DNA from: an uncultured Solirubrobacterales bacterium
GTDB lineage: Bacteria > Actinomycetota > Thermoleophilia > Solirubrobacterales > Solirubrobacteraceae
Direction: 5' to 3'
Assembly (NCBI GenBank): GCA_963834675.1
Contig: CAWICS010000009.1
Location: 224,102-288,101 of the forward strand
Length of the DNA stretch: 64,000 nucleotides
Part shown: positions 1-64,000 of the stretch, in pieces
How positions within the stretch are numbered: position 1 is the first letter of the stretch
How the letters are laid out: the number at the start of each line of letters is the position of its first letter
Made by a program: the position numbers and the translations under genes
Notes under the pieces: model-generated
Seen by the model: only the letters and a program-made list of their open reading frames with translations
Told to the model about the DNA's origin: nothing
Databases searched by the model: none

Positions 1-840
1 GTGCTCGCCGCCGAGCGCGCGGGAGCGACTGTCCGATGGGCCGAATTCGATACCGAGACCGGAGAGCTCCCCGCCGAGGCGTTCGACGGGCTGATCGGCG
101 ATCGCACACGCCTGGTGGCCCTCACGGCGGCATCCAACGCGATTGGCACCAAGCCCGATGTGCGCGCGATCAGCGACCGCGCTCACGCCGCCGGCGCCGT
201 GACTTACGTCGACGGCGTGCACGCGACCTCCCACGGCCCGATCGACGTCGGCGCCCTGGGAGCCGACTTCTACGTGTGCTCAACCTACAAGCTGTTCGGA
301 CCGCACGCCGGGGCGGTGATCGCCGACCCGGCACGGCTCAAGCACCTCATGCCGGCGAAGCTCGCCCCCGCGCCGGACGAGGTGCCCGACCGCTTCGAGC
401 GCGGGACGCCGGCGTTCGAGCTGCTCGCGGGCATCACTGCCGCGGTGGACTGGATCGCCGGGCTCGCAGACACCGAAGACACCCGCCGCGAACGGGTGCT
501 CACCGCGCTCTCTGCCGCCGAGGAGCACCTGGACTCGCTGCTCCATCACGCGCTCGACGGGCTCGCGGCCATACCTGGCGTTCGGCTGCTCGGAGGGGCC
601 CGACGCCGGACATCCACGATCTCGTTCCTCGTCGAGGGCCGCCGCCCGAGTGGGATCGCAAAGCGCCTGGCGAACCAAGGCATCGCGGTCTGGGCCGGGG
701 ACAACTACGCCTACGAGCTCATGCGGCGCTTCGGACTGAGCGACTCGGGCGGCGCGATTCGCGCCAGCATCGTGCTCTACAACAACCGCGGCGATCTCGA
801 CCGGCTGCTCGAGGCGGTGGCCGAGATCGCACGCCGTTGA
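1..840 (+). CDS. Cysteine desulfurase-like class V PLP enzyme (VC1184/TIGR01976-like), 5' end outside window
   Basis: Motifs YVDGVHA, CSTYKLFGPH (PLP Lys) and RFERGTP. WAGDNYA stands where SufS has GHHCA, so the persulfide Cys is absent. ORF is open at base 1. Confidence 0.85.
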   Translation: MLAAERAGATVRWAEFDTETGELPAEAFDGLIGDRTRLVALTAASNAIGTKPDVRAISDRAHAAGAVTYVDGVHATSHGPIDVGALGADFYVCSTYKLFGPHAGAVIADPARLKHLMPAKLAPAPDEVPDRFERGTPAFELLAGITAAVDWIAGLADTEDTRRERVLTALSAAEEHLDSLLHHALDGLAAIPGVRLLGGARRRTSTISFLVEGRRPSGIAKRLANQGIAVWAGDNYAYELMRRFGLSDSGGAIRASIVLYNNRGDLDRLLEAVAEIARR

Positions 841-981
841 CGAATCAGTTCGCCGGCGGGATTGTGCTCGCCGCGTAGTTGAACCAGTTCGCCCAGCCAG
901 GTGACGCTTCATGACCACGAGTGTGATCGCGCGCACAGACCTTCACCACCCACCCTGGGTGGCGACCCCTCACAGCGGTGG

Positions 982-1929
982 TCAGGGAAGCCGGCCCGAC
1001 CAGCGCGTCGACGTCCCCGCCGCGAGCAGCAGGAACGCGAGTCCGCCGATTGCGAACGCCACCGTGACCTCGCGCTTGCGGGTCACGCTGCCTAGGCGGT
1101 CGGCGAGGCTCTTGTAGATCGAGCTGAGCTGATCCGCGCTCTGGGCGTTGAACGACCGGCCGCCGGACAACTGGGCGATCTGCTGCATGAGCTCGGGGTC
1201 CGGGGGTACGGCGATTGACGGGCCGAACGGCACCTGGCTCGGGAGGGTGCCGTTGGGCGTTCCGAGCGCCACCGTGTCGATCGGGATCTTGTCCCTGGCG
1301 GCCTCCCGCGCCACCGTGCTGACGTCGACCCCTGCGTTGGCCGAGCCGTCGGACAAGAGCACGATGGCCGAGGGCGGATGCTTGGGGCTTGAGCCGTGCA
1401 GGAGCTGGAGCGCCAGTTCGAGCGCGTCACCGGTGGCGGTCGCCCCGTTGGCGTTCTGCCCGTCGATGACCGCCCGGGCCGCGGCGTGATCGCCCTGCGG
1501 CGCCTGAACCGCGTCCGGTGAGTCCGAGAAGGCGACCGCACCCACGAGGACGTTCGAGGGCAGGCGGTCGATGAACGTGTCGGCGGCGCGCTCGGCGGCG
1601 GCCAGCCTGGTCGGCTCGACGTCGGTCGCGGCCATCGACCCGGAGTGGTCGGTGACGAGCATGATCGACCCCTGGTTGACCGGCGCGCTGTAGCTGACGT
1701 GCGGCCGGGCCAGCGCCAGGGCGAGCGCGGCGATCGCCGCGAGGGCGAAGGCGGGCGGGAGACGCCGCCGCCACGACCCGCCGGCCGCCGCGGCGGCGAG
1801 CTGAAGCGTGGACAGCGCCGGGAACCGCACCGCATAGCGCTTGGCTCGCCGCCGGGCCCCGATCGACGCGGCGATCGCGATCGGGATCAGCGCGAGCGCG
1901 GCCAGCCACACGGGCGAGGAGAAGGTCAT
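982..1929 (-). CDS. VWA domain membrane protein (BatA-like)
   Basis: Starts MTFSSPVWLAAL; MIDAS DHSGSM, ATGDAL and LLSDG; C-terminal TM. ATG overlaps the DUF58 stop. Confidence 0.9.
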   Translation of the reverse strand: MTFSSPVWLAALALIPIAIAASIGARRRAKRYAVRFPALSTLQLAAAAAGGSWRRRLPPAFALAAIAALALALARPHVSYSAPVNQGSIMLVTDHSGSMAATDVEPTRLAAAERAADTFIDRLPSNVLVGAVAFSDSPDAVQAPQGDHAAARAVIDGQNANGATATGDALELALQLLHGSSPKHPPSAIVLLSDGSANAGVDVSTVAREAARDKIPIDTVALGTPNGTLPSQVPFGPSIAVPPDPELMQQIAQLSGGRSFNAQSADQLSSIYKSLADRLGSVTRKREVTVAFAIGGLAFLLLAAGTSTRWSGRLP

Positions 1930-2834
1930 CGCAGGTGGCGCCCCAGGGCCAGCAGCCAGTCCTGGTCGGTGCTCAGCGTCACGTGATCGACGCGCAGGCG
2001 GCGCAGCTCGCGCATCAGCGTCTCGCGGCGCTCGCGCTCGAGCTCGGCGAAGCGCTCGCGCAAGCGGCGGTTCGACGTATCCACGTCGATGCGGGCGCCG
2101 GTCTCGGGATCGACCAGGGCCAGGTGGCCGACGGCGGGGACCTCGGCTTCGCGCGGATCGGCGATCTCCGCCGCGAGCACGGAATGCCGTATCCGCAGCG
2201 CCCCCATCGGACGCTGCCAACCGTGCTGGTCGCGGAAGTCGCTGATCACCACGACCAGCCCCGGCTGCCGGGCCATTCGCGTGACGCGCTGCATCGCGTC
2301 CCCCAGGCCGTCGGCGTGATGTTGACCGTCGGGCGCGACTCCCTCGGCGAGGATCCGCCGAAGCGCCACGATTCCCGGCTTGGCGCCCCGAGGCGGGAGC
2401 ACTCGAGGGGCACCCGCGCCGAACGCCACCAAGCCGACGCTGCCGGCCCGCCGTACCCCGAGGCGCCCGAACACCAGGGCCACCCCCTCGGCCACGTCGG
2501 CCTTTAGGCGACGCGCCGTTCCGAACGCCATGGAGGGCGACACGTCGAGCACGATCCAGGTGGTCAGCGCGCGCTCGGGCACGTGCATACGGACATGCGG
2601 CTGCCCGGTACGGGCGCTGGCCGCAGGATCGATGTGGCGCACGTCATCGCCGATCTCGTACGGACGCAGCTGGGCAAGCTCCGTGCCGACCCCTACCCCC
2701 GAGGCACGCCGATCGCCGGGCAGCGTTCGGGACACCAGGCGACTGAGCGCGTAGTCGAGCGCTTCGATCAGCGGCTGCGCCAGCGGCCCCGGCCCCTGCC
2801 TCGCCGCCGGCCGCTCGAGCAGGGCTTCGGTCAC
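1926..2834 (-). CDS. DUF58 domain protein (MoxR-associated)
   Basis: GTELAQLRPYEIGDDVRHID, LDVSPSM and VVISDF; 4-bp overlaps with both neighbours. Confidence 0.9.
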   Translation of the reverse strand: MTEALLERPAARQGPGPLAQPLIEALDYALSRLVSRTLPGDRRASGVGVGTELAQLRPYEIGDDVRHIDPAASARTGQPHVRMHVPERALTTWIVLDVSPSMAFGTARRLKADVAEGVALVFGRLGVRRAGSVGLVAFGAGAPRVLPPRGAKPGIVALRRILAEGVAPDGQHHADGLGDAMQRVTRMARQPGLVVVISDFRDQHGWQRPMGALRIRHSVLAAEIADPREAEVPAVGHLALVDPETGARIDVDTSNRRLRERFAELERERRETLMRELRRLRVDHVTLSTDQDWLLALGRHLR

Positions 2835-3862
2835 CGCGCCCTCGCGATCCTCGGGACCTCGCGCATCAGGTCATCCCCACGGGGCTCGGGCACGGCGGCC
2901 AGGACGCGCTCGAGCAGCTCATCGGCGGTCACGCCGTCGCTGAGCGCGTCGTAGGAGAGCACGATCCGGTGCCGGAGCACGTCCGCGGCCAGGTCGCGGA
3001 TGTCGTCAACCTCGACGTGTCCGCGTCCGCGCAGGAGCGCGAGCACGCGCGCGGCTTGCACCAGGCCGATCGGACCGCGCGGACTGGCTCCGAACTCGAT
3101 CAGCGGAGCCATGTCCTTGAGGCCATGAGCGGCGGGATGGCGAGTCGCGTCGGCGAGGGCGACCGCGTAGCCGATCGTCTCCCGGCCGACCAGTACCGAC
3201 TCGGCGGCCATCACGTAACGCTGCAGATCGGCGAGGGCGAGGCGCTCCCGCACGACCGCCGGCTCTCGCAGGCTTCTTCCGACGACCGCCGCCTCCTCGC
3301 CGGCGTCCGGATAGTCGACGAGGACCTTCATCAGGAAGCGGTCGACCTGAGCCTCGGGCAGCGGATACGTGCCCTCGGACTCGATCGGGTTCTGGGTGGC
3401 CATCACGATGAACGGATGCGGAACCTCGAAGGTGGTGCCGCCGATCGTCACCTGCTGCTCCTGCATCACCTCGAGCAGCGCCGACTGAACCTTGGCCGGC
3501 GCGCGGTTGATCTCGTCGGCGAGCAGGAAGTTGCAGAACACCGGGCCGAGCTCGGTCTGGAAGCTGCCCGTGTCGGGGCGATAGACACGCGTGCCGACGA
3601 GGTCCGCCGGCACCAGATCCGGGGTGAACTGGATCCGGCTGTACGAGCCGCCGAGGACGGCGGCCAGCGTCTTGACCGTCAGCGTCTTGGCCAGCCCGGG
3701 CACTCCTTCGAGGAGCACGTGCCCGCCGGCGAGCAGGCTGACCAGCAGCCGCTCGAGCATCGCGTCCTGTCCTACGATCACGCGCTTCATCTCGTGCAGC
3801 GCCTCGGTCAGCGCCGCCCGGGCTTCCCGCCGGAGCCCGTCGGCATCGTCTATGTCTGTCAT
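2831..3862 (-). CDS. moxR: MoxR family AAA+ ATPase
   Basis: Walker A EGVPGLAKT, RIQFTPDLVPAD, Walker B LLADEINRA and ATQNPIE. GGAGG RBS precedes the ATG at 3862. Confidence 0.95.
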   Translation of the reverse strand: MTDIDDADGLRREARAALTEALHEMKRVIVGQDAMLERLLVSLLAGGHVLLEGVPGLAKTLTVKTLAAVLGGSYSRIQFTPDLVPADLVGTRVYRPDTGSFQTELGPVFCNFLLADEINRAPAKVQSALLEVMQEQQVTIGGTTFEVPHPFIVMATQNPIESEGTYPLPEAQVDRFLMKVLVDYPDAGEEAAVVGRSLREPAVVRERLALADLQRYVMAAESVLVGRETIGYAVALADATRHPAAHGLKDMAPLIEFGASPRGPIGLVQAARVLALLRGRGHVEVDDIRDLAADVLRHRIVLSYDALSDGVTADELLERVLAAVPEPRGDDLMREVPRIARAR

Positions 3863-3883
3863 CTGATCCTCCATCGATTCGAT

Positions 3884-4840
3884 CTAAATCAGTCGTCCGA
3901 ACCACGCGAGCGACCCGACGCTCCCGAGCAGCAGCAGGACCAGGCCTCCACCCGCGAAGCTGGCGGTGATCTCCTGCTTGACCTTTTTGTGCCCGAGCTG
4001 TGCGCCGAGGCGCTTGTACACCGTGTCGAGACCCTCCGCATCGGTCGCCGTGAAGGTCTGACCATGCGAGATGCGAGCTATCTGCGCGAGCTGCTGCGGA
4101 TCGGGCGGCACCGGCACCTTGACCGTGCCGCTTCCGCGCTTCTCGGTGACCGTCCCGCCCTGCGTCCCCACGACGACCGTATAGATCGGGATGTGATCCG
4201 AGGCGGCCTGCTGAGCCGCAGCGAGGGGATCGGAGCCCACGTCGTTGCTCCCGTCTGAGAGCAGCACGATCGCCGCCGGCGGCTGCTTGACGCCGGGGCG
4301 CTTGGCACTCGTGGCCAGGCGCAGCGAAGTCCGGATCGCATCGCCGATCGCCGTGCCGCCGGTCACCTTGAGCTGCCCGAGCGCGGTGCGCACGAGCGAG
4401 CGATCGGTGGTCGGCGACTGCAAGACGGTCACCTTCGAGTTGAACTCGACCAGCCCCACGCGCACCGAGCCGGGCACGGAGGCAATGAAGCTCGCCGCGG
4501 CCCGCTGTGCCGCGCGCAGCCGCGAGGGCGCGACGTCGGTGGCCGCCATCGAGCCGCTTGTGTCGTTGGCCAGGATGATCGAGGCGGTGTTGACCGGCAC
4601 GGCCACGACTCGCTGCGGACGGGCGGCCGCCAGAATCAGCGCCACCAGCGCCAGCGCGAAGACGAGCATCGGGGCGTGCCGGCGCCACCGCGGGCGCGAA
4701 GGTGCCACCGACGCCCCGAGCGCAGGAGCGACAAACGCCGAGCCCGCCTGGGCTCGCCGGCGCTGCTGCCCCGTGTACCACCACGCGAGCAACGGAATCG
4801 CCACCAGCGCGACCAGCAACAGCGGGTGCAAGAAGGTCAT
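3884..4840 (-). CDS. VWA domain membrane protein (BatA-like)
   Basis: MTFLHPLLL N-terminus, DTSGSM MIDAS, TAIGDA and LLSDG; paralog of 982..1929. Confidence 0.9.
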   Translation of the reverse strand: MTFLHPLLLVALVAIPLLAWWYTGQQRRRAQAGSAFVAPALGASVAPSRPRWRRHAPMLVFALALVALILAAARPQRVVAVPVNTASIILANDTSGSMAATDVAPSRLRAAQRAAASFIASVPGSVRVGLVEFNSKVTVLQSPTTDRSLVRTALGQLKVTGGTAIGDAIRTSLRLATSAKRPGVKQPPAAIVLLSDGSNDVGSDPLAAAQQAASDHIPIYTVVVGTQGGTVTEKRGSGTVKVPVPPDPQQLAQIARISHGQTFTATDAEGLDTVYKRLGAQLGHKKVKQEITASFAGGGLVLLLLGSVGSLAWFGRLI

Positions 4841-5427
4841 GGGCTACGGGCCGGCCGGCTGGCCAACTTGACCTGGGCCGTGTACTGCGAGAACCCTCGC
4901 TGAACCTGGATGTCGACCCGGTCGCCCGGCTGCAGGCCGGCGAGTGCCGACACGAAGACCGCGGGCGCCACGATCGGCTGAGTGTCGAGCTGGGTGATCA
5001 GATCGCCGGGCCTGATGCCCGCCACGGCGGCCGGGCTGCCCGGGACCACGGCCGAGACCAGGGCACCCCGGACGGGGGCGTTGGTCAGCTCGACCCCCAT
5101 CCAGGCCGCTCCTCCGTTCGCTGCCACCGGTCCTGGGCGCTTGTTCGAGCTCGACGAGTCCGAGATCACGGCGTAGGCCGCCGTCGCGCCGAGCAGGATC
5201 AGGAAGGTGGTCAGCAGGGCCAGGCGCACCCGGCGGCGATTTGGAGCGGGCAGGCTCCGGAGCCATCGGATTGCCCGCCGAACCCAGCTCTCCCGAGGCT
5301 CAGGAGCGACAGGTTCAGGCTCGGCCGGCTCCTCGACGCGCCCGCGACGCGCCGCCAGGCCCTCCGCGTGGGCGGAGGATTCGTCCTGCCAATCGCCAGA
5401 CCACAGGTGTCGCGGGCCGCTCATCAC
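4837..5427 (-). CDS. Single-pass membrane protein with C-terminal PDZ domain
   Basis: TM segment LALLTTFLILLGATAAYAVI, then AWMGVEL..GALVSAVVPGSPAAVAGIRPGDLI (HtrA-type PDZ); no protease domain. Confidence 0.8.
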   Translation of the reverse strand: MMSGPRHLWSGDWQDESSAHAEGLAARRGRVEEPAEPEPVAPEPRESWVRRAIRWLRSLPAPNRRRVRLALLTTFLILLGATAAYAVISDSSSSNKRPGPVAANGGAAWMGVELTNAPVRGALVSAVVPGSPAAVAGIRPGDLITQLDTQPIVAPAVFVSALAGLQPGDRVDIQVQRGFSQYTAQVKLASRPARSP

Positions 5428-5460
5428 GCCCCGAGGAAGCTAAGCGTCATTGGTGAGATC

Positions 5461-5478
5461 TTCTTAAGAACCTAGACT
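5461..5478 (+). promoter_or_regulatory. AT-rich palindrome TTCTTAAGAA plus -10 box TAGACT (leaderless promoter of the thioesterase)
   Basis: Perfect 10-bp palindrome at 5461-5470; TANNNT at 5473-5478 lies 7 nt before GTG 5486, and there is no RBS. Confidence 0.5.
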
Positions 5479-5485
5479 GCCGCCC

Positions 5486-5893
5486 GTGGACGGCGGACTC
5501 GAGCAAACCGTGCGCGTTCAGCTGCGTTGGCGGGATATGGACATGCTCGGCCATCTCAACCAGTCCGTCTACCACGAGCTGCTCGAGGAAGGACGGATCG
5601 CCGTGATCGCGAATCTCATGGGCCAGGCCGGCGGCGAGCGCATCGAGGGCGGGTACGTCCTGGCCCATGTGGACCTCGACTATCACGCCGAGGTGCGCAA
5701 GGATCACGAGGTGGTGGACATCGTCGTCCGGGTCGCCCGGGTGGGGACCTCGAGCATCGAGCTTCATCACGACGTGAGGCTTCCGGACGGTCGCCTCGCG
5801 GCCTCGGGAAAATCGATCCTGGTCGCCTGGAATCTCGCGGCCCGTACCAAGCGATCGCTCTCCGACGCCGAGCGCGCCGCGCTCACGTCTTAG
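5486..5893 (+). CDS. Acyl-CoA thioesterase (4HBT/FadM hot-dog fold)
   Basis: VQLRWRDMDMLGHLNQSVY and RVGTSS motifs. Confidence 0.9.
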   Translation: MDGGLEQTVRVQLRWRDMDMLGHLNQSVYHELLEEGRIAVIANLMGQAGGERIEGGYVLAHVDLDYHAEVRKDHEVVDIVVRVARVGTSSIELHHDVRLPDGRLAASGKSILVAWNLAARTKRSLSDAERAALTS

Positions 5894-6915
5894 TGCATTG
5901 CGCTCGCGGCGACCCCGTCGAGCAGGCAGATCACGCGCGGCGGCTGACCGTCCTCCAGGATTACCGCGCCGCCCGGCCAGTACGGGTGGGGCGCAAGCGC
6001 GTTGTGGACGAGCAGCGGCTCGTATACCCATGAGCCGGTGTTGACCAGTCCCGGCCGGCCGCGCAGCCCCGACCAGCGCCTCTGGACGTCGTCGGCCAGC
6101 GGACCGAGCCGGTGCACGTGGCCGAACAGCACCCAGTCCGCGTCGACGCCGAGCCGCCCAACCACGTGGGCGAGCGCCGGCAAGCTCGCCCGGCGCATCT
6201 GCATTCCCAGCAGGGTTGCCGTGACCCGCGCCATCCCGGGGTGCAGCAGCCGGCGCGGGGCCAGCGGCATCGTCGAGGCACGGACCAGCTCGGCGAGATC
6301 CTCGGCCAGGTCGGCGAGCGGTCGCGGGAGGGCCTTGATCACCAGCGCTTCCAGTCGCGTGAGCGACACGCCCCCCGCCCGCTCGTAGTCGATCGGGGTC
6401 GCACCCGCCTGGGGCACGCGTCCGAGCAGGCCGCGGGTCACGCCGAACGCGGACTCGGGGAGTAGGTGACGATCGAGGTAGTGCCCGTGGGTCGCCCACA
6501 CTCCGGGCGCGAGCCACACGCCCGGATAGCGCACCTGAACCTGCGCCGGAGAAAGCCACGAGGTGACCGAGGCCAGCTCGGGCGTCGCGTCGAGCGGGAC
6601 GCGGCTATCCACCTCGAGGCCAGCTCCGACGCGCCTTACCCAGGGGGTGACCAGGGCACGATCGTGGTTGCCGGGAACCAAGATCACCTCGCGCCCGGGT
6701 CCGAGCGTCTGCCCGATCTGGCGGAGGATCGGCTCGGCCTCCTCCATCGCGCGCTCGGCCCGCTTCTCGATCAGCTCGACGACGTCACCGAGCAGAACCA
6801 GCCGCTCCACGCCCTCGATTGCCTCGAGCAGCCGGTGCAGCGGCTCGGGATGCGTGAGGACGTCGTGCCGCAGACGCGACCCCAGATGAAGATCCGAGAT
6901 GACGAGCGTCGACAC
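5890..6915 (-). CDS. Metallophosphoesterase (calcineurin-like)
   Basis: ISDLHLG, LLGDVVE, VPGNHD, THGH, FGHVH and NTGSW motifs. Confidence 0.85.
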   Translation of the reverse strand: MSTLVISDLHLGSRLRHDVLTHPEPLHRLLEAIEGVERLVLLGDVVELIEKRAERAMEEAEPILRQIGQTLGPGREVILVPGNHDRALVTPWVRRVGAGLEVDSRVPLDATPELASVTSWLSPAQVQVRYPGVWLAPGVWATHGHYLDRHLLPESAFGVTRGLLGRVPQAGATPIDYERAGGVSLTRLEALVIKALPRPLADLAEDLAELVRASTMPLAPRRLLHPGMARVTATLLGMQMRRASLPALAHVVGRLGVDADWVLFGHVHRLGPLADDVQRRWSGLRGRPGLVNTGSWVYEPLLVHNALAPHPYWPGGAVILEDGQPPRVICLLDGVAASAMH

Positions 6916-6988
6916 GCCGGCGGACGATAGGTGACCCGCCCAGAAGGTTCGCGTTGACGCACAGTCCGGACGGCGAGAAAATTGTTCC

Positions 6989-7573
6989 GTGGGCGCCGAC
7001 CCTCAGACAGAGCTCATGTCCGAGACCGCGGCCCTGGTCGTCTCGATCGACCGCGCGGCGGCGGCGACCGAGATCATCCTGGCGGGCCAACCGCCGGAGG
7101 CCGATCAGCAAGAGCTCTGCCGCCAACTTGCCGCGCTCCGCGCACGCGTGGCTCAGGCGCGGCAGAGAAGCGACGACCCGGCCGCGCTGCGGGCGGAGCT
7201 GGCCACGCTCCTTTCCTTCGCGCGGACGCTCCAGGCCGACGCGGACGCCTGGCGGGCAGCGCTCGCCGACGAGGCGCAGGAGCTCGAGCGCCGTAGGGGC
7301 GCCGCGCGCCGGGAGCGGGAGCGACTGGCTCTCGACCGCGAAAAGCTCATCAGACGCCGAGAGACGTTGCAGTCGACGATCCTGCAGACCGCCGCCCGGA
7401 TGGCGGAGCAGACGCGCGGAGAGTGCCGCCGAACGCTCCCGGTGTTCACGCTCGGCGAGGGCCTCACGGTCTGCTCGGTATCGGTGGCCTACCCCAGGCG
7501 CGGGCTTCGATTCGCCGGACATTTGCTCGTCACCCTGGGCCGTTCTCACGACGTGCTGGTCAGACGGGAATAG
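6989..7573 (+). CDS. Hypothetical coiled-coil protein (start may be ATG 7016)
   Basis: 194-aa ORF with Ala/Glu/Arg-rich heptads, filling the gap between flanking genes. Confidence 0.55.
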   Translation: MGADPQTELMSETAALVVSIDRAAAATEIILAGQPPEADQQELCRQLAALRARVAQARQRSDDPAALRAELATLLSFARTLQADADAWRAALADEAQELERRRGAARRERERLALDREKLIRRRETLQSTILQTAARMAEQTRGECRRTLPVFTLGEGLTVCSVSVAYPRRGLRFAGHLLVTLGRSHDVLVRRE

Positions 7574-7733
7574 GCTCCGCCTCCGATTAGCGCCCGGGCA
7601 GGAATGGACGCTCCGGTCCGGAATCCCGATTCACATTTCGTTAAACGGCCTGCCCGCGGCCTTGGATTCTCCCGGCGGCGGCATTAGCGTGCGCAGCGAA
7701 AGCGACCCCACCGGGGTCAAAAGAGGAGGAAGA

Positions 7734-9011
7734 ATGAGGCTACGCAGGGCAATATCAGTTGGTGCCGTCCTGGCGGCAGTGCTCGCGATTGCCGCGTGCG
7801 GCTCCAGTAAGAGCAGCAGTAGCAGCGCGAGTGGCAGCTCGGGCTCGAGCGGCAGCTCCGGCGGCAACACGGTCAACGTCTACTCGGACCTGCCGCTCAA
7901 GGGGGCGGTGAGCGCCCAGACGGGTCCGGCCCTCAAGGGCGAGCAGCTCGCGCTATCCCAGGCCGGCTTCAAGGCCGGCCAGTGGAAGATCAACTTCATC
8001 TCGCTGGACGACTCGACGGCGACCTCGCCGACCAACTACGACCTCAACGTGTGCCAGGCCAACGCCCGCAAGGCGGCGACCGACCCGAAGGCCGTGTACA
8101 TGGTTGGCCCGTTCAACTCGGGCTGCGCCGAGGTTGAGATCCCGATCACCAACCAGGGCGGTCTGGCGCAGGTCAGTCCCGCGAACACCTATCCGGGTCT
8201 GACGACCAACGATCCCGGAACCGCGCCGGGTGAGCCCACGAAGTACTACCCGGCCGGAACGCGGACGTACTTGCGGATCGTTCCGCGCGACACCATCCAG
8301 GGCCAGGCGGGCCTGGTGGCAATGCAGCAGGAGGGATGCAAGCGGGTCGCCGTGGCCGACGACAAGACCCCGTACGGCGTCGGGTTGGCCACGCAGGTCA
8401 AGCTGAATCAGGCGAAGTACGGGCTGACGGTCACGAGCCTCACCCCGCTCGACCCGACGCAGCCGAACTTCCGCTCCTACGCCTCGTCGGTCAAGTCGCA
8501 GGGAGCGAACTGCGTCTACACCGCGTTCGACCCGCCCGGCGAGGTGCAGCTGGTCAAGGACATCAACTCCGCGGTTCCGACCGCCAAGATCTTCGGCGGC
8601 GACGGCGTGTGCTCGGGTGGGGAGACGAACCCGTCCAAGGGCGGATTCCCCAAGAGCATCGCGCCGCTGTTCTTCTGCACCGTGGCCACGCAGGGCCTGA
8701 CCACGTATCCGGGCGGCAAGGACTTCCTGGCCGCTTACAAGGCGAAATATGGCGACTCGAACCCTGACCCGTACTCGATCTACGGCTACGAGGCGATGAA
8801 GCTCGGGCTGGCGACGATCGCGAAGCTGGGCGCCCAGGGCAACAGCAAGTCCGCCGTGGTCAAGGCGCTGTTCGGAACCACGAACTACGCGGGCGCCATC
8901 GGCACCTACGGGTTCGACAAGAACGGCGACACGACGCTGAAGTCCTACGGCCTGTACAAGGTCGGCTCGGACGGCAACCCCGAGTTCTTCAAGACCATCA
9001 CCGTCTCCTAA
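7734..9011 (+). CDS. livK: Branched-chain amino acid ABC substrate-binding lipoprotein
   Basis: GAGGAGG RBS before ATG 7734; lipobox IAAC; Ser/Gly linker; LDDSTA, VGPFNSG and ISPANT-like motifs; first gene of the liv operon. Confidence 0.9.
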   Translation: MRLRRAISVGAVLAAVLAIAACGSSKSSSSSASGSSGSSGSSGGNTVNVYSDLPLKGAVSAQTGPALKGEQLALSQAGFKAGQWKINFISLDDSTATSPTNYDLNVCQANARKAATDPKAVYMVGPFNSGCAEVEIPITNQGGLAQVSPANTYPGLTTNDPGTAPGEPTKYYPAGTRTYLRIVPRDTIQGQAGLVAMQQEGCKRVAVADDKTPYGVGLATQVKLNQAKYGLTVTSLTPLDPTQPNFRSYASSVKSQGANCVYTAFDPPGEVQLVKDINSAVPTAKIFGGDGVCSGGETNPSKGGFPKSIAPLFFCTVATQGLTTYPGGKDFLAAYKAKYGDSNPDPYSIYGYEAMKLGLATIAKLGAQGNSKSAVVKALFGTTNYAGAIGTYGFDKNGDTTLKSYGLYKVGSDGNPEFFKTITVS

Positions 9012-9017
9012 CCACTG

Positions 9018-9065
9018 CCCTAGGCGGGGCGGGGCCGTTGCAGCGGTCCCGCTCCGCCGTTAGGG
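9018..9065 (+). terminator. Long GC-rich stem-loop between SBP and permease (partial terminator or mRNA-stabilising hairpin)
   Basis: CCCTAGGCGGGGCGGGGCCG pairs with CGGTCCCGCTCCGCCGTTAGGG (about 20 bp with G-U pairs and a small bulge); this position is typical of ABC operons. Confidence 0.55.
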
Positions 9066-9079
9066 TGGACCGGGGGTCC

Positions 9080-10189
9080 ATGGAAGCAAGATCGCTCCCA
9101 AGCAGAACCGCGTCGTCGGTTGCCAGGCAGGCGCTGCTCGAGATCCGGCGCGCGGCCGGCCGATGGGGCCTCGTGGCGGTGCTCGTCGCGTTTCCCGTCT
9201 ACTTCGCGGCGCACGACCTCCTCCAGGGGTACACCGGGTTCGGGCACGGCCACGCGACGAGGATCCACGACCTCACGTACCTCGGGACCAACCTGGTCCA
9301 AGGCATCTCCAACGGCGCGATTTGGTCCCTGATCGCGATCGGGTACACACTCGTCTACGGGATCATCGAGCTGATCAACTTCGCCCACGGCGACGTGTTC
9401 ATGATCGGCTCGTTTACGGGGGTCAGCTTCTGGAGCGCGATCGGGGTAGGTCTCGCCACCTCGACGCTGGGCCTGGTGGTGGGGCTCCCACTCGCCCTGC
9501 TCATCTGCATGCTCGTCTGCGGAGCGCTCAACGTGCTGATCGAACGCGTTGGCTACCGGCCGCTGCGCAGCGCCCCACGGCTGGCGCCGCTGATCACCGC
9601 GGTCGGTTTCTCGTTCATCCTGCAGAACGTCGGGCTCCTATGGCGCGGAGGGTCGACGGTCGGGGTGTCCGACCTGATCCGCGAGAACAAGACCGTGGTC
9701 CAGATTTCAGGCGTGGTGATCCATCGCGCCGATGTCCTGTCGGTCGCGGTGACCGTCCCGCTCGTCGTGCTGCTCGCGTGGTTCGTCGGCCGCACGCGCC
9801 ACGGGAAGGCCATGCGCGCGACCGCGCAGGACCCCGAGGCCGCCCGGCTCATGGGGATCAACGTCGACTGGACGATCTCGCTCACCTTCCTGATCGGCGG
9901 GGCCCTGGCCGGAGCCGCCGGTCTCGTGTACGCGCTGTACGAGACGACGATCTGGTACCTCCAGGGCTTCGAGGCGGGGTTGATCGCGTTCACCGCGGCG
10001 GTGATGGGAGGCATCGGGAACATTCGCGGCGCCGTGATCGGCGGGCTGATCATCGGCTGCATCCAGCAGACGATCGACGCGCGCGTGGGGCCGCAGTGGA
10101 CGCCGTTCTTCGTGTTCGGTCTGCTGATCATCATCCTGGTTCTACGCCCGCAAGGGCTGCTCGGCGAAGAGACGAGGGAAGCCGGGTGA
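9080..10189 (+). CDS. livH: Branched-chain amino acid ABC permease
   Basis: LIAIGYTLVYGIIELINFAHGDVFM and MRATAQDPEAARLMGI motifs. Confidence 0.93.
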   Translation: MEARSLPSRTASSVARQALLEIRRAAGRWGLVAVLVAFPVYFAAHDLLQGYTGFGHGHATRIHDLTYLGTNLVQGISNGAIWSLIAIGYTLVYGIIELINFAHGDVFMIGSFTGVSFWSAIGVGLATSTLGLVVGLPLALLICMLVCGALNVLIERVGYRPLRSAPRLAPLITAVGFSFILQNVGLLWRGGSTVGVSDLIRENKTVVQISGVVIHRADVLSVAVTVPLVVLLAWFVGRTRHGKAMRATAQDPEAARLMGINVDWTISLTFLIGGALAGAAGLVYALYETTIWYLQGFEAGLIAFTAAVMGGIGNIRGAVIGGLIIGCIQQTIDARVGPQWTPFFVFGLLIIILVLRPQGLLGEETREAG

Positions 10190-11388
10190 ACGAGCTGCGA
10201 GCCCAGCTGCGCGAATGGCGAGCGGCGTTTGAGCGCGTGCTTCCTCCCTGGTGGCCGCGCGCCATGGCCGTGCTCCTGATCGCGTTCGGCCTCGTGCTTC
10301 CCCAGCTGTTCTCGGTGACCAGCAACTTCGTCAACACCGAGATCCTCTCGCTGGCGTACGTGATGTTCGCGCTCGGCCTGAACATCGTCGTGGGCTTCGC
10401 CGGTCTGCTCGATCTCGGTTACGTCGCCTTCTTCGCGCTCGGGTCCTACGCGTTCGGCTGGCTCGGCTCCGGCTGGTTCTTCAAGGCCCACGTCCACATC
10501 CTTGTCCACGGCCCACAGGCGGCGCTGCCGGGCATCCACCTGAGCTTCGTGCTGATCCTGATCTGCGCCGGGCTGTTGACCGCCTGCGCCGGCGCAGTCA
10601 TCGGCGTGCCAACACTGCGGTTGCGCGGCGACTACATCGCGATCGTGACGCTCGCCTTCGGCGAGATCATCCGGGTGTTCGCGCTCCAGGGGCCGTCGTT
10701 GAAGATCTTCGGAATGCCGCTGACCGGGGGTGAGCTCGGGATCAGCGGCACCGACCCGCCATACCTGCCAGGGGTCGGGACGTTCAACCAGCTCAACATC
10801 AGACCCTGGTACTACACGATCTTCGTGCTCGTCCTGATCACGCTGTTCGTCAACGTGCGCGTGCGCGACTCGCGGCTGGGACGAGCGTGGGTCGCGCTTC
10901 GCGAGGACGAAGTCGCCGCGGTGTCGATGGGCATTCCGCTGGTCCGCACGAAGCTGTTCGCCTATGGCCTGGGCGCGGCGTTCGGCGGCATCGCGGGCGC
11001 CTTCCTGGGTGCGTACACGACGCTGATCGATGCCGGCGAGTTCCAGTTCGGCTTCTCGATCTTCGTCCTCGCGATGGTGATCCTCGGCGGGCTTGGATCG
11101 ATCTGGGGAGTCGTCGTGGGGGCGCTGCTGCTCTCGAACATCAACTACTACCTGATCCCGGACGTCCTCAACGGAGTCCCCGGGTCACTCGGCCTGAACT
11201 TCAACCTGACCGATCTGCAGGTGAGCATCTTCGGCTTCCTGCTCGTGCTGGTGATGGTGCTGCGTCCGCAAGGCCTGATCCCAGAGCGGCGGCGAAAAAT
11301 CGAGTTCACGCGGAGCATCGGCGAAACCGAGTTGGACGAGCCCGGCATGGGCTGGGCGCCGGCCGAGCCCGAGGAGGCGGTGCAATGA
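10186..11388 (+). CDS. livM: Branched-chain amino acid ABC permease
   Basis: ALGLNIVVGFAGLLDLGY, LRLRGDYIAIVTLAFGEI and SRLGRAWVALREDE; GTG overlaps the livH stop. Confidence 0.93.
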   Translation: MNELRAQLREWRAAFERVLPPWWPRAMAVLLIAFGLVLPQLFSVTSNFVNTEILSLAYVMFALGLNIVVGFAGLLDLGYVAFFALGSYAFGWLGSGWFFKAHVHILVHGPQAALPGIHLSFVLILICAGLLTACAGAVIGVPTLRLRGDYIAIVTLAFGEIIRVFALQGPSLKIFGMPLTGGELGISGTDPPYLPGVGTFNQLNIRPWYYTIFVLVLITLFVNVRVRDSRLGRAWVALREDEVAAVSMGIPLVRTKLFAYGLGAAFGGIAGAFLGAYTTLIDAGEFQFGFSIFVLAMVILGGLGSIWGVVVGALLLSNINYYLIPDVLNGVPGSLGLNFNLTDLQVSIFGFLLVLVMVLRPQGLIPERRRKIEFTRSIGETELDEPGMGWAPAEPEEAVQ

Positions 11389-12193
11389 CCGTCGAGACGC
11401 CGGCGCCCGGGCACACATCGGTTGCGTCATCGATCCTCAGCGCCGAGGACGTGACGAAGGTGTTCGGCGGCCTGGTGGCCGTCAATCGGGTCTCGCTCGA
11501 TATCCCGGTCGGGTCGATCGTCTCGATCATCGGCCCCAACGGCGCCGGGAAGACGACGTTCTTCAACATGCTCACCGGCCTGTACAAGGCGACCGGCGGG
11601 CGAATCGTGTTCTCGGGTCGGGACGTCACCCACGATCGGCCCGACGTCATCACTAAGCTCGGGGTCGCCCGTACGTTCCAGAACATCCGTCTGTTCGGCG
11701 CGATGACCGCGCTCGAGAACGTGATCGTGGGGCGTCACTGCCGGATGCGGGCAGGGTTGTTCGGTTCGATCGTGCGCGCGCCATGGGTCCGCGCCGAGGA
11801 GCGGGCGGTGCGAGACCGCGCGGCTGAGACGCTCGCCTACGTCGGGTTGCGCTCGGACCAGTTCGACCAGCTCTCGAGCAACCTGTCCTACGGCGACCAG
11901 CGGCGGGTGGAGATCGCGCGTGCGCTCGCCTCCGATCCGAAGCTGCTCCTGCTCGACGAACCCACCGCGGGCATGAACCCGCAGGAATCCGCCGCGCTGA
12001 CCGAGTTCATGCGCAAGCTACGCGACGATCTCGAGCTGACCATCCTGCTCATCGAACACGACATGAAGGTCGTGATGGGCGTATCGGAACGGATCACCGT
12101 GCTCGACCACGGAGAGAAGATCGCCGAGGGCGCGCCGGCGGAGGTCCGGCAGGATGAGCGGGTGATCGAGGCGTACCTTGGGAAGCAGACCTG

Positions 12194-12194
<1 letters not shown>
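11385..12194 (+). CDS. livG: Branched-chain amino acid ABC ATP-binding protein
   Basis: GPNGAGKTT, ARTFQNIRLF, LSYGDQRRVE, LLLDEP and IEHDM. Confidence 0.95.
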
Positions 12195-12897
<703 letters not shown>

Positions 12898-12901
<4 letters not shown>

Positions 12902-13137
12902 TCGCCTTCGCGTTCATCGGGGCCACGGCGCTCTACCTGCTGTTCGTCTGGCTCCTCTCCGCCGCCATCGGCTCGTGGGTTTCCGACCGCAAGGGATACG
13001 GCGAGAAGGTCGGCCTGGCCTTCGGCATGATCCTGTCCGCGCCCGGATTGCTGATCGTGCTGCTGCTCCCCGGGCGCCCGGGGTCGAAGTGGAAGACCGA
13101 GGGCTGGCGCCCGCGCCGGCGCAGTCCCGAGGTCTAG
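12898..13137 (+). CDS. Small two-TM hypothetical membrane protein
   Basis: 79 aa, two hydrophobic helices, ATGA overlap with livF. Confidence 0.7.
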
Positions 13138-14108
13138 CTCTCTCCTTTGGCTCGAGCCGGCGACCGCACCGAGCGCGGCGGTGGCAACCTGACGTCGGCT
13201 CTGGACTCCCAGCCTTCGAGCGACCGCGACAGATCGGCGCCTTGGTCATCGAGGTGCGCCAGCGCGTCCGCGAACTGGTCGCGGACCAGCGGCGAGATCG
13301 GAGCGTCGAAGTCCACCCGCTCGAACAGCGAGCTGGCGATCCGCAGATCCTTCACCATCAGCGCCAGCTGGAATCCCTCCCCATACCGCCTCGACATCGC
13401 CTCGTCGACCAGCGTGTTCGCCGTGCTGAAGTTGCGTGCCGTGCCCGCGTTGAACACCTCGATCATCGTTTCGACGTCGACTCCGAAGCGCTGGCCGGCG
13501 ACCATCGCGTCGAGTGCCGCGGCGAGGCCGGCCGCCGAGACGTAGTTGTTGAGGGTCTTCATCGCGTGGCCCGAGCCGAGCCGGCCGGCCCGGAAGACCT
13601 GTTCGGCCATCGCCTCAAGCAGCGGCATCACTCGGTCGATGGCCGCGTCGTCGTCGCCCGCGACCATGAACGTGATCCGCCGGGTGTCCCCCCCGGCCGC
13701 CTCCGGCCGGGTGACCGGCGAGTCGAGCAGAATCAAACCGAGGCCCGCGAGCTCGCTCCCCAGCTCCCGGGTTCCGTAGGGGTCCGACGAGCTCGTGTCG
13801 ACGATGATCGTGCCCGGTCTCAACCGGGACGCGATCGCATCCTGACCAAGCAGCGCGTCCCGGACCACGTGGCCGTTGGGGAGCATCGTGACCACGATCT
13901 CGGCCCCGGCCAGCGCCGCCGGGTTGCCCTGGCAACCTCGGCCCCCGTGCGCGGCCACGAACCGGCGCTCGCGCTCGAGATCAGCATCCCGGACGATCAG
14001 CTCATAGCCGGCGGTGAGGAGATTCGCCGCCATCGGCGCGCCCTGCTGACCGAGCCCGATGAACCCCACCGCGGCCGATCCGGGATTTGGGTGAGCGTTC
14101 TGTGTCAT
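13134..14108 (-). CDS. NAD(P)-dependent oxidoreductase, beta-hydroxyacid dehydrogenase family
   Basis: GFIGLGQQGAPMA Rossmann motif, VDTSS, LDSPV and GSGHAMKTLNN (catalytic Lys). Confidence 0.88.
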   Translation of the reverse strand: MTQNAHPNPGSAAVGFIGLGQQGAPMAANLLTAGYELIVRDADLERERRFVAAHGGRGCQGNPAALAGAEIVVTMLPNGHVVRDALLGQDAIASRLRPGTIIVDTSSSDPYGTRELGSELAGLGLILLDSPVTRPEAAGGDTRRITFMVAGDDDAAIDRVMPLLEAMAEQVFRAGRLGSGHAMKTLNNYVSAAGLAAALDAMVAGQRFGVDVETMIEVFNAGTARNFSTANTLVDEAMSRRYGEGFQLALMVKDLRIASSLFERVDFDAPISPLVRDQFADALAHLDDQGADLSRSLEGWESRADVRLPPPRSVRSPARAKGES

Positions 14109-14133
14109 GGCGGGAGACTTACACAGACATGGA

Positions 14134-15363
14134 CTACCTGGCGTAGACCGCGAAGAAGTCACGGTCATCGGGCGACAGGTAGCGAGCCGCAGGACGGCTC
14201 ATACCGGGGAGCAGCTTGGCCGGGTCGCGTGCGCCGAAGGCGCCGTAGAAGTTGAACGTGGTCCACTCGTAGTTGATGTCGAGCTCCATCGCACGTACCG
14301 CCCCGGCGCGCTGGAGGATCCCTGCGAGGCTTGCGGCGGTCTGGATGTCGGCCGCCGCGTAGATCAGGTTGCCGTGGGAGTCGACGCCGACCGCCGAGCG
14401 CCACACCCGGACCGCGTTGCCGAGGGTCGCTCCCCATAGTGAGTCGTTTGACAGCTCGGGGTTGAGCTGGCCGTTCTCGACGATCAGCGGCAGGTTCTGG
14501 CGCGCGAAGGCGACCGCTGGGCCGGGATCGGGCCCGCCGGTCCAGGCTCGGACGTCGACGGACCCATCGGCGTAGCCGATCAGCGTCGCCTGCCCGTACT
14601 TGAGCGGCGCGTACAGGTGACCCTGCGAGAAGAACCCGCCCCCGGAGTCCTCGAGCTTGAAGCCGCTGTTGAACACGGCCAGCAGACTCGAGCGCAGCCC
14701 GAACGGCACCTCGGCCGATGGCGTGCCGTCGTTCGGCGGCTCGTACCGGCCGGGGTACAGCGCCAGCCGGGTGCGCGCGCGATCGATCCACGCGACGCCG
14801 GCGACGAGTTGTGGGTAGCTCGGGTCTGGGCGGAACGTCGTCACCAGGAGGGGCGCGGCGCCCGCCACCACCGGCCCCGTTTCACGCCACTGACCCTCAC
14901 CCGGCAGCGCGGGCGTGACCACCGGTGCAATCCGCGCCGGCGCGTCATCGGCGACCGGCGCCCCCGCCCCACTTCCGAGCTCGGGCAGCCGCTTGAGCGC
15001 CGGGCCACCGGTCGCTGGTGCGTTCAGCGAGTAGTAGATGGCCTCGAACTCCGACACTACTCCGGCGGCCCCGTTGTCGCGCAGCCACTCGACCGCCCGC
15101 ACCCCAACCGAAACGTTCGAAGGCCCCGCCATCGCGCCCCAGAACGAGACCACCAGTTGGGCCACGAGGATCAGCGCAGTGAGGACGACGATTCGCCGCA
15201 CGCGGAGCCGGCGCTCAGTGGGTCGGCGCCGGGCCTGAACGCCGGGACGCGCCACCCCTCGCTGCCGGGTCGCCTCCCGCCTCGCGGGGGGACGGCCCAG
15301 CTCGTAGGCGAGGATCCGGGCCTCGTACTGTTCGATCGCCGCGCGACTCGGGCTAGCCATCAC
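14134..15363 (-). CDS. Membrane-anchored phosphodiester glycosidase-like (NAGPA/DUF2233) protein
   Basis: One N-terminal TM; AVFNSGF, RQNLPLIVENG, WRSAVG and AMELDIN resemble the family motifs. Confidence 0.7.
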   Translation of the reverse strand: MMASPSRAAIEQYEARILAYELGRPPARREATRQRGVARPGVQARRRPTERRLRVRRIVVLTALILVAQLVVSFWGAMAGPSNVSVGVRAVEWLRDNGAAGVVSEFEAIYYSLNAPATGGPALKRLPELGSGAGAPVADDAPARIAPVVTPALPGEGQWRETGPVVAGAAPLLVTTFRPDPSYPQLVAGVAWIDRARTRLALYPGRYEPPNDGTPSAEVPFGLRSSLLAVFNSGFKLEDSGGGFFSQGHLYAPLKYGQATLIGYADGSVDVRAWTGGPDPGPAVAFARQNLPLIVENGQLNPELSNDSLWGATLGNAVRVWRSAVGVDSHGNLIYAAADIQTAASLAGILQRAGAVRAMELDINYEWTTFNFYGAFGARDPAKLLPGMSRPAARYLSPDDRDFFAVYAR

Positions 15364-15545
15364 CTTCTGAGCGCGTTTCGACCGCGTCCCGGCGGCTCCC
15401 TCCCCTCCGCCGAGGCAATTAGAGCTTTCTCAGCTCACAGACGGCACCGGACGGCACGGCGCCGGCACCGGAAGGGCGATGGAATCTGTGAGCGTCCTCA
15501 TCACAGCCACATGCTGGGCTTACACAGCACCTTTAGCTTGGCGTT

Positions 15546-16460
15546 ATGGAGTCTGCCAACGCAGGCCGTTTGCCTCTGCGTGAAGGGCGGCGGACTCACG
15601 CTGCGGTCCTCGCCACGATGCGGCCCAAGCAATGGGTCAAGAACGTGCTCGTGATCGCGGCGGCCGGCGCAGCCGGTGCCCTCGGTCACGACGACACCCC
15701 GGGGCGCGTTGCCGTGGCGTTCGCGGCGTTCTGCCTGCTGGCGTCCGGCATCTATGCGATCAATGACGTCAGCGATGCAGCAGAGGATCGCCTCCACCCC
15801 CGCAAGCGCTTCCGCCCGGTCGCGTCGGGCGAGCTTGACTCGCGCTTCGCCATGGGGCTTGGCGTTTCGCTCTTGCTCGCCGGGCTTCTGTTGTGCGCCG
15901 CAATCGGGCCACTGCTCGCGCTCGTCGGATTCGCGTACGCCGCGCTCACGCTGTCATACACGCTCGTGTGGAGGCACCTGATCGTGTTCGACATCCTGGC
16001 CGTGGCGGGCGGGTTCGTGCTCCGCGCCGTGGCCGGCGGCGTCGCGGCCCCCGTGACCCTCTCGCGCTGGTTCCTGCTGGTCGTGACCAGCTCGGCGGTG
16101 TTCGTGGCCGCGGCCAAGCGCTACGCGGAGCTGCAACGAGCGGACGGCTCCCACGGTCGGCGCAGAAGGGTGCTCGACGCCTACAGCCCAAGGGCGCTAG
16201 AGCTGATCATCGCCGGCGCAACCGCCGTGGCCCTGCTCGCGTACTGCATGTGGGCGTTCTCGATTCCGTCCGTCGGGGGCATCCCATGGCGGCCCTTGAC
16301 GATCCTGCCATTCGCCGCCTGCCTGCTCCGCTACGGCAATCTCGTGCATCGCGGGGCCGGCGAGGCGCCCGAGGACGTGCTGCTGTCCGACCGGCCCTTG
16401 CAGCTTGCGGGGCTGGTCTGGCTGGTCCTGTTCACGCTGGAGGTCCATGCCGCCGGCTGA
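15546..16460 (+). CDS. ubiA: UbiA-family polyprenyl-phosphate 5-phosphoribosyltransferase (Rv3806c-like)
   Basis: MRPKQWVKN, YAINDVSDAAEDRLHPRKRFRPVASG, GFVLRAVAGG, KRYAEL and GEAPEDVLL. Start may be ATG 15618. Confidence 0.9.
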   Translation: MESANAGRLPLREGRRTHAAVLATMRPKQWVKNVLVIAAAGAAGALGHDDTPGRVAVAFAAFCLLASGIYAINDVSDAAEDRLHPRKRFRPVASGELDSRFAMGLGVSLLLAGLLLCAAIGPLLALVGFAYAALTLSYTLVWRHLIVFDILAVAGGFVLRAVAGGVAAPVTLSRWFLLVVTSSAVFVAAAKRYAELQRADGSHGRRRRVLDAYSPRALELIIAGATAVALLAYCMWAFSIPSVGGIPWRPLTILPFAACLLRYGNLVHRGAGEAPEDVLLSDRPLQLAGLVWLVLFTLEVHAAG

Positions 16461-17805
16461 CACGGCGCTCGTCGGCGGGCGCGCGCCCGCGGCATCGGAC
16501 GCGATCGTCACCGGGTGGGCCAGAGGGCCCCGAGTCAGGGTCACGATAGTCCGTCCGAATGGGGTCGAGGAGCTGCGCGCCGCCGTCCTGTCGGCGAACT
16601 CCCTCAATGCCCTTCCCCGGGGAATGGGGCGCAGCTACGGCGACGCCGCGCAAGTCTCCGGTGGTCTGGTGATCGAGACCACTCGGCTGAAGCGAATCGG
16701 CTTCGACGGCCACCGCGGGACGGTCACGGCCCAGGCCGGAGTCACAATCGGGGAGCTCCTGCACGTCGTCGCCCCCGCCGGCTGGATGGTGCCGGTGGTA
16801 CCGGGCACACAACATGTCACCGTCGGCGGGGCGATCGCGAGCGACATCCATGGCAAGAATCACGGCACCGCGGGGACGTTCGGATCCCACGTCGAGGCGA
16901 TCTCGCTGCTCCAGTCCGATGGCGAGCTCGTCCAGCTCGAGCCCGGTACGGCCGGCGGCGCGTTCGAAGCGGCGCTCGGGGGCATGGGCCTGACCGGCAT
17001 CGTGGTCGACGCGCGGATCAGGCTCAGCCCGGTGCGCGGCGCGACGCTGGCGGTCGACACCGACCGGGTCCGCTCGCTCGATGCGGCGCTGGCCGCCCTC
17101 AAGGCGCCGGGGGGGCCGCACCGCGTCGCCTGGCTCGACCTGCTGTGCGCACGTCCGGGACGAGGGGTGGTGACGCGCGCGGCGCACATCGACGCCCCCG
17201 GTTCAGGCGCTGCGGTCGTGCGCTCACGCGCGACGGTGCCCCGGGGCTGGCCGGCCGGCGCGCTGCGGCCGGCGGCCGTTCGTGCCTTCAACGCGGCCAA
17301 GTACGCAAGCACCCCGCGAACCAGGCGCGCACAGCCCGAGCCGTACGGTCGGCACATGTTCCCGCTCGACTCCCTCGCTGCGTGGCCGCGGCTTTACGGT
17401 CAACGAGGCTTTCTCCAGTACCAGCTCGTCGTCCCGGTCGGCGCTGAGCGGGTGCTCGAGCTGGTGATCGACGGGCTGCGCCGGGAGCGGGTGCCGTGCT
17501 ATCTCGCCGTACTCAAGGACTTCGGTCCGGCGAACGGCGCGCCGCTGTCTTTCCCGCTTGAAGGGTGGACGCTCGCGCTCGACATACCACGAGCCGCGCC
17601 GGGGCTCGAGCCGCTGCTGCAGGCCTTCGATCGCGCGGTCGCCGAAGCCGGCGGGCGCGTGTACCTGTCGAAGGACGCGCGGCTTCACCCAGAGATGCTT
17701 GGGGTCATGTACCCGCGGCTCGGTGAGTGGCGCGCGGCCCGTGACCGCGCCGATCCCGAACGGGTCTGGTGCTCGGATCTCGCTCGCCGGACGGGTCTCC
17801 TGTGA
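16447..17805 (+). CDS. dprE1: FAD-binding oxidoreductase, DprE1-like
   Basis: PRGMGRSYGDAA, VVPGTQHVTVGGAIASDIHGKNH, GFLQYQ, LKDFG, LSFPLEGWTLALD and GGRVYLSKD. Confidence 0.88.
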   Translation: MPPADTALVGGRAPAASDAIVTGWARGPRVRVTIVRPNGVEELRAAVLSANSLNALPRGMGRSYGDAAQVSGGLVIETTRLKRIGFDGHRGTVTAQAGVTIGELLHVVAPAGWMVPVVPGTQHVTVGGAIASDIHGKNHGTAGTFGSHVEAISLLQSDGELVQLEPGTAGGAFEAALGGMGLTGIVVDARIRLSPVRGATLAVDTDRVRSLDAALAALKAPGGPHRVAWLDLLCARPGRGVVTRAAHIDAPGSGAAVVRSRATVPRGWPAGALRPAAVRAFNAAKYASTPRTRRAQPEPYGRHMFPLDSLAAWPRLYGQRGFLQYQLVVPVGAERVLELVIDGLRRERVPCYLAVLKDFGPANGAPLSFPLEGWTLALDIPRAAPGLEPLLQAFDRAVAEAGGRVYLSKDARLHPEMLGVMYPRLGEWRAARDRADPERVWCSDLARRTGLL

Positions 17806-18524
17806 GCGATGTCCTGCTGGTTGGAGGCACTTCTGAGATCGGGCTGGCCATCGTCCGCCGCCTCGGCGCCGAACGTGTCTGGCTGCTGGGCCGCGACGGC
17901 GCCGGGCTCGCGCGGGCGGCGGCTGATCTCAGCGGTCCCGCCGTCGAAGTGGGCCTCCTCGACGCTGATGATCTCAGCGCGCATAGGGAGGCGCTCGAGC
18001 GGGCGTTCGCTGACGCCGACGGGTTCGACGTGGTCGTGATCGCGGTCGGCGTGCTCGGTGCCCAAGCGGGACTCGACGCCGAGCCTCGCGAGGCAACCGA
18101 GGTGATGCGCGTGAACTTCCTCGGCGCCGGCTCGCTGGTCATCGAGTCTCTTCGCCAGCTGCGCCGGCGCGGCAAGGGGACGCTGATACTGCTCTCGTCG
18201 GTCGCGGTCGAGCGCCCCCGCGCGTCCAACCCGATCTACGGGGCGGCCAAGGCGGGTCTGGACGCCCTTGCCCAGGGGCTCTCCGACGCGACCGCGGCGA
18301 GCAGCGTGCGCGTGCTGATCGTCCGCCCCGGCTTCGTCAAGTCGCGAATGACCGCCGGGCTGAAGCCGGCCCCGTTCGCGACGACGCCGGACGCTGTCGC
18401 GTCAGCGACCGTCGCGGCGCTGCGTGGACGCGCGGGGACGGTGTGGGTGCCGGGTCGACTGCGGCTGATCTTCGCGATCCTGCGCCACCTGCCCCGCGGC
18501 ATCTACCGGAGGCTTCCCCTGTGA
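17802..18524 (+). CDS. dprE2: SDR oxidoreductase, DprE2-like
   Basis: GGTSEIG, LSSVA, YGAAKAG and VRPGFVKSRMT; overlaps the dprE1 stop. Confidence 0.85.
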   Translation: MSDVLLVGGTSEIGLAIVRRLGAERVWLLGRDGAGLARAAADLSGPAVEVGLLDADDLSAHREALERAFADADGFDVVVIAVGVLGAQAGLDAEPREATEVMRVNFLGAGSLVIESLRQLRRRGKGTLILLSSVAVERPRASNPIYGAAKAGLDALAQGLSDATAASSVRVLIVRPGFVKSRMTAGLKPAPFATTPDAVASATVAALRGRAGTVWVPGRLRLIFAILRHLPRGIYRRLPL

Positions 18525-18715
18525 GACCGGGTGTGCTGCTCGTCGACGTCGCGGTCGCGATCCTGGCAGCCCTCCTCGTCCTGACGATCACCCCCGGGCT
18601 GGCCGTGGCCGCCCCGATCGCGATCGTGGTGCTGGCCGCGTGCGCGATCAGCTTCAGGCGGGAGTCGCGCCGCCGGCGCCGCGCTCGAGGCCCACGGCGA
18701 CGCAGGACGCGCTGA
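18521..18715 (+). CDS. Small two-TM membrane protein
   Basis: GTG overlaps the dprE2 stop; 64 aa hydrophobic hairpin with a basic tail. Confidence 0.6.
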   Translation: MRPGVLLVDVAVAILAALLVLTITPGLAVAAPIAIVVLAACAISFRRESRRRRRARGPRRRRTR

Positions 18716-18716
18716 C

Positions 18717-20240
18717 TCAAGTTCCGGCGCGAGACATGACGAAGGCCTGGCGACGGATCTCCGCGTACGGCCGGCTCTCCGCGCGAGTCGCCCGGCGGCC
18801 GTAGAGCGTGCCGAGATAGGCGAACACGAGCGAGGCCGGCACCGAGACGAGGGCGGGGATCGAGAGCCCGAACAGGTGCGAGGCGCCGAGCACGTCGGGG
18901 CCGACGATCACCAGGCCGCAGCTGACGACCAACCCGCCGATCATCGCCGCGGTCGCACCGGCGCGGTTGAAGCCGGGCCAGTACAGGGTCAGGAGCAGGG
19001 CCGGGGTTGTCGAGCTTGCGGCGATCGCGAACGCGACGTTGCTGAGGAACGCGACGTTCTTGTTCTTCGCGACGAGCGCGATCAGCACCGCGATGGCCGC
19101 CACCACGCCGCCGGCAACACGGCTGATCTGCAGCTGGCTCCGGGGAGACACCTCGCCCCGCCGGATGATCTGCGTGTACATGTCGTGGGCCACCGCACCG
19201 GAGCTGGCGATGGCCAGACTGGCCAGCACGGCTAGCACGGTGGCGATGACCACGCCCGCGACCAGCGCGAACAGCAGCTCGCCGCCTACCGCCTTGGCCA
19301 GCTGAGGCGCGGCCAGGTTCCCCGCCTTGTTGGCCTTGAGGATGCCCAGGTGGCCGACCTCGTTCAGCGCCGCGTATCCCAGGATGATCAGGACCAGGAA
19401 GAACACGGCGAAGATCCACATCGCGATGAGCGTGGACTCGCGGGCGGCTCGCCCGTCGCGGACGGTCTTGAAGCGCAGGATGACGTGCGGCAGCCCCATG
19501 AAGCCGAGCACCAGGCCCAAGCTCAGCGAGATGTTCTCGAGGGATCCGGTCGTGCCCTTGTTGCGCAGCGGAACGATCACCTTGTCACCGAAGATGTGTC
19601 TTGCGTGCAGGAGGGGGCCGATCGGATTCCACCCCGTCCGCGAGATCGACACCAGCACGAGCGCGGCGACGATCGCCAGCAGCAGCGCGGCCTTGAACAT
19701 CTGGATGTAGGTGGTGGCGATCATGCCGCCGAGCACCGTGTAGAGCGTGGTGATCAGCCCGAGGAAGATGACCACGATCCAGTAGTCGACTCCGAACAGC
19801 AGCTGCGCCACCAGCCCGGCGCCGACGAACTGGATCACCATATAGACGATGCTGATGATCAGCGTGGCGACGGCCACCGAGCCTCGCAGCAGTCGCCCCT
19901 CGAACCGGGTGCAGATCGCGTCGGCGAGCGTGAACCGGCCCAGGTTGCGCAGCGGCTCGGCCACCAGCATCAGGATCAACAGGTAAGCGGCCGGGAGGCC
20001 GGCGGCCAGATAGAACCCGGTGAACCCGGTCAAGGCCACGGCACCGGTGATGCCCAGGAATGACCCGGCCGAGATCTGGTCGCCGGCCAGGGCCAGGGCG
20101 TTCTGCCATCCCTTCAGTCGCGCGCCGGCGACGTAGTGATCATCGGTTCCGCCCAGCAGCCGCGAGGCGTAGATCGCGATCAGCACCGTGATCGCGACGA
20201 GCGCCAGCGCTACCGCGATGGCCAGTCCCCGGCCGCTCAT
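18717..20240 (-). CDS. actP: Sodium:solute symporter, cation/acetate symporter-like
   Basis: WQNALALAGDQISAGSFLGITG, GGMIATTYIQ, GLPHVILRF and AVAHDMY; paired with DUF485. Confidence 0.85.
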   Translation of the reverse strand: MSGRGLAIAVALALVAITVLIAIYASRLLGGTDDHYVAGARLKGWQNALALAGDQISAGSFLGITGAVALTGFTGFYLAAGLPAAYLLILMLVAEPLRNLGRFTLADAICTRFEGRLLRGSVAVATLIISIVYMVIQFVGAGLVAQLLFGVDYWIVVIFLGLITTLYTVLGGMIATTYIQMFKAALLLAIVAALVLVSISRTGWNPIGPLLHARHIFGDKVIVPLRNKGTTGSLENISLSLGLVLGFMGLPHVILRFKTVRDGRAARESTLIAMWIFAVFFLVLIILGYAALNEVGHLGILKANKAGNLAAPQLAKAVGGELLFALVAGVVIATVLAVLASLAIASSGAVAHDMYTQIIRRGEVSPRSQLQISRVAGGVVAAIAVLIALVAKNKNVAFLSNVAFAIAASSTTPALLLTLYWPGFNRAGATAAMIGGLVVSCGLVIVGPDVLGASHLFGLSIPALVSVPASLVFAYLGTLYGRRATRAESRPYAEIRRQAFVMSRAGT

Positions 20241-20548
20241 CGCGTCGGCTCCTCGCTCATCCGGGCCTCCATCCGCTTGATCCAGCGGCAATACGCCACG
20301 GCACCAGCGAGCGCGAACACGAACTCGAAGAACCCCACGATGTAGGCGACGCTGACACCCGCCACAACACCGTCGAGCGCGCTCGTGAACGACGTCAGGA
20401 TCGGCAGCAACATCACCGTGACCAGGACGACGGCGCTGGCCGAGAGCACCACCCGGATCCGCCGCCGGGCGAACTCGTCGGCGCGCTCCCCCCCTGCGCG
20501 CGGGGCAGGGCCCCCCTCGGCGTCGGTCGGCGCTGCAGATGACGCCAT
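20237..20548 (-). CDS. DUF485 (YjcH-like) small membrane protein
   Basis: Two TMs; ATGA overlap with the symporter; GGAG RBS; canonical yjcH-actP arrangement. Confidence 0.8.
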   Translation of the reverse strand: MASSAAPTDAEGGPAPRAGGERADEFARRRIRVVLSASAVVLVTVMLLPILTSFTSALDGVVAGVSVAYIVGFFEFVFALAGAVAYCRWIKRMEARMSEEPTR

Positions 20549-20661
20549 TCCGCTCTCCTCTCCGCAAGGACCGGTCAGCATCTGCATACAGACTTTCCCT
20601 CCGCATGCAGTTCGGAAACCGCGACTGACATGAGTCGGCGGGCGCGTTAGCCTTTGCTCGC

Positions 20662-20946
20662 ATGAGCGAGAGGACGGTTTTCACCGCCGATCAGGCACGT
20701 GAGGCGGGCGAGCGGATCGGGATCGACTGGAGTGCTTCTCGGTTCGACGTCGAGCAGTTCCGGATGGGGATGGACGTCGAGCTCGAGCACGGCACCCAGG
20801 ATCCGAACACGAACGTCACCGACGACGACATCGTCGTGACGGCCAAGATCGCCCGAGCGCACCTCAACGAGTTCCCCGACTACTACTCGCGTCTTTCCGT
20901 GATGGAAGCCGAGGCGGAGGCCTACTGGGCGAACCGAGCCCAGTAG
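20662..20946 (+). CDS. DUF5661-like small acidic protein
   Basis: EQFRMGMDVELEHG and TAKIARAHLNEFPDYYSRL. Confidence 0.75.
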   Translation: MSERTVFTADQAREAGERIGIDWSASRFDVEQFRMGMDVELEHGTQDPNTNVTDDDIVVTAKIARAHLNEFPDYYSRLSVMEAEAEAYWANRAQ

Positions 20947-21026
20947 CCGCGCCGGCTGCGCAGCAACGCCAACCGCTCGGAGCAAAGCCCGCTTGCTCGA
21001 GGGCGAGATCTCGGGAGCGCGGCGAG

Positions 21027-21653
21027 CTAGCGCCCGCAGTTTTTCGTGCCGAGATCGACAGCGGTCCTGGTGCGCCTCGCGAGCTCTTCCTGCACGAGCT
21101 GCGATAGGCGAATGACCTGTGGGGTGTCGCGTGCGCGCCCCGCCGTGACGATCCGCTCCGATAACTCGTGGATGCGACGGTTCACGTCCACGAAGCGCGT
21201 TAACGCCGCACCGTCCGCTGCGGGTGGCGTTAGGCCCTGGATCGCGTTTTGATAGGGCGGAAATTCACTCAGCGCTGACTCCATCGCGGCGGCCGCCTTT
21301 GTGTAGTCGCTGGCGTTCGTCGACTGCTCGAAGCTGGCATCGGCTTGCTTGACGGCGGCGTTCCCGCGCAGGCAGAGATCATCGAGCTTGGCGGCCAACT
21401 CGGCGTGCGTGAGCTGGCAAGGTTGCGGGTCGCAACGAGGTGCGACCGCCGTGCGACCAGCCGTCGTCGCGGACGTGATGCTCGTGGCGGCCGATGTGCT
21501 GGACGACGACAAGGACCTAGTCGACGCGGTGCCTGACGACGACGAACTTCCACCGCAGCCGCTGAGCACAACCAAAGCGGTGAGCGCAGCCGTGACGGCA
21601 ACCAAGAGGCGGCGCGCGAACGCCTCGGCTTTTGTCGCATCGATAGCGGTCAT
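21027..21653 (-). CDS. Hypothetical lipoprotein
   Basis: Lipobox VLSGC, Ser/Thr-rich tether, helical C-terminal domain with Cys residues. Confidence 0.7.
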   Translation of the reverse strand: MTAIDATKAEAFARRLLVAVTAALTALVVLSGCGGSSSSSGTASTRSLSSSSTSAATSITSATTAGRTAVAPRCDPQPCQLTHAELAAKLDDLCLRGNAAVKQADASFEQSTNASDYTKAAAAMESALSEFPPYQNAIQGLTPPAADGAALTRFVDVNRRIHELSERIVTAGRARDTPQVIRLSQLVQEELARRTRTAVDLGTKNCGR

Positions 21654-21753
21654 TTTGCCGGGGCTCCGGCGCTCGCAGGCGCCGCGCTCACAGCCAGCAC
21701 TACCAACGTGGCGAGGCTCGACGAAACCTCGGTGTTTCCTTCCAACCCGCTGC

Positions 21754-21785
21754 ACTAACCTGTAAAATCGAGAGTATCGGTTAGT
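21754..21785. promoter_or_regulatory. Inverted repeat ACTAACC-N18-GGTTAGT, probable operator
   Basis: Perfect 7-bp arms around an AT-rich spacer, in the divergent intergenic region upstream of the CGNR regulator. Confidence 0.6.
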
Positions 21786-21840
21786 CGGCTGCTCGTCAAG
21801 CGGTCGGGAGTTGCTCTAGCCTGGGGATGGGACGCCGAGC

Positions 21841-22470
21841 ATGCCAGCACACTATGAGGTCGTGGAGGGACTCCGGCTGCCCGCCCGCATAAGCGGACAT
21901 CCGGCGCTTGACTTCTGCAACACCCGGGCGGGATGGGATGGGCAGGACGCCGGCGATTACCTTGCGGACTACGAGCACCTGGTGGTGTGGAGCGGATTCG
22001 TCGGCATCCTTCGCCCCGACCAGGTCCCGGTGCTTCGCCAGCGCGCTCGTGTCAGCGCCAGCGCGGCCGCCTCAGTGCTCGAGCGCGCAAAAGCGTTTCG
22101 CGCGAACCTATACGCCGTGCTTCGGGATCCTGCTTGCGCCCCAGCCTGGCCTGCCGTCGCCGACGAGGTCGCCGCGGCCGCCCAGATCCTCCACCTGCAC
22201 CGAGCAGATAAAACAATCCGCTGGGAGATCGCACCGGCGGCAGACCTGTCCGCCCCGCTTGCTGCCGCTGCCTGGTCAGCCGGCGAGCTCCTCACATCGC
22301 GTGCTCTCGGCCGCGTCCGCGCATGCGCGGGCGCCGGATGTGGATGGCTGTTCCTCGATCCCACCGGACGCCGGCGCTGGTGCGTCATGGCCACCTGTGG
22401 CAACCGCGAAAAAGCGAGACGCTTCGCCGCGAAGCACAAGACCCCGCTTGACCGCCCGGCGATCCGCTGA
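21841..22470 (+). CDS. ABATE/CGNR zinc-finger regulator
   Basis: GHPALDFCNT and RVRACAGAGCGWLFLDPTGRRRWCVMATCGNREK. Confidence 0.92.
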   Translation: MPAHYEVVEGLRLPARISGHPALDFCNTRAGWDGQDAGDYLADYEHLVVWSGFVGILRPDQVPVLRQRARVSASAAASVLERAKAFRANLYAVLRDPACAPAWPAVADEVAAAAQILHLHRADKTIRWEIAPAADLSAPLAAAAWSAGELLTSRALGRVRACAGAGCGWLFLDPTGRRRWCVMATCGNREKARRFAAKHKTPLDRPAIR

Positions 22471-22609
22471 GCAGCTGGACGCGCGGCCCGATCTCAACTG
22501 CACAAGGACTTGACCCCGTTTCAGCCAACGAGTCGGCGCAGCTCATCAGCTCTGCCTCGGCGCCGTTCCTGTGGGCATGAGCTGACGCTGGCCTACTGTA
22601 AGAAGGGCC

Positions 22610-23512
22610 ATGGCCGATCGTGCTGATCTTGACTTCACCTATTCGTTGATCGATCGGATCTTTCGCCTCAGCCTTGGGGAGATGGCCGACTTCAGCGGCG
22701 CCAAGTACGACGGGGATTTCTCGCTGACCCTCGAGCAGGCGCAGCGGCGCAAGCACGATGACATCGCCCAGCAGATCGGCATCCAGGCGGGCCGTCGGGT
22801 GCTGGATCTCGGCTGTGGTTGGGGCCCGCTGTTGAACGACATTCGTCGGCGCGGGGCCAGCGGCGTTGGCGTGACCCTGTCTCGGGCGCAGGTAGTCGCC
22901 TGTCGGCGCAACGGCCTGGAGGTCTACCTGCACGACGCGCGGCAGGTCACCGCGGAGACGTTCGGTCAGTTTGACGCGGTGGCCAGCCTTGGCGCCTTTG
23001 AGCACTTCTGCTCGGTGCAGGATTACCGCGCCGGCCGACAAGAGCAGATCTATGCCTCACTGTTTGAGAACATCGCCGGCATCCTTCCGGCCCGTGGACG
23101 TCTGTATCTGCAGACCATGGTGTTCGGGCCCAGGGCGACCGCAATCGAAGATGTGTCGATCGACGCGCCTCGCGATTCTGATGCCTGGTACCTGGCCCTC
23201 ATGCAAAAACAGTTCCCCGGTCGTTTTTGCCCTTCGGTCAGGAGCAGGTGATCGAGGCCGCCGCGCCGAACCTCAGGCTCATCTCGAGCATGAGCGGACG
23301 CCTTGACTACCTCGAGACCATCCGGCAATGGCGTAAGCGCTTCGCGCAGCCGGGACTACGCAAGACTCTGGTGAAGCTGCGCCTCGTGCCGTACTGGCTG
23401 ACCAGCCGGGATTTCCGCCTTGCGTTCACCTCAGGCGTCAGCGCCAATAGCGCGTGCTTTGAGCGCGAACTGCTCGAGCACTACCGGCTCGTCTTCGAGA
23501 AAGCCGGGCTGA
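22610..23512 (+). pseudogene. Cyclopropane-fatty-acyl-phospholipid synthase family methyltransferase, frameshifted (probably a sequencing error)
   Basis: FSGAKY, LEQAQRRKH, VLDLGCGWG, GVTLS and GAFEHF. At 23219-23220 one G appears missing (..QFPG|SFLPFGQEQV..DYLETIRQW..). The 3' end is uncertain: TGA at 23510-23512 is in frame only if one G at 23506-23508 is extra. Confidence 0.8.
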
Positions 23513-23626
23513 AGACGGATCCGCTGACTCGCAGCATCAGGCTCGCGGCCGGTGCCTCGGGTCGCGAGAGAACCGGTTGCCTAAGGGACTCGCGGGCGTT
23601 GCACGTTCCAGTTTATGGTTATCGGC

Positions 23627-24061
23627 GTGGGAGAGTGGGGAGCGGCGAGCTTCGAGAACGATCCGGCCAGCGACTGGTTCCTCCTGGTCGAGGAAGCAGT
23701 TGACCCGGGCGGGGTGATCGCGTCGTCGCTTGAAAGTGCGGTGGGCGAGCCGGAGTACCTCGGTCTCGATGAGTCGTGTGTAGCGATCGCGGCGGCAGAG
23801 TTGTCCGCGTCCTGTGCCGGTCACGCATCCATCCGCTTGCCCGATAACGTGCGCTACTGGGTCGACACTCATCCTCATCAGCCTCACGACTCCGAGATCG
23901 CCCAGGCAGTCCAGGCAGTCCAGCGCGTCCGGGAGGAAAGCGAGCTACGCGACTATTGGGATGGGAGCGTGGACCGCGGCAAGTGGCTCCGTGAGATCGA
24001 GGACCTGATCACCCGTCTGGAGCGGTCTGGGGGCGGTGAGCCGGCGACGCTCTGGCCGTAG
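23627..24061 (+). CDS. DUF4259 domain protein
   Basis: N-terminus MGEWGAASFENDPASDW, AIAAAELSA and ESELRDYW. Confidence 0.75.
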   Translation: MGEWGAASFENDPASDWFLLVEEAVDPGGVIASSLESAVGEPEYLGLDESCVAIAAAELSASCAGHASIRLPDNVRYWVDTHPHQPHDSEIAQAVQAVQRVREESELRDYWDGSVDRGKWLREIEDLITRLERSGGGEPATLWP

Positions 24062-24219
24062 AGATCGTTCGCGGTCGGGTTTCCCGCCCGCATCGTTGCC
24101 AACTCCTCTCCCCTTTAGTGGTGGGGGAGTAGAGTCGGAGCAGCCTTCACCGCCTGAGTGCCTGCTCTCGCATTCTTCCAGCGGCCCAGCCTTCCGTACT
24201 GAGCGACGAGGAGTCACAC

Positions 24220-24414
24220 ATGCCAAAGCAGAGTGCAAAGCCTGACCGGCCGCGTGAAGAACCGGGCCCGGGAAGATCGACGTCCGAAGCGGCGTTCAAC
24301 GATCTCCGCAGACAGATCGCCCAACGTAACGAGCAGGCAACTCAAGAGGCTCGCAAACGACGAGCAGCACGCGAGCAGGAGCATCTGCGCAGGCGCCGCG
24401 AACGCGACTCTTAA
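24220..24414 (+). CDS. Small basic helical hypothetical protein
   Basis: GAGGAG RBS 6 nt before the ATG; 64 aa, Arg/Glu-rich. Confidence 0.65.
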   Translation: MPKQSAKPDRPREEPGPGRSTSEAAFNDLRRQIAQRNEQATQEARKRRAAREQEHLRRRRERDS

Positions 24415-24585
24415 AGCCAAGACGGGCTCGCCCCCGCGCGTTGCAGGTCCCGGGTCTGCGGGTAGCTGTAGGCGAGCCTTGCCGGCAACGCAGGTCTTGG
24501 GCGTTGGCTCCGCGTGCCGGCGCTGGGGGCCTATCGGTGCGGCTGGGTTGCCGATGGTTGGTCACTGCTAGATGATCGGGCTACG

Positions 24586-25701
24586 TTGTTGTGGCGAGTC
24601 GTCGAGCATGAGCCCCTGACCGATCGGGCGTGGGATGTGAGCCGGGCCGAGGCTGCGGTGGCTGGGATCGTGGCCGACGGCGAGTCGGCGGCCGCTGACG
24701 GCGGGTGGCCATCGCATGGTCTTGATGACGAGCCGGAGAGCTCCCGGATCATGTCCTTGTATCTCGGTAGTGCCGGGATGATCTGGGCGCTGAACGAGCT
24801 CGACTCATCGCTCGACGCTGAAATGCTCCTGGCCAAGGCGATCGAGCGCTACCGGATGGTGCCCGACTTCGCAGATGACGCCCATGCCCCAAGCCTGTGG
24901 ATGGGGGAAACCGGGCTGCTCGTCCTCGCCGCCAAGATCGGTTCACCGTGCGCTGACGAGCGGCGGCTGCGCGAGCTGGTGCGCGCGAATCGAGAGCACC
25001 CGACCTGGGAGCTCATGTGGGGGTCGTCCGGAACTATGCTCGCAGCCCGAGCGTGCGGGCTCAGCGATGAGTGGTGGGAGAGCGCTCGGCTGCTCTGGGA
25101 CCGCTGGGACGAGACCACGGGCCTGTGGACGCAGAGGCTGTATGGCCGGGTCGCGCAGATCCTTGGCCCGGCTCATGGGTTTGCGGGAAATGCTCATGCG
25201 CTGCGCGGATATGCAAGTGATGAGACTCTGCGCGCGCGAGTGACGCGCGCCTTGGAGGAAACCGCGATGCGGGAGGACGGGTTGACCAACTGGCCGCCGG
25301 TGGCGACCCCACGCCCAGGAGGCGATCTGGTTCGCGTCCAGTGGTGTCACGGCGCACCGGGAATCGTAGCGACCCTGGGTGATCTGATGCCGATCGAGAT
25401 GGCGCTCGCCGGCGGAGAGCTCATCTGGCGGGCCGGTCCGCTGCGTAAAGGCCCCGGTCTGTGTCACGGGACTGCGGGCAACGGCTTTGCGTTCCTGAAG
25501 CTGTTCGCTCTGACTGATGACGAGCGCTGGCTTGAGCGTGCCCGGCGGTTCGCGATGCACGCGATCGAGCAGGTCCAACATCAACGGGCAAAGTTCGGTC
25601 GGGGTCGTTACACCCTATGGACCGGCGATGTCGGCGTTGCCGTCTACCTCCGCGCATGCATCCGCGCCGACGCGACGTTCCCCACGATCGACAAGCTGTA
25701 G
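24586..25701 (+). CDS. Stand-alone LanC-like (lanthionine synthetase C family) protein
   Basis: YLGSAG, GPAHGFAG, VQWCHGAPG, LCHGTAGNG and WTGDVG; Zn-binding Cys/Cys/His motifs are present. Confidence 0.88.
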   Translation: MLWRVVEHEPLTDRAWDVSRAEAAVAGIVADGESAAADGGWPSHGLDDEPESSRIMSLYLGSAGMIWALNELDSSLDAEMLLAKAIERYRMVPDFADDAHAPSLWMGETGLLVLAAKIGSPCADERRLRELVRANREHPTWELMWGSSGTMLAARACGLSDEWWESARLLWDRWDETTGLWTQRLYGRVAQILGPAHGFAGNAHALRGYASDETLRARVTRALEETAMREDGLTNWPPVATPRPGGDLVRVQWCHGAPGIVATLGDLMPIEMALAGGELIWRAGPLRKGPGLCHGTAGNGFAFLKLFALTDDERWLERARRFAMHAIEQVQHQRAKFGRGRYTLWTGDVGVAVYLRACIRADATFPTIDKL

Positions 25702-25805
25702 CCGGATCATCCTGCGCTTTTCACGCACCGCCCGCGCGTCGGGCGGCGCCCTTCTTCGCGCGCATGGAAGAAGGAATAGGAATCATCTCTGCCTGAGCTG
25801 AAACG

Positions 25806-27026
25806 TTATGTGTTAGCGAAGAAGCGGAGCAGTAGTTCGGCGACCTCGTTGGGCCGCTCCTCGGCGACGTAATGGCCGCACCCGGGCAGGACTTCCTGCT
25901 CTACTTGGGTGGCGCCCTGACGCAGGTTCTCACCGACCGCTGTGCCGAACCCTTGCTCGCCGCCGATCGCTAGGACCGGCATGCGCAGCGGCTGGGTCAG
26001 ATGCCGCGTGTTGTGCGCGATTTCGCGGGGGACACCCCGGTAGCGCGCGAACGCGGAGGCCATGACGCCTGGGCGCGCGTAGCAGCGCGTGTATTCGTCG
26101 GCAGCAGCTGTGGTTGGCACGCCGGGCGTGGCGGAGAACGTGCGGTAATACCAGTCAAGGTAGGGACGCTCGCGTCCGGCGACCAGCCGCTCAGGAAGAT
26201 CGCGAAGCTGATGAAAGCCGAAGAACCAAGCGCCGCCTCCCTTGGAGCCGGCTTGGGCCCACGCGCCCGCTGGCATCGCCTCAATCACAACCAGGCATCG
26301 GGCATCCTGCGGGTAAGCGGCCGCGAACGCAAAGCCGGTCGACCCTCCCCAGTCCTGACCGGCGAGCATCACCGGACTGAGACCGAGGTCCCCGACAAGC
26401 GCGTGCAGGTCGTCAGCACCCGTCGGTACGTCGTTGGGCTGGGTGCCGGGCTCACTGTCGCCGAGTCCCCGCAGATCGACCGCGATTACGGTGTGGCGCT
26501 CCGCCAACCTCGGCATCACCTCCCGCCACGCGTACCACGTGTTCGGAAACCCGTGCAGCAAGACGACCGGCGGTCCAGAACCGCCGATCACATAGTGCAG
26601 GCGTACGTCACCTACCCGCCGCCGTTCGTGCCGGAAGCCAGGTGGCGGCGGTGCAGGCCGCGTCACCTCGTATCCCGAGCGCGACACGTATTCGGCTGGC
26701 AGCTCATCGCGCATCGGCCGCCAGCGGCGTACGCGCAGGGGCTCGTCGGGATCGACGACCAGCTCCCGCGCTCGGGCCAAAAACCTCTGCGTGTGCGGCT
26801 TGGCCGCGTGCTCGTCGAGCGCCTGCTGCGAAGCCCAGATCTCATAACCCAGCACCCGCGTGGCGTCTTGCGGATCGAGCCCTACCTCAAACCGCACCAC
26901 GCCGTGATCCTCGCGATGTGTCGCATCGACGAGCCGTTCCAACGCATCGCGCATCTCCTCTTGTTTGCCGGGCTTGGTTGCCAACTCCACGACGAGCAGC
27001 ACCTCGGAAGCGGTCGCATCGCTCAT
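25806..27026 (-). CDS. ABM (putative quinol monooxygenase) domain fused to epoxide hydrolase-type alpha/beta hydrolase
   Basis: N-terminal ATKPGKQEEMRDAL..HREDHGVVRFEV..YEIWASQQALDEHAAKPH; C-terminal LLHGFP, GQDWGG (Asp nucleophile) and GCGHYVAEE. Confidence 0.85.
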   Translation of the reverse strand: MSDATASEVLLVVELATKPGKQEEMRDALERLVDATHREDHGVVRFEVGLDPQDATRVLGYEIWASQQALDEHAAKPHTQRFLARARELVVDPDEPLRVRRWRPMRDELPAEYVSRSGYEVTRPAPPPPGFRHERRRVGDVRLHYVIGGSGPPVVLLHGFPNTWYAWREVMPRLAERHTVIAVDLRGLGDSEPGTQPNDVPTGADDLHALVGDLGLSPVMLAGQDWGGSTGFAFAAAYPQDARCLVVIEAMPAGAWAQAGSKGGGAWFFGFHQLRDLPERLVAGRERPYLDWYYRTFSATPGVPTTAAADEYTRCYARPGVMASAFARYRGVPREIAHNTRHLTQPLRMPVLAIGGEQGFGTAVGENLRQGATQVEQEVLPGCGHYVAEERPNEVAELLLRFFANT

Positions 27027-27062
27027 TGATTGCCCTTCGGCCACCCAGCCCGCAGGCGATCC

Positions 27063-27115
27063 GCCACCGGCACCGAGCAGACCGATACGCAAGCATTGAC
27101 TCCGGTGCCGGTGGC
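27063..27115. repeat. Perfect 13-bp inverted repeat with 27-nt spacer in divergent intergenic region
   Basis: GCCACCGGCACCG (27063-27075) and CGGTGCCGGTGGC (27103-27115). Confidence 0.75.
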
Positions 27116-27263
27116 CCGATGTGTGCCGGATGGGGCACGCGCCTCACGCCGGGCGCAACTTTGGCGTTCGAGATTCCGACTTCGGCCATCGGGCCATCGG
27201 TCTCTCCTTGCGCTGGGGAATATCATTACGGAGCCAGATCATAAATCATTTCCTGATGATCAC

Positions 27264-27971
27264 ATGTCCACGCTCGTTTCCCAATCGTCGCGCAGGCCCC
27301 GGGACGGGACGGTGGTCTCCGCTCGGACGCGCCAGCGTGGTCGCCCCCGAAACGCGCGGCTAGACGCGGCGATATTGGAAGCCGCCAAGCAGCAGTTGCG
27401 TGAACGAGGCTACGGAGGGATGTCGCTGGATTCCGTCGCCGCGGCAGCTGGAACGACGGTGCCGAGTCTGCGCCGCCGGTATCGCGACAAAGCGTCTTTA
27501 GCCGCGGCGGTGGTCGATTCGCTCCGGGTCGATCCGCTCCCTGCGCTCGATGGGCCACCACGCGCTCGAGCGGCACGCGTTCTGGCGAACTTCCAGCGAA
27601 ACCTGCAGCGGCCCAACTCAATGGCGCTCCTCGGCACGCTGTTGGCAGAAGAGAGCCGCAGACCGGAACTCCTCGAGCGATTGCGCGCGCGGCTCTCGGA
27701 ACCCCGTCGGCAGGCGCTCCGAGCGGCGCTCAAGGGCGGCATCGACGCCGGACAGCTGCCAGCGGACTTGGACGTGGAGATCGCCGTGACGATGCTCGTC
27801 GGTTCCTACTACGCGCGCTATGTCAGTCACGGGAGGATTCCGGCCAACTGGTCCCGCCGAGTCCTTGCCCAAGTCTGGCCAAAGACGGATCGCGTTGAGC
27901 CAAGACTGCCAACGAGCGGTTCCTCACTGCCGCGAAAGCCGTCGCTCAAGGCGAGCGATTCCCGATGCTGA
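27264..27971 (+). CDS. TetR/AcrR family regulator
   Basis: RGRPRNARLDAAILEAA..GYGGMSLDSVAAAAGTTVPSLRRRY HTH; divergent from the ABM-hydrolase. Confidence 0.9.
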   Translation: MSTLVSQSSRRPRDGTVVSARTRQRGRPRNARLDAAILEAAKQQLRERGYGGMSLDSVAAAAGTTVPSLRRRYRDKASLAAAVVDSLRVDPLPALDGPPRARAARVLANFQRNLQRPNSMALLGTLLAEESRRPELLERLRARLSEPRRQALRAALKGGIDAGQLPADLDVEIAVTMLVGSYYARYVSHGRIPANWSRRVLAQVWPKTDRVEPRLPTSGSSLPRKPSLKASDSRC

Positions 27972-28070
27972 TCCTGGCGGGCGTGAGGCTGGGCGAGTTG
28001 GGACACCCACGACCGACCGCGCGCAACGTGCCGGTTGTGTGCAACCGTGCGGTTGCGCTAGGTTCTGTTG

Positions 28071-29120
28071 ATGCCACTTTCGTTGCTCGTCCTGGGCGGC
28101 TCGGGATTCGTCGGCCGCGCCGTCGTGGAGGAAGGTTGCCGCCGCGGTTGGAAGGTGACCATGTTCAACCGTGGGCGCGGTGCGGCGATCCCCGGGGTCT
28201 CGCGGATCGTCGGCGACCGCCTCGACCCCGCGACTCTTCGTCCCCTGCGCCGGCACGACTGGGACCTCGTGGTCGACACCTGGTCTGGAGCGCCCCGAGC
28301 CGCGCGCGACAGCGCTGCCCTCCTCGTCGATCGCGCCGCCCGTTACGTCTACATCTCGAGCGAATCGGTCTACGCGCCACCGCCACCAATCGGTGTCGAG
28401 GAGTCCGCTCGCACCGTTGAGGCGGCTCCCGACGCCAAGCACGGCGACTACGCCGAGCTCAAGCGAGGAGCCGAGCTCGCCGTCATGAACGCGTTCGCGG
28501 ATCGAGCGCTCGTGGCGCGCGCCGGCCTGATACTCGGGCCCCACGAAAACGTCGGCCGGCTGCCATGGTGGCTCACCCGCATGGCCGCTGGCGGGGAGAT
28601 CCTGGCACCCGGCCCCCCGGATCTCGAACTACAGCTCATTGACGCGCGAGATCTCGCCATCTTCGTTCTTCATGCGGCCCTGGCCGGCCACGCTGGCCCG
28701 GTCAACGTCGTGGGTCGCCGTGGTCACGCGACCATGCGCTCCCTGCTCGACGCCTGCCTTGCCACCGCCGGCGCCCCCGATGCCCGGCTCACGTGGATGG
28801 ATCCGGACGCCGTCATCGCGGCCGGCATCGAGCCCTGGACCGAGCTTCCGATCTGGCTTCCACCGGACAGCGAGTTCGCCGGCATGCACGCGGCCAATGT
28901 CGAGCGCGCACACGCGGCCGGACTTCGCTGCCGTCCCATCGAGCACACGGTGCGGGACACCTGGAACTGGCTGTCCGCGGTCGGTGGATCCCCGCCGCTG
29001 CGCTCGGACCTCGATCCACCGGGACTCGACCGCCGGCGGGAACGCGCGGCGCTCGACGCCCGGCATGAGCGCGCTGGCGGCAAGCAGGGTTCGGCTACCG
29101 TGCCGGAGCGGGCGCGGTGA
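28071..29120 (+). CDS. NAD-dependent epimerase/dehydratase family protein
   Basis: VLGGSGFVG, FNRG, YISSESVY and YAELK. TAGGTT lies 6 nt before the ATG (leaderless). Confidence 0.88.
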   Translation: MPLSLLVLGGSGFVGRAVVEEGCRRGWKVTMFNRGRGAAIPGVSRIVGDRLDPATLRPLRRHDWDLVVDTWSGAPRAARDSAALLVDRAARYVYISSESVYAPPPPIGVEESARTVEAAPDAKHGDYAELKRGAELAVMNAFADRALVARAGLILGPHENVGRLPWWLTRMAAGGEILAPGPPDLELQLIDARDLAIFVLHAALAGHAGPVNVVGRRGHATMRSLLDACLATAGAPDARLTWMDPDAVIAAGIEPWTELPIWLPPDSEFAGMHAANVERAHAAGLRCRPIEHTVRDTWNWLSAVGGSPPLRSDLDPPGLDRRRERAALDARHERAGGKQGSATVPERAR

Positions 29121-29136
29121 GGGAAACTTGCTGGAC

Positions 29137-29961
29137 GTGACCTCCGAGTTTGCGCCCCGGCTCAGCCCGACGACGGACGTCTCGCAGGCCTCGTGGCTTG
29201 CCGAGACCGCGCTCGAGTACGGCGTCGCGGCAAGCTTCGTGCCTACCGCCTTCGATGCATACGCTCAGGTCCTTCACGCTGCCGAGAGCTTGGACGGCGA
29301 TCCGGTGCGGTGGCGTGAGGTTGCCGACTGGCTGCATGTGCCGTTGCTTGCCGGCGCGCGGTTTCAAGACCTCGAGGAGCTTGCCGCCGGCGTACCGGAG
29401 CACGACCGTCCGTGGGCGCACGCGCCGCGCCACGGAGAGATTCCGGACAACGTTCTTGACCGTCTCACGCCTTTGCTTGCCCGGCACACGACATCGGTGC
29501 ACGGGTGGTTCTGCCTCTGGGAGGGATGGGGGTTTCTGTCCGGCTCCAGTTCGCTTGTCGTGGCGTGGCATGTGGATCGTCAACCACCGCCGGGTACGCC
29601 TTCGCGCTACCAGTCCCGTCCCGCCTTCCCGCCGGAGTCACTCGAGTCGCCAAAGGTCCACCTGCCGAGCCGGGCCTACTTCCTGTTCGAGGGACCGCTC
29701 GCGGCGGTCGGCGAGCTGGGCGCGCTCGTCACCTGGGACCCCGGCGGGCATCAAAGCTTCGAACGGCAAACCCCGAGCCTGTGGTGGCCCGATGATCGTG
29801 CCTGGTGCTCGGGAAACGAGGTCGATTCGACCTCGACGTGCATCGGCGGCAGCAGAGCCCTGGTCGACGAGTTGCTGGCCGATCCAGACCTCGAGGTTCT
29901 GGAGCTCGATCCGATGCTCGAGTTCTCGCCGTACCGTGATCTCCACGACGACGGTGCCTGA
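29137..29961 (+). CDS. Hypothetical protein (Trp/Pro-rich, actinobacterial type)
   Basis: VPTAFDAYAQVLH, WFCLWEGWG and PSLWWPDDRAWC; coherent coding-like ORF. Confidence 0.7.
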   Translation: MTSEFAPRLSPTTDVSQASWLAETALEYGVAASFVPTAFDAYAQVLHAAESLDGDPVRWREVADWLHVPLLAGARFQDLEELAAGVPEHDRPWAHAPRHGEIPDNVLDRLTPLLARHTTSVHGWFCLWEGWGFLSGSSSLVVAWHVDRQPPPGTPSRYQSRPAFPPESLESPKVHLPSRAYFLFEGPLAAVGELGALVTWDPGGHQSFERQTPSLWWPDDRAWCSGNEVDSTSTCIGGSRALVDELLADPDLEVLELDPMLEFSPYRDLHDDGA

Positions 29962-30158
29962 CCGGGGCGGCTGCCTTTCGCCGACCTCGATTAACGCGGA
30001 AAGCCGTCGATTGCTCAACGGACGATGCGGGCACCGTGTACCGGCATGTCTCGGCAGGGGGCGTTCAGCGCGCACGGGCCCAGCATGATCGCCGGGTCGC
30101 GCCCCCATCCGGCCTCCGGCGATAGAACTCAGCGAATGCGCACTCAAGGAGACCTCCA

Positions 30159-30368
30159 TTGGCACTGACCGACGAGCAAGCCCGCGTGAAGGCCGCCTAC
30201 GAGGCGGTGCAGGATGTCTTTCCAACCGCCGGCTACGCGTACGTGCTGGCCCTTCGGCGACAGCTCCCCGTAATCGACACTCCCGAGGCGCTGGCCGAGT
30301 ACCGCGCGCTGGCCGACGAGGCCGAGGCGCTGGCCGCGATGGTCGCGGCCAGCCGCCGGGGCTCGTGA
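30159..30368 (+). CDS. Small hypothetical protein
   Basis: AAGGAG RBS before the TTG; 69 aa, helical. Confidence 0.6.
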   Translation: MALTDEQARVKAAYEAVQDVFPTAGYAYVLALRRQLPVIDTPEALAEYRALADEAEALAAMVAASRRGS

Positions 30369-30383
30369 GGAGCTATCGCTGCA

Positions 30384-30746
30384 TCATCGCTTCGGCTGCC
30401 ACAGGGCGATCTCGCCGGCGGCTGGAGTCGTGACGACGCTACGCCACCCGACGGGGCCTTCACGGGGCGTCAGAGCCACGGTGGCGCCGAGCACCTGAGC
30501 GCGGTGGGTCATCTCCCGGATGTCGGCCACCTCGACGTAGGGGAGCCACAGCGGGTGGGCGATCGGACAGTCCACCATCCCGCCCCCGATCGTGCCTCCC
30601 AGGCCGACCGCGAGGTAGGAGCCGGCGGGCGTCCGGACCTCCTCCTCACGCCAGCCGCATAGCTGCCCGTAGAACCGCCGCGCTTCCGCCAGGTTCCCGG
30701 TGTGAAGCTCCAGATGGACCACCCGTCCTGAGTCGGCAGCCTTCAT
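30384..30746 (-). CDS. VOC/glyoxalase family protein
   Basis: VVHLELHT..ARRFYGQLCGW, WLPYVEV and GEIALWQ. Confidence 0.88.
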   Translation of the reverse strand: MKAADSGRVVHLELHTGNLAEARRFYGQLCGWREEEVRTPAGSYLAVGLGGTIGGGMVDCPIAHPLWLPYVEVADIREMTHRAQVLGATVALTPREGPVGWRSVVTTPAAGEIALWQPKR

Positions 30747-30827
30747 CCTGGTACGTGTGACCCGGGGACTCGCCGAAACTAATCGGCCGGCGATGAATCC
30801 GCGAGGCCCGGCGGGTCTAAGCTCCTG

Positions 30828-31946
30828 ATGTCGATGTCGAACCCTCGCACAGGCCCGGGACCGGAGCCTGCCGCGATCGCGGCCGCCGCGGCCGGCGACG
30901 AGTCCGCGTTTGCCGCTCTCGTCGAGCCGTACCGGCGTGAGTTGCACGCCCACTGCTACCGGATGCTCGGTTCGGCCTACGATGCCGACGACGCCGTGCA
31001 GGAGACGCTGCTGAGGGCCTGGCGTGGGCTATCGGGCTTCCAGGCACGCGCGTCGCTGAGATCGTGGCTCTACACGATCGCCACGAATGCCTGCCTGACC
31101 CAGATCGCGCGCCGGCCCAAGCGGGTGTTGCCGATCGACTACGCGCCCGCCAGCGATCCCCATGTGACGCCGGGCCAGCCGGTCGTCGAGTCGATCTGGA
31201 TCGAGCCCTATCCCGACGAGATGCTCGGCCTGGAGGATGGGTACGCCGCGCCCGAGGCTCGCTACGAGCAACGCGAGGCCGTCGAGCTCGCCTTCGTCGC
31301 CGCGCTCCAGCATCTTGCTCCCAACCAGCGCGCGGTCCTGATCCTGCGCGAGGTGATGGGGTTCTCGGCCAAGGAGACGGCGGACATGCTCGAGACGAGC
31401 GTGGCGTCGGTCAACAGTGCCTTGCAGCGCGCCCGGGCCGCCGTCGAGGAGCGGGTCCCCGAGCAGACGCAGCAGGCCACGCTGCGCTCCCTGGGGGATG
31501 ACTCGCTCCGCGAGCTGGTCGAGCGTTACGTCGATGCGTGGGAGCGCTGCGACGTGGAGGCGTTCACGGCGATGCTGGCCCAGGAAGCCACGTTCGCGAT
31601 GCCGCCGCTGGCCACCTGGTATCGGACGCGCGAGGGAATCGCCATCTGGGCTTCCGAATCTCCTATGTCCGGAGCGTGGCGCTGGCGAGGCGTCCGCACT
31701 CGTGCCAACGGCCAGCCCGCGCTGGCCTTCTACGCTTGGGACGAGCATGCCCACGCGCACCTGCCGTTCGCGTTGTGCGTGCTCAGCTTCCAGGGGGCGG
31801 AGGTGAGCGACGTGACCGCGTTCATCGTGCGCTCGACCGAGGAGACCGACCCCGAGGCGTACGAGCGCTACCCCGATCAGCCATTCGACACCCACCGTCT
31901 GGCCGCAGCGTTCGGGCGCTTCGATCTACCCGAACGGCTCACCTGA
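30828..31946 (+). CDS. ECF sigma factor with C-terminal SnoaL-like extension (SigG/ECF56-like)
   Basis: ELHAHCYRMLGSAYDADDAVQE, WLYTIATN, ALQHLAPNQRAVLILRE and a C-terminal ANGQPA SnoaL-like part. Confidence 0.9.
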   Translation: MSMSNPRTGPGPEPAAIAAAAAGDESAFAALVEPYRRELHAHCYRMLGSAYDADDAVQETLLRAWRGLSGFQARASLRSWLYTIATNACLTQIARRPKRVLPIDYAPASDPHVTPGQPVVESIWIEPYPDEMLGLEDGYAAPEARYEQREAVELAFVAALQHLAPNQRAVLILREVMGFSAKETADMLETSVASVNSALQRARAAVEERVPEQTQQATLRSLGDDSLRELVERYVDAWERCDVEAFTAMLAQEATFAMPPLATWYRTREGIAIWASESPMSGAWRWRGVRTRANGQPALAFYAWDEHAHAHLPFALCVLSFQGAEVSDVTAFIVRSTEETDPEAYERYPDQPFDTHRLAAAFGRFDLPERLT

Positions 31947-32079
31947 CTGCGCCAACAGCTGCCCGAGGTCCGTCCGGGCTATCACGGCGGCGTCATCGAG
32001 TGTCCCGAGCCGGAGTAGATGCATCGGCCTGGCCTTCCCGCAGACGCGTGGGGTTTCCACTAGCCTGCCGAGTCCGCCG

Positions 32080-32979
32080 ATGAGCTCCGCCACGCTGCCA
32101 ACCCCGCCGTTGTACCTGTTGCAGCGAACCGGGTTCCTGGGTGACGAGGCAACTGCCAGTTCCTACCACGACGTTGGCGCGGCCGGACGGACGCTAATCG
32201 AGACAATGCTTCCCGACGACTGGAGCTGGGACGGTAAGCGGGTGTTGGACTTCGGCTGTGGCGTCGGAAAGGTGATTCGACATTTCGCTTCCGAGACCGC
32301 GGTTGCCGAGTTCACTGGATGTGACATCCACGCCCCCAGTATCAATTGGTTGCAGCGGAACCTCTCTCCACCCTTCAACTTCTTTCGTTGCGGAGATGAA
32401 CCCCCGTTGCCGCAACCCGACGGCTACTTCAACCTGATCTATGCCATAAGTGTCTACACCCATCTGACCGATCACTGGGCTGAGTGGCTGCTCGAACACC
32501 ACCGCGTGTTAGCGCCGGACGGGTTACTGATCGCCAGCTTCCTTGGCGAGGGCATGATTGAGCCCCTCATCGGCGAGCGGTGGGACGAACGCAAGATCGG
32601 TATGAATACCCTGTGGGCGGGCAAGGCTTGGGATGCCGGCGGGCCTATCACTTTTCATTCCACGTGGTGGCTGCGAGCGCACTGGGGGCGTGCATTCGAC
32701 GTCGTCCGCATCGTTCCGCATACCGGTAACGAAAGCGCCGAGGGTCACGGCCTGATTCTCCTCCGACGTAAGCCAGTCCGACAATCCGTCGAGGATCTCC
32801 AGCGCCCCGAGCCCGGAGAGGAGCGTGAGCTCCAGGCGCTCGAGCATCAGGCCCAGCAACTGCGACGTGAGACGGCCCAGCTCCGCGCCGAGAACACGAA
32901 GCTGGCCGCGGCGGCGACATCGAGAACGACTAAGGCCGTGCGCGCGACGAAGGACATCATCCGGCGACGCGTGCGCTAG
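32080..32979 (+). CDS. Class I SAM-dependent methyltransferase with C-terminal coiled coil
   Basis: VLDFGCGVG, GCDIH, YAISVYTHL and a heptad tail LQALEHQAQQLRRETAQLRAEN. Confidence 0.85.
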   Translation: MSSATLPTPPLYLLQRTGFLGDEATASSYHDVGAAGRTLIETMLPDDWSWDGKRVLDFGCGVGKVIRHFASETAVAEFTGCDIHAPSINWLQRNLSPPFNFFRCGDEPPLPQPDGYFNLIYAISVYTHLTDHWAEWLLEHHRVLAPDGLLIASFLGEGMIEPLIGERWDERKIGMNTLWAGKAWDAGGPITFHSTWWLRAHWGRAFDVVRIVPHTGNESAEGHGLILLRRKPVRQSVEDLQRPEPGEERELQALEHQAQQLRRETAQLRAENTKLAAAATSRTTKAVRATKDIIRRRVR

Positions 32980-33028
32980 CCCGGTGACCAGAAGCCTTCA
33001 TTCGGGCAAGCGCCGCATACTGCGTGGG

Positions 33029-33532
33029 GTGAGCGCGACAGTGACCTTAGAGCCCTGGGGTAGCGGCGACCTGCCGCTGCTCGAGCGACTGATGGGCGAC
33101 CCGCGCATGACCGAGCACCTCGGCGGCCCCGAGAGCCCGGAGAAGCTGCGCGAGCGCCAGGGTCGCTACGAGCGCCTCGACGACGGCAATCGCATGTTCA
33201 AGATCGTCGACCCGGCCAGCGGCGCCGGGGTCGGCTCGGTCGGCTTCTGGGCGAAGCAATGGCGCGACGAGCAGGTCTATGAAGTCGGCTGGATGGTCGT
33301 GCCGGAGTTCCAGGGCCGCGGGATCGCGATGGCGGCGACCGTCCAGGCGATCGAGCGCGCCAAGCGGGAGGGCAGACACCGCTTCATGCATGCCTTCCCG
33401 AACGTCGAGAACGCTGCGTCGAACGCGATCTGCCGCAAGCTGGGTTTCGAGCTGCTCGATGCGTGCGAGTTCGAGTTCCCCAAGGGGCACTTCATGACCT
33501 GCAACGACTGGCGCCTCGACCTGCGCTCCTAA
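33029..33532 (+). CDS. GNAT N-acetyltransferase (RimJ/RimL type)
   Basis: EVGWMVVPEFQGRGIA and NAASNAICRKLGF. Confidence 0.9.
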   Translation: MSATVTLEPWGSGDLPLLERLMGDPRMTEHLGGPESPEKLRERQGRYERLDDGNRMFKIVDPASGAGVGSVGFWAKQWRDEQVYEVGWMVVPEFQGRGIAMAATVQAIERAKREGRHRFMHAFPNVENAASNAICRKLGFELLDACEFEFPKGHFMTCNDWRLDLRS

Positions 33533-33571
33533 CGCGCTGGCGACCGACTCGCGATCGCCAGCGCTAGTGAA

Positions 33572-34021
33572 TCAGTCCCAGCGACTGATCTCGCCGCCGG
33601 GGTAGGCGTTGAAGCCTCGCCCCTCCGCTCCGGACTTGAGGCTCATCAGGTAGGCGGCCCAATTGGTCGAGCAGCCATTCATGAACTCGCTCTCCTGCTG
33701 CCAGCCTTCGTGGCTGAACACCAGCGTGGTACCGCCGTCCTCGCGGGGTCTCAGGGCGTAGGTGATACGCGTGTCGATCCATTCGGCGGGACCCTGGACG
33801 CAGCGCCAGACGACTTTCTCCGGACCGCGTTCGACGACCTCGAAGGTCGCCGCCGGGTTGCCGGCGTCGCGGAAGTAGACGGACAGCCGCCCACCGAGTT
33901 CGTCGTCACCGGCGACCGAGTGGCCCGTCCACCAGCGCTGGATTCCCCCGCGGGTTGCAGCGAGCTGGTGCACGTGCTCCGGCGGCGCGTCGATCGACAG
34001 GCGGTGCAAGATGTTCGGCAT
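33572..34021 (-). CDS. SRPBCC/AHSA1 domain protein
   Basis: GIQRWWT, VVWRCVQGPAEWIDT and STNWAAYLMSLK. Confidence 0.85.
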   Translation of the reverse strand: MPNILHRLSIDAPPEHVHQLAATRGGIQRWWTGHSVAGDDELGGRLSVYFRDAGNPAATFEVVERGPEKVVWRCVQGPAEWIDTRITYALRPREDGGTTLVFSHEGWQQESEFMNGCSTNWAAYLMSLKSGAEGRGFNAYPGGEISRWD

Positions 34022-34053
34022 GGGATATCTCCTCTTCGTTCAGGGGATGAGAT

Positions 34054-35475
34054 TCAGGCGGCGATGGGCATACCAGCGGGTTCGGCCCCGGCCACTGGCT
34101 TCGGCCGTGCCGACATCGCAGTGGCGGCGAGAGCGCCCAGACCGGCAAATACCGCGCACGCCCAGAGAGCGGGCTTGAATCCCGCTGTCACCGCCGCCGG
34201 GCTTCCCAGTCCGCCGTAGCCGGCGAACACGCTGCTGCCGATCGCGACCGCGAACACCGCACCAAAGCGCTGCGCCATGTAGTTGATGCCGGACGCCTTG
34301 CCCATCTCGCCCGGGTCGACGGCGCTCAGGACTGCGGTCGGCACCGTCGGGAGAGCCATCGAGATTCCAACGCCGGCGACCAGCAGTGCGATCACGATCT
34401 CGATCCAGCTCGTGTGCATAGAGCCGCGCCAGGCGACCCACGCGAACCCGGCGGTCAGCATGCTCAGCCCGACGACGACGATCGATCGGCGGCCGATCCG
34501 ATCGGAGAGCGCGCCGGCCACCGGCGAGACGAGCATCGGGGTGGCGAAGAACGGCAGCAGGCGAACGCCGGCGCCGACCGGCGAGAAGTGGCGCGCGAGC
34601 TGGAACTCCTCGGTGACCAACAGACCGCCGGCGAAGATGGCGCCCGCCATGAGGAAGGTCGCCACGTTGCCGATCGTGAAGTCCCGGGCGGCGAACATTC
34701 GGAGCGGCACCATCGGCTCGGCGACGCGATGCTCCCACCAGATGAATGCAGCAAGCAGCAGAGTCCCGATGGCGAGGCTTACGACGGTCTCGGCGCTCGA
34801 CCAGCCGACCTCGTTGGCGCGGGTGAGCGCCCACACGAGCGCGACCACGCCGCCGGTGACAAGTCCGACCCCGACGAGGTCGAGCCGATCCGGTGCGCCA
34901 TGGCTCTCCGGCAGCAGCCGTAGGCCGAGGATTACGGCAACGACGCCGATCGGCACGTTGATCCAGAAGATCCAGTGCCAGTCGATGCTTTGTGTCACGG
35001 CGCCCCCGACGATTGGCCCCATCGCGACCGCGAGACCGGCGAGGCCACCGTAGATCCCGACGATCATCCCGCGACGCTCAAGCGGAAACGCCGCGGTCAG
35101 GATGGTCAGGCTCAGCGGCAAGACCACCGCGCCCCCCAGTCCCTGCACCGTCCGCGCGACGATCAGGTCGGATAGGTTCGGCGCCAGCGCGCAAGCGACC
35201 GAGGCGACGGTGAAGAGGGCCAGCCCGACGCTGAACACCTTTCGCCGTCCGAACCGGTCGCCGAGCGCGGCGGCGGTGATGATTCCCGCGGCGAACGCGA
35301 TGCCGTAGGCGTTCAGCGTCCACTGCAGCGAGGAGAGACTGACATGAAGGTCGCGTTGCATGCGCGGCAGTGCCGTGATCACGACGACCGAGTCCAGGAC
35401 CACCATGAAGTAGGCGGTCGAGGTCAGCGCCACCACCCAGCCGAGGCGGCGACTCGTTGCCGGTGTGTCCGTCAT
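34054..35475 (-). CDS. DHA2 family MFS efflux transporter
   Basis: FMVVLDSVVVITALP, ALGDRFGRRKVF, ARTVQGLGG and WHWIFWINVPIG; about 14 TMs. Confidence 0.92.
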   Translation of the reverse strand: MTDTPATSRRLGWVVALTSTAYFMVVLDSVVVITALPRMQRDLHVSLSSLQWTLNAYGIAFAAGIITAAALGDRFGRRKVFSVGLALFTVASVACALAPNLSDLIVARTVQGLGGAVVLPLSLTILTAAFPLERRGMIVGIYGGLAGLAVAMGPIVGGAVTQSIDWHWIFWINVPIGVVAVILGLRLLPESHGAPDRLDLVGVGLVTGGVVALVWALTRANEVGWSSAETVVSLAIGTLLLAAFIWWEHRVAEPMVPLRMFAARDFTIGNVATFLMAGAIFAGGLLVTEEFQLARHFSPVGAGVRLLPFFATPMLVSPVAGALSDRIGRRSIVVVGLSMLTAGFAWVAWRGSMHTSWIEIVIALLVAGVGISMALPTVPTAVLSAVDPGEMGKASGINYMAQRFGAVFAVAIGSSVFAGYGGLGSPAAVTAGFKPALWACAVFAGLGALAATAMSARPKPVAGAEPAGMPIAA

Positions 35476-35641
35476 CGGTACTCCTTTTGGTCGTGGCCGG
35501 CTCGTCGGCCGGTTCTGCCTGGATGACGAACGGACAGTCCTCGGACGGACACGCGGGCAAAAACTCGCAATGGTGTCCGTCTGCGGCCACGCTATTCGTC
35601 TATGAGGCGAACGAACTGGTCTACGCGGTAAGGAGACGTCC

Positions 35642-35995
35642 TTGAGATACGCGCTGCTGGCCTACAACAACGTCGAGGCTCGCGAACGGAGAACCGAAGC
35701 ACAGCAACGGCGGATCGACGCCGGCATCGCCGAGGTCCTGGCCCGACCGAACGTGTCCGGTTGGCTACGACTCCAGGACGCAGAGTCGGCGACGACGGTG
35801 CGCCATGAACATGGCAGGACGCTCCTGACCGACGGACCGTTCGTCGACAGCAAGGACTTCCTCGGCGGTTTCATCATCGTCGAGGCCGAGAATCTCGACG
35901 GTGCCCTGGCCGTCGCCGGCGAGCTGCAGGAGCTGCAGGCCACCGGCGCGATCGAGGTCAGACCGGTGCGCGAGGAGCCGCTCACCGTTGCTTGA
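35642..35995 (+). CDS. YCII/DGPF domain protein
   Basis: [19 protein letters not shown] and IEVRP; overlaps the downstream sigma factor. Confidence 0.9.
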
Positions 35996-37214
35996 CCGGG
36001 TCTTCCGCGACGAGTGGGGCCGTGTCCTGGCCTCGCTGGTCGGCTGGCTCGGGGATATCCAGCTGGCCGAAGACGCCGCGCAGGACGCGTTCGCGATCGC
36101 GGCCGAGCGCTGGTCACAAGACGGAGCCCCGACAAACCCGACCGGCTGGCTGATCACGACCGCTCGCCGCCGAGCGATCGATCACATCCGACGTGAGCGA
36201 ACCCTGGCCGCGAAGACCCAGCAGCTGGAGCGCGAGCTGCAACAGCGATCGGAGGAGACCATGACCGAGGCGGCGACCTTCCCGGACGAGCGGCTCGAGC
36301 TGATCTTCACCTGCTGCCATCCGGCGCTCGGGCTCGACGCGCAGGTCGGGCTCACCCTTCGGACGCTTGGCGGCCTCTCGACCGAGGAGATCGCCCGCGC
36401 CTTCCTTCTCCCGTTCGAGACGATGAGCAAGCGCCTGACCCGCGCCAAGCACAAGATCCGCGACGCCGGCATCCCGTTTGCCGTCCCGCCCGACCACCTG
36501 CTGCCCGAACGCCTCGACGCCGTCCTCGCGGTCGTATACCTGATCTTCAACGAAGGCTGGGGCGGTGGCCGAATCGACTTGTCGGCGGAGGCGCTCCGCC
36601 TCGGACGCTCTCTGGTCGAGCTCATGCCCGACGAGGCCGAGGCGCACGCTCTGCTCGCCCTCATGCTGATGGGGCACGCCCGGAGCGCCGCACGGTTCAG
36701 GGGCGGTGAACTCGTGCTCCTCGACGATCAGGACCGGTCCCTCTGGGACCAGGACCAGATCGAAGAAGGCCGGAAGCTGCTCGAACACGCGCTCGCCCTT
36801 CACGGCAGCGGGCCCTACCTCATCCAGGCCGCGATCGCCGATCTGCACCTCCGCCAGCCACGTGACTGGGAGGAGATCGAGCTCCTCTACCAGAGGCTCG
36901 AGCAGCTCACCGGCTCGCCCGTCGTGACGATGAACCGGGCGATCGCGCTCGCCGAGCTCGAGGGGCCCGAAGCCGGACTTGCCCTGCTCGACCGCCTGGC
37001 GCTCGAGGACTACCGCTACTACCACTCGACTCGTGCCGATCTCCTGCGACGGCTCGGCCGCGACGCCGAGGCGCACGCTGCCTACGCACGCGCCCTGGAG
37101 CTGACCCAGTCGGGCCCCGAGCAGCGATTCCTGGAGAGGCGCCTCGCCGGCCGCTCCGGAAGCAGCCAGTCGACCGAGCGGAATGTCCGTTCCGGCGACG
37201 CTCGTTCGTCATAG
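35988..37214 (+). CDS. ECF42-type sigma factor with long C-terminal TPR-like extension
   Basis: [50 protein letters not shown] and NRAIA; paired with a DGPF gene. Confidence 0.9.
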
Positions 37215-37256
37215 ACGCGAACAGCATCTACCAGCCGCCGCAAAGGAGAGAGTGTC

Positions 37257-37634
37257 ATGTCAGAACAGGATCCGACCGCCGTCGCCGTCGCCCGCGCGCA
37301 TGTGGAGGCTTGGGGCCGTCACGACTACGACGCCGCACGGTCGCGTCTCGCAGCGGACGTCCACGTCGTCCTGACGACGGTCGACCCGGACGCACCGAAC
37401 GTGGACAGGAAAGGGATCGAGGCCTACGTGGAGCTCGGCCAGGGCGTGGTGCCCGGGACCTGCTCCGTGAGCTCCGCGATCGGCGACGAAACCAAAGCGC
37501 TGCTGCAGGTGACCACCCGCGTGAAGTTCGGTCCAGACGCTCCGGAGATGACCGCCCACAGTGCGCGCCTCTACCTGCTCGACGACAGCCACAAGATCGC
37601 CGAGGAGCGGGTGATCTTCTTCGTCACGCAGTGA
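37257..37634 (+). CDS. SnoaL/NTF2-like protein
   Basis: AVARAHVEAWGRHDYDAARSRLAADV and KIAEERVIFF; AAGGAG RBS. Confidence 0.75.
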   Translation: MSEQDPTAVAVARAHVEAWGRHDYDAARSRLAADVHVVLTTVDPDAPNVDRKGIEAYVELGQGVVPGTCSVSSAIGDETKALLQVTTRVKFGPDAPEMTAHSARLYLLDDSHKIAEERVIFFVTQ

Positions 37635-37781
37635 CGCGGCAGCCAAAAACCCCGCGATAGCGCGACTCACTCGCAGGTCTCGACCCCACTCGAGTCCGAT
37701 TGCGCCTGACTCTCCCGTCCGATAAGCGTCCTCCCGGGTACCGGAGAAACAAAGGCGAAGTCGGAGGAGAGGGAGACCGCC

Positions 37782-37964
37782 ATGGACCGCGACGAGGAAA
37801 CCGCCCGATATCAACGGGCCGCGGAGCTGGCCCTCGATCAGCTCCAGTGGTGCATTGACTACCTTCGCAGCATCCACAAGTCCCGCCTGGCAAGGCAACT
37901 CGCGAAGAACCGCGCCGCGATCGACCGGAAACTTCACGAGACGGATGGCGCGGGTTCACGCTAG
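37782..37964 (+). CDS. Small hypothetical protein
   Basis: GGGAG RBS; 60 aa, helical. Confidence 0.6.
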   Translation: MDRDEETARYQRAAELALDQLQWCIDYLRSIHKSRLARQLAKNRAAIDRKLHETDGAGSR

Positions 37965-38003
37965 GCGCCCGACGAACCAGATAACTGTGCGTCGTCCGGA
38001 GCT

Positions 38004-38678
38004 CTAGCGCCCAAACGCCCACGCGACCATCAGCGGGAACTCTTCTTTCCAGAAGACGTCGCCGTGCGAGCCGACCCGCTCGGTCATGACAACGTCGGCA
38101 CCCGCGTCGCGCAGCGCGTCCGCCCACCGGGCGGCATTCTTGAGGAAGAACGGCTCCAGCGTGCCGGCGACCAGGTACGCGCGCGGAAGCGACGCCGGCA
38201 TCACGGCGGGCGGTCGATAACCGGCGCCCGGCGACGCGCAGAAGACAGCGCCGTAGATGTCGGGATGGCGGAGTCCGATCGCGAGCGCCAGCTCCGCGCT
38301 CGCCGAGACACCGAACACGCCAGTCCGGTCGGCAGGCAGCGCGACGTCAAAGCGCGACTGCGACCATCGGCGCACATCCTCAACGAAGAACCTCTCGTGC
38401 GCGGCAAACCGTTCTGGGTCAAAGGCGAACTCGGCAGTGCTCTCGCCTGGTGAGTACTCACGGATCCGCAGGATCTCATCGTCCAGGCGGTGTGCACCGA
38501 CGATCATCGTCGGCGGTAGCTCGGCCGCCTCGAGCACGCCTCCCCACGACGCGATCAACTGGCCATCACCAGCGAAGACGATGGCCTCCGGCGGAGCCGG
38601 CGGGACATACGCCGTGACCTGTCGGCCACCGTCGTATTCGAGCGTCTCGGTGACGAGCTGACCAGCTGTGGTCGACAT
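38004..38678 (-). CDS. Putative esterase (Fes/Esterase family alpha/beta hydrolase)
   Basis: RIREYSPG, nucleophile elbow FGVSASA, YLVAGTLE and GSHG. Confidence 0.78.
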   Translation of the reverse strand: MSTTAGQLVTETLEYDGGRQVTAYVPPAPPEAIVFAGDGQLIASWGGVLEAAELPPTMIVGAHRLDDEILRIREYSPGESTAEFAFDPERFAAHERFFVEDVRRWSQSRFDVALPADRTGVFGVSASAELALAIGLRHPDIYGAVFCASPGAGYRPPAVMPASLPRAYLVAGTLEPFFLKNAARWADALRDAGADVVMTERVGSHGDVFWKEEFPLMVAWAFGR

Positions 38679-38736
38679 CCGCGTGGGCTCCTTGGACTAT
38701 CAGTGGCGCCGACCGCGCCTTAGAGTTGGCGGGATC

Positions 38737-38973
38737 TTGCCTGACAACGTCAGACGACCGACCCGAGGGTCAAACGGGCGCTGGGCGCGTAAGCACTACA
38801 AACAGGCGATTGTCCTGCGCGCCCTCCTCGCGCCCTGGATCCTCTTCGTCACCGTGTTCCTGTGTGTCAAGGGCTATTGGTGGGGACTCGTCTTCCTTCC
38901 GTTCTTAGCCCTCGACCTTTGGCTTCTGCGCGATCTTGTGCGTTATGCACGATCGCAGCCTCCGTCGACGTAG
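38737..38973 (+). CDS. Possible small membrane protein
   Basis: Two hydrophobic segments; start codon uncertain; codon usage is less GC-biased. Confidence 0.3.
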   Translation: MPDNVRRPTRGSNGRWARKHYKQAIVLRALLAPWILFVTVFLCVKGYWWGLVFLPFLALDLWLLRDLVRYARSQPPST

Positions 38974-39150
38974 CTGCGCCACCGCGCCCCGCCGCCGAGA
39001 CGAATAAGCACGCTTGGGTTCTTCCGTGTTCCGGCGGACGCCATGGGCGCCGCGTGGGAGGCCGTCGAGCGCCACCTCGAGCCGATCACTCGGGCCGACG
39101 AGCAGATCGACGCGCCGCTCGCCTTTCACATCTTCACCGCTATCGCCTGA
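38974..39150 (+). pseudogene. 3' gene remnant, possibly the C-terminus of a methyltransferase
   Basis: Frame 38974-39150 reads ..ISTLGFFRVPADAMGAAWEAVERHLEPITRADEQIDAPLAFHIFTAIA* with GC-typical codons. It begins right after an in-frame stop. Confidence 0.4.
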
Positions 39151-39388
39151 GCCGCCGTGTGCGGCCGCGGCCACGGGTGCCGAGCCGCTCCAGCGAGTCG
39201 CCGATCAGCCAGAACGATGGCGGCCAGAGACCGACGAATAGTGCTCGTCTCTCGGCGTTTCCCCGCTCGTCTTGGTCAACCGTCTTGGCGCGGATCCACA
39301 GCGCGATGCACAGTCCGATCGAGCCGAAGGAGAGCGATTGCATGTGCCAGTCGCGGAGGCCGGCGTCATAAAGGCGCTTCGTCAGCAT
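39140..39388 (-). CDS. Small hypothetical membrane protein
   Basis: SFGSIGLCIALW..AERRALFVGLWPP; 82 aa. Confidence 0.7.
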   Translation of the reverse strand: MLTKRLYDAGLRDWHMQSLSFGSIGLCIALWIRAKTVDQDERGNAERRALFVGLWPPSFWLIGDSLERLGTRGRGRTRRLRR

Positions 39389-39460
39389 GAGAAGCGACTA
39401 CCCATCCAGATCCTGGCTGAACAGGTTGTTCAGCTTTATCTGTGGGTAGTTTCGAGATTC

Positions 39461-40168
39461 GTGCCGAAGCGTCCCGCCCGCAGCCGCCGCTGGCTCACCG
39501 CCGCCACCTGGCCGGTGGGGATCGCGCTGACCTCGTGGGACTACATGTGGCGCACGACGCCGATGCACCGCCAGGAGGTGTTTCCCACGAGCCCGCCGCC
39601 GTTCCCGGGGCTGCCCGCCGGCGTCAGCGCCGAAGAGGTGCAGGGCCCGGCAGACGGCACCGGCCCGCTCTTTCACCGCCGGTACCGCACCCGGATCCGG
39701 GACTGCCAGCTCGGCGCCGAGGAGCTGATGGACGCGATCCAGTGCGATCCGAACGCCACGGCGCCCACGACCTTCGCCCGCTTCCAGCGCGTCGACGGCG
39801 GACGCGGCAGGCTGTCGGTGGGCGACGAGTTCGTCGTCCGCATGCCGGGTCCGTGGGATGGCCCGGTGCGGGTCGTGCACGCTGGATCGCGGTCGTTCCG
39901 GCTGGCAACACTCGCCGGTCACCTCGAGGCCGGCCAGATCGAGTTCCGCGTAGCGCCGGACGGCGACAGCCGGCTGGTGTTCGAGATCGAGTCGTGGGCC
40001 CGGAGCGGCAGTCGGCTCGTCAACCTCCTCTACCACCGGCTGCGTATGGCCAAGGAGGTGCAGGCCCACATGTGGATCTCGTTCCTGGAACGCGTCGTGC
40101 GCCTGTCCGGGGGCCGTATGACGGGTGGCATCGAGCTCTACACGGAACGAATCTCGGACGGCTCGTGA
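39461..40168 (+). CDS. DUF1990-like protein
   Basis: VGDEFVVRMPGPWDGPVRV, LATLAGHLEAGQIEF and FEIESWAR. TAGTTT lies 8 nt before the GTG. Confidence 0.72.
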   Translation: MPKRPARSRRWLTAATWPVGIALTSWDYMWRTTPMHRQEVFPTSPPPFPGLPAGVSAEEVQGPADGTGPLFHRRYRTRIRDCQLGAEELMDAIQCDPNATAPTTFARFQRVDGGRGRLSVGDEFVVRMPGPWDGPVRVVHAGSRSFRLATLAGHLEAGQIEFRVAPDGDSRLVFEIESWARSGSRLVNLLYHRLRMAKEVQAHMWISFLERVVRLSGGRMTGGIELYTERISDGS

Positions 40169-40911
40169 GCGATCCACGGCTTCCCGATTCACCGGGCGTC
40201 GCCCGCCGCCTCGCCTCGCTCGCCGATAAGCCGCTCAACTTCGATCCGGCTGCGCTCCGCGACGCCTCCGCGGCCAGCGGGTGGGCGGTCACCGATCTGC
40301 GCCAGCGCCTCCCGGACGAGGCGCCGGGACGACCTGTCGACGGCGGTAGTTGGCAGATCGCCCGTCGGCTGATGCGGGGCTACGAGTTCGCGGACCCGTC
40401 GATCGTCCGCGCCTACTACGACCCGGAGATTCCCCTCGAGCGCCGGGACATGCTGCTGAAGCTCCAGGCGCTCGGCCTCGTCCACCTGTTCGCCGGCGTC
40501 CGGGTGGGCGACGTGTACGAAGATGCCCGCCAACTCGACGGACGGCGCGCGCACGTCTGGGGGTGGAACTACCGGACACTCGCCGGACATGTCGAGATGG
40601 GCCAAATGGACTGGCAGGTATGGAAATGGGTCGAGGACGGCCGGGTCGAGTTCCGCGTCCACGCCGTCTCCCGGCCGGCCCCGATTCCGAACCCGATCGT
40701 TCGGATTGGCTTCCACCTGCTGCGTGGCCGTGAGCGACGGGCATTCCTCGAAAGCACCCAGGAGAGGATGCGGACCTTCACCGAGCTCGCCCTGGAGCGC
40801 GAAGGTGCGGAGGGGCGGGTGCGCGAGGCCGCCGCGGAGCTGACGGCCCGGCCGGGACGCGCCGACGATCCGGCCCACGATGCGATAGCAAGCAACATCC
40901 GACCCGCGTGA
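40165..40911 (+). CDS. DUF1990-like protein
   Basis: WGWNYRTLAGHVEMGQMDW and VEFRVHAVSR; GTGA overlap with the upstream gene. Confidence 0.72.
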   Translation: MSDPRLPDSPGVARRLASLADKPLNFDPAALRDASAASGWAVTDLRQRLPDEAPGRPVDGGSWQIARRLMRGYEFADPSIVRAYYDPEIPLERRDMLLKLQALGLVHLFAGVRVGDVYEDARQLDGRRAHVWGWNYRTLAGHVEMGQMDWQVWKWVEDGRVEFRVHAVSRPAPIPNPIVRIGFHLLRGRERRAFLESTQERMRTFTELALEREGAEGRVREAAAELTARPGRADDPAHDAIASNIRPA

Positions 40912-40923
40912 GGTGACCGGCCG

Positions 40924-41205
40924 ATGCCCCGCTCGTTTCCGATCTTCCAGTTTCCCAACCGACCGCTGATCGCCACCATCGTTGCGGCTGTGATCGCCCG
41001 TGGCACGCACGGCCGGACGACGGTGCTGGCGATGCTCGTGTCCAGGCTCGCGCTCCTCGTGTGGGCAGCCAAGGAGATCTTCGACGGCGCCAACTGGTTC
41101 CGCCGGCTGCTCGGAATGGGCGGGGCGGCCCTCGGGATCGCGGGGCTGGCGCGCAGCCGCGGCGCAGTAGTCGAACTCTTCACGCCCGAGCCGCCAAGCT
41201 CCTAG
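40924..41205 (+). CDS. Small membrane protein
   Basis: QFPNRPLI..WAAKEIFDGANWFRRLLG; three hydrophobic segments; same operon. Confidence 0.7.
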   Translation: MPRSFPIFQFPNRPLIATIVAAVIARGTHGRTTVLAMLVSRLALLVWAAKEIFDGANWFRRLLGMGGAALGIAGLARSRGAVVELFTPEPPSS

Positions 41206-41267
41206 GCCCGCCGGCTCGGGTAGCCTCCGGACGACGTAAACGAACATATGCATTTGGGAGTTCCGCA

Positions 41268-41733
41268 TTGGCTTACAGCGTCGATTTCAACACTGTCTCC
41301 ACCGTCGGCCTCGAGTCCTCGCCGGTCGCGGATGCGCTCGCTGGCCTACGGGCAAACGAGGCTCGCTACTTCAAGAACAAGTACGACCACGAGTTCACGG
41401 TGGAGCCCGCGAGCGAGGCTAAGTCGACCATCGAGTGGGTGCACCGGATCCTCGAGGAGGAGCGCGAGATCGTTATCTCGTCTCGCCCGCTCGAGGCTAC
41501 GGCCTTCCAGGTCGAGAACATCCGAATGGCCTACGTCTTCTACGAGAGCGGCCTGTCGATCAACGTGATGTACACCCTGGACGATGCCGGCAAGCGGGCG
41601 GTCGGGTTCAAGCTCTCCGACGGGATGGAAGTGCCCGGAGGAGCTCGCCTCGCGGTTCAAGTTCGCGAGGCAGAAATCAAGGCTGGCCGGAACCATCCGC
41701 GGTTCGTACTTCAACATCAAGAACGAATACTGA
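41268..41733 (+). pseudogene. Conserved approx. 154-aa protein (family I recall being labelled 'phage tail protein'), +1 frameshift
   Basis: GGGAG RBS then TTG: MAYSVDFNTVSTVGLESSPV..KLSDGMEV. Removing one C at 41634-41636 gives PEELASRFKFARQKSRLAGTIRGSYFNIKNEY*. Confidence 0.7.
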
Positions 41734-41766
41734 GCGCGGAACGGCACCACGAGGCCGGCGCCGAGA

Positions 41767-42744
41767 GTGTCGATGGACCTGCGGACCGTGGACTACCACA
41801 CGGCCGGTGAGCCATTCCGGATCGTCCTGAGTGACGTAGGGGAGATCACGGGCGCCAACGTGCGAGAGCGGCGCGAGGTGGCGGCGGCGACCGAACGCAT
41901 CGAGCGAATCCGCCGGCTGTTGTGTCACGAGCCACGGGGGCACGCCGACATGTACGGTTGCTTCATCGTCCCGCCCGACGACGAGGGCGCGGACTTCGGC
42001 GCACTGTTCTGGCACAAGGACGGTTACTCGACGGCGTGCGGGCACGGAACGATCGCGCTCGGCGCGTGGGCGGTGGAATCCGGGCGTGTCGTAGCCACCC
42101 GCGATGGGGAGGTCGCGATCGTGATCGACGTTCCATCGGGACGGGTCACCGCGCGTGTGCGCTGCGCAGCCGGGAGGATCGAGGGAGTCGCGTTCGTCAA
42201 CGTCCCGGCCAGCGTGACCGCTCGCGGCGTCGATGCCGGCGGGGTTGAGGTCGACGTCGCGTGGGGCGGCGCGTTCTACGCCTTCGTGTCCGCCGCGGCA
42301 TTCGGGCTGCGCGTGACCCCCGAGGATCTACCCGCGCTGATCGGGGCCGGGCGCTCGGTCAAATCCGCCCTGGACGGTGCGCCTGTCTCTCGCCACCCGC
42401 ACGACGATCGGCTGTCCGGTATCTACGGCACGGTCCTCACCCAGCGCATCGGTCCACGCCACCACCGCAACGTGGCGATCTTCGCCGACGGCGAGGTCGA
42501 CCGCTCGCCGACCGGGTCTGCGACGTCGGCGCGCACTGCCCTGCTGCTGGCCGATGGCGAGATCGGCATCGGCGACACCTGGCGTAACGACTCGATCGCG
42601 GGGACGACCTTCACGGCCCGTCCCATCGGGGATGTCGCCGAGGGGGTGCTCACCGAGGTTTCCGGAACGGCGTTCCGCACCGGCGAGCACCGATTCGTGC
42701 TTGACCCTCGCGACCCGCTGGGCACCGGGTTCGTCCTACGGTGA
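41767..42744 (+). CDS. Proline racemase family, Cys/Thr type (trans-3-hydroxy-L-proline dehydratase-like)
   Basis: HTAGEPFR, EPRGHADMYG, STACGHG and DRSPTGSAT (Thr where racemases have DRSPCG). Confidence 0.85.
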   Translation: MSMDLRTVDYHTAGEPFRIVLSDVGEITGANVRERREVAAATERIERIRRLLCHEPRGHADMYGCFIVPPDDEGADFGALFWHKDGYSTACGHGTIALGAWAVESGRVVATRDGEVAIVIDVPSGRVTARVRCAAGRIEGVAFVNVPASVTARGVDAGGVEVDVAWGGAFYAFVSAAAFGLRVTPEDLPALIGAGRSVKSALDGAPVSRHPHDDRLSGIYGTVLTQRIGPRHHRNVAIFADGEVDRSPTGSATSARTALLLADGEIGIGDTWRNDSIAGTTFTARPIGDVAEGVLTEVSGTAFRTGEHRFVLDPRDPLGTGFVLR

Positions 42745-42758
42745 GCGATCTTCGCGCC

Positions 42759-43112
42759 TCATGACAGAAGCGGACGGGGGTCAAAGGTCACACGGATCCG
42801 GGTGATGCGGCCCGCCTCGATGTGACTCCAGTTGACTATCGCGAGAGGCCCTGCAGTCCGGGTACGGAGCTCAAACCAGGTGATGACCTCCGGACCGTCG
42901 ACCCACCGGTGAAGCACCTCGACGCGCTCGGTCATGGCAAACATGCGGCCAAGACCCGCGATCGTTTCCTCGACACCCCGCGTGGAGCCAAGCGCACCGT
43001 CGAAGGTCACGTCGCCATGTACCAAAGGTCGTACACGCTCGATGTCGTTGCTCGTCCAGGCATCGAAGTAGGCGGCCGCGACGCTGGCCGGAGAATCAGC
43101 TGAGCGAGTCAT
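42759..43112 (-). CDS. SnoaL/NTF2-like protein
   Basis: AAAYFDAWTSNDIE, VITWFEL and GRITRIRVTFDPRP. Confidence 0.82.
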   Translation of the reverse strand: MTRSADSPASVAAAYFDAWTSNDIERVRPLVHGDVTFDGALGSTRGVEETIAGLGRMFAMTERVEVLHRWVDGPEVITWFELRTRTAGPLAIVNWSHIEAGRITRIRVTFDPRPLLS

Positions 43113-43144
43113 ATCGGGATCTTGACAGTCCTCGGCGCGCAGAC

Positions 43145-43219
43145 ATGCTGGAACTGATCTTGTTTTGCCACGATGATGGAGCGGGCCTGTATCGAAGGCT
43201 CGGCTTCGTCGAGCTAGGG
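43145..43219 (+). pseudogene. GNAT acetyltransferase C-terminal remnant
   Basis: MLELILFCHDDGAGLYRRLGFVELG matches the GNAT C-terminal LY..LGF motif; the N-terminal part is missing. Confidence 0.45.
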
Positions 43220-43292
43220 CCGGCAAGGTCATCGTTCACAGCCTCCCGTTTTAGCCCGCGCCACCAAGCGACCCGTCCTGTCCGAGAGCGCG

Positions 43293-44150
43293 CTACGTCT
43301 CAACGGGTCTGGACATCGGTGGCGGCGTAAGCGCCGCCGCGACGATCACCAATCCGAACGCCAGCACCCGCACGACCAGCGCCGCTTGCCCCGCGGGCAG
43401 GGGCTCGCCGAACACGATCGGTCCGGCGGCGATCGTGGTCAGGTTCGCGGCGGCACTGGTGAGCGCAATCATCGGTACCGCGTCGCCGAGTTGGAGGCTG
43501 CGAGCCGAGATCAAGAGCCCCACCATCGAGGCGAGGAAGATGACCGCCGCCAGCGGGTGGACGAGCACGCCGGCGCCGAGCGCGTGGAGGTGCCCGCTGA
43601 GGGCCTTGATCGACGTGTCGGAGGCGGCCCACTCGAGCCCAGCCGCCATCGCCAGAGCGCTCGCCCGGCGCGAGAGCAGGGCCGTCACGAGCAGTCCGCC
43701 GCCGGCGGTCGCGAGCAGGAAGACGGTGAGGGTGCGCGCCGCGTAATGAGAGTGGGCGCTGCTGGCGTCCCCGTGAAGCGTGGCTGCCAGCGCGGCGAGC
43801 CCGGCCGCGGTCAGCGTCACGCCGATCCACTCCCGGCGCGTGACCTCGATCCCGAACAGCTGGTTTGCCGTCACCGTGAGCAGCACCAGGCCTCCGGCCA
43901 CGGTCGCCTGGGCGAGCGAGATCGGCGCCAGCGCAAGCGCGCCGACGTGCACCAGCCACGAGCTCAAACCGATGGCGATTCCGAGCAAATAGACCCGGCT
44001 GCGGAACAGCAGGATCGTGCTACGAATCGGCCTGCGCAACTCGACCTCCGGCGCGCCCCGCGCTCCCCGGAACTTGTACAGGAAGCCAGCTACCGACCCG
44101 AATGCGGTCAGCAAAGCGAGCAGCAGCCCGAAAGCGACGGACGCGGACAT
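43293..44150 (-). CDS. DMT-superfamily-like membrane protein
   Basis: About 9-10 TMs; HVGALALAPISLAQ and GPIVFGE. Confidence 0.75.
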   Translation of the reverse strand: MSASVAFGLLLALLTAFGSVAGFLYKFRGARGAPEVELRRPIRSTILLFRSRVYLLGIAIGLSSWLVHVGALALAPISLAQATVAGGLVLLTVTANQLFGIEVTRREWIGVTLTAAGLAALAATLHGDASSAHSHYAARTLTVFLLATAGGGLLVTALLSRRASALAMAAGLEWAASDTSIKALSGHLHALGAGVLVHPLAAVIFLASMVGLLISARSLQLGDAVPMIALTSAAANLTTIAAGPIVFGEPLPAGQAALVVRVLAFGLVIVAAALTPPPMSRPVET

Positions 44151-44231
44151 ACCACCTTCCAGCCTATCGGCCGAAGTGTCGGGCTCACACCGGCGGAGCA
44201 CGAAGCGGCCGGGTCAGCGATGATTGTCTGC

Positions 44232-44870
44232 GTGACCGAGAAGCCGACCGCCCGAAGCGTCAAGATCTCCGCCGACGAGCGCACCGGCTGGTCATCGGAG
44301 CGCCCACGCGCAGGCGGCGGACCAGCGCGCCCGGTCGACGTGTCAGTCCGGTGCCGTGTCCTGGCTCCGTCGCATCGGCTGCGTTACTCGCCCGGGAGCC
44401 TTCTCATCATCGTCGGCCCCGAGGCGTCGGAGCCCGCACGGTTCGCCGAGCGAGTCATCGAGGAGCGCGGGGCGACGCTCGCGCCGAGTCGGGTGCGAGC
44501 ATTGCTAGCCGGTCGAGTCGCAGAGGGCGAGATCGAAGAACGTACCAGCGACCTGCTCGCCACCACCGTTCTGAAGCGGCTGCAGTCTGAGCAGAGCGTC
44601 GTTTTGCCGCTCGAGGGTTTCGATCGTTCAGAGCGCGAGCGCTACGTGCGCCTCGCGCATGGCCTTCGGCGCCCGCGACACCTGATCCTGCTGGAAACCT
44701 CGCGCGAAAAGGTACGCGACGACGAGCGGCCGGCACTCGACGAGCTCCGGCGGTCTCTCGACGCCGGGGAACTCGGACTCGAGGGCTTCCAGACCGCGCT
44801 TCGTCTCGGCGGCAAGGCACTCGCCGAGCTCAAGCGAATCGTCTTTCAGCCCCTCCCCCGCGACGACTGA
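44232..44870 (+). CDS. P-loop kinase-like (AAA_33/PNK-like) protein with degenerate Walker A
   Basis: YSPGSLLIIVGPEASEPARFAE sits where GPSGSGKSTFA is expected; the rest follows the PNK kinase-domain pattern. Confidence 0.6.
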   Translation: MTEKPTARSVKISADERTGWSSERPRAGGGPARPVDVSVRCRVLAPSHRLRYSPGSLLIIVGPEASEPARFAERVIEERGATLAPSRVRALLAGRVAEGEIEERTSDLLATTVLKRLQSEQSVVLPLEGFDRSERERYVRLAHGLRRPRHLILLETSREKVRDDERPALDELRRSLDAGELGLEGFQTALRLGGKALAELKRIVFQPLPRDD

Positions 44871-44915
44871 TCTTCGCCGGCTGTTGGGCCCCCGTCGGCC
44901 TGCCACGCTTTCCGT

Positions 44916-45155
44916 GTGGAGCAATCGGTCGAAATCGACGGCGACATGATCCGCCTTGGCCAGCTACTGAAGCTTGCCGGTGCTGCCTCGGGCGGAGCGG
45001 ATGCCAAGGCCCTAATCGCCGGCGGTCAGGTAATCGTCAACGGTGAGCCCGAGCTGAGACGCGGCCGACAGCTCCATCCCGGCGACGTCGTGCGCGTCGG
45101 CGAGGACTATCTGCGCATCGTCGCCGCCCCAGCGCGTATCCGGGACACGGACTGA
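44916..45155 (+). CDS. S4 RNA-binding protein (YbcJ/YaaA-like)
   Basis: MIRLGQLLKLAG..GGADAK..VNGEPELRRGRQLHPGDVV. Confidence 0.92.
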   Translation: MEQSVEIDGDMIRLGQLLKLAGAASGGADAKALIAGGQVIVNGEPELRRGRQLHPGDVVRVGEDYLRIVAAPARIRDTD

Positions 45156-45228
45156 TCCTGGCGGCGGGTTGTATATGCTCCTTGCGGGGCCGGCTCGCGA
45201 ACACGATATGGGGGTAGGGGTGTGACTG

Positions 45229-45370
45229 ATGCGCAGCCGCTTGCGTCGAGACGTCACGGCGGCGCTGAAAGCCCGAGATGAACTCGCCGTGGCTGCGCTC
45301 AGATCAGCCATAGCCGCGATCGACAACGCTGAAGCGGTCCACGACGCTCAAGCAGCCCCACGCGACAGCC
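45229..45370 (+). pseudogene. YqeY/GatB-like N-terminal fragment
   Basis: MRSRLRRDVTAALKARDELAVAALRSAIAAIDNAEAV; the similarity ends at about 45370 and the ORF runs into the antisense of the next gene. Confidence 0.55.
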
Positions 45371-45473
45371 GATCAGTAAGAGAACCTCGGGCGTCAGGCT
45401 CAGGGCACAAGATTGCGCAGCGAGGCCGCGATCTTGGCTGGATACCTGCCGGACTAGCTCGTTTCGCGGGGCT

Positions 45474-46736
45474 TCAGGTCGTCGGGTTGGCCGTCGCCAG
45501 CCGAGAACGCACGCGCACGATGGGTGCGTTCGGGTCATGCGGCTGAGGAATCGCCGCGAGAGCAAACTCCGCGATCGCGCCCGGGCGAAAGACAAGGCAG
45601 TGAGTCGAGCCGCCGAATTGGAAGTAACCCAGCTCCTCGCCCTTTTCGACGTGATAGCCGGGTGTCACTTTGGAGTCGATCACGCACGAGGAGACCTCCG
45701 ACATGCCGACCGGCACGAAGGCCATCAACCCTATGACCGGATCGTCGGCCTCGATCACGATAATCGCCCGGGCCGCAACGTGGGCGAGGTAGGACTGCGA
45801 GTTCATCGGCTCGGTCGCGTCCTTGCCTTCTGAGTCCGCCTCGGAGTAGTAGGTGCCCGGCTGGACGAACGCTCGGACGATCGTGCCCGCCACCGGGCTG
45901 TGCCAACGGTGATAGTTGGTCGCACTCAGAAACGCCTGGTACACCGTGCCGCCGGCGAAATGGTCAACCGAATCATCATTGGCGAGCATGTCCGCCAACG
46001 AATATGGCTGACTCTTGATCCAGAAGCGATCCTGCCGCTGGACGTCGGTGCTGATGCCGTAGGGCAGCGACTCGCAGGCGCTCACGATCACCTTGTCATC
46101 GTCCGGGGAGTCCACGGGACGGGCTCCCTCCTTGAAGTGACGCGTGAAGAAATCGTTCCAAGAGGCGAAGCCCCAGTGCTCGTCCTCCGGGTCGTACTCG
46201 AACTGCTCGATGCCCACCGCGCGCTGAGCCTCAGCGGACTTCCAGCCCGACTCCGAGTCGTTGAGGACATAGAGCGAATCGCTGCTGCTGAGAAACTCAC
46301 ACCACACGGTGAGGATCTTTTTGAGCATCGCGTTGATCCGCCGGTCTCGATAGGCCGCGAAGCCGGCCGGTGTTCCCATCGTCCAGTCGAGGATCGCGCC
46401 CAGGGGCGTCGCCACCATCGCCGAGCCGAACTCGGGCGCCATCGTCAGCACCTCGTTGATCAGGCGCAACAACTCATCGACGCTCTCCACATGCCGCTTG
46501 CGATACGGCTTGGCGCTCGGCACCTGGGCGATCATCTGGTTGACGTACATCCGCACCACCGGGTCGGTGTCGATCAGCTCCTGAAACTCGCTGATGACGG
46601 GGTGAAGCTCGATCTGCTGGCCACGGTCAGCCACGCGCTGAGAATGGCCCTCGAGCCAGGCTTCCAAGTCGTCATGGTCTTCCGGCAGCCATCCGGCCTG
46701 GCGCCGGGCGTCTACCGGGTGGGGGAGACTAGTCAC
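45474..46736 (-). CDS. Phosphatidylserine decarboxylase-like proenzyme with PSDC domain (PsiD-like clade)
   Basis: FASWNDFFTR, VIVSACES, FWIKSQPYSL, YQAFLSATNYHRWHSPV and YFQFGGSTH (pyruvoyl-forming GGS). Confidence 0.85.
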   Translation of the reverse strand: MTSLPHPVDARRQAGWLPEDHDDLEAWLEGHSQRVADRGQQIELHPVISEFQELIDTDPVVRMYVNQMIAQVPSAKPYRKRHVESVDELLRLINEVLTMAPEFGSAMVATPLGAILDWTMGTPAGFAAYRDRRINAMLKKILTVWCEFLSSSDSLYVLNDSESGWKSAEAQRAVGIEQFEYDPEDEHWGFASWNDFFTRHFKEGARPVDSPDDDKVIVSACESLPYGISTDVQRQDRFWIKSQPYSLADMLANDDSVDHFAGGTVYQAFLSATNYHRWHSPVAGTIVRAFVQPGTYYSEADSEGKDATEPMNSQSYLAHVAARAIIVIEADDPVIGLMAFVPVGMSEVSSCVIDSKVTPGYHVEKGEELGYFQFGGSTHCLVFRPGAIAEFALAAIPQPHDPNAPIVRVRSRLATANPTT

Positions 46737-46782
46737 GCCACGACACGTACCCGTGACGGACCGTGTCAACGCACCAGCCGGG

Positions 46783-46817
46783 CTGCCCGCGCACGGATTT
46801 CGTTCGCACGCGGGCAG
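46783..46817 (-). terminator. Possible stem-loop terminator after the Rpf-like gene
   Basis: 9-bp arms CTGCCCGCG/CGCGGGCAG, 14 nt past the stop at 46831; no U-tract. Confidence 0.35.
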
Positions 46818-46830
46818 TGATCGGAAATGG

Positions 46831-47340
46831 TTAGCCGCCGCAGCCGACCGAGGCGCCTGCGCCCTGGTGCTCATAGATCGTCTGCGCGCACGCGTCCTGT
46901 TCGGATGAGGTCCCGAGGTTGCAGCCGTAGTTGGCCGCCGTCGACGGCGTGATCTGATAGCGGCCGGTTGCCCCCGAGGAGCCGTTCGTGTTGTCCGAGC
47001 CGGTCGAGTAATTCGTCCCTGACTCTGAGGCGCACGCCGGCAGCCCTCCGGTGCCGGTACCCCCTCCGGTCGAAACCGCCGGGCTCGAGGGGGCCGGGGC
47101 GACCATCCGCTCGAGCCCCGCCAGCGAGGCCACCGTCTGCGTGTCGGTGGCGGCCCGATTGGCCGCAAACCCGTCCTTGATGATGTTGCGACCCGGGGCA
47201 CGCCGTCCGAGCAGGTGGACGACTTGCCGATACGCGCGTTCATAAGCGTGGGCGTGCGCGGGGGTGGGTGGCTTCGCGTCCGCGGCGGCCGGAGGCGCCG
47301 CGACAACCGCAGCGCTCGCGGGGACTATCAACCATTTCAT
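46831..47340 (-). CDS. Secreted Rpf/lytic transglycosylase-like protein
   Basis: GAGGAGG RBS and signal peptide; C-terminal CASESG..SSGATGRYQITPST..SEQDACAQTIYEHQG resembles the Rpf lysozyme-like core. Confidence 0.72.
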   Translation of the reverse strand: MKWLIVPASAAVVAAPPAAADAKPPTPAHAHAYERAYRQVVHLLGRRAPGRNIIKDGFAANRAATDTQTVASLAGLERMVAPAPSSPAVSTGGGTGTGGLPACASESGTNYSTGSDNTNGSSGATGRYQITPSTAANYGCNLGTSSEQDACAQTIYEHQGAGASVGCGG

Positions 47341-47576
47341 TCCGAGGATCCTCCTCATCGTTTGCGTTCATCGCCCAGCACGGCGTGCGGTTGTCCCGGT
47401 CCCGGGCGCACGCTCTGTGTGGGCGTGGGCACACCCCGTCTTGGGTGTGGTCGTAACGAGCCGACGCGTCGCCAAGGGCGAGACACCGTTTCGGCTCGGG
47501 CGTTCCCATCACCCTAGCGAGGGGTGGCGTCGGACGTTCGTCCGAGCCCGGCCGGGGTGATCCGAGCGGTCGACTC

Positions 47577-48314
47577 TCAGTCTTCCGGAGTCTCGCCGCC
47601 GGATCGGCGGCGCTCGCGCCGGGCTGCTTCGACAAGGCGATCCACCTCACGGTGGCGACGCTCTACGTACGCTTGAAGCTCTTCCTCGGCCTCGGCCCGA
47701 AGGGCTCGGACCTCTTCCGACGCCTCAGCCCGCATCGCGGCCAGGAGCTGCTCGGCCGCCATGCGCGCGCTCTGAAGCTCCTGCTCGCTGCGCTCCCTCG
47801 TCTCCACCATCAACTGCTCCGCCTCAGCCACGGTCTGCTGCGCTGTGTGTTGTGCCTCACGCATCACATCGGCGGCTGCCGCTTGCAGCCGAGCCTCATC
47901 GACGATTTCCGCGGCCTCTTTGGCCGCGGCCGCCCGAATCCCATCGGCTTCCTCGCGCGCTTGGGCCAGCAGCGAGGCGGCATCCTCACGTGCCCGGGCC
48001 AGTAGCTCCTCGGCCTCGGCCCGGTCAGCCTCGGCTCGCAATCGCGCACCTTCCAGCGTGGCCTCGGCCTCCAGGCGGCTGCTCTCGACAGATCTCGCCG
48101 CCTCCGCCTCCCGGGCGGCCGCCGCGCGTTCACGAGCCGCCGACTGCTCGCCGAGTTCGCGGGTCTTCGCGGCCGCGCTACTGGTGCGAAACCACTCGCT
48201 GACCAACTCGAGATGACGGTCGACCTCAGCCGGGTCATAGCCCTTGCGGACACGCCGGAAGTGCCGCTGGATCACGTACGCCGCGCGAGTCTCGCCTTCT
48301 CCGCTCGGAGGCAT
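47577..48314 (-). CDS. DivIVA domain coiled-coil protein
   Basis: IQRHFRRVRKGYDPAEVDRHLELV N-terminal motif followed by a long Ala/Glu coiled coil. Confidence 0.8.
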   Translation of the reverse strand: MPPSGEGETRAAYVIQRHFRRVRKGYDPAEVDRHLELVSEWFRTSSAAAKTRELGEQSAARERAAAAREAEAARSVESSRLEAEATLEGARLRAEADRAEAEELLARAREDAASLLAQAREEADGIRAAAAKEAAEIVDEARLQAAAADVMREAQHTAQQTVAEAEQLMVETRERSEQELQSARMAAEQLLAAMRAEASEEVRALRAEAEEELQAYVERRHREVDRLVEAARRERRRSGGETPED

Positions 48315-48407
48315 AGCCTGCCGTTCGCTACCGGGTTCCTGACTCCTTCGCGATGCGTGTCATACAGGACGCGAGAGCACGCTTGATCGGCCGACCCCCA
48401 CGGAGAG

Positions 48408-49250
48408 TCACATGTCCCCGCCGCTGGAGGTGAGCCTCTCCAGCTCACGGGCCAGCAGACCCATCCGTGCCTCCTTGACCAGCGGCAGGGCGCGGCGGGC
48501 ATGGCGCACCACGGCGAGGTCAAGGTCGCAGACCAGTAAGTTCGGCTCGTGCAGGGGCGCCTCGGCGAGCGTGTTGCCCCACGGGTCGATGACCCGCGAG
48601 CCGCCCCAGAAGGTGAGGCCGGCCTCACTGCCGACACGGTTGGCGAACACGACGTAGGTCTGCAGGAAACGCGCGTGGAAGTGCAGTAGGTCCTGCCAAT
48701 CGCGTTGGATGATCGGGGCCTCCGCCGGCTCTGCGGGCGCGGAGCTACACGCGGGGACAAGCAGGACGCGCGCGCCATCTTGAACCGCGATGAACGGCAC
48801 CGACGGCTGCCATGCGTCGTTGCAGATGATCAGCGCCATGCGCCCGAGCCGAGTATCGAAGGCAGCCAGCGACTGGCCCGGACTGAAGTGCTTGCGCTCG
48901 TCGAAGCGTCCGTACGTCGGCAGGTAGGCCTTGCGCTGCACGTGGGAGACCTGGCCCGCCTGCAGGTAGGCCATGCTGTTGTAGGTGTGCACCACGCCCT
49001 GCTCGACGAATCCGACCGCGATGTCGATCGCTTCGGAATGCCCGGCCAGTCCCAGTATCACCTCGTCGTCGGCGGCCATCGCGACGTCGTCTCCGAGCTG
49101 TCCGAGCGAATATCCAGAAAGGCTCAGCTCCGGGAAGACCACCAGGTCCGCCTGCTGGGCCCGGGCCTCGGCGATCAGCTCAGTGGCCCGCCGCACGTTC
49201 TCGGGCACGTCGCCAAGCGCGCAGTCGATCTGGGCGATGGCTACGCGCAC
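48408..49250 (-). CDS. Carbon-nitrogen hydrolase (nitrilase superfamily)
   Basis: Catalytic triad in FPELSLSGY (E), RKAYLPTYG (K) and LIICNDAW (C); also FANRVG and FWGGS. Confidence 0.9.
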   Translation of the reverse strand: MRVAIAQIDCALGDVPENVRRATELIAEARAQQADLVVFPELSLSGYSLGQLGDDVAMAADDEVILGLAGHSEAIDIAVGFVEQGVVHTYNSMAYLQAGQVSHVQRKAYLPTYGRFDERKHFSPGQSLAAFDTRLGRMALIICNDAWQPSVPFIAVQDGARVLLVPACSSAPAEPAEAPIIQRDWQDLLHFHARFLQTYVVFANRVGSEAGLTFWGGSRVIDPWGNTLAEAPLHEPNLLVCDLDLAVVRHARRALPLVKEARMGLLARELERLTSSGGDM

Positions 49251-49312
49251 GGCGCCTTATGCAACAACTCGCATCTGGTCACCGCTCATCCGCACGCGAA
49301 GAGGCGCCGGCG

Positions 49313-50063
49313 CTATGCCTGGCTGGGTGTCGCCTCCATGGCGCGCTCGGCGTCGCCCACGCCGACGACGATCTTGCCTCCGCGAGCGCGCGCCAGGGCC
49401 TTCAGACCCTTCGGGGTGATAGCCCGCTGCAAGAGCACGAACAGCCCCTGGACCAAGAGCGCCAGCGCTGCCACCCAGATCGCGGCCGCGAGCACTCCGT
49501 CGAAGCCGTAGCTTGCCTGGTTGACGATGATCTCACCCAGCCCGCCGCCGCCGGCGATCGCCGCCAGCGGTGAGGCGCCGATGATGAACAGCGCCGAGGT
49601 GCGGATGCCGGCGAACATCAGCGGTAGCGCGTTCGGAATCTCGATCTTGAACAGGATCCCGAGCTCGCTCATCCCCATCCCTCGGGCGGCGTCGACGACG
49701 TCCGGGTCGACTCCGTCGACTGCGGTGAAGGCGTTGGCCAGGATCGGTGGGATGCCGACGATCACCAGCGCCACCATCACGTTGAGAAAGCCGATCCCCA
49801 AGATCGCCAGGAAGATCGAGATCAGCGCCAGCTCCGGCAGTGCGCGGCCCAGGTTGGCGGTGCGGATCGCCAGGCTGCCGCCGCGGTGAAGGTGCCCCAG
49901 CCAGACCGCGATCGGGAGCGTCACGGCCAGCGCCACCCCAAGCGCCGCGGCGCTCAGCGCGATCGTGCCGAGCGTGTCGTGGAGCAGGTGGCTCGGTGTT
50001 GTTGCCCATGAACTTGAACGAGTCCAGGAACTGCTGCCCCAGTCCGGCGGTGGCGAACGGCAT
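49313..50063 (-). pseudogene. Osmoprotectant (OpuC/ProW-like) ABC permease, +1 frameshift near 49995
   Basis: ATG 50063 MPFATAGLGQQFLDSFKFMGNN continues in a shifted frame as SHLLHDTLGT..EAA loop AARGMGMSELGILFKIEIP. Length is 751 = 3n+1. Confidence 0.8.
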
Positions 50064-50066
50064 CGG

Positions 50067-50867
50067 CTAGGCCTCCCGGACTGCCGAGATCGGTCGGCGG
50101 CGGCCGCGGATGGCCCGCACCACGCTGCGCGGCACAAGCGAGGAGCGCCGCTTGGACGCCCACGGGGCGACCAGGCGCTGGAGCGCCACCAGTAGGAAGT
50201 CCGCCACCCAGGCGAGCAGGATCGCGAGCGCCGCAGCGGCTACGAACTCGGTCTTGAAGCCGCTGCGCGAGATCGCGTCGAAGATCGGCGCACCGAGCCC
50301 CTCGTCGACCACGAACGCCGCCACCGTGGCCAGGCTGATCGTGGTCACCGTCGCCACCCGCAGGCCGGCGAAAATCGCCGGGACGGCGAGCGGGAGATCG
50401 ATGCGCAGAAGAATCTGGCGTTGGGTCAGGCCCATCCCCCGGGCCGCGTCGCGCACCTCCTCTGGGACCTCGCGCAGGCCGGTGATGATGTTGCGGAACA
50501 ACAGCAGGAGCGTGTAGGAGACCAGCGCGATCTCGACCGTCAACCGGGTCAGCCCGGTGAACGGGACCAGGATCTGGAACAGCGCCAGGCTGGGAATCGT
50601 GTACAGGAAGCTGGAGATCCCAGAGATCGGCGTTTCCAGCGCGCCAAACCGATAGGCGAGCAGGGCCAGCGCGAACGCGATCACGAAACCGATTCCGACC
50701 GCGACCACCGTCAGGATGATGTGCTGGACGACGGCGGGGCCGAACGTGCTTCCCCAATGCTGGGTGAACCAGTTCCAGCAGAAGAATCCGTTGTTTACGG
50801 CGCACTTGTCGCTGGCGCCACCAAAGTTGGGGATGATCGGCCCGCCGGCAGCGATCAGGAGGCCCAT
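50067..50867 (-). CDS. Osmoprotectant ABC permease
   Basis: MGLLIAAGG..YTIPSLALF..DAARGMGLTQRQILLRIDLP; the ATG overlaps the ATPase stop (TGATG). Confidence 0.88.
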   Translation of the reverse strand: MGLLIAAGGPIIPNFGGASDKCAVNNGFFCWNWFTQHWGSTFGPAVVQHIILTVVAVGIGFVIAFALALLAYRFGALETPISGISSFLYTIPSLALFQILVPFTGLTRLTVEIALVSYTLLLLFRNIITGLREVPEEVRDAARGMGLTQRQILLRIDLPLAVPAIFAGLRVATVTTISLATVAAFVVDEGLGAPIFDAISRSGFKTEFVAAAALAILLAWVADFLLVALQRLVAPWASKRRSSLVPRSVVRAIRGRRRPISAVREA

Positions 50868-52013
50868 CAGGACCGTACTTCGGTGGACGCGTCGCGCCCG
50901 TTGTGGATGGCCAGCGCGCCCGCGATCACTTCCAGGCGCGCCACGCCCGCGACCGCACCGTCGGCGTCGACGACGACCAGCGGGCGGTTCGCCGTCGCTC
51001 ATGATCAGCGACAGGGCGTCGCGCAGCGAGGTGTCAGGGTTGCCCACCGGGCCGATCGGCTCCGGTTCGCGGTCGCGGCCCAGCCGGCCCACGGGCCGTG
51101 ATTGGCCATCGACGAACACGACCCGGTCGGGGTCAGACTGACCGGGCGCCGGAGTGCCGTCCCGGACGCTGTCGGCGTCGTCGAGTGACAGGTCGGAGAG
51201 CTTCGACAGCGCCAAGCGCTTGAGGCCACGGTCCAGCCCGACGAACCGGGCCACGAACTCGTCGGCCGGCTCCGCGAGGATTCTCTCCGGCGTGTCGTAC
51301 TGCACGAGCACACCGCCCTCGCGCATGATCGCGATCCGATCCCCCATCTTGATCGCCTCATCGATGTCGTGAGTCACGAACACGATCGTCTTTCGCAGCG
51401 CCTCCTGCAGTCGCAGGAACTCGTTCTGCAGACGCTCGCGGGTGATCGGGTCGATCGCCCCGAACGGCTCGTCCATCAGCATCAGCGGCGGGTCTGCCGC
51501 GAGCGCGCGGGCGACCCCCACGCGCTGGCGCTGCCCACCCGACACCTCGGCCGGGTAGCGGTCTTTGGTCTCCTCCGGCAGGCCGATCAGCTCCAACAGC
51601 TCGTCCACGCGAGCGTTGATCCGCTGGCGATCCCACCCCAGCAGACGGGGCACGGTGGCGATGTTGTCGCCGATCGACAGGTGGGGGAACAGGCCGATCT
51701 GCTGAATCACATAGCCGATCTCGCGCCGCAGTTCAGACGGCTTGCGCCCGAGCACGCTCTTTCCGTCGAGCAGGATGTCGCCCTCGGTGATGTCGATCAT
51801 GCGATTGACCATCCGCATCGCCGTGGTCTTCCCGCAGCCCGACGGACCGACCAGCACGCAGATGTCGCCGGCCGGCACCTTGAACGACAGATCCCGGAGC
51901 GCCGGCTTGTCCGCGCCGGGGTAGCGCTTGGAGACGTTCTTGAACTCCAGCTCCGCCGCCCGCGCGTGTTGCCGCGGACTACCCGACGGGCCGGTGTCGT
52001 CCTCGGTCGGCAT
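50867..52013 (-). pseudogene. Osmoprotectant ABC ATP-binding protein (OpuCA/ProV-like) with CBS tail, +1 frameshift near 50985
   Basis: GPSGCGKTT, VSGGQRQRVG, MDEPF and VTHD. Removing one C gives ..SDGERPLVVVDADGAVAGVARLEVIAGAL..RS* ending at 50867. Length is 1147 = 3n+1. Confidence 0.85.
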
Positions 52014-52036
52014 CCGCAGTCAGCTCTCCAGGAGGC

Positions 52037-53026
52037 CTACAACAGCCCGTTGGCTTTCAGGAAGTCCTTGGCCACCGTCGCCGCATCCACCTTCTGCAGC
52101 ACGATCGCCGCGTTCAGCTTCTGCATCACCGTGTCGGTCAGCGTCGCGTCGACGGCGTTCAGCGTCTGAGCGAACGCCGGGCCCTCCTGGCTCAGGAGCT
52201 TGGTGGAGACCACCGGAGCCACCTGCTGGAAGCCGTAGATGTGCTTCGGATCAGTCAGGAGTGCATATTTTCCGCTGCTCAGCTGGCCATCGGTCGTGAA
52301 CACGTTGGCGCTGTCAACCTTGCCCGAGTCCAGCGCCTGGTACTGCAACCCAATCGCCAGCGGGACGAAATGGACGTTGTTGAGGTGGTACGCCTGGTGC
52401 ATGCCCACCAGACCCTCGTAGCGTGTCTTGTTCTCCGGGGGGCCGCCGTTCGTGAACGACGGAAGCTTCGCGAGGTCCTCCATCGAGACGAGGTGGTGCT
52501 GGGTGGCGAACGACTTCAGGGTGGCGGTCACGTCACGGTCCTGGAACGGCGTGGGGTTGAGCAGCGTGTACCCACGGCCCGCCTCGAAGCTCTTGGCTTG
52601 GGCATACGTGTCTGCGGCGCTCACCGGAACCCTGGCCTGGCCCTTGATCACGCTGAGGATGACCCCGGTGTACTCCGGATACATCTGAATCTGACCGGAC
52701 GTAAGCGCCTTGTCGGTGAGCTCGGAGCTGCCGATGTTGGCCTTCAGGGTCACGGTGTAGCCCTTGGCCTGGAGCGCCTCCTGGTACATGTCGCCCAGCA
52801 GGTACTCCTCGGTGAAGTTCTTGTCGCCGAGGACGATCGGCGGTTTGCCCTGGCCCGGCTTCGAGCTCGACGACGAGCTAGAGCCCGAGCTTGACGACCC
52901 ACTCGACGACGACGAGCCGGCGGCCGCGCTTGACGACGACGAGCCGGAGCTCCCACAGGCGGCTACCAGAACCATCAACGCCAGGGTCGTTGCAGTCCCG
53001 AGCGCTCGCTTCAGCACAAGTCGCAT
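52037..53026 (-). CDS. Glycine betaine/choline-type ABC substrate-binding lipoprotein (OpuCC/OsmF-like)
   Basis: Lipobox VAAC, Ser-rich tether, GDKNFTEEYLLG, MYPEYTG and FTTDGQL. Confidence 0.9.
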   Translation of the reverse strand: MRLVLKRALGTATTLALMVLVAACGSSGSSSSSAAAGSSSSSGSSSSGSSSSSSSKPGQGKPPIVLGDKNFTEEYLLGDMYQEALQAKGYTVTLKANIGSSELTDKALTSGQIQMYPEYTGVILSVIKGQARVPVSAADTYAQAKSFEAGRGYTLLNPTPFQDRDVTATLKSFATQHHLVSMEDLAKLPSFTNGGPPENKTRYEGLVGMHQAYHLNNVHFVPLAIGLQYQALDSGKVDSANVFTTDGQLSSGKYALLTDPKHIYGFQQVAPVVSTKLLSQEGPAFAQTLNAVDATLTDTVMQKLNAAIVLQKVDAATVAKDFLKANGLL

Positions 53027-53904
53027 TACGTTGCTTCCTCCTCCTCGGTGAGTGTACCTGCCACCGGCCGGGGCACGGGGCTTTCCCGCGACGTTTGGCC
53101 GGAGCGTAGCCGACGTAACCCCCCAGCGGCCGGAGCGACGGGAGCTCCCAGGTTAGCCGAGATTTCCTCAGCGACGGAACGGACCAGCTCCCCGGCCCGA
53201 TCCAGCCGCTCGCCCAGGCGGAACTTCGGCCCGGAGACGTTGACCGCGGCGACCACAGCGCCGGTGAAGTCGCGGACCGGAGCTGCGGCCGCTACCAGAC
53301 CCGGCTCGGACTCCTCGTCGGCGACGGCGTACCCGATCCGCCGGGCGCGATCGATGCGGCGCTCCAGCTCGGCGGCGTCGCCCGGAGTGTTCGGGCCGGG
53401 CGCCGGAAACGGCCCGGGCCCAAGCAGGTCGACGAGAGCATCGCGGTCGTGGTCAAGCAGCAGCGCGCGGCCTGAGGAAGTGCAGTAGGCGGGAACCGTG
53501 CGGCCCACCCAGCCACGGGCAACGATCGAGTGCGCTGGTGAGCGCGTGAGCAGAGTCACGATCTGGGCACCGTGCAGGACCGACAGGTGCGCGGCTTCGC
53601 CGAGCTGCGAGACCAGCTCCTCCAGCGCGCCGGTTGCATCCTGGATCAGCCGCGGCTGCCCGGCGCGCGCGGCGAGCACGAAGCATTCCCGGCCCAGCCG
53701 GTACCCCGGCCTGCCCGGAGATCGCTCGGCCAGGCCGTGCTCGGTCAGCACCGCGAGCGTTCGCGAGACCTGGCTCTTCTCATGGCCCGTGAGGGCGGCG
53801 AGCTGGGTGACGCCCAGGCCGCCGTCGGCGACGGCCGCGTCGGACCCCAGCGCGGACAGGATCTGCAGGCCCCTTCGCAGGCTGGTACCCCGGTTTGCCA
53901 CCAC
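53026..53904 (-). CDS. IclR family regulator
   Basis: SLRRGLQIL..LGVTQLAALTGHEKSQVSR HTH, PAYCTSSGRALL and AAVNVSGP; the stop overlaps the SBP start (TAATG). Confidence 0.92.
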   Translation of the reverse strand: MVANRGTSLRRGLQILSALGSDAAVADGGLGVTQLAALTGHEKSQVSRTLAVLTEHGLAERSPGRPGYRLGRECFVLAARAGQPRLIQDATGALEELVSQLGEAAHLSVLHGAQIVTLLTRSPAHSIVARGWVGRTVPAYCTSSGRALLLDHDRDALVDLLGPGPFPAPGPNTPGDAAELERRIDRARRIGYAVADEESEPGLVAAAAPVRDFTGAVVAAVNVSGPKFRLGERLDRAGELVRSVAEEISANLGAPVAPAAGGLRRLRSGQTSRESPVPRPVAGTLTEEEEAT

Positions 53905-53929
53905 GTGTTGCTATTGTGCCATCAACACG
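53904..53929. promoter_or_regulatory. Inverted repeat CGTGTTG-N12-CAACACG, probable IclR operator
   Basis: 7-bp arms abutting the IclR start codon, between the divergent IclR and methyltransferase genes. Confidence 0.55.
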
Positions 53930-54007
53930 AGAAGTGGTCAATTGGCCTTCGAGGGCGGCGAGCGTTTCGAAGCTCCGGCTTTCGAAGCGGGAAGGCGGAA
54001 TCGAGAG

Positions 54008-55057
54008 ATGCATGACTCAACTCCGGGAGGCCTGCTCGAGCGGCTGGCCGATGGCCCGGTCATCTGCGCCGAGGGCTATCTGTTCGAGCTCGAGCGCCGC
54101 GGATACCTGCAGGCCGGGGCGTTCGTCCCGGAGGTCGTCCTGGAGAACCCCCAGATCGTGGCCGAGCTCCACGAGGAGTTCGTCCACGCCGGCTCGGACG
54201 TCGTCGAGGCGTTCACCTACTACGCCCACCGCGAGAAGCTCCGGCTGATCGGCCGGGAGGGCGAGCTCGAACGGATCAACCGCCAGGCACTCGAGATCGC
54301 CCGCGGGGTCGCCCGCGCCAGCGGCACTTTGCTGGCCGGCAACCTCTGCAACACCAACGTTTATGACCCCGGCGATTACGGTTCGAGCGCGGCGGTCCGG
54401 GCGATGTTCGAAGAGCAGGTCGGCTGGGCGGTCGACGCCGGCGTCGACTTCATCATCGGCGAGACGTTCTCTTGGGGCGCCGAGGCGCTGATCGCGACGG
54501 AGGTGATCCGCGAGACCGGGTTGCCCTCGGTGGTGACACTGGCCATCCACCGCGAGCCGGAGACGCGCGAGGGCTGGACGCCGCACGACGCGTGTCTCCA
54601 TCTGGAGGACGCGGGTGCCGATGTGGTCGGCCTCAACTGCATCCGGGGCCCGCGGACGATGATGCCGCTGCTCGAGCCGATTCGCGAGGCAGTGTCCGTG
54701 CCCGTGGCCGCGCTGCCTGTGCCATATCGCACCCATGACGCCGAGCCGAGTTTTCAGTCACTCACAGATCCGGACTGTGACTGCCTCCCGGGAGACCGGC
54801 CGTTTCCCACGGCACTGGACCCGTTCACCTGTAACCGCTACGAGCTGGGTGAGTTCGCCGCCGCCGCCTACGAGCTCGGCGTCGGTTACCTCGGAGTCTG
54901 CTGCGGCGCCGGGCCGCATCACATCCGGGCGGTCGCCGAAGCGCTCGGCCGTCAGGCGCCGGCAAGTCGGTACAGCCCCGACATGTCCCGCCACGCGTTC
55001 CTGGGCAGCGACCCGACGCTCAAGCGGCGCAACCTGGACTACGCCAAAGAGCTGTAA
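54008..55057 (+). CDS. Homocysteine S-methyltransferase, betaine-homocysteine methyltransferase-like
   Basis: VICAEGYLFELERRGYLQAGAFVPE, EAFTYYAHREK, Zn ligands GLNC and GVCCG. Confidence 0.88.
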   Translation: MHDSTPGGLLERLADGPVICAEGYLFELERRGYLQAGAFVPEVVLENPQIVAELHEEFVHAGSDVVEAFTYYAHREKLRLIGREGELERINRQALEIARGVARASGTLLAGNLCNTNVYDPGDYGSSAAVRAMFEEQVGWAVDAGVDFIIGETFSWGAEALIATEVIRETGLPSVVTLAIHREPETREGWTPHDACLHLEDAGADVVGLNCIRGPRTMMPLLEPIREAVSVPVAALPVPYRTHDAEPSFQSLTDPDCDCLPGDRPFPTALDPFTCNRYELGEFAAAAYELGVGYLGVCCGAGPHHIRAVAEALGRQAPASRYSPDMSRHAFLGSDPTLKRRNLDYAKEL

Positions 55058-55109
55058 CGCCAGCGGGCGTCTCTGACCGCCGCTTGCCCGAGACGTGGCC
55101 GGCTTCGGC

Positions 55110-55685
55110 TCAGGCGGCGTGCTGCGGGCTCCCGAGGACGAGTTCGTCGAACTCGGCGAGTGCGTCGTGCAGGTGTTCGGCCCAGGATCGTCGGCCGGGG
55201 TCCGTGACCCAGCGCTCAAAGGTGATCCGGAAGACCGCCATCCCGGTCTCGCCGGCCAGGCGCGCGACTGGGTCCCGGACTCCGCGGCGCCGCAGTGCGT
55301 CGGCGAGGGCGTCGGTCAGGGAGGCGAGCTTGATCAGCTCGCGCTCCTGGAGCTCCGGGGTGGCGAGGATGACCGCCCGGCGGCGGCGAGCGAACTCAGG
55401 GGCGAACAACGCGCCCGCCGCCTCGAGCGCGGCGCTCACCGCCTGGAGCGCAGATGCCGACGCTGGAGCCTGATCGACTGCGGCGACGAGCGCGTCGCGC
55501 AACCCTTCCGAGCCGCGGAACAGGACCTCGCGCTTGTCGGCGAAGTGCCGAAAGAAAGTGCGCTCGGTCAGCCCCGCCCGCGCCGCGATCTCGGCGACCG
55601 TCGTCTGCTCGAAACCGCGCTCCTCGAACAGCTCGAGCGCGGCCTCGCGCAGGCGTCCCGCGGCGTTGGGCTCCCAGCGTGCCAT
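55110..55685 (-). CDS. TetR/AcrR family regulator
   Basis: MARWEPNAAGRLREAALELF..TTVAEIAARAGLTERTFFRHFADK. Confidence 0.93.
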   Translation of the reverse strand: MARWEPNAAGRLREAALELFEERGFEQTTVAEIAARAGLTERTFFRHFADKREVLFRGSEGLRDALVAAVDQAPASASALQAVSAALEAAGALFAPEFARRRRAVILATPELQERELIKLASLTDALADALRRRGVRDPVARLAGETGMAVFRITFERWVTDPGRRSWAEHLHDALAEFDELVLGSPQHAA

Positions 55686-55699
55686 GGTCTAGGAGTGTA

Positions 55700-55758
55700 G
55701 TGACGACAGTCGCTGACATCACCTGTGCTAGAGTGATGACAGCAACTGACATCACTCT
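55700..55758. promoter_or_regulatory. Tandem TetR operators GTGAYGACAG-N3-CTGACATCAC
   Basis: Two near-identical imperfect palindromes at 55700-55722 and 55733-55755; the second extends to 9-bp perfect arms at 55730-55758. They lie between the divergent TetR and SDR genes. Confidence 0.8.
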
Positions 55759-55772
55759 CTCAGGAGGAAACT

Positions 55773-56687
55773 ATGCGTCTTTTCGTCACCGGGGCATCAG
55801 GATGGATCGGCTCCGCAGTGGTCGCCGAGCTTCTCGCCCACGACCACGAGCTGCTCGGTCTGGCTCGTTCCGACGCCTCCGCCGAGGCGATCTCCGCCCT
55901 CGGCGCCGAGGTGCGGCGCGGCGAGATCACCGACCTCGGCGTCCTGCACGCCGCCGCCCAGGAGTGCGACGGGGTCGTCCACCTTGCCTTTCGTCACGAC
56001 GTCGCGTTCTCCGGAGACTTCGAAGCGGCCGTCGCCTCGGACCACGCTGCGATCGAGACCATCGGCGACGCGCTCGCCGGAACCGACAAGCCGTTGGCGA
56101 TCGCCTCGGGCCTCGCCGGCCTGCGGTCGGGCAGGATCGCCACCGAGGACGACCGGCCCGAGCCGACGCCCGGCGCCGGCGGCCGCATCATCAACGAGCG
56201 GACCGCGCTGGCGCTCGCTGAGCGCGGCGTGCGCTCGATGAGCGTTCGCTTCGCCCCGACCGTCCACGGCACCGGCGACCACGGATTCATCGCGCTCATC
56301 GCCGCCGCCGACCGCGAGCACGGCGCGGCAGCCTACATCGGCGACGGCGAGAATCGCTGGGCGGCCGTCCACGTCACCGACGCCGCCCGCCTCGTGCGTC
56401 TCGGGATCGAGCGCGCACCCGCAGGCGCGGTCCTGCACGCGGCCGGCGAGGAGGGCATCCCCTTCCGACAGATCGCCGAGGCGATCGGGCGCCGACTCGG
56501 GCTGCCCACCACCTCCCTGCCCGCCGAACAGGCAGCTCAGCACTTCGGATTCCTCGGCGCATTCGTCGGCGTGGACGCACCAGCCTCCAGCACCAAGACT
56601 CGCGAGCTCCTCGGCTGGGAACCGACAGGCCCCGGGCTGATCGACGACATCACCGCCGGCGCCTACGATCCCGTGCTCGTCGCGTGA
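55773..56687 (+). CDS. Extended SDR / NAD-dependent epimerase family oxidoreductase
   Basis: VTGASGWIG, VVHLAF and WAAVHVTDAA; AGGAGG RBS. Confidence 0.9.
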   Translation: MRLFVTGASGWIGSAVVAELLAHDHELLGLARSDASAEAISALGAEVRRGEITDLGVLHAAAQECDGVVHLAFRHDVAFSGDFEAAVASDHAAIETIGDALAGTDKPLAIASGLAGLRSGRIATEDDRPEPTPGAGGRIINERTALALAERGVRSMSVRFAPTVHGTGDHGFIALIAAADREHGAAAYIGDGENRWAAVHVTDAARLVRLGIERAPAGAVLHAAGEEGIPFRQIAEAIGRRLGLPTTSLPAEQAAQHFGFLGAFVGVDAPASSTKTRELLGWEPTGPGLIDDITAGAYDPVLVA

Positions 56688-56756
56688 GACCGCACCCCTC
56701 GGCGGCGGGCCCCGCTCGGCGGCCGCCGGTGGACGCGCCGGTGCAAGACTTTCGGC

Positions 56757-57809
56757 GTGGGTTCTCCACAGACGCTGAGCGAAGCTGATCGGCGGATCGT
56801 GGCGGCGTGGGCGGCAGACTGCGCGGAGCGGGTACTGGGTCTGTTCGAGGCGAAGGCTCCAGGAGACGGTCGGCCCCGTGACGCGATCGCCCGGACGCGC
56901 GCCTTTGCCCGCGGCGAACTCGGCGCGGCCGGGGAGATCCGTCGCCGTTTCGTCGGCGGCGGCGCCGCGCGTGAGGTGAGCGACCCGGCCGCGGCCGCCG
57001 CGGCCAAAGCGGCCGGGCAGGCGGCAAGCGTCGCTCACATGGGCGCGCACGCGCTGGGTGCCGCCGCGTATGCCGCCAAGGCGGCTGGCCTGGCCGCGCC
57101 GAACCGGCCCGACGCTGTCGCGGAGGAGATCCGCTGGCAACTCGACCACATGTCGCCGGCGACCAGAGCCGCGCTGCGGCAACTGCCACCCGTCCGGGAG
57201 AACCGGTCTGGTCCGCTTGGGCCGGGGCTCCTCGCGTCGGGCCTCCTCGGCACGATCATCCGCGAGCTCCAGGGCGGCTTGGCGGACGGTGCTCGGCGGT
57301 CGGTCGTCCTGGTGACCGGCATGTCAGGCAGCGGAAAGTCGACAGCGCTGGCCGCGCTGAAAAGCCGCGGGCACCGCGTCGTTGACACCGACGATCCCGG
57401 TTGGATCGTCGCCGTCCATACCGACGGCGGGGCCGAGCCGCTCTGGGACATCGACCAAGTCACGGCGCTCATCGACGGCCACCGCACGGGCTGGCTCTTC
57501 ATCGCCGGGTGCGTGGCGAATCAGGGGGTCGTCTATGACCGCTTCGACGCTGTCGTACTACTGAGCGCGCCGGTCGACGTCATCCTCGATCGAGTTGCCG
57601 ACCGGGCGAACCCGTTCGGATCCACGGCGGACGACCGGTCGAAGATCGCCGCCGATCTGGAGGCGTTCGAGCCGGTGCTGCGTGCGCGCGCGGATCACGA
57701 GATCGTGACCACGGCGCCCGTCGCCGACGTCGTCGCGGCACTTGAACAGGTCGCTGCCGGTGCAGGCCGTCGAGACCCGCGTCCGTCGCGCCATGCGCAT
57801 CGCCCCTGA
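56757..57809 (+). CDS. Imm5-like helical domain fused to P-loop nucleotide kinase-like domain
   Basis: N-terminal AAWAADCAERVL..PRDAI..AGQAASVAHMGAHALGAAAY; C-terminal VLVTGMSGSGKST and VDTDD. Confidence 0.78.
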   Translation: MGSPQTLSEADRRIVAAWAADCAERVLGLFEAKAPGDGRPRDAIARTRAFARGELGAAGEIRRRFVGGGAAREVSDPAAAAAAKAAGQAASVAHMGAHALGAAAYAAKAAGLAAPNRPDAVAEEIRWQLDHMSPATRAALRQLPPVRENRSGPLGPGLLASGLLGTIIRELQGGLADGARRSVVLVTGMSGSGKSTALAALKSRGHRVVDTDDPGWIVAVHTDGGAEPLWDIDQVTALIDGHRTGWLFIAGCVANQGVVYDRFDAVVLLSAPVDVILDRVADRANPFGSTADDRSKIAADLEAFEPVLRARADHEIVTTAPVADVVAALEQVAAGAGRRDPRPSRHAHRP

Positions 57810-57815
57810 CGACGA

Positions 57816-58865
57816 CTACGTCGAAATCCCGTACACCGCCGCGGCGTTGCCGGCCATGACGGCGCGGCTCGCGTGTTCGTCCAGCTGATCGAGCAAGGCC
57901 GGCAGGCCGTCACCGTGCTCGTGGGGGTAGTCGCTGGCGTAGGCGAGGAGCGCGCCGGCATCCATCATCTCGAGCAGCTGTCCCAGCGCGTCCGCATCGT
58001 GGGGCAGGTGCGCCGGCGCTGTGGTGAATCGGAAATGCTCGCCGACGTGCTCGGACGGCAGCTGCTTGATCCACGGCACCTCGCGCCAGACCCCGCGCCA
58101 GTCCTTATCGAAGCGCCACAGCAGTGGAGGCAGCCAGGCGAACCCGCACTCCATCACGACGACCTTGAGGTCCGGAAAGCGGTTGAACACCCCCTCGCTG
58201 ACGAAGCTCAGCACCTGCGCCTGGGCGATCGGCTGGTTCGCGATGTAGTCCTCCAGGTAGGTGGTGGTGAAGCCGCTCGGGGTGGGCGCCCTGCCGGCGC
58301 GCCCCCACGCGTGCAGCCCCACGTGCAGTGAGTGCTTGCGGGCCGCTTCGAAGATGCCGTGGTTTCGCTTGTTGCCCCACGGCACGTCGCTGCGCACCGG
58401 CAGCAGCACCTGCACGAATCCAGGCTCACCGCCCACCCGCTCTATCTCGGCCACCGCGTCGTCGCCCGACAGGGTGGAGACCACCAGGCTCGCTCGCAGG
58501 CGGTCATCACGCGCCAGGAACTCCTCGCGCAACCAGTCGTTGACGGCGGCGGCGATGGCGGCCGCGTAATACGGATTGCGGTGGGTCTCAAACCCCGTCA
58601 GGCAGTTGAGCACGACCGCGCGTGGATCCGTCCGGTCGAGCACGTTCTCCTTGAGCTGGTCGTAGGTCGCCGGGACGGGCGGGCCGGCGAGCTCGCGGGC
58701 GGTGGGCGAGGCGGTTGTCGGTGCGCCCGGGGGATAGGCGAACGCCACGCCGTTGAGCCGGACTCCCGCCTCGGTGATGTACTGGCGCCAGTAGTCGCTC
58801 AGATACGGGAAGAGCGCATCGAACGTCTCGGGTGCGACGTGAACGTCGCAATCGATCGCCTGCAT
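57816..58865 (-). CDS. Amidohydrolase_2-fold protein (second of pair; possible AibH1-like subunit)
   Basis: IDCDVH, GLHAWG, YLEDY, VVMECG, FTTAP and YASDYPH; GAGG RBS before ATG 58865. Confidence 0.85.
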   Translation of the reverse strand: MQAIDCDVHVAPETFDALFPYLSDYWRQYITEAGVRLNGVAFAYPPGAPTTASPTARELAGPPVPATYDQLKENVLDRTDPRAVVLNCLTGFETHRNPYYAAAIAAAVNDWLREEFLARDDRLRASLVVSTLSGDDAVAEIERVGGEPGFVQVLLPVRSDVPWGNKRNHGIFEAARKHSLHVGLHAWGRAGRAPTPSGFTTTYLEDYIANQPIAQAQVLSFVSEGVFNRFPDLKVVVMECGFAWLPPLLWRFDKDWRGVWREVPWIKQLPSEHVGEHFRFTTAPAHLPHDADALGQLLEMMDAGALLAYASDYPHEHGDGLPALLDQLDEHASRAVMAGNAAAVYGIST

Positions 58866-58872
58866 GGCTACC

Positions 58873-59985
58873 TCACCCCCGATCGGGGCGCTCACGCGGC
58901 AGGCCGTACAGCGTCAGTGCGTTGTCGCATTGGATCGCCGCCCTCATCTCCTTGGGCATGGCGCGCGGCAACGCCTGCGTCGGCGAGTCGAAGTCCCAGT
59001 GCGGGTAGTCCGTGGCGAACAAGAGCCGGTCCGCCAGTTGCGCCTGCTCGATCGTGTGCAGCAGGTGGCGTGGCTCGGCCGGCTCTTCGATCGGCTGCGT
59101 GGTGAACCACGCGTGGTCCCGGACATACTCCGACGGCCGCCGCTTCACGCGCGGCAGGTCCTCGCGCATGAGCTCCCAGCCGGCGTCCAGCGACCAGCAC
59201 AGCGCCGCGGCCCAGGCCAGGCCGCACTCGGTGAGCACGACCCGCAGATTTGGCATGGCGTCGAACATCCCGCCGCACACCATGCTGGTCAGCTGGGCCT
59301 GCATGTTGATCCCGTTGGCGACGTGATACTCCAGGTAGAACGACGGGTAGCCGGCGCCGCGGTGATCCATGTAGCCGCCGGTGTGGAAGACCACAGGCCG
59401 CCCGTGCGCCGTGGCCGCCTCGTAGATCGGCCAATACTTGCGGCCGCCCAGCGGCTCCATCGCGCTCGCGGGCATCATTACCGCCAAGAAGCGCGGGTCG
59501 GACGCCCGGCGCTCGATCTCGGCGACGCACAGGTCCGGGTACTCGTGAGGCACGCAGATGGCCGAGCGGAACCGGTCATCGAACTCCAGCCACTTGTCGA
59601 GCTGCCAGTCGTTGATCGCCTGGTTCCACGCGGCGGCCAGGTCGGCGTCGTCGTAGCAGTCGGCGCCGCTGAGCACCTCCAGCAGCGCGTAGTCGACGCC
59701 GAACTCGTCGAGCAGCTGGGCGCGCGTCGTCTCGGGGTCGCTGCCCCAGATGTGGCCTGGCTTGTTGGGCCACGCGTCGACGCGCATGCCGGCGTTGCGC
59801 GCGCGGGGGTACCAGTCGGTGATCCGGGGCGATCGGTGGCCGTAGCGCTCCAGCCGGCGCCGCGCGCCGGCGCTCATGTACTCCGTGAGCATCGGCTCCG
59901 TCGCCTGAGCGTGGACATCGCAATCGACCAGCTTCACGGCGCGCGCCGTTACCGCTTGACCGGGCTGCGTCTCGATACCAGACAC
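58873..59985 (-). CDS. Amidohydrolase_2-fold protein (first of pair; possible AibH2-like dinuclear oxygenase)
   Basis: VDCDVH, FHTGG, YLEYH, LTECG, FTTQPIEEP and FATDYPHWDFD. Confidence 0.85.
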   Translation of the reverse strand: MSGIETQPGQAVTARAVKLVDCDVHAQATEPMLTEYMSAGARRRLERYGHRSPRITDWYPRARNAGMRVDAWPNKPGHIWGSDPETTRAQLLDEFGVDYALLEVLSGADCYDDADLAAAWNQAINDWQLDKWLEFDDRFRSAICVPHEYPDLCVAEIERRASDPRFLAVMMPASAMEPLGGRKYWPIYEAATAHGRPVVFHTGGYMDHRGAGYPSFYLEYHVANGINMQAQLTSMVCGGMFDAMPNLRVVLTECGLAWAAALCWSLDAGWELMREDLPRVKRRPSEYVRDHAWFTTQPIEEPAEPRHLLHTIEQAQLADRLLFATDYPHWDFDSPTQALPRAMPKEMRAAIQCDNALTLYGLPRERPDRG

Positions 59986-59988
59986 TGT

Positions 59989-60102
59989 CTACACCTCCAG
60001 TACGACGTAGTCGTCTTCGACCTTAGCCCCGAACGTCTCGGCTGTACAGGGGCTGCCCAAGAGCTTCACCCTCCGGTCCTCCACTCCGCAACCCGCGGTC
60101 AC
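59989..60102 (-). pseudogene. 37-codon ORF resembling the C-terminal tail of Rieske ferredoxins found in amidohydrolase clusters
   Basis: Reads VTAGCGVEDRRVKLLGSPCTAETFGAKVEDDYVVLEV*; fills the gap between the ADH stop and the amidohydrolase start; no CxH/CxxH ligands. Family match is from memory. Confidence 0.5.
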
Positions 60103-60106
60103 CCGG

Positions 60107-61225
60107 TCAGCCCTCGTGCATGATCACGCCGCGGATGTTCTTGCCGCTCAGCAAATCCTCGTAACCGCGATTCACCTCGTCGAGCGAATAGCGGTGTGTG
60201 ATCAGCTCGTCCAGCTTCAGCTGGCCCTCCCGCCACAGCCGCAACAGGCGAGGGACGTCGTAGAGCGGGTTGCACATCCCGAACACATGCCCCTGGATCC
60301 GCCGCTGCCAGCCGACCACCGAGCCGTTGGCAGCGAGCGCTATCTGCGTATCCCCGCTGCGGCCGACCGACGTGATCGTCACCTGGCCGTCCTTGCCCAC
60401 CATTTCCGTGGCGGCGCTCACCACCTCCGCGGTGAGCACGCCGATGGTCACGATGGCGTGGTCCGCCATCTGGCCCCAGGTGATGTCGTTGACTACCTGC
60501 CGCGCGCTGTCGGCGTCCTCGAACGCATGGGTGGCGCCGAACTCCATCGCCTTCTCGCGCTTGAACGCCACCGGGTCCACGACCACGACATTGGCCGCGC
60601 CGGCATAGCGGGCGCCCTGAATGGCGTTGATGCCCACGCCGCCGGCGCCGAAGATGACCACGGTGTCACCGGCCGCCACGCCCGCGGCATACACCGACGT
60701 GCCCCAGCCGGTGGGAACGCCGCAGCCGACCAGCGCCGCCACATCCAGCGGAATGTCATCCAGAATCTTGATGCACGAGAACTGGGAGATCACCGCTCTC
60801 TCCGAGAAGGTGCCAAGCGCGCAAAAGCCGCCGACATCGGCGCCGTCGTCGTCGTGGAAGGTGAAGCGGCCGCTCGCCAGCAGCCCGGTCAGCATCTCGC
60901 CCCCCAGGTCGCACAGGTTCTGCCTTCCGGTGGAGCAATACCGGCAGGCGCCGCACGCCGGGATGAAGGAGCAGACGACGTGGTCGCCGGGCTTGACGCG
61001 CGTGACGTCTTCGCCGATGGCCTCCACCATACCGGCGCCCTCGTGCCCGCCCACCATCGGCAGGCGAGCCTCGGTGTGCCCCGCCCGGACGTGCTCGTCG
61101 GAGTGACAGAGGCCCGAGGCGAAGAACTTGATCAGCACCTCCCCGGGACCCGGATCGTCCAGCTCGAGGGCCGTCACCTCCCACGGCTGACCTGCCTGGC
61201 GGATCATCGCAGCCTTGGTTCTCAT
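60107..61225 (-). CDS. Zn-dependent alcohol dehydrogenase, NDMA-dependent nicotinoprotein type (Rxyl_3153-like)
   Basis: GLCHSDEH, GGHEGAG, CGACRYCSTGRQNLC, GCGVPTGWG, GAGGVG and KLDELIT. Confidence 0.88.
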   Translation of the reverse strand: MRTKAAMIRQAGQPWEVTALELDDPGPGEVLIKFFASGLCHSDEHVRAGHTEARLPMVGGHEGAGMVEAIGEDVTRVKPGDHVVCSFIPACGACRYCSTGRQNLCDLGGEMLTGLLASGRFTFHDDDGADVGGFCALGTFSERAVISQFSCIKILDDIPLDVAALVGCGVPTGWGTSVYAAGVAAGDTVVIFGAGGVGINAIQGARYAGAANVVVVDPVAFKREKAMEFGATHAFEDADSARQVVNDITWGQMADHAIVTIGVLTAEVVSAATEMVGKDGQVTITSVGRSGDTQIALAANGSVVGWQRRIQGHVFGMCNPLYDVPRLLRLWREGQLKLDELITHRYSLDEVNRGYEDLLSGKNIRGVIMHEG

Positions 61226-61411
61226 TCCGGTGCGATCCTCCCACGTGCACCGTGAGCGTGCGCCGCGCCTGGGCGTACTTGTCGCTGAGTGCCCGGATCG
61301 CCGCCTTTTTGTGCGATCAGCGACCTGTTGGTCGGCGCCTATGTCAACGGGCCGTACCATGGCGCCATGGAGAGGAGCTGGACGCCGCGCGCGGGCGCGG
61401 GCGGGGAGCCA

Positions 61412-62083
61412 GTGGGGAACGGCACGAGCGCGCTCGCGATCTCCAACCTCGCGGTCAACTATGGCCGCGTCGCTGCCGTCCACGACGTGAGCTTCGAGGT
61501 CGCCGAGGGCGACTGCGTCGCGCTCATCGGTCCCAATGGCAACGGTAAGAGCTCCATCGTGATGGGGATCGCCGGCCTCGTGCACCGCCGCGGCCGGGTC
61601 GAGATCTTCGGCCGTGCAGCGCCCGCCGACGACGTCTCGTTCATGCCCCGCCACGGATTCACGCTCGTCCCCGAGCGCCGCCAGCTCTACCCGCAGCTGT
61701 CGGTCGCCGACAACATCGTGCTCGGCTGCTACAGCCGCATCCGCAGCCTCCGCCGCGCACGGGCATCCAAGGCCCACCGGCAGGCGCTCGAGCTGTTCCC
61801 CGAGCTCTCCGGGCGAATGGCGCAGAAGGCGGGCACCCTGTCGGGCGGCGAGCAGCAGATGGTCGCGATCGCCCGGGGTCTCGCCGCCGACCCGCGGATC
61901 CTCGCCGTCGACGAGCCATGCCTCGGACTCGCAGAGACCGTGAGCCGGCGCGTCTACGAGGCGCTTCGGCGGATCCACGAGGCGGGACGCACGCTGCTGA
62001 TCGTCGAGGAGTCCCCGACGCGGGCGCTGCAGCTCGCCACCCGCCAGATCGAGGTCCGCAACGGCGTGGTGGTGCACGCGTGA
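61412..62083 (+). CDS. Liv-type ABC ATP-binding protein (LivF-like)
   Basis: GPNGNGKSS, VPERRQLYP, LSGGEQQM and VDEP; GGGGAG RBS before GTG 61412 (alternative start ATG 61367). Confidence 0.88.
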   Translation: MGNGTSALAISNLAVNYGRVAAVHDVSFEVAEGDCVALIGPNGNGKSSIVMGIAGLVHRRGRVEIFGRAAPADDVSFMPRHGFTLVPERRQLYPQLSVADNIVLGCYSRIRSLRRARASKAHRQALELFPELSGRMAQKAGTLSGGEQQMVAIARGLAADPRILAVDEPCLGLAETVSRRVYEALRRIHEAGRTLLIVEESPTRALQLATRQIEVRNGVVVHA

Positions 62084-62964
62084 AGCTCGGCAATCTGCTC
62101 ATCTCCGGAATCGTCACCGGCTCGATCTACGCCGCGTTCGCCGCCTGCGTCGCGCTGTGGTACCGGGTGAGCAACATCCTCAACCTCGCGGTCGGCGACT
62201 TCGCGATGATCGGCGCGCTCGGCGTCGACAGCCTCGTTCGCGTCCACCACTGGAAGCTCGCACCGGCGATCGCCGCGGTGCTCGCCGTCGTTGCGGTCGG
62301 CGGCTACCTGTACGACCGGACCGTGCTCCGACTGGCGCAGGACGGGCGAACCCGTCAAGAGGGGATCGTCGTCACCTTCTTCTTCACGTTCGCGCTCTCG
62401 TTCTTCATCGAGGGGATCGCCGAGCTGCTCTACGGGACGGACGTGCACGCAGCGCCCGCAATCTGGAGTGGCCAGTCGCTCGGCCTCGGCGGCGGACTGC
62501 ACATCGACCGCGCCGGGGTGCTGGTCGTGATCTTCGCGGCGGTCTTCGGGATCGCGAGCGCGCTCGTCCTGCGCGGCACGCTTAGGGGCAAGGCGATCGA
62601 GGCGTGTGGCGAGAACTTTTTTGGCGCCCGGATTGTCGGCATCGACAACCGAAAATACCGCCGGCTGCTGTTCATAGTCTCCGCAGTGCTCGCCTGTGTG
62701 TTCGGCATCCTCGAGTCGCCGATCACCGGCTACACGTACAACTCGGGCGCGGCGCTCAGCATCACTGGATTCATCGCTGCCGCCTACGCCGGATTCCAGA
62801 AGCCGGGCAAGGCGGTCATCGCCGGCCTCGGCATCGGCATCGTGGAGGCGCTACTCGCCGGCTACGTATCCGCCAACTACGCCGACACGATCCTGTACGC
62901 GCTGCTCGCCGCGGCAGTCCTCATCCGGCCGAGCGCGATGGGCCTCGACGTCGTCCTCGAGTAG
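62080..62964 (+). CDS. Liv-type ABC permease (LivH-like)
   Basis: SGIVTGSIYA, ILNLAVGDFAMIG and GARIVGID. Confidence 0.85.
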   Translation: MKLGNLLISGIVTGSIYAAFAACVALWYRVSNILNLAVGDFAMIGALGVDSLVRVHHWKLAPAIAAVLAVVAVGGYLYDRTVLRLAQDGRTRQEGIVVTFFFTFALSFFIEGIAELLYGTDVHAAPAIWSGQSLGLGGGLHIDRAGVLVVIFAAVFGIASALVLRGTLRGKAIEACGENFFGARIVGIDNRKYRRLLFIVSAVLACVFGILESPITGYTYNSGAALSITGFIAAAYAGFQKPGKAVIAGLGIGIVEALLAGYVSANYADTILYALLAAAVLIRPSAMGLDVVLE

Positions 62965-62968
62965 CCCC

Positions 62969-64000
62969 ATGACCACGACCCCAATCACCACCACGACGAC
63001 TGGTCGCCGCCTGAGCGGCGCCCACCGCGGTCCGCTGCTGTCGACCGCGTTCGTGCTGATCGCCGGCCTCATCGTCGCCGGCGGCTCAGCCGACTCGTAC
63101 TTCGGCAGCGTCGTCATCCTTGCGCTCAGCTACGCGATCGTCACCGCCGGCATGGCCGTGCAGATCGGCTTCAGCCAGCAGGTCGTCTTCAGCCAGTCGG
63201 TGTTCATGGGTCTCGGCGCCTACGGCGTCGCGGTGCTCAACGCAAACGTCGGCTGGCCCAGCCTGCTCGCGCTCGTCGCCATCACGATCGCCAGCGGCGG
63301 CGTTGCCTGGATGATCGGCAAGGCCGTCTCCCGCGCCTCCGGGCTTGCCCTCGCGGTGGCGACGCTCATGTTCCCGTTTATCGCAGTCGGCTACCTCTCC
63401 TACGCGACGTGGCTCGGCGGCACGACCGGCCTTCCGCTCACCGGCACGCTGTGGCCGGGCGGGTCCGCGACCGCCAACGGAATCCTCACCGTCGTCATCG
63501 TCGCGGCCGTCGTGTTCGCCACGACGCGTCTGATCGCCTCCGACATCGGCCTCGAGATGTACGCGCTCGGCGTCAGCGAGAACACCGCACAGGCGATGGG
63601 GGTGCGCACCTCGCGCCGCCGCCTTGAACTGTTCATTCTCGGCTCGGTACTGGCCACGCTCGGCGGGGCCGTGTACGCCGGGACCCAGCTGTTCGTGCCG
63701 CCCACTCTCGTGCAGGCGACCGCCGAACTGTCGCTGCTCATCATGCTGTTCGTCGGGGGCCGACGCAGCGTCCTGGGAGCCGTGCTCGGCGCGGTCGGGA
63801 TCCAGTACGTCACGGGGATCTCGAACTGGATCAGTATCCACATCCTGCTCATCGAGGGCGCGCTCATCACGATCGTGCTGCTCATCGAGCCGGACGGCAC
63901 CGCCGCCATCGTGAGCCGCCTGTGGCGCCGTGCCGCGCCGCGGCTGCCGTTCGCCGGGCTGGCCATAACCGACGGAGCGCTCGCGCCGCCTCCGGTACTC
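62969..64000 (+). CDS. Liv-type ABC permease (LivM-like), runs off window
   Basis: My translation from ATG 62969 (not in the ORF track): LSYAIVTAGMAVQIGFSQQVVFSQSVFMGLGAY..GLALAVATL..GGTTG..SDIGLE. Confidence 0.82.
   Translation, partial: MTTTPITTTTTGRRLSGAHRGPLLSTAFVLIAGLIVAGGSADSYFGSVVILALSYAIVTAGMAVQIGFSQQVVFSQSVFMGLGAYGVAVLNANVGWPSLLALVAITIASGGVAWMIGKAVSRASGLALAVATLMFPFIAVGYLSYATWLGGTTGLPLTGTLWPGGSATANGILTVVIVAAVVFATTRLIASDIGLEMYALGVSENTAQAMGVRTSRRRLELFILGSVLATLGGAVYAGTQLFVPPTLVQATAELSLLIMLFVGGRRSVLGAVLGAVGIQYVTGISNWISIHILLIEGALITIVLLIEPDGTAAIVSRLWRRAAPRLPFAGLAITDGALAPPPVL

Follow-up and report, generated by a model that had tools for sequence, protein, structure and literature searches.

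The window analyzed here, a 64,000-nucleotide stretch of the genome of an uncultured Solirubrobacterales bacterium from soil, contains near its end a minus-strand operon that faces a Liv-type ABC importer. An initial annotation had described the operon as an alcohol dehydrogenase (ADH), a short open reading frame (ORF) resembling a Rieske tail and two amidohydrolase-fold paralogs, and all four parts were found where it placed them. The operon, presumably transcribed as a unit, begins with the ADH gene (60107-61222, minus strand; Pfam ADH_N and ADH_zinc_N), followed by the 37-codon short ORF (59989-60102, minus strand), which reads VTAGCGVEDRRVKLLGSPCTAETFGAKVEDDYVVLEV*. The remaining two genes match Amidohydro_2 (PF04909). 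ARO-A (58873-59985, minus strand; E = 4e-41) encodes 370 amino acids with the motifs DCDVH and DYPHWD, and ARO-B (57816-58865, minus strand; E = 8e-31) encodes 349 amino acids with DCDVH and DYPHEH. The ORF of ARO-B spans 57816-58895, but translation probably begins at the ATG at 58865, a start supported by the ortholog in the closest (sister) genome, at locus L002, where the frame opens only at that point. The single ligand motif that had been attributed to both paralogs holds for DCDVH in each; the complete D-x-P-H-x-[D/E] occurs only in ARO-A.

The importer operon lies on the plus strand. Its first gene encodes a LivF-type ABC ATPase (~61367-62083; ABC_tran, E = 1.4e-24; start uncertain, the ORF opening at 61289) with 92.5% amino acid identity to its L002 counterpart. 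The GTG start of a LivH-type permease gene (62080-62964, plus strand; BPD_transp_2, E = 7e-22) overlaps the LivF stop. Next is a LivM-type permease (BPD_transp_2) that forms an in-frame fusion with a LivG-type ATPase. This gene runs from 62969 (plus strand) to the window's end at 64000 and on to 64882, where L001:1-882 continues the frame and contains ABC_tran; the same LivM-LivG ORF, of 637 aa, is present in L002. It is followed on the same contig by a gene for a Peripla_BP_6 lipoprotein binding protein (~L001:900-2129; E = 1e-28), whose PDB relatives are weak only (E = 1e-9).

The two genomes carry these genes at non-syntenic sites. They have exactly positions 57813-66190 (window numbering, continued past its end) in common, at ~92% nucleotide identity, and the flanks are unrelated. 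Judged by this shared block, the divergent importer and oxygenase operons are one 8.9-kb cassette that moves as a unit, which agrees with the earlier linking of the importer to the oxygenase operon. Extension of the contig had been proposed as a way to find a binding protein, a reductase and a regulator. It yielded the binding protein; the cassette contains no regulator, and no ferredoxin reductase is encoded in it or nearby. The genome's three PF00175 genes are on contigs C1, C7 and C8, and none adjoins the cassette or the Rieske gene on C7 described below.

ARO-A and ARO-B are classified by sequence and fold as the AibH2-like and AibH1-like subunits, respectively, of an amidohydrolase-related dinuclear oxygenase (ARO), the kind of enzyme that the initial annotation had suggested. 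When PDB sequences were searched with phmmer, ARO-A matched AibH2 (6m1w_B/8ful_B) with E = 3e-82 and 42% identity, and ARO-B matched AibH1 (6m1w_A/8ful_A) with E = 1e-60 and 35% identity. The top Foldseek matches of the ARO-A AF2 model (pLDDT 85.7) are AibH2 chains (TM 0.86), and those of the ARO-B model are AibH1 chains (TM 0.90-0.91). Both proteins might instead be LigI/LigW/ACMSD-type amidohydrolases, ordinary hydrolases or decarboxylases whose sites hold a single Zn or Mn, a reading compatible with their Pfam assignment solely to Amidohydro_2 and with the lack of an NCBIfam model specific to either. However, the LigW and ACMSD matches of the pair are far weaker (1e-8 to 1e-13), and in phmmer E-value AibH2 and AibH1 lead by 50-70 orders of magnitude. 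Decarboxylases also fit the models less well (TM 0.65-0.70), the advantage of AibH2 and AibH1 being 20 and 16 orders in Foldseek E-value and ~0.2 in TM-score. In addition, two ARO-specific motifs that characterized hydrolases and decarboxylases lack (PMC13154177), DxH and DxPHxD, are present in ARO-A, and orthologs occur without exception together with a Rieske ferredoxin. A hydrolase or decarboxylase identity is extremely improbable and is refuted at the level of sequence and fold.

ARO-A retains all metal ligands (D23, H25, H201, E253, D326 and H329) plus the second-sphere D331, and these residues are invariant across 30 homologs. Its gamma residues, assessed by criteria that we took, together with the defining ARO motifs, from PMC13154177, are V24 (gamma1), E103 (gamma2), W330 (gamma4) and F332 (gamma5). 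ARO-A is the AibH2-like catalytic (alpha) subunit, and because of this signature (gamma4 Trp, gamma5 Phe) it is predicted to belong to the AROs that have a low potential, prefer Mn/Fe and depend on a Rieske protein. In ARO-B, residues D7, H9, H185, E239 and D312 match the site-0 ligands of AibH1, and DYPHEH places a His at the position of AibH2 Asp342, as does DYPHKH in AibH1. ARO-B is thus an AibH1-like non-catalytic (alpha') helper subunit that has only the mononuclear-type site and is missing the acidic residue of the second metal site. Neither gene contains frameshifts or stops. The comparison with AibH1, AibH2 and PtmU3 that had been recommended finds six ligands in ARO-A and places AibH2 and AibH1 as the best fold matches. 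We infer the formation of an ARO-A/ARO-B heteromer, its metal content and its O2 chemistry.

The short ORF is a dead remnant and not a working part: it is the 3' end of a Rieske [2Fe-2S] ferredoxin gene of which the rest has been deleted. In the sister genome, an intact 147-aa Rieske gene (L002:7552-7995) lies between ADH and ARO-A. The remnant aligns base for base with the last ~110 nucleotides of this gene, and the likeness to a Rieske tail is therefore not due to chance. Relative to L002, the window lacks 334 bp directly after the ADH stop and has a 1-nt indel. What is left is ~31-37 codons without the cluster ligands, and the ARO-A ribosome-binding site sits in the last of these codons. 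Wherever the sequence of a close orthologous locus extends to that side, an intact Rieske gene is directly upstream of ARO-A. Thus, the Rieske origin proposed for the ORF is borne out, but a functional Rieske component is not.

An assembly or consensus error could also produce a 334-bp gap in an organism that truly has an intact Rieske gene at the site. The nine-contig assembly is probably a metagenome-assembled genome, and frameshift-type errors were seen in related assemblies. However, the junction has no repeat that could cause assembly collapse, nor would collapse speed up substitution in the retained 93 nucleotides, of which 77 are identical to L002 (dN 0.20, versus 0.02-0.04 in the flanks). 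Moreover, a mirror-image stub on contig C7 has decayed in the same way. We consider such an error very unlikely.

The remnant is evolving neutrally, and ADH, ARO-A and ARO-B are under purifying selection. Against L002, dN/dS is 0.083 for ADH, 0.093 for ARO-A, 0.154 for ARO-B and ~1.1 for the remnant, these pairwise values mixing both lineages. Replacements polarized onto the window branch, although small in number, amount to 4 in 370 codons of ARO-A, 7 in 349 of ARO-B and at least 6 in 31 of the remnant (6/31 versus 4/370, Fisher p = 2e-5). Compared with L002, change has not accelerated on the window branch.

An intact paralogous Rieske gene is present on contig C7 (G000:C7:457924-458358). Its cluster-binding loops, CPHQGGPLC and CPWHGWEYDL, are identical to those of the L002 Rieske protein, it is under purifying selection (ω 0.07-0.14), and it groups inside a clade of ferredoxins that adjoin ARO pairs in relatives. 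After the gene comes an ARO-A stub of 41 codons in which DxH is mutated to NVH; relatives have a full Rieske-ARO-A-ARO-B module at this locus. The window and C7 modules look like a case of reciprocal loss, and the window oxygenase is probably served by the C7 ferredoxin in trans. This ferredoxin is 68-69% identical to the L002 ortholog of the lost partner, which counts against that explanation.

The operon might alternatively be an inactivated relic, its electron supply cut by the Rieske deletion and its ARO genes yet to decay. AibH1H2 is inactive in vivo without its Rieske protein (AibG) or its reductase (PMC7782822), and the window oxygenase may likewise have become non-functional when the cis ferredoxin was lost. 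The intact Rieske gene beside ARO-A at every close orthologous locus and the decay of the second module fit this reading. However, the stub has accumulated replacements out of proportion to the ARO genes, which retain open frames and all metal ligands, and a conserved, selected paralogous Rieske gene exists in trans. A relic is therefore unlikely, although it is the most serious competitor.

The ADH is assigned to the Zn-dependent nicotinoprotein alcohol dehydrogenases of the mycofactocin-associated, NDMA-dependent family TIGR03989 (Haft 2011, PMC3023750), scoring 510.3 bits against the NCBIfam cut-off of 440, and has 95% amino acid identity to its L002 ortholog. The mycofactocin link made earlier is thus upheld, and the genome search proposed with it found mftC (651 bits) and mftA (ending IDGMCGVY). 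Two ADH paralogs (57-58% identity) border the mft cluster of contig C4, whereas the operon copy is distant from that cluster and inside the oxygenase and importer cassette.

These observations, together with seven Rieske-domain genes that the genome has in addition to the C7 paralog, raise the possibility that a functional hydroxylase is reduced by another ferredoxin, or by a mycofactocin pool that the co-encoded ADH reduces. Many high-potential AROs function without a Rieske partner (PMC13154177). However, ARO-A bears the low-potential, Rieske-partner signature, and the sister cassette has ADH and the Rieske gene together, which implies that ADH is no substitute for the ferredoxin there. A donor other than the C7 ferredoxin seems distinctly improbable. 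We know of no ARO that uses mycofactocin.

Supply by the C7 ferredoxin is part of the explanation that we favor, with some reservation, for the cassette as a whole. The Liv-type importer would bring in a small molecule, ARO-A/ARO-B would hydroxylate it at a C-H bond by using O2 and two electrons, and ADH would then oxidize the newly formed alcohol. The ancestral cassette presumably had its own Rieske ferredoxin gene between ADH and ARO-A, an arrangement kept in the sister genome, and its loss would have left the stub to decay neutrally. Because the cis gene is deleted and purifying selection continues to act on the oxygenase genes, the most likely electron donor would be the C7 ferredoxin, acting in trans, whose module lost its own ARO genes. 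The order of reactions, like the trans supply, is inferred.

The initial annotation regarded the pairing as a candidate new system. However, the published ARO superfamily, with ~17,000 sequences, already includes AibH1H2-type heteromers with Rieske partners (PMC10811679, PMC13154177), and ARO-A/ARO-B is an uncharacterized member of this two-metal oxygenase family. Nor is hydroxylation followed by alcohol dehydrogenation new, since the aib pathway proceeds in this way through AibD1 (PMC7782822). What is new is a matter of detail, namely that an AibH-type oxygenase is combined with a Liv importer and an ADH of the mycofactocin type; we found no described case of a TIGR03989-family ADH clustered with an ARO. 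The only unusual point of the pair is that its Rieske donor gene is cut to a stub and a related copy resides elsewhere in the genome.

The closest known system is AibH1H2/AibG/AibF, the 2-aminoisobutyrate (Aib) monooxygenase of Rhodococcus wratislaviensis C31-06 (PDB 6M1W, 8FUL-8FUO; PMC7782822, PMC10401708). Both systems have adjacent PF04909 paralogs, one with a full dinuclear site and one with a mononuclear site and a His substituted for the acidic residue, a Rieske partner (here ancestral), and genes for a transporter and for an alcohol dehydrogenase clustered with the hydroxylase. AibE, AibC and AibA homologs are absent here, which makes Aib an unlikely substrate. The gene order of the window type is Rieske-H2-H1, in contrast to H1-H2-Rieske-reductase in aib, and the window has lost the Rieske gene and has no AibF-type reductase. 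Its Zn-dependent ADH and ABC importer take the place of the NAD-dependent AibD1, a 3-hydroxyisobutyrate-dehydrogenase homolog, and an amino-acid permease.

SfbO, D3EI84, W7L2Y2 and B6JH23, low-potential (Mn-type) AROs obtained by Rieske-neighbor mining (PDB 8SM6-8SM9; PMC10811679, PMC13154177), share with ARO-A the superfamily and ligand motifs, a hydrophobic gamma1, aromatic gamma4 and gamma5, and Rieske association (phmmer E = 7e-69 to 1e-42; TM 0.84-0.85). They are homomeric, unlike the alpha/alpha' pair of AibH type in the window. The high-potential diiron AROs PtmU3 and DitZ (PDB 6OMP, 8UYR) have the same fold and six-ligand dinuclear site but are distant (E = 1e-11 to 1e-20; TM 0.71-0.77), with a hydrophilic gamma1, no Rieske partner and large terpenoid substrates.

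The genome under study comprises 5.85 Mb in 9 contigs and has Solirubrobacterales metagenome-assembled genomes as its nearest relatives. The window (C9:224102-288101) carries four head-to-tail reading frames on its minus strand. The frames correspond to an alcohol dehydrogenase (ADH; 60107-61222), a 37-codon ORF that reads VTAGCGVEDRRVKLLGSPCTAETFGAKVEDDYVVLEV (59989-60102), and two PF04909 paralogues, termed ARO-A (58873-59985; 370 amino acids) and ARO-B. The ARO-B frame is open over 57816-58895. Its start is most likely the ATG at 58865, 7 nt past the ARO-A stop codon, for a protein of 349 amino acids, because the corresponding frame in the closest locus (L002, in the sister genome G001) opens only at MQTIDCDVH. 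Divergent from this operon, a Liv-type ABC importer is encoded on the plus strand. Its first gene, LivF, begins at about 61367, the permease gene LivH begins at a GTG (62080) and overlaps the LivF stop codon, and a LivM-LivG fusion follows as a single 638-amino-acid frame (62969-64882) that runs past the window end to position 882 of the adjoining contig sequence (L001). A Peripla_BP_6 lipoprotein binding protein comes next (about L001:900-2129). In L002, the LivM permease and LivG ATPase are likewise one frame, of 637 amino acids. The initial annotation had described an ADH, a Rieske-tail-like ORF and two amidohydrolase-fold paralogues divergent from a Liv importer, and all of these elements were found in place.

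The two divergent operons are common to G001 and the genome under study as an 8.9-kb block (exactly 57813-66190, numbered on past the window end; L002:1319-10175) with about 92% nucleotide identity. This cassette occupies non-syntenic positions in the two genomes, and its flanks are unrelated. The cassette is bounded by the ARO-B stop codon at one end and by a terminator hairpin after the binding-protein gene at the other, and neither insertion-sequence ends nor target-site duplications were found at these boundaries. Between the two genomes, dS is 0.18-0.28 within the cassette and 0.49-0.56 for serA and an MFS transporter gene. The lower values inside the cassette hint that it may have been exchanged laterally after the lineages split. 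The joint movement of the two operons is the strongest evidence at hand that the importer, ADH, ferredoxin and oxygenase work as a single functional unit.

No regulator was found within the cassette, and no PF00175 reductase was found in it or within 18 kb downstream. Each of the three PF00175 genes of the genome lies away from both the cassette and the Rieske gene on contig C7 discussed below. A scan of 57500-61500 returned no promoters or terminators, and such a scan is uninformative for an actinobacterium with 69% G+C. The compact cassette, which combines a binding protein, an importer, an ADH and a hydroxylase and moves between genomes as a unit, offers a defined handle on the substrate through binding-protein ligands. 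For this binding protein, the PDB gives only weak matches (4f06, E = 1e-9; 4evs, E = 3e-8), which are too distant to indicate a ligand. Outside the shared cassette, a plus-strand gene convergent on ARO-B (56757-57809) fuses an Imm5-like putative immunity domain to a P-loop AAA/nSTAND-like NTPase. Just past the other edge, a minus-strand gene (L001:2301-3464) encodes a 387-amino-acid MetE-like protein limited to the Meth_synt_2 catalytic domain; it belongs to a set of eight paralogues in this genome (26-46% identity).

Both ARO-A and ARO-B match the PF04909 (amidohydrolase_2) TIM-barrel family (Pfam E values of 4e-41 and 8e-31, respectively). Among all PDB sequences, ARO-A is closest to AibH2 (6m1w_B and 8ful_B; E = 3e-82, 42% identity), a subunit of the 2-aminoisobutyrate (Aib) monooxygenase AibH1H2. 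The orphan amidohydrolase-related dinuclear oxygenases (AROs) 8SM7, SfbO (8SM6) and 8SM9 follow (E = 7e-69 to 1e-51), then AibH1 (E = 6e-45) and 8SM8 (E = 1e-41). ARO-B is closest to AibH1 (E = 1e-60, 35% identity), with SfbO close behind. The bit scores of ARO-A are 280 with AibH2 and 157 with AibH1, whereas those of ARO-B are 209 with AibH1, 164 with AibH2 and 208 with SfbO. Because the SfbO score is almost equal to that of AibH1, orthology of ARO-B to AibH1 rests mainly on its motif and its pairing with ARO-A. AlphaFold models of the two proteins (pLDDT 85.7 for ARO-A and 85.2 for ARO-B) align with ARO crystal structures at TM scores of 0.85-0.91. In Foldseek searches, the top seven matches of the ARO-A model are AibH2 chains (TM 0.85-0.86), and the best matches of the ARO-B model are AibH1 chains (TM 0.90-0.91).

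A hydrolytic or decarboxylating PF04909 enzyme of the LigI, LigW, ACMSD or γ-resorcylate decarboxylase type was considered as an alternative. ARO-A reaches only E = 1e-13 to 1e-4 with LigW, ACMSD and γ-resorcylate decarboxylase, the models give TM scores of at most 0.63-0.71 with decarboxylases, and ARO motifs are present; this alternative was rejected. Thus, the enzyme class proposed in the initial annotation is borne out by both sequence and fold, and clustering with LigI, LigW or ACMSD, which had been named beforehand as contrary evidence, was not observed.

The D-x-H motif, which provides site-1 ligands from the first β strand, is D23-V24-H25 in ARO-A and D7-V8-H9 in ARO-B. It aligns with D25/H27 of AibH2 and D24/H26 of AibH1 and is invariant among homologues. 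The D-x-P-H-x-[D/E] motif, the site-2 scaffold, is present in ARO-A as D326-Y-P-H329-W-D331. ARO-B lacks it, having DYPHEH in its place, as does the non-catalytic AibH1 (DYPHKH); only ARO-A therefore qualifies as a dinuclear ARO. With the published AibH metal ligands as a map (PMC7782822), ARO-A H201 and E253, the His after β-5 and the bridging Glu, correspond to H211 and E265 of AibH2. All six AibH2 ligands are thus found in ARO-A (D23, H25, H201, E253, D326 and H329), together with the second-sphere residue D331, and they are invariant among 30 homologues. In ARO-B, the five site-0 ligands of AibH1 are all retained, and His takes the place of the Asp or Glu of dinuclear enzymes. The two paralogues are 32% identical. 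Such α/α' pairs are the norm among the 80 homologous loci surveyed, which come from Actinomycetota, Chloroflexota, Alphaproteobacteria, Poribacteria and other phyla. The acidic residue is absent in 57 of the 59 partners with a readable motif (His in 40, Gln in 16 and Thr in 1); with DYPHWDFD among the patterns searched for, the ARO-A column of this survey is biased.

The ARO family was named in 2024, when about 3,300 candidates were mined through their Rieske-ferredoxin neighbors (PMC10811679). In 2026 its membership grew to about 17,000 sequences, with the motifs D-x-H near the N terminus and D-x-P-H-x-[D/E] near the C terminus as defining features (PMC13154177). AROs as a class are characterized by a redox-active Fe2 or Mn/Fe cofactor and by oxidation of a substrate that depends on O2, and AibH1H2-type hydroxylases by an α2α'2 heterotetramer. 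ARO-A and ARO-B fit this published family, so the novelty claimed for the pair in the initial annotation was overstated. The pair is an uncharacterized member of an already described family, and the general picture of that family is unaltered by our results. For annotation, the two "amidohydrolases" become putative dinuclear oxygenase subunits (α and α').

Metal preference was assessed with the published criteria of a hydrophobic γ1, a hydrophilic γ2 and an aromatic γ4 residue (PMC13154177, Table 1). In ARO-A, γ1 is Val24 and γ4 is Trp330, both read directly from the motifs. Residue γ2 is Glu103, at the end of β-2, an assignment judged from the alignment, where it faces Thr in SfbO and Gln in AibH2, and from the strand boundary in the model. 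ARO-A is accordingly predicted to belong to the low-potential, Mn-preferring class. The proposed ferredoxin-interface position, γ5, is Phe332.

The 37-codon ORF is the remnant of a Rieske ferredoxin gene. ARO-A of L002 is 95% identical to that of the window over its full length (96% in the best tblastn segment), and gene order is the same, except that L002 has an intact gene for a 147-amino-acid Rieske ferredoxin (CPH...CPWH) between ADH and ARO-A. DNA alignment with L002 shows a gap of 334 bp in the window, which opens just past the ADH stop codon and closes near codon 108 of the Rieske gene, and a 1-nt indel in the remaining stretch. At the junction in the window assembly, the ADH stop codon runs directly into CCGGGTGACCGCGG. 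In every close orthologous locus with sequence on that side (L002, L004-L011, L014 and L015), ARO-A is immediately preceded by an intact Rieske gene, and in more remote loci the genes follow the aib order, H1-H2-Rieske. Beyond the cluster domain, the Rieske ferredoxins associated with AROs have a conserved C-terminal extension in common, '(V)PGPY(V)AETFxVxVEDxYVV', as read in the genes of L002-L011 and L017-L070 and at window 59992-60060. In the window, it is this extension that has been preserved as the stub.

The substitution pattern of the stub contrasts with that of the flanking genes. Of its 31 retained codons, 10 differ from L002 (dN 0.20, dN/dS 1.1), whereas dN/dS is 0.083 for ADH, 0.093 for ARO-A and 0.154 for ARO-B, each at a dS of about 0.28. 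When polarized with outgroups, the changes assigned to the window branch affect at least 6 of the 31 stub residues, compared with 4 of the 370 residues of ARO-A and 7 of the 349 of ARO-B (Fisher tests, p=2e-5 for stub versus ARO-A and p=2e-4 for stub versus ARO-B). The final 12 codons of the stub are nearly unchanged and hold the GGAGG ribosome-binding site for ARO-A. The contrast argues that the Rieske deletion is real and not recent, and that the oxygenase genes have been under purifying selection ever since. A split Rieske subunit or micro-protein was also considered for the stub; it was rejected on the basis of the missing Cys/His ligands, neutral evolution and the intact gene in the sister genome. 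The ORF is better annotated as a pseudogene remnant. The locus amounts to a natural experiment, in which an ARO of the Rieske-dependent type has no ferredoxin in cis and its enzyme genes are still selected.

One further close Rieske paralogue is present in the genome (C7:457924-458358), with 68-69% identity to the L002 protein and no difference from it in the cluster-binding loops. The gene order is methyltransferase, LysM protein, ilvC, serC, serA, MFS transporter, Rieske and GGDEF/EAL. Five related genomes (L005-L009) have this upstream context in common, and there ARO-A and ARO-B come after the Rieske gene; L004, at a contig end, covers only the downstream half of such a locus. In the genome under study, this position is occupied by a 41-codon N-terminal stub of ARO-A, VELVDCNVHAQATEPML, in which D-x-H is mutated to NVH. 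Past this stub (within C7:456900-458400; L082:7900-9374) is a short fragment that resembles the C terminus of the neighboring GGDEF/EAL protein. The GGDEF/EAL gene itself (L082:6202-7904) is in two overlapping pieces of 238 and 334 amino acids, by frameshift or assembly error; in relatives, the protein has about 690 amino acids. In a short-read, metagenome-assembled Solirubrobacteraceae genome, an ARO-A orthologue (L003:7875-9116; 78% identical, and sister to the clade of the window and L002) directly follows a GGDEF/EAL gene, with no Rieske or α' partner detected nearby.

The C7 ferredoxin groups with those of L005-L009-type loci (support 98/97). Purifying selection acts on it (ω 0.07-0.14), and its branch is not lengthened. 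In the window stub, 21 of 31 residues agree with the L002-type Rieske tail but only 12 of 31 with the C7 gene. For this reason, and because C7 keeps an ARO-A stub of its own, we rejected the idea that the ARO pair simply moved from C7 to C9, the contig of the window. This lineage must therefore once have had two paralogous or xenologous modules side by side. G001 has kept the ADH-linked module alone, and complete; its MFS locus is without Rieske or ARO genes. The distinctive result of the analysis is evolutionary, an apparent reciprocal decay in which one module kept its ferredoxin and the other its oxygenase, leaving what would be a split ferredoxin-oxygenase system. The simplest functional reading is that ARO-A is now served in trans by the C7 ferredoxin. 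Such a split locus would be a convenient test of how specifically AROs pair with ferredoxins.

The ADH scores 510.3 bits against TIGR03989 (cut-off 440), a clade reported only from mycofactocin producers (PMC3023750). The genome encodes mftC (C4:899357-900364; 651 bits against a cut-off of 265) and an mftA with the C terminus IDGMCGVY, and two TIGR03989-like paralogues adjoin mft genes on contig C4. The earlier proposal of an ADH type often linked to mycofactocin was therefore correct. The mft cluster (C4:886000-905500; L096) comprises mftA, mftB/C, a creatininase-type mftE and an SDR, and its neighbors include the two TIGR03989-like ADHs, an aldehyde dehydrogenase, a luciferase-like gene and an amidohydrolase_2 gene (L096:4098-5240). 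The last was considered as a second ARO and rejected, since its N terminus is of the HxH type ('DMHAH') and it has no detectable similarity to ARO-A.

The window may hold the first candidate case of a mycofactocin-type dehydrogenase downstream of an ARO. A bolder alternative is that the hydroxylase, having lost its own Rieske protein, was freed from any Rieske protein and is reduced through a mycofactocin pool charged by the TIGR03989 ADH as it oxidizes the hydroxylated product. We consider this very improbable. If true, the redox loop of the cassette would be partly self-funding, and an oxygenase would for the first time be linked to mycofactocin.

In the proposed mechanism, a small solute would enter through the Liv-type importer and be hydroxylated by ARO-A/ARO-B with O2 and with electrons that a Rieske ferredoxin passes on, and the product would then be oxidized by the nicotinoprotein ADH. 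The AibH1H2 system has an operon-encoded Rieske ferredoxin (AibG) and reductase (AibF), whereas the cassette has a Rieske remnant only and no reductase. In the aib cluster, the hydroxylase is surrounded by AibD1, AibE, AibC, AibA and AibT; in the window, its neighbors are the TIGR03989 ADH and the Liv ABC importer. No aldehyde dehydrogenase, SHMT-like decarboxylase, alanine dehydrogenase or amino-acid permease was found among the cassette neighbors. Because these other aib genes are absent, Aib is unlikely to be the substrate. The likeness to the aib pathway lies in the order of its steps: AibH1H2 acts first and the alcohol dehydrogenase AibD1 follows, and the same order is proposed for the cassette.
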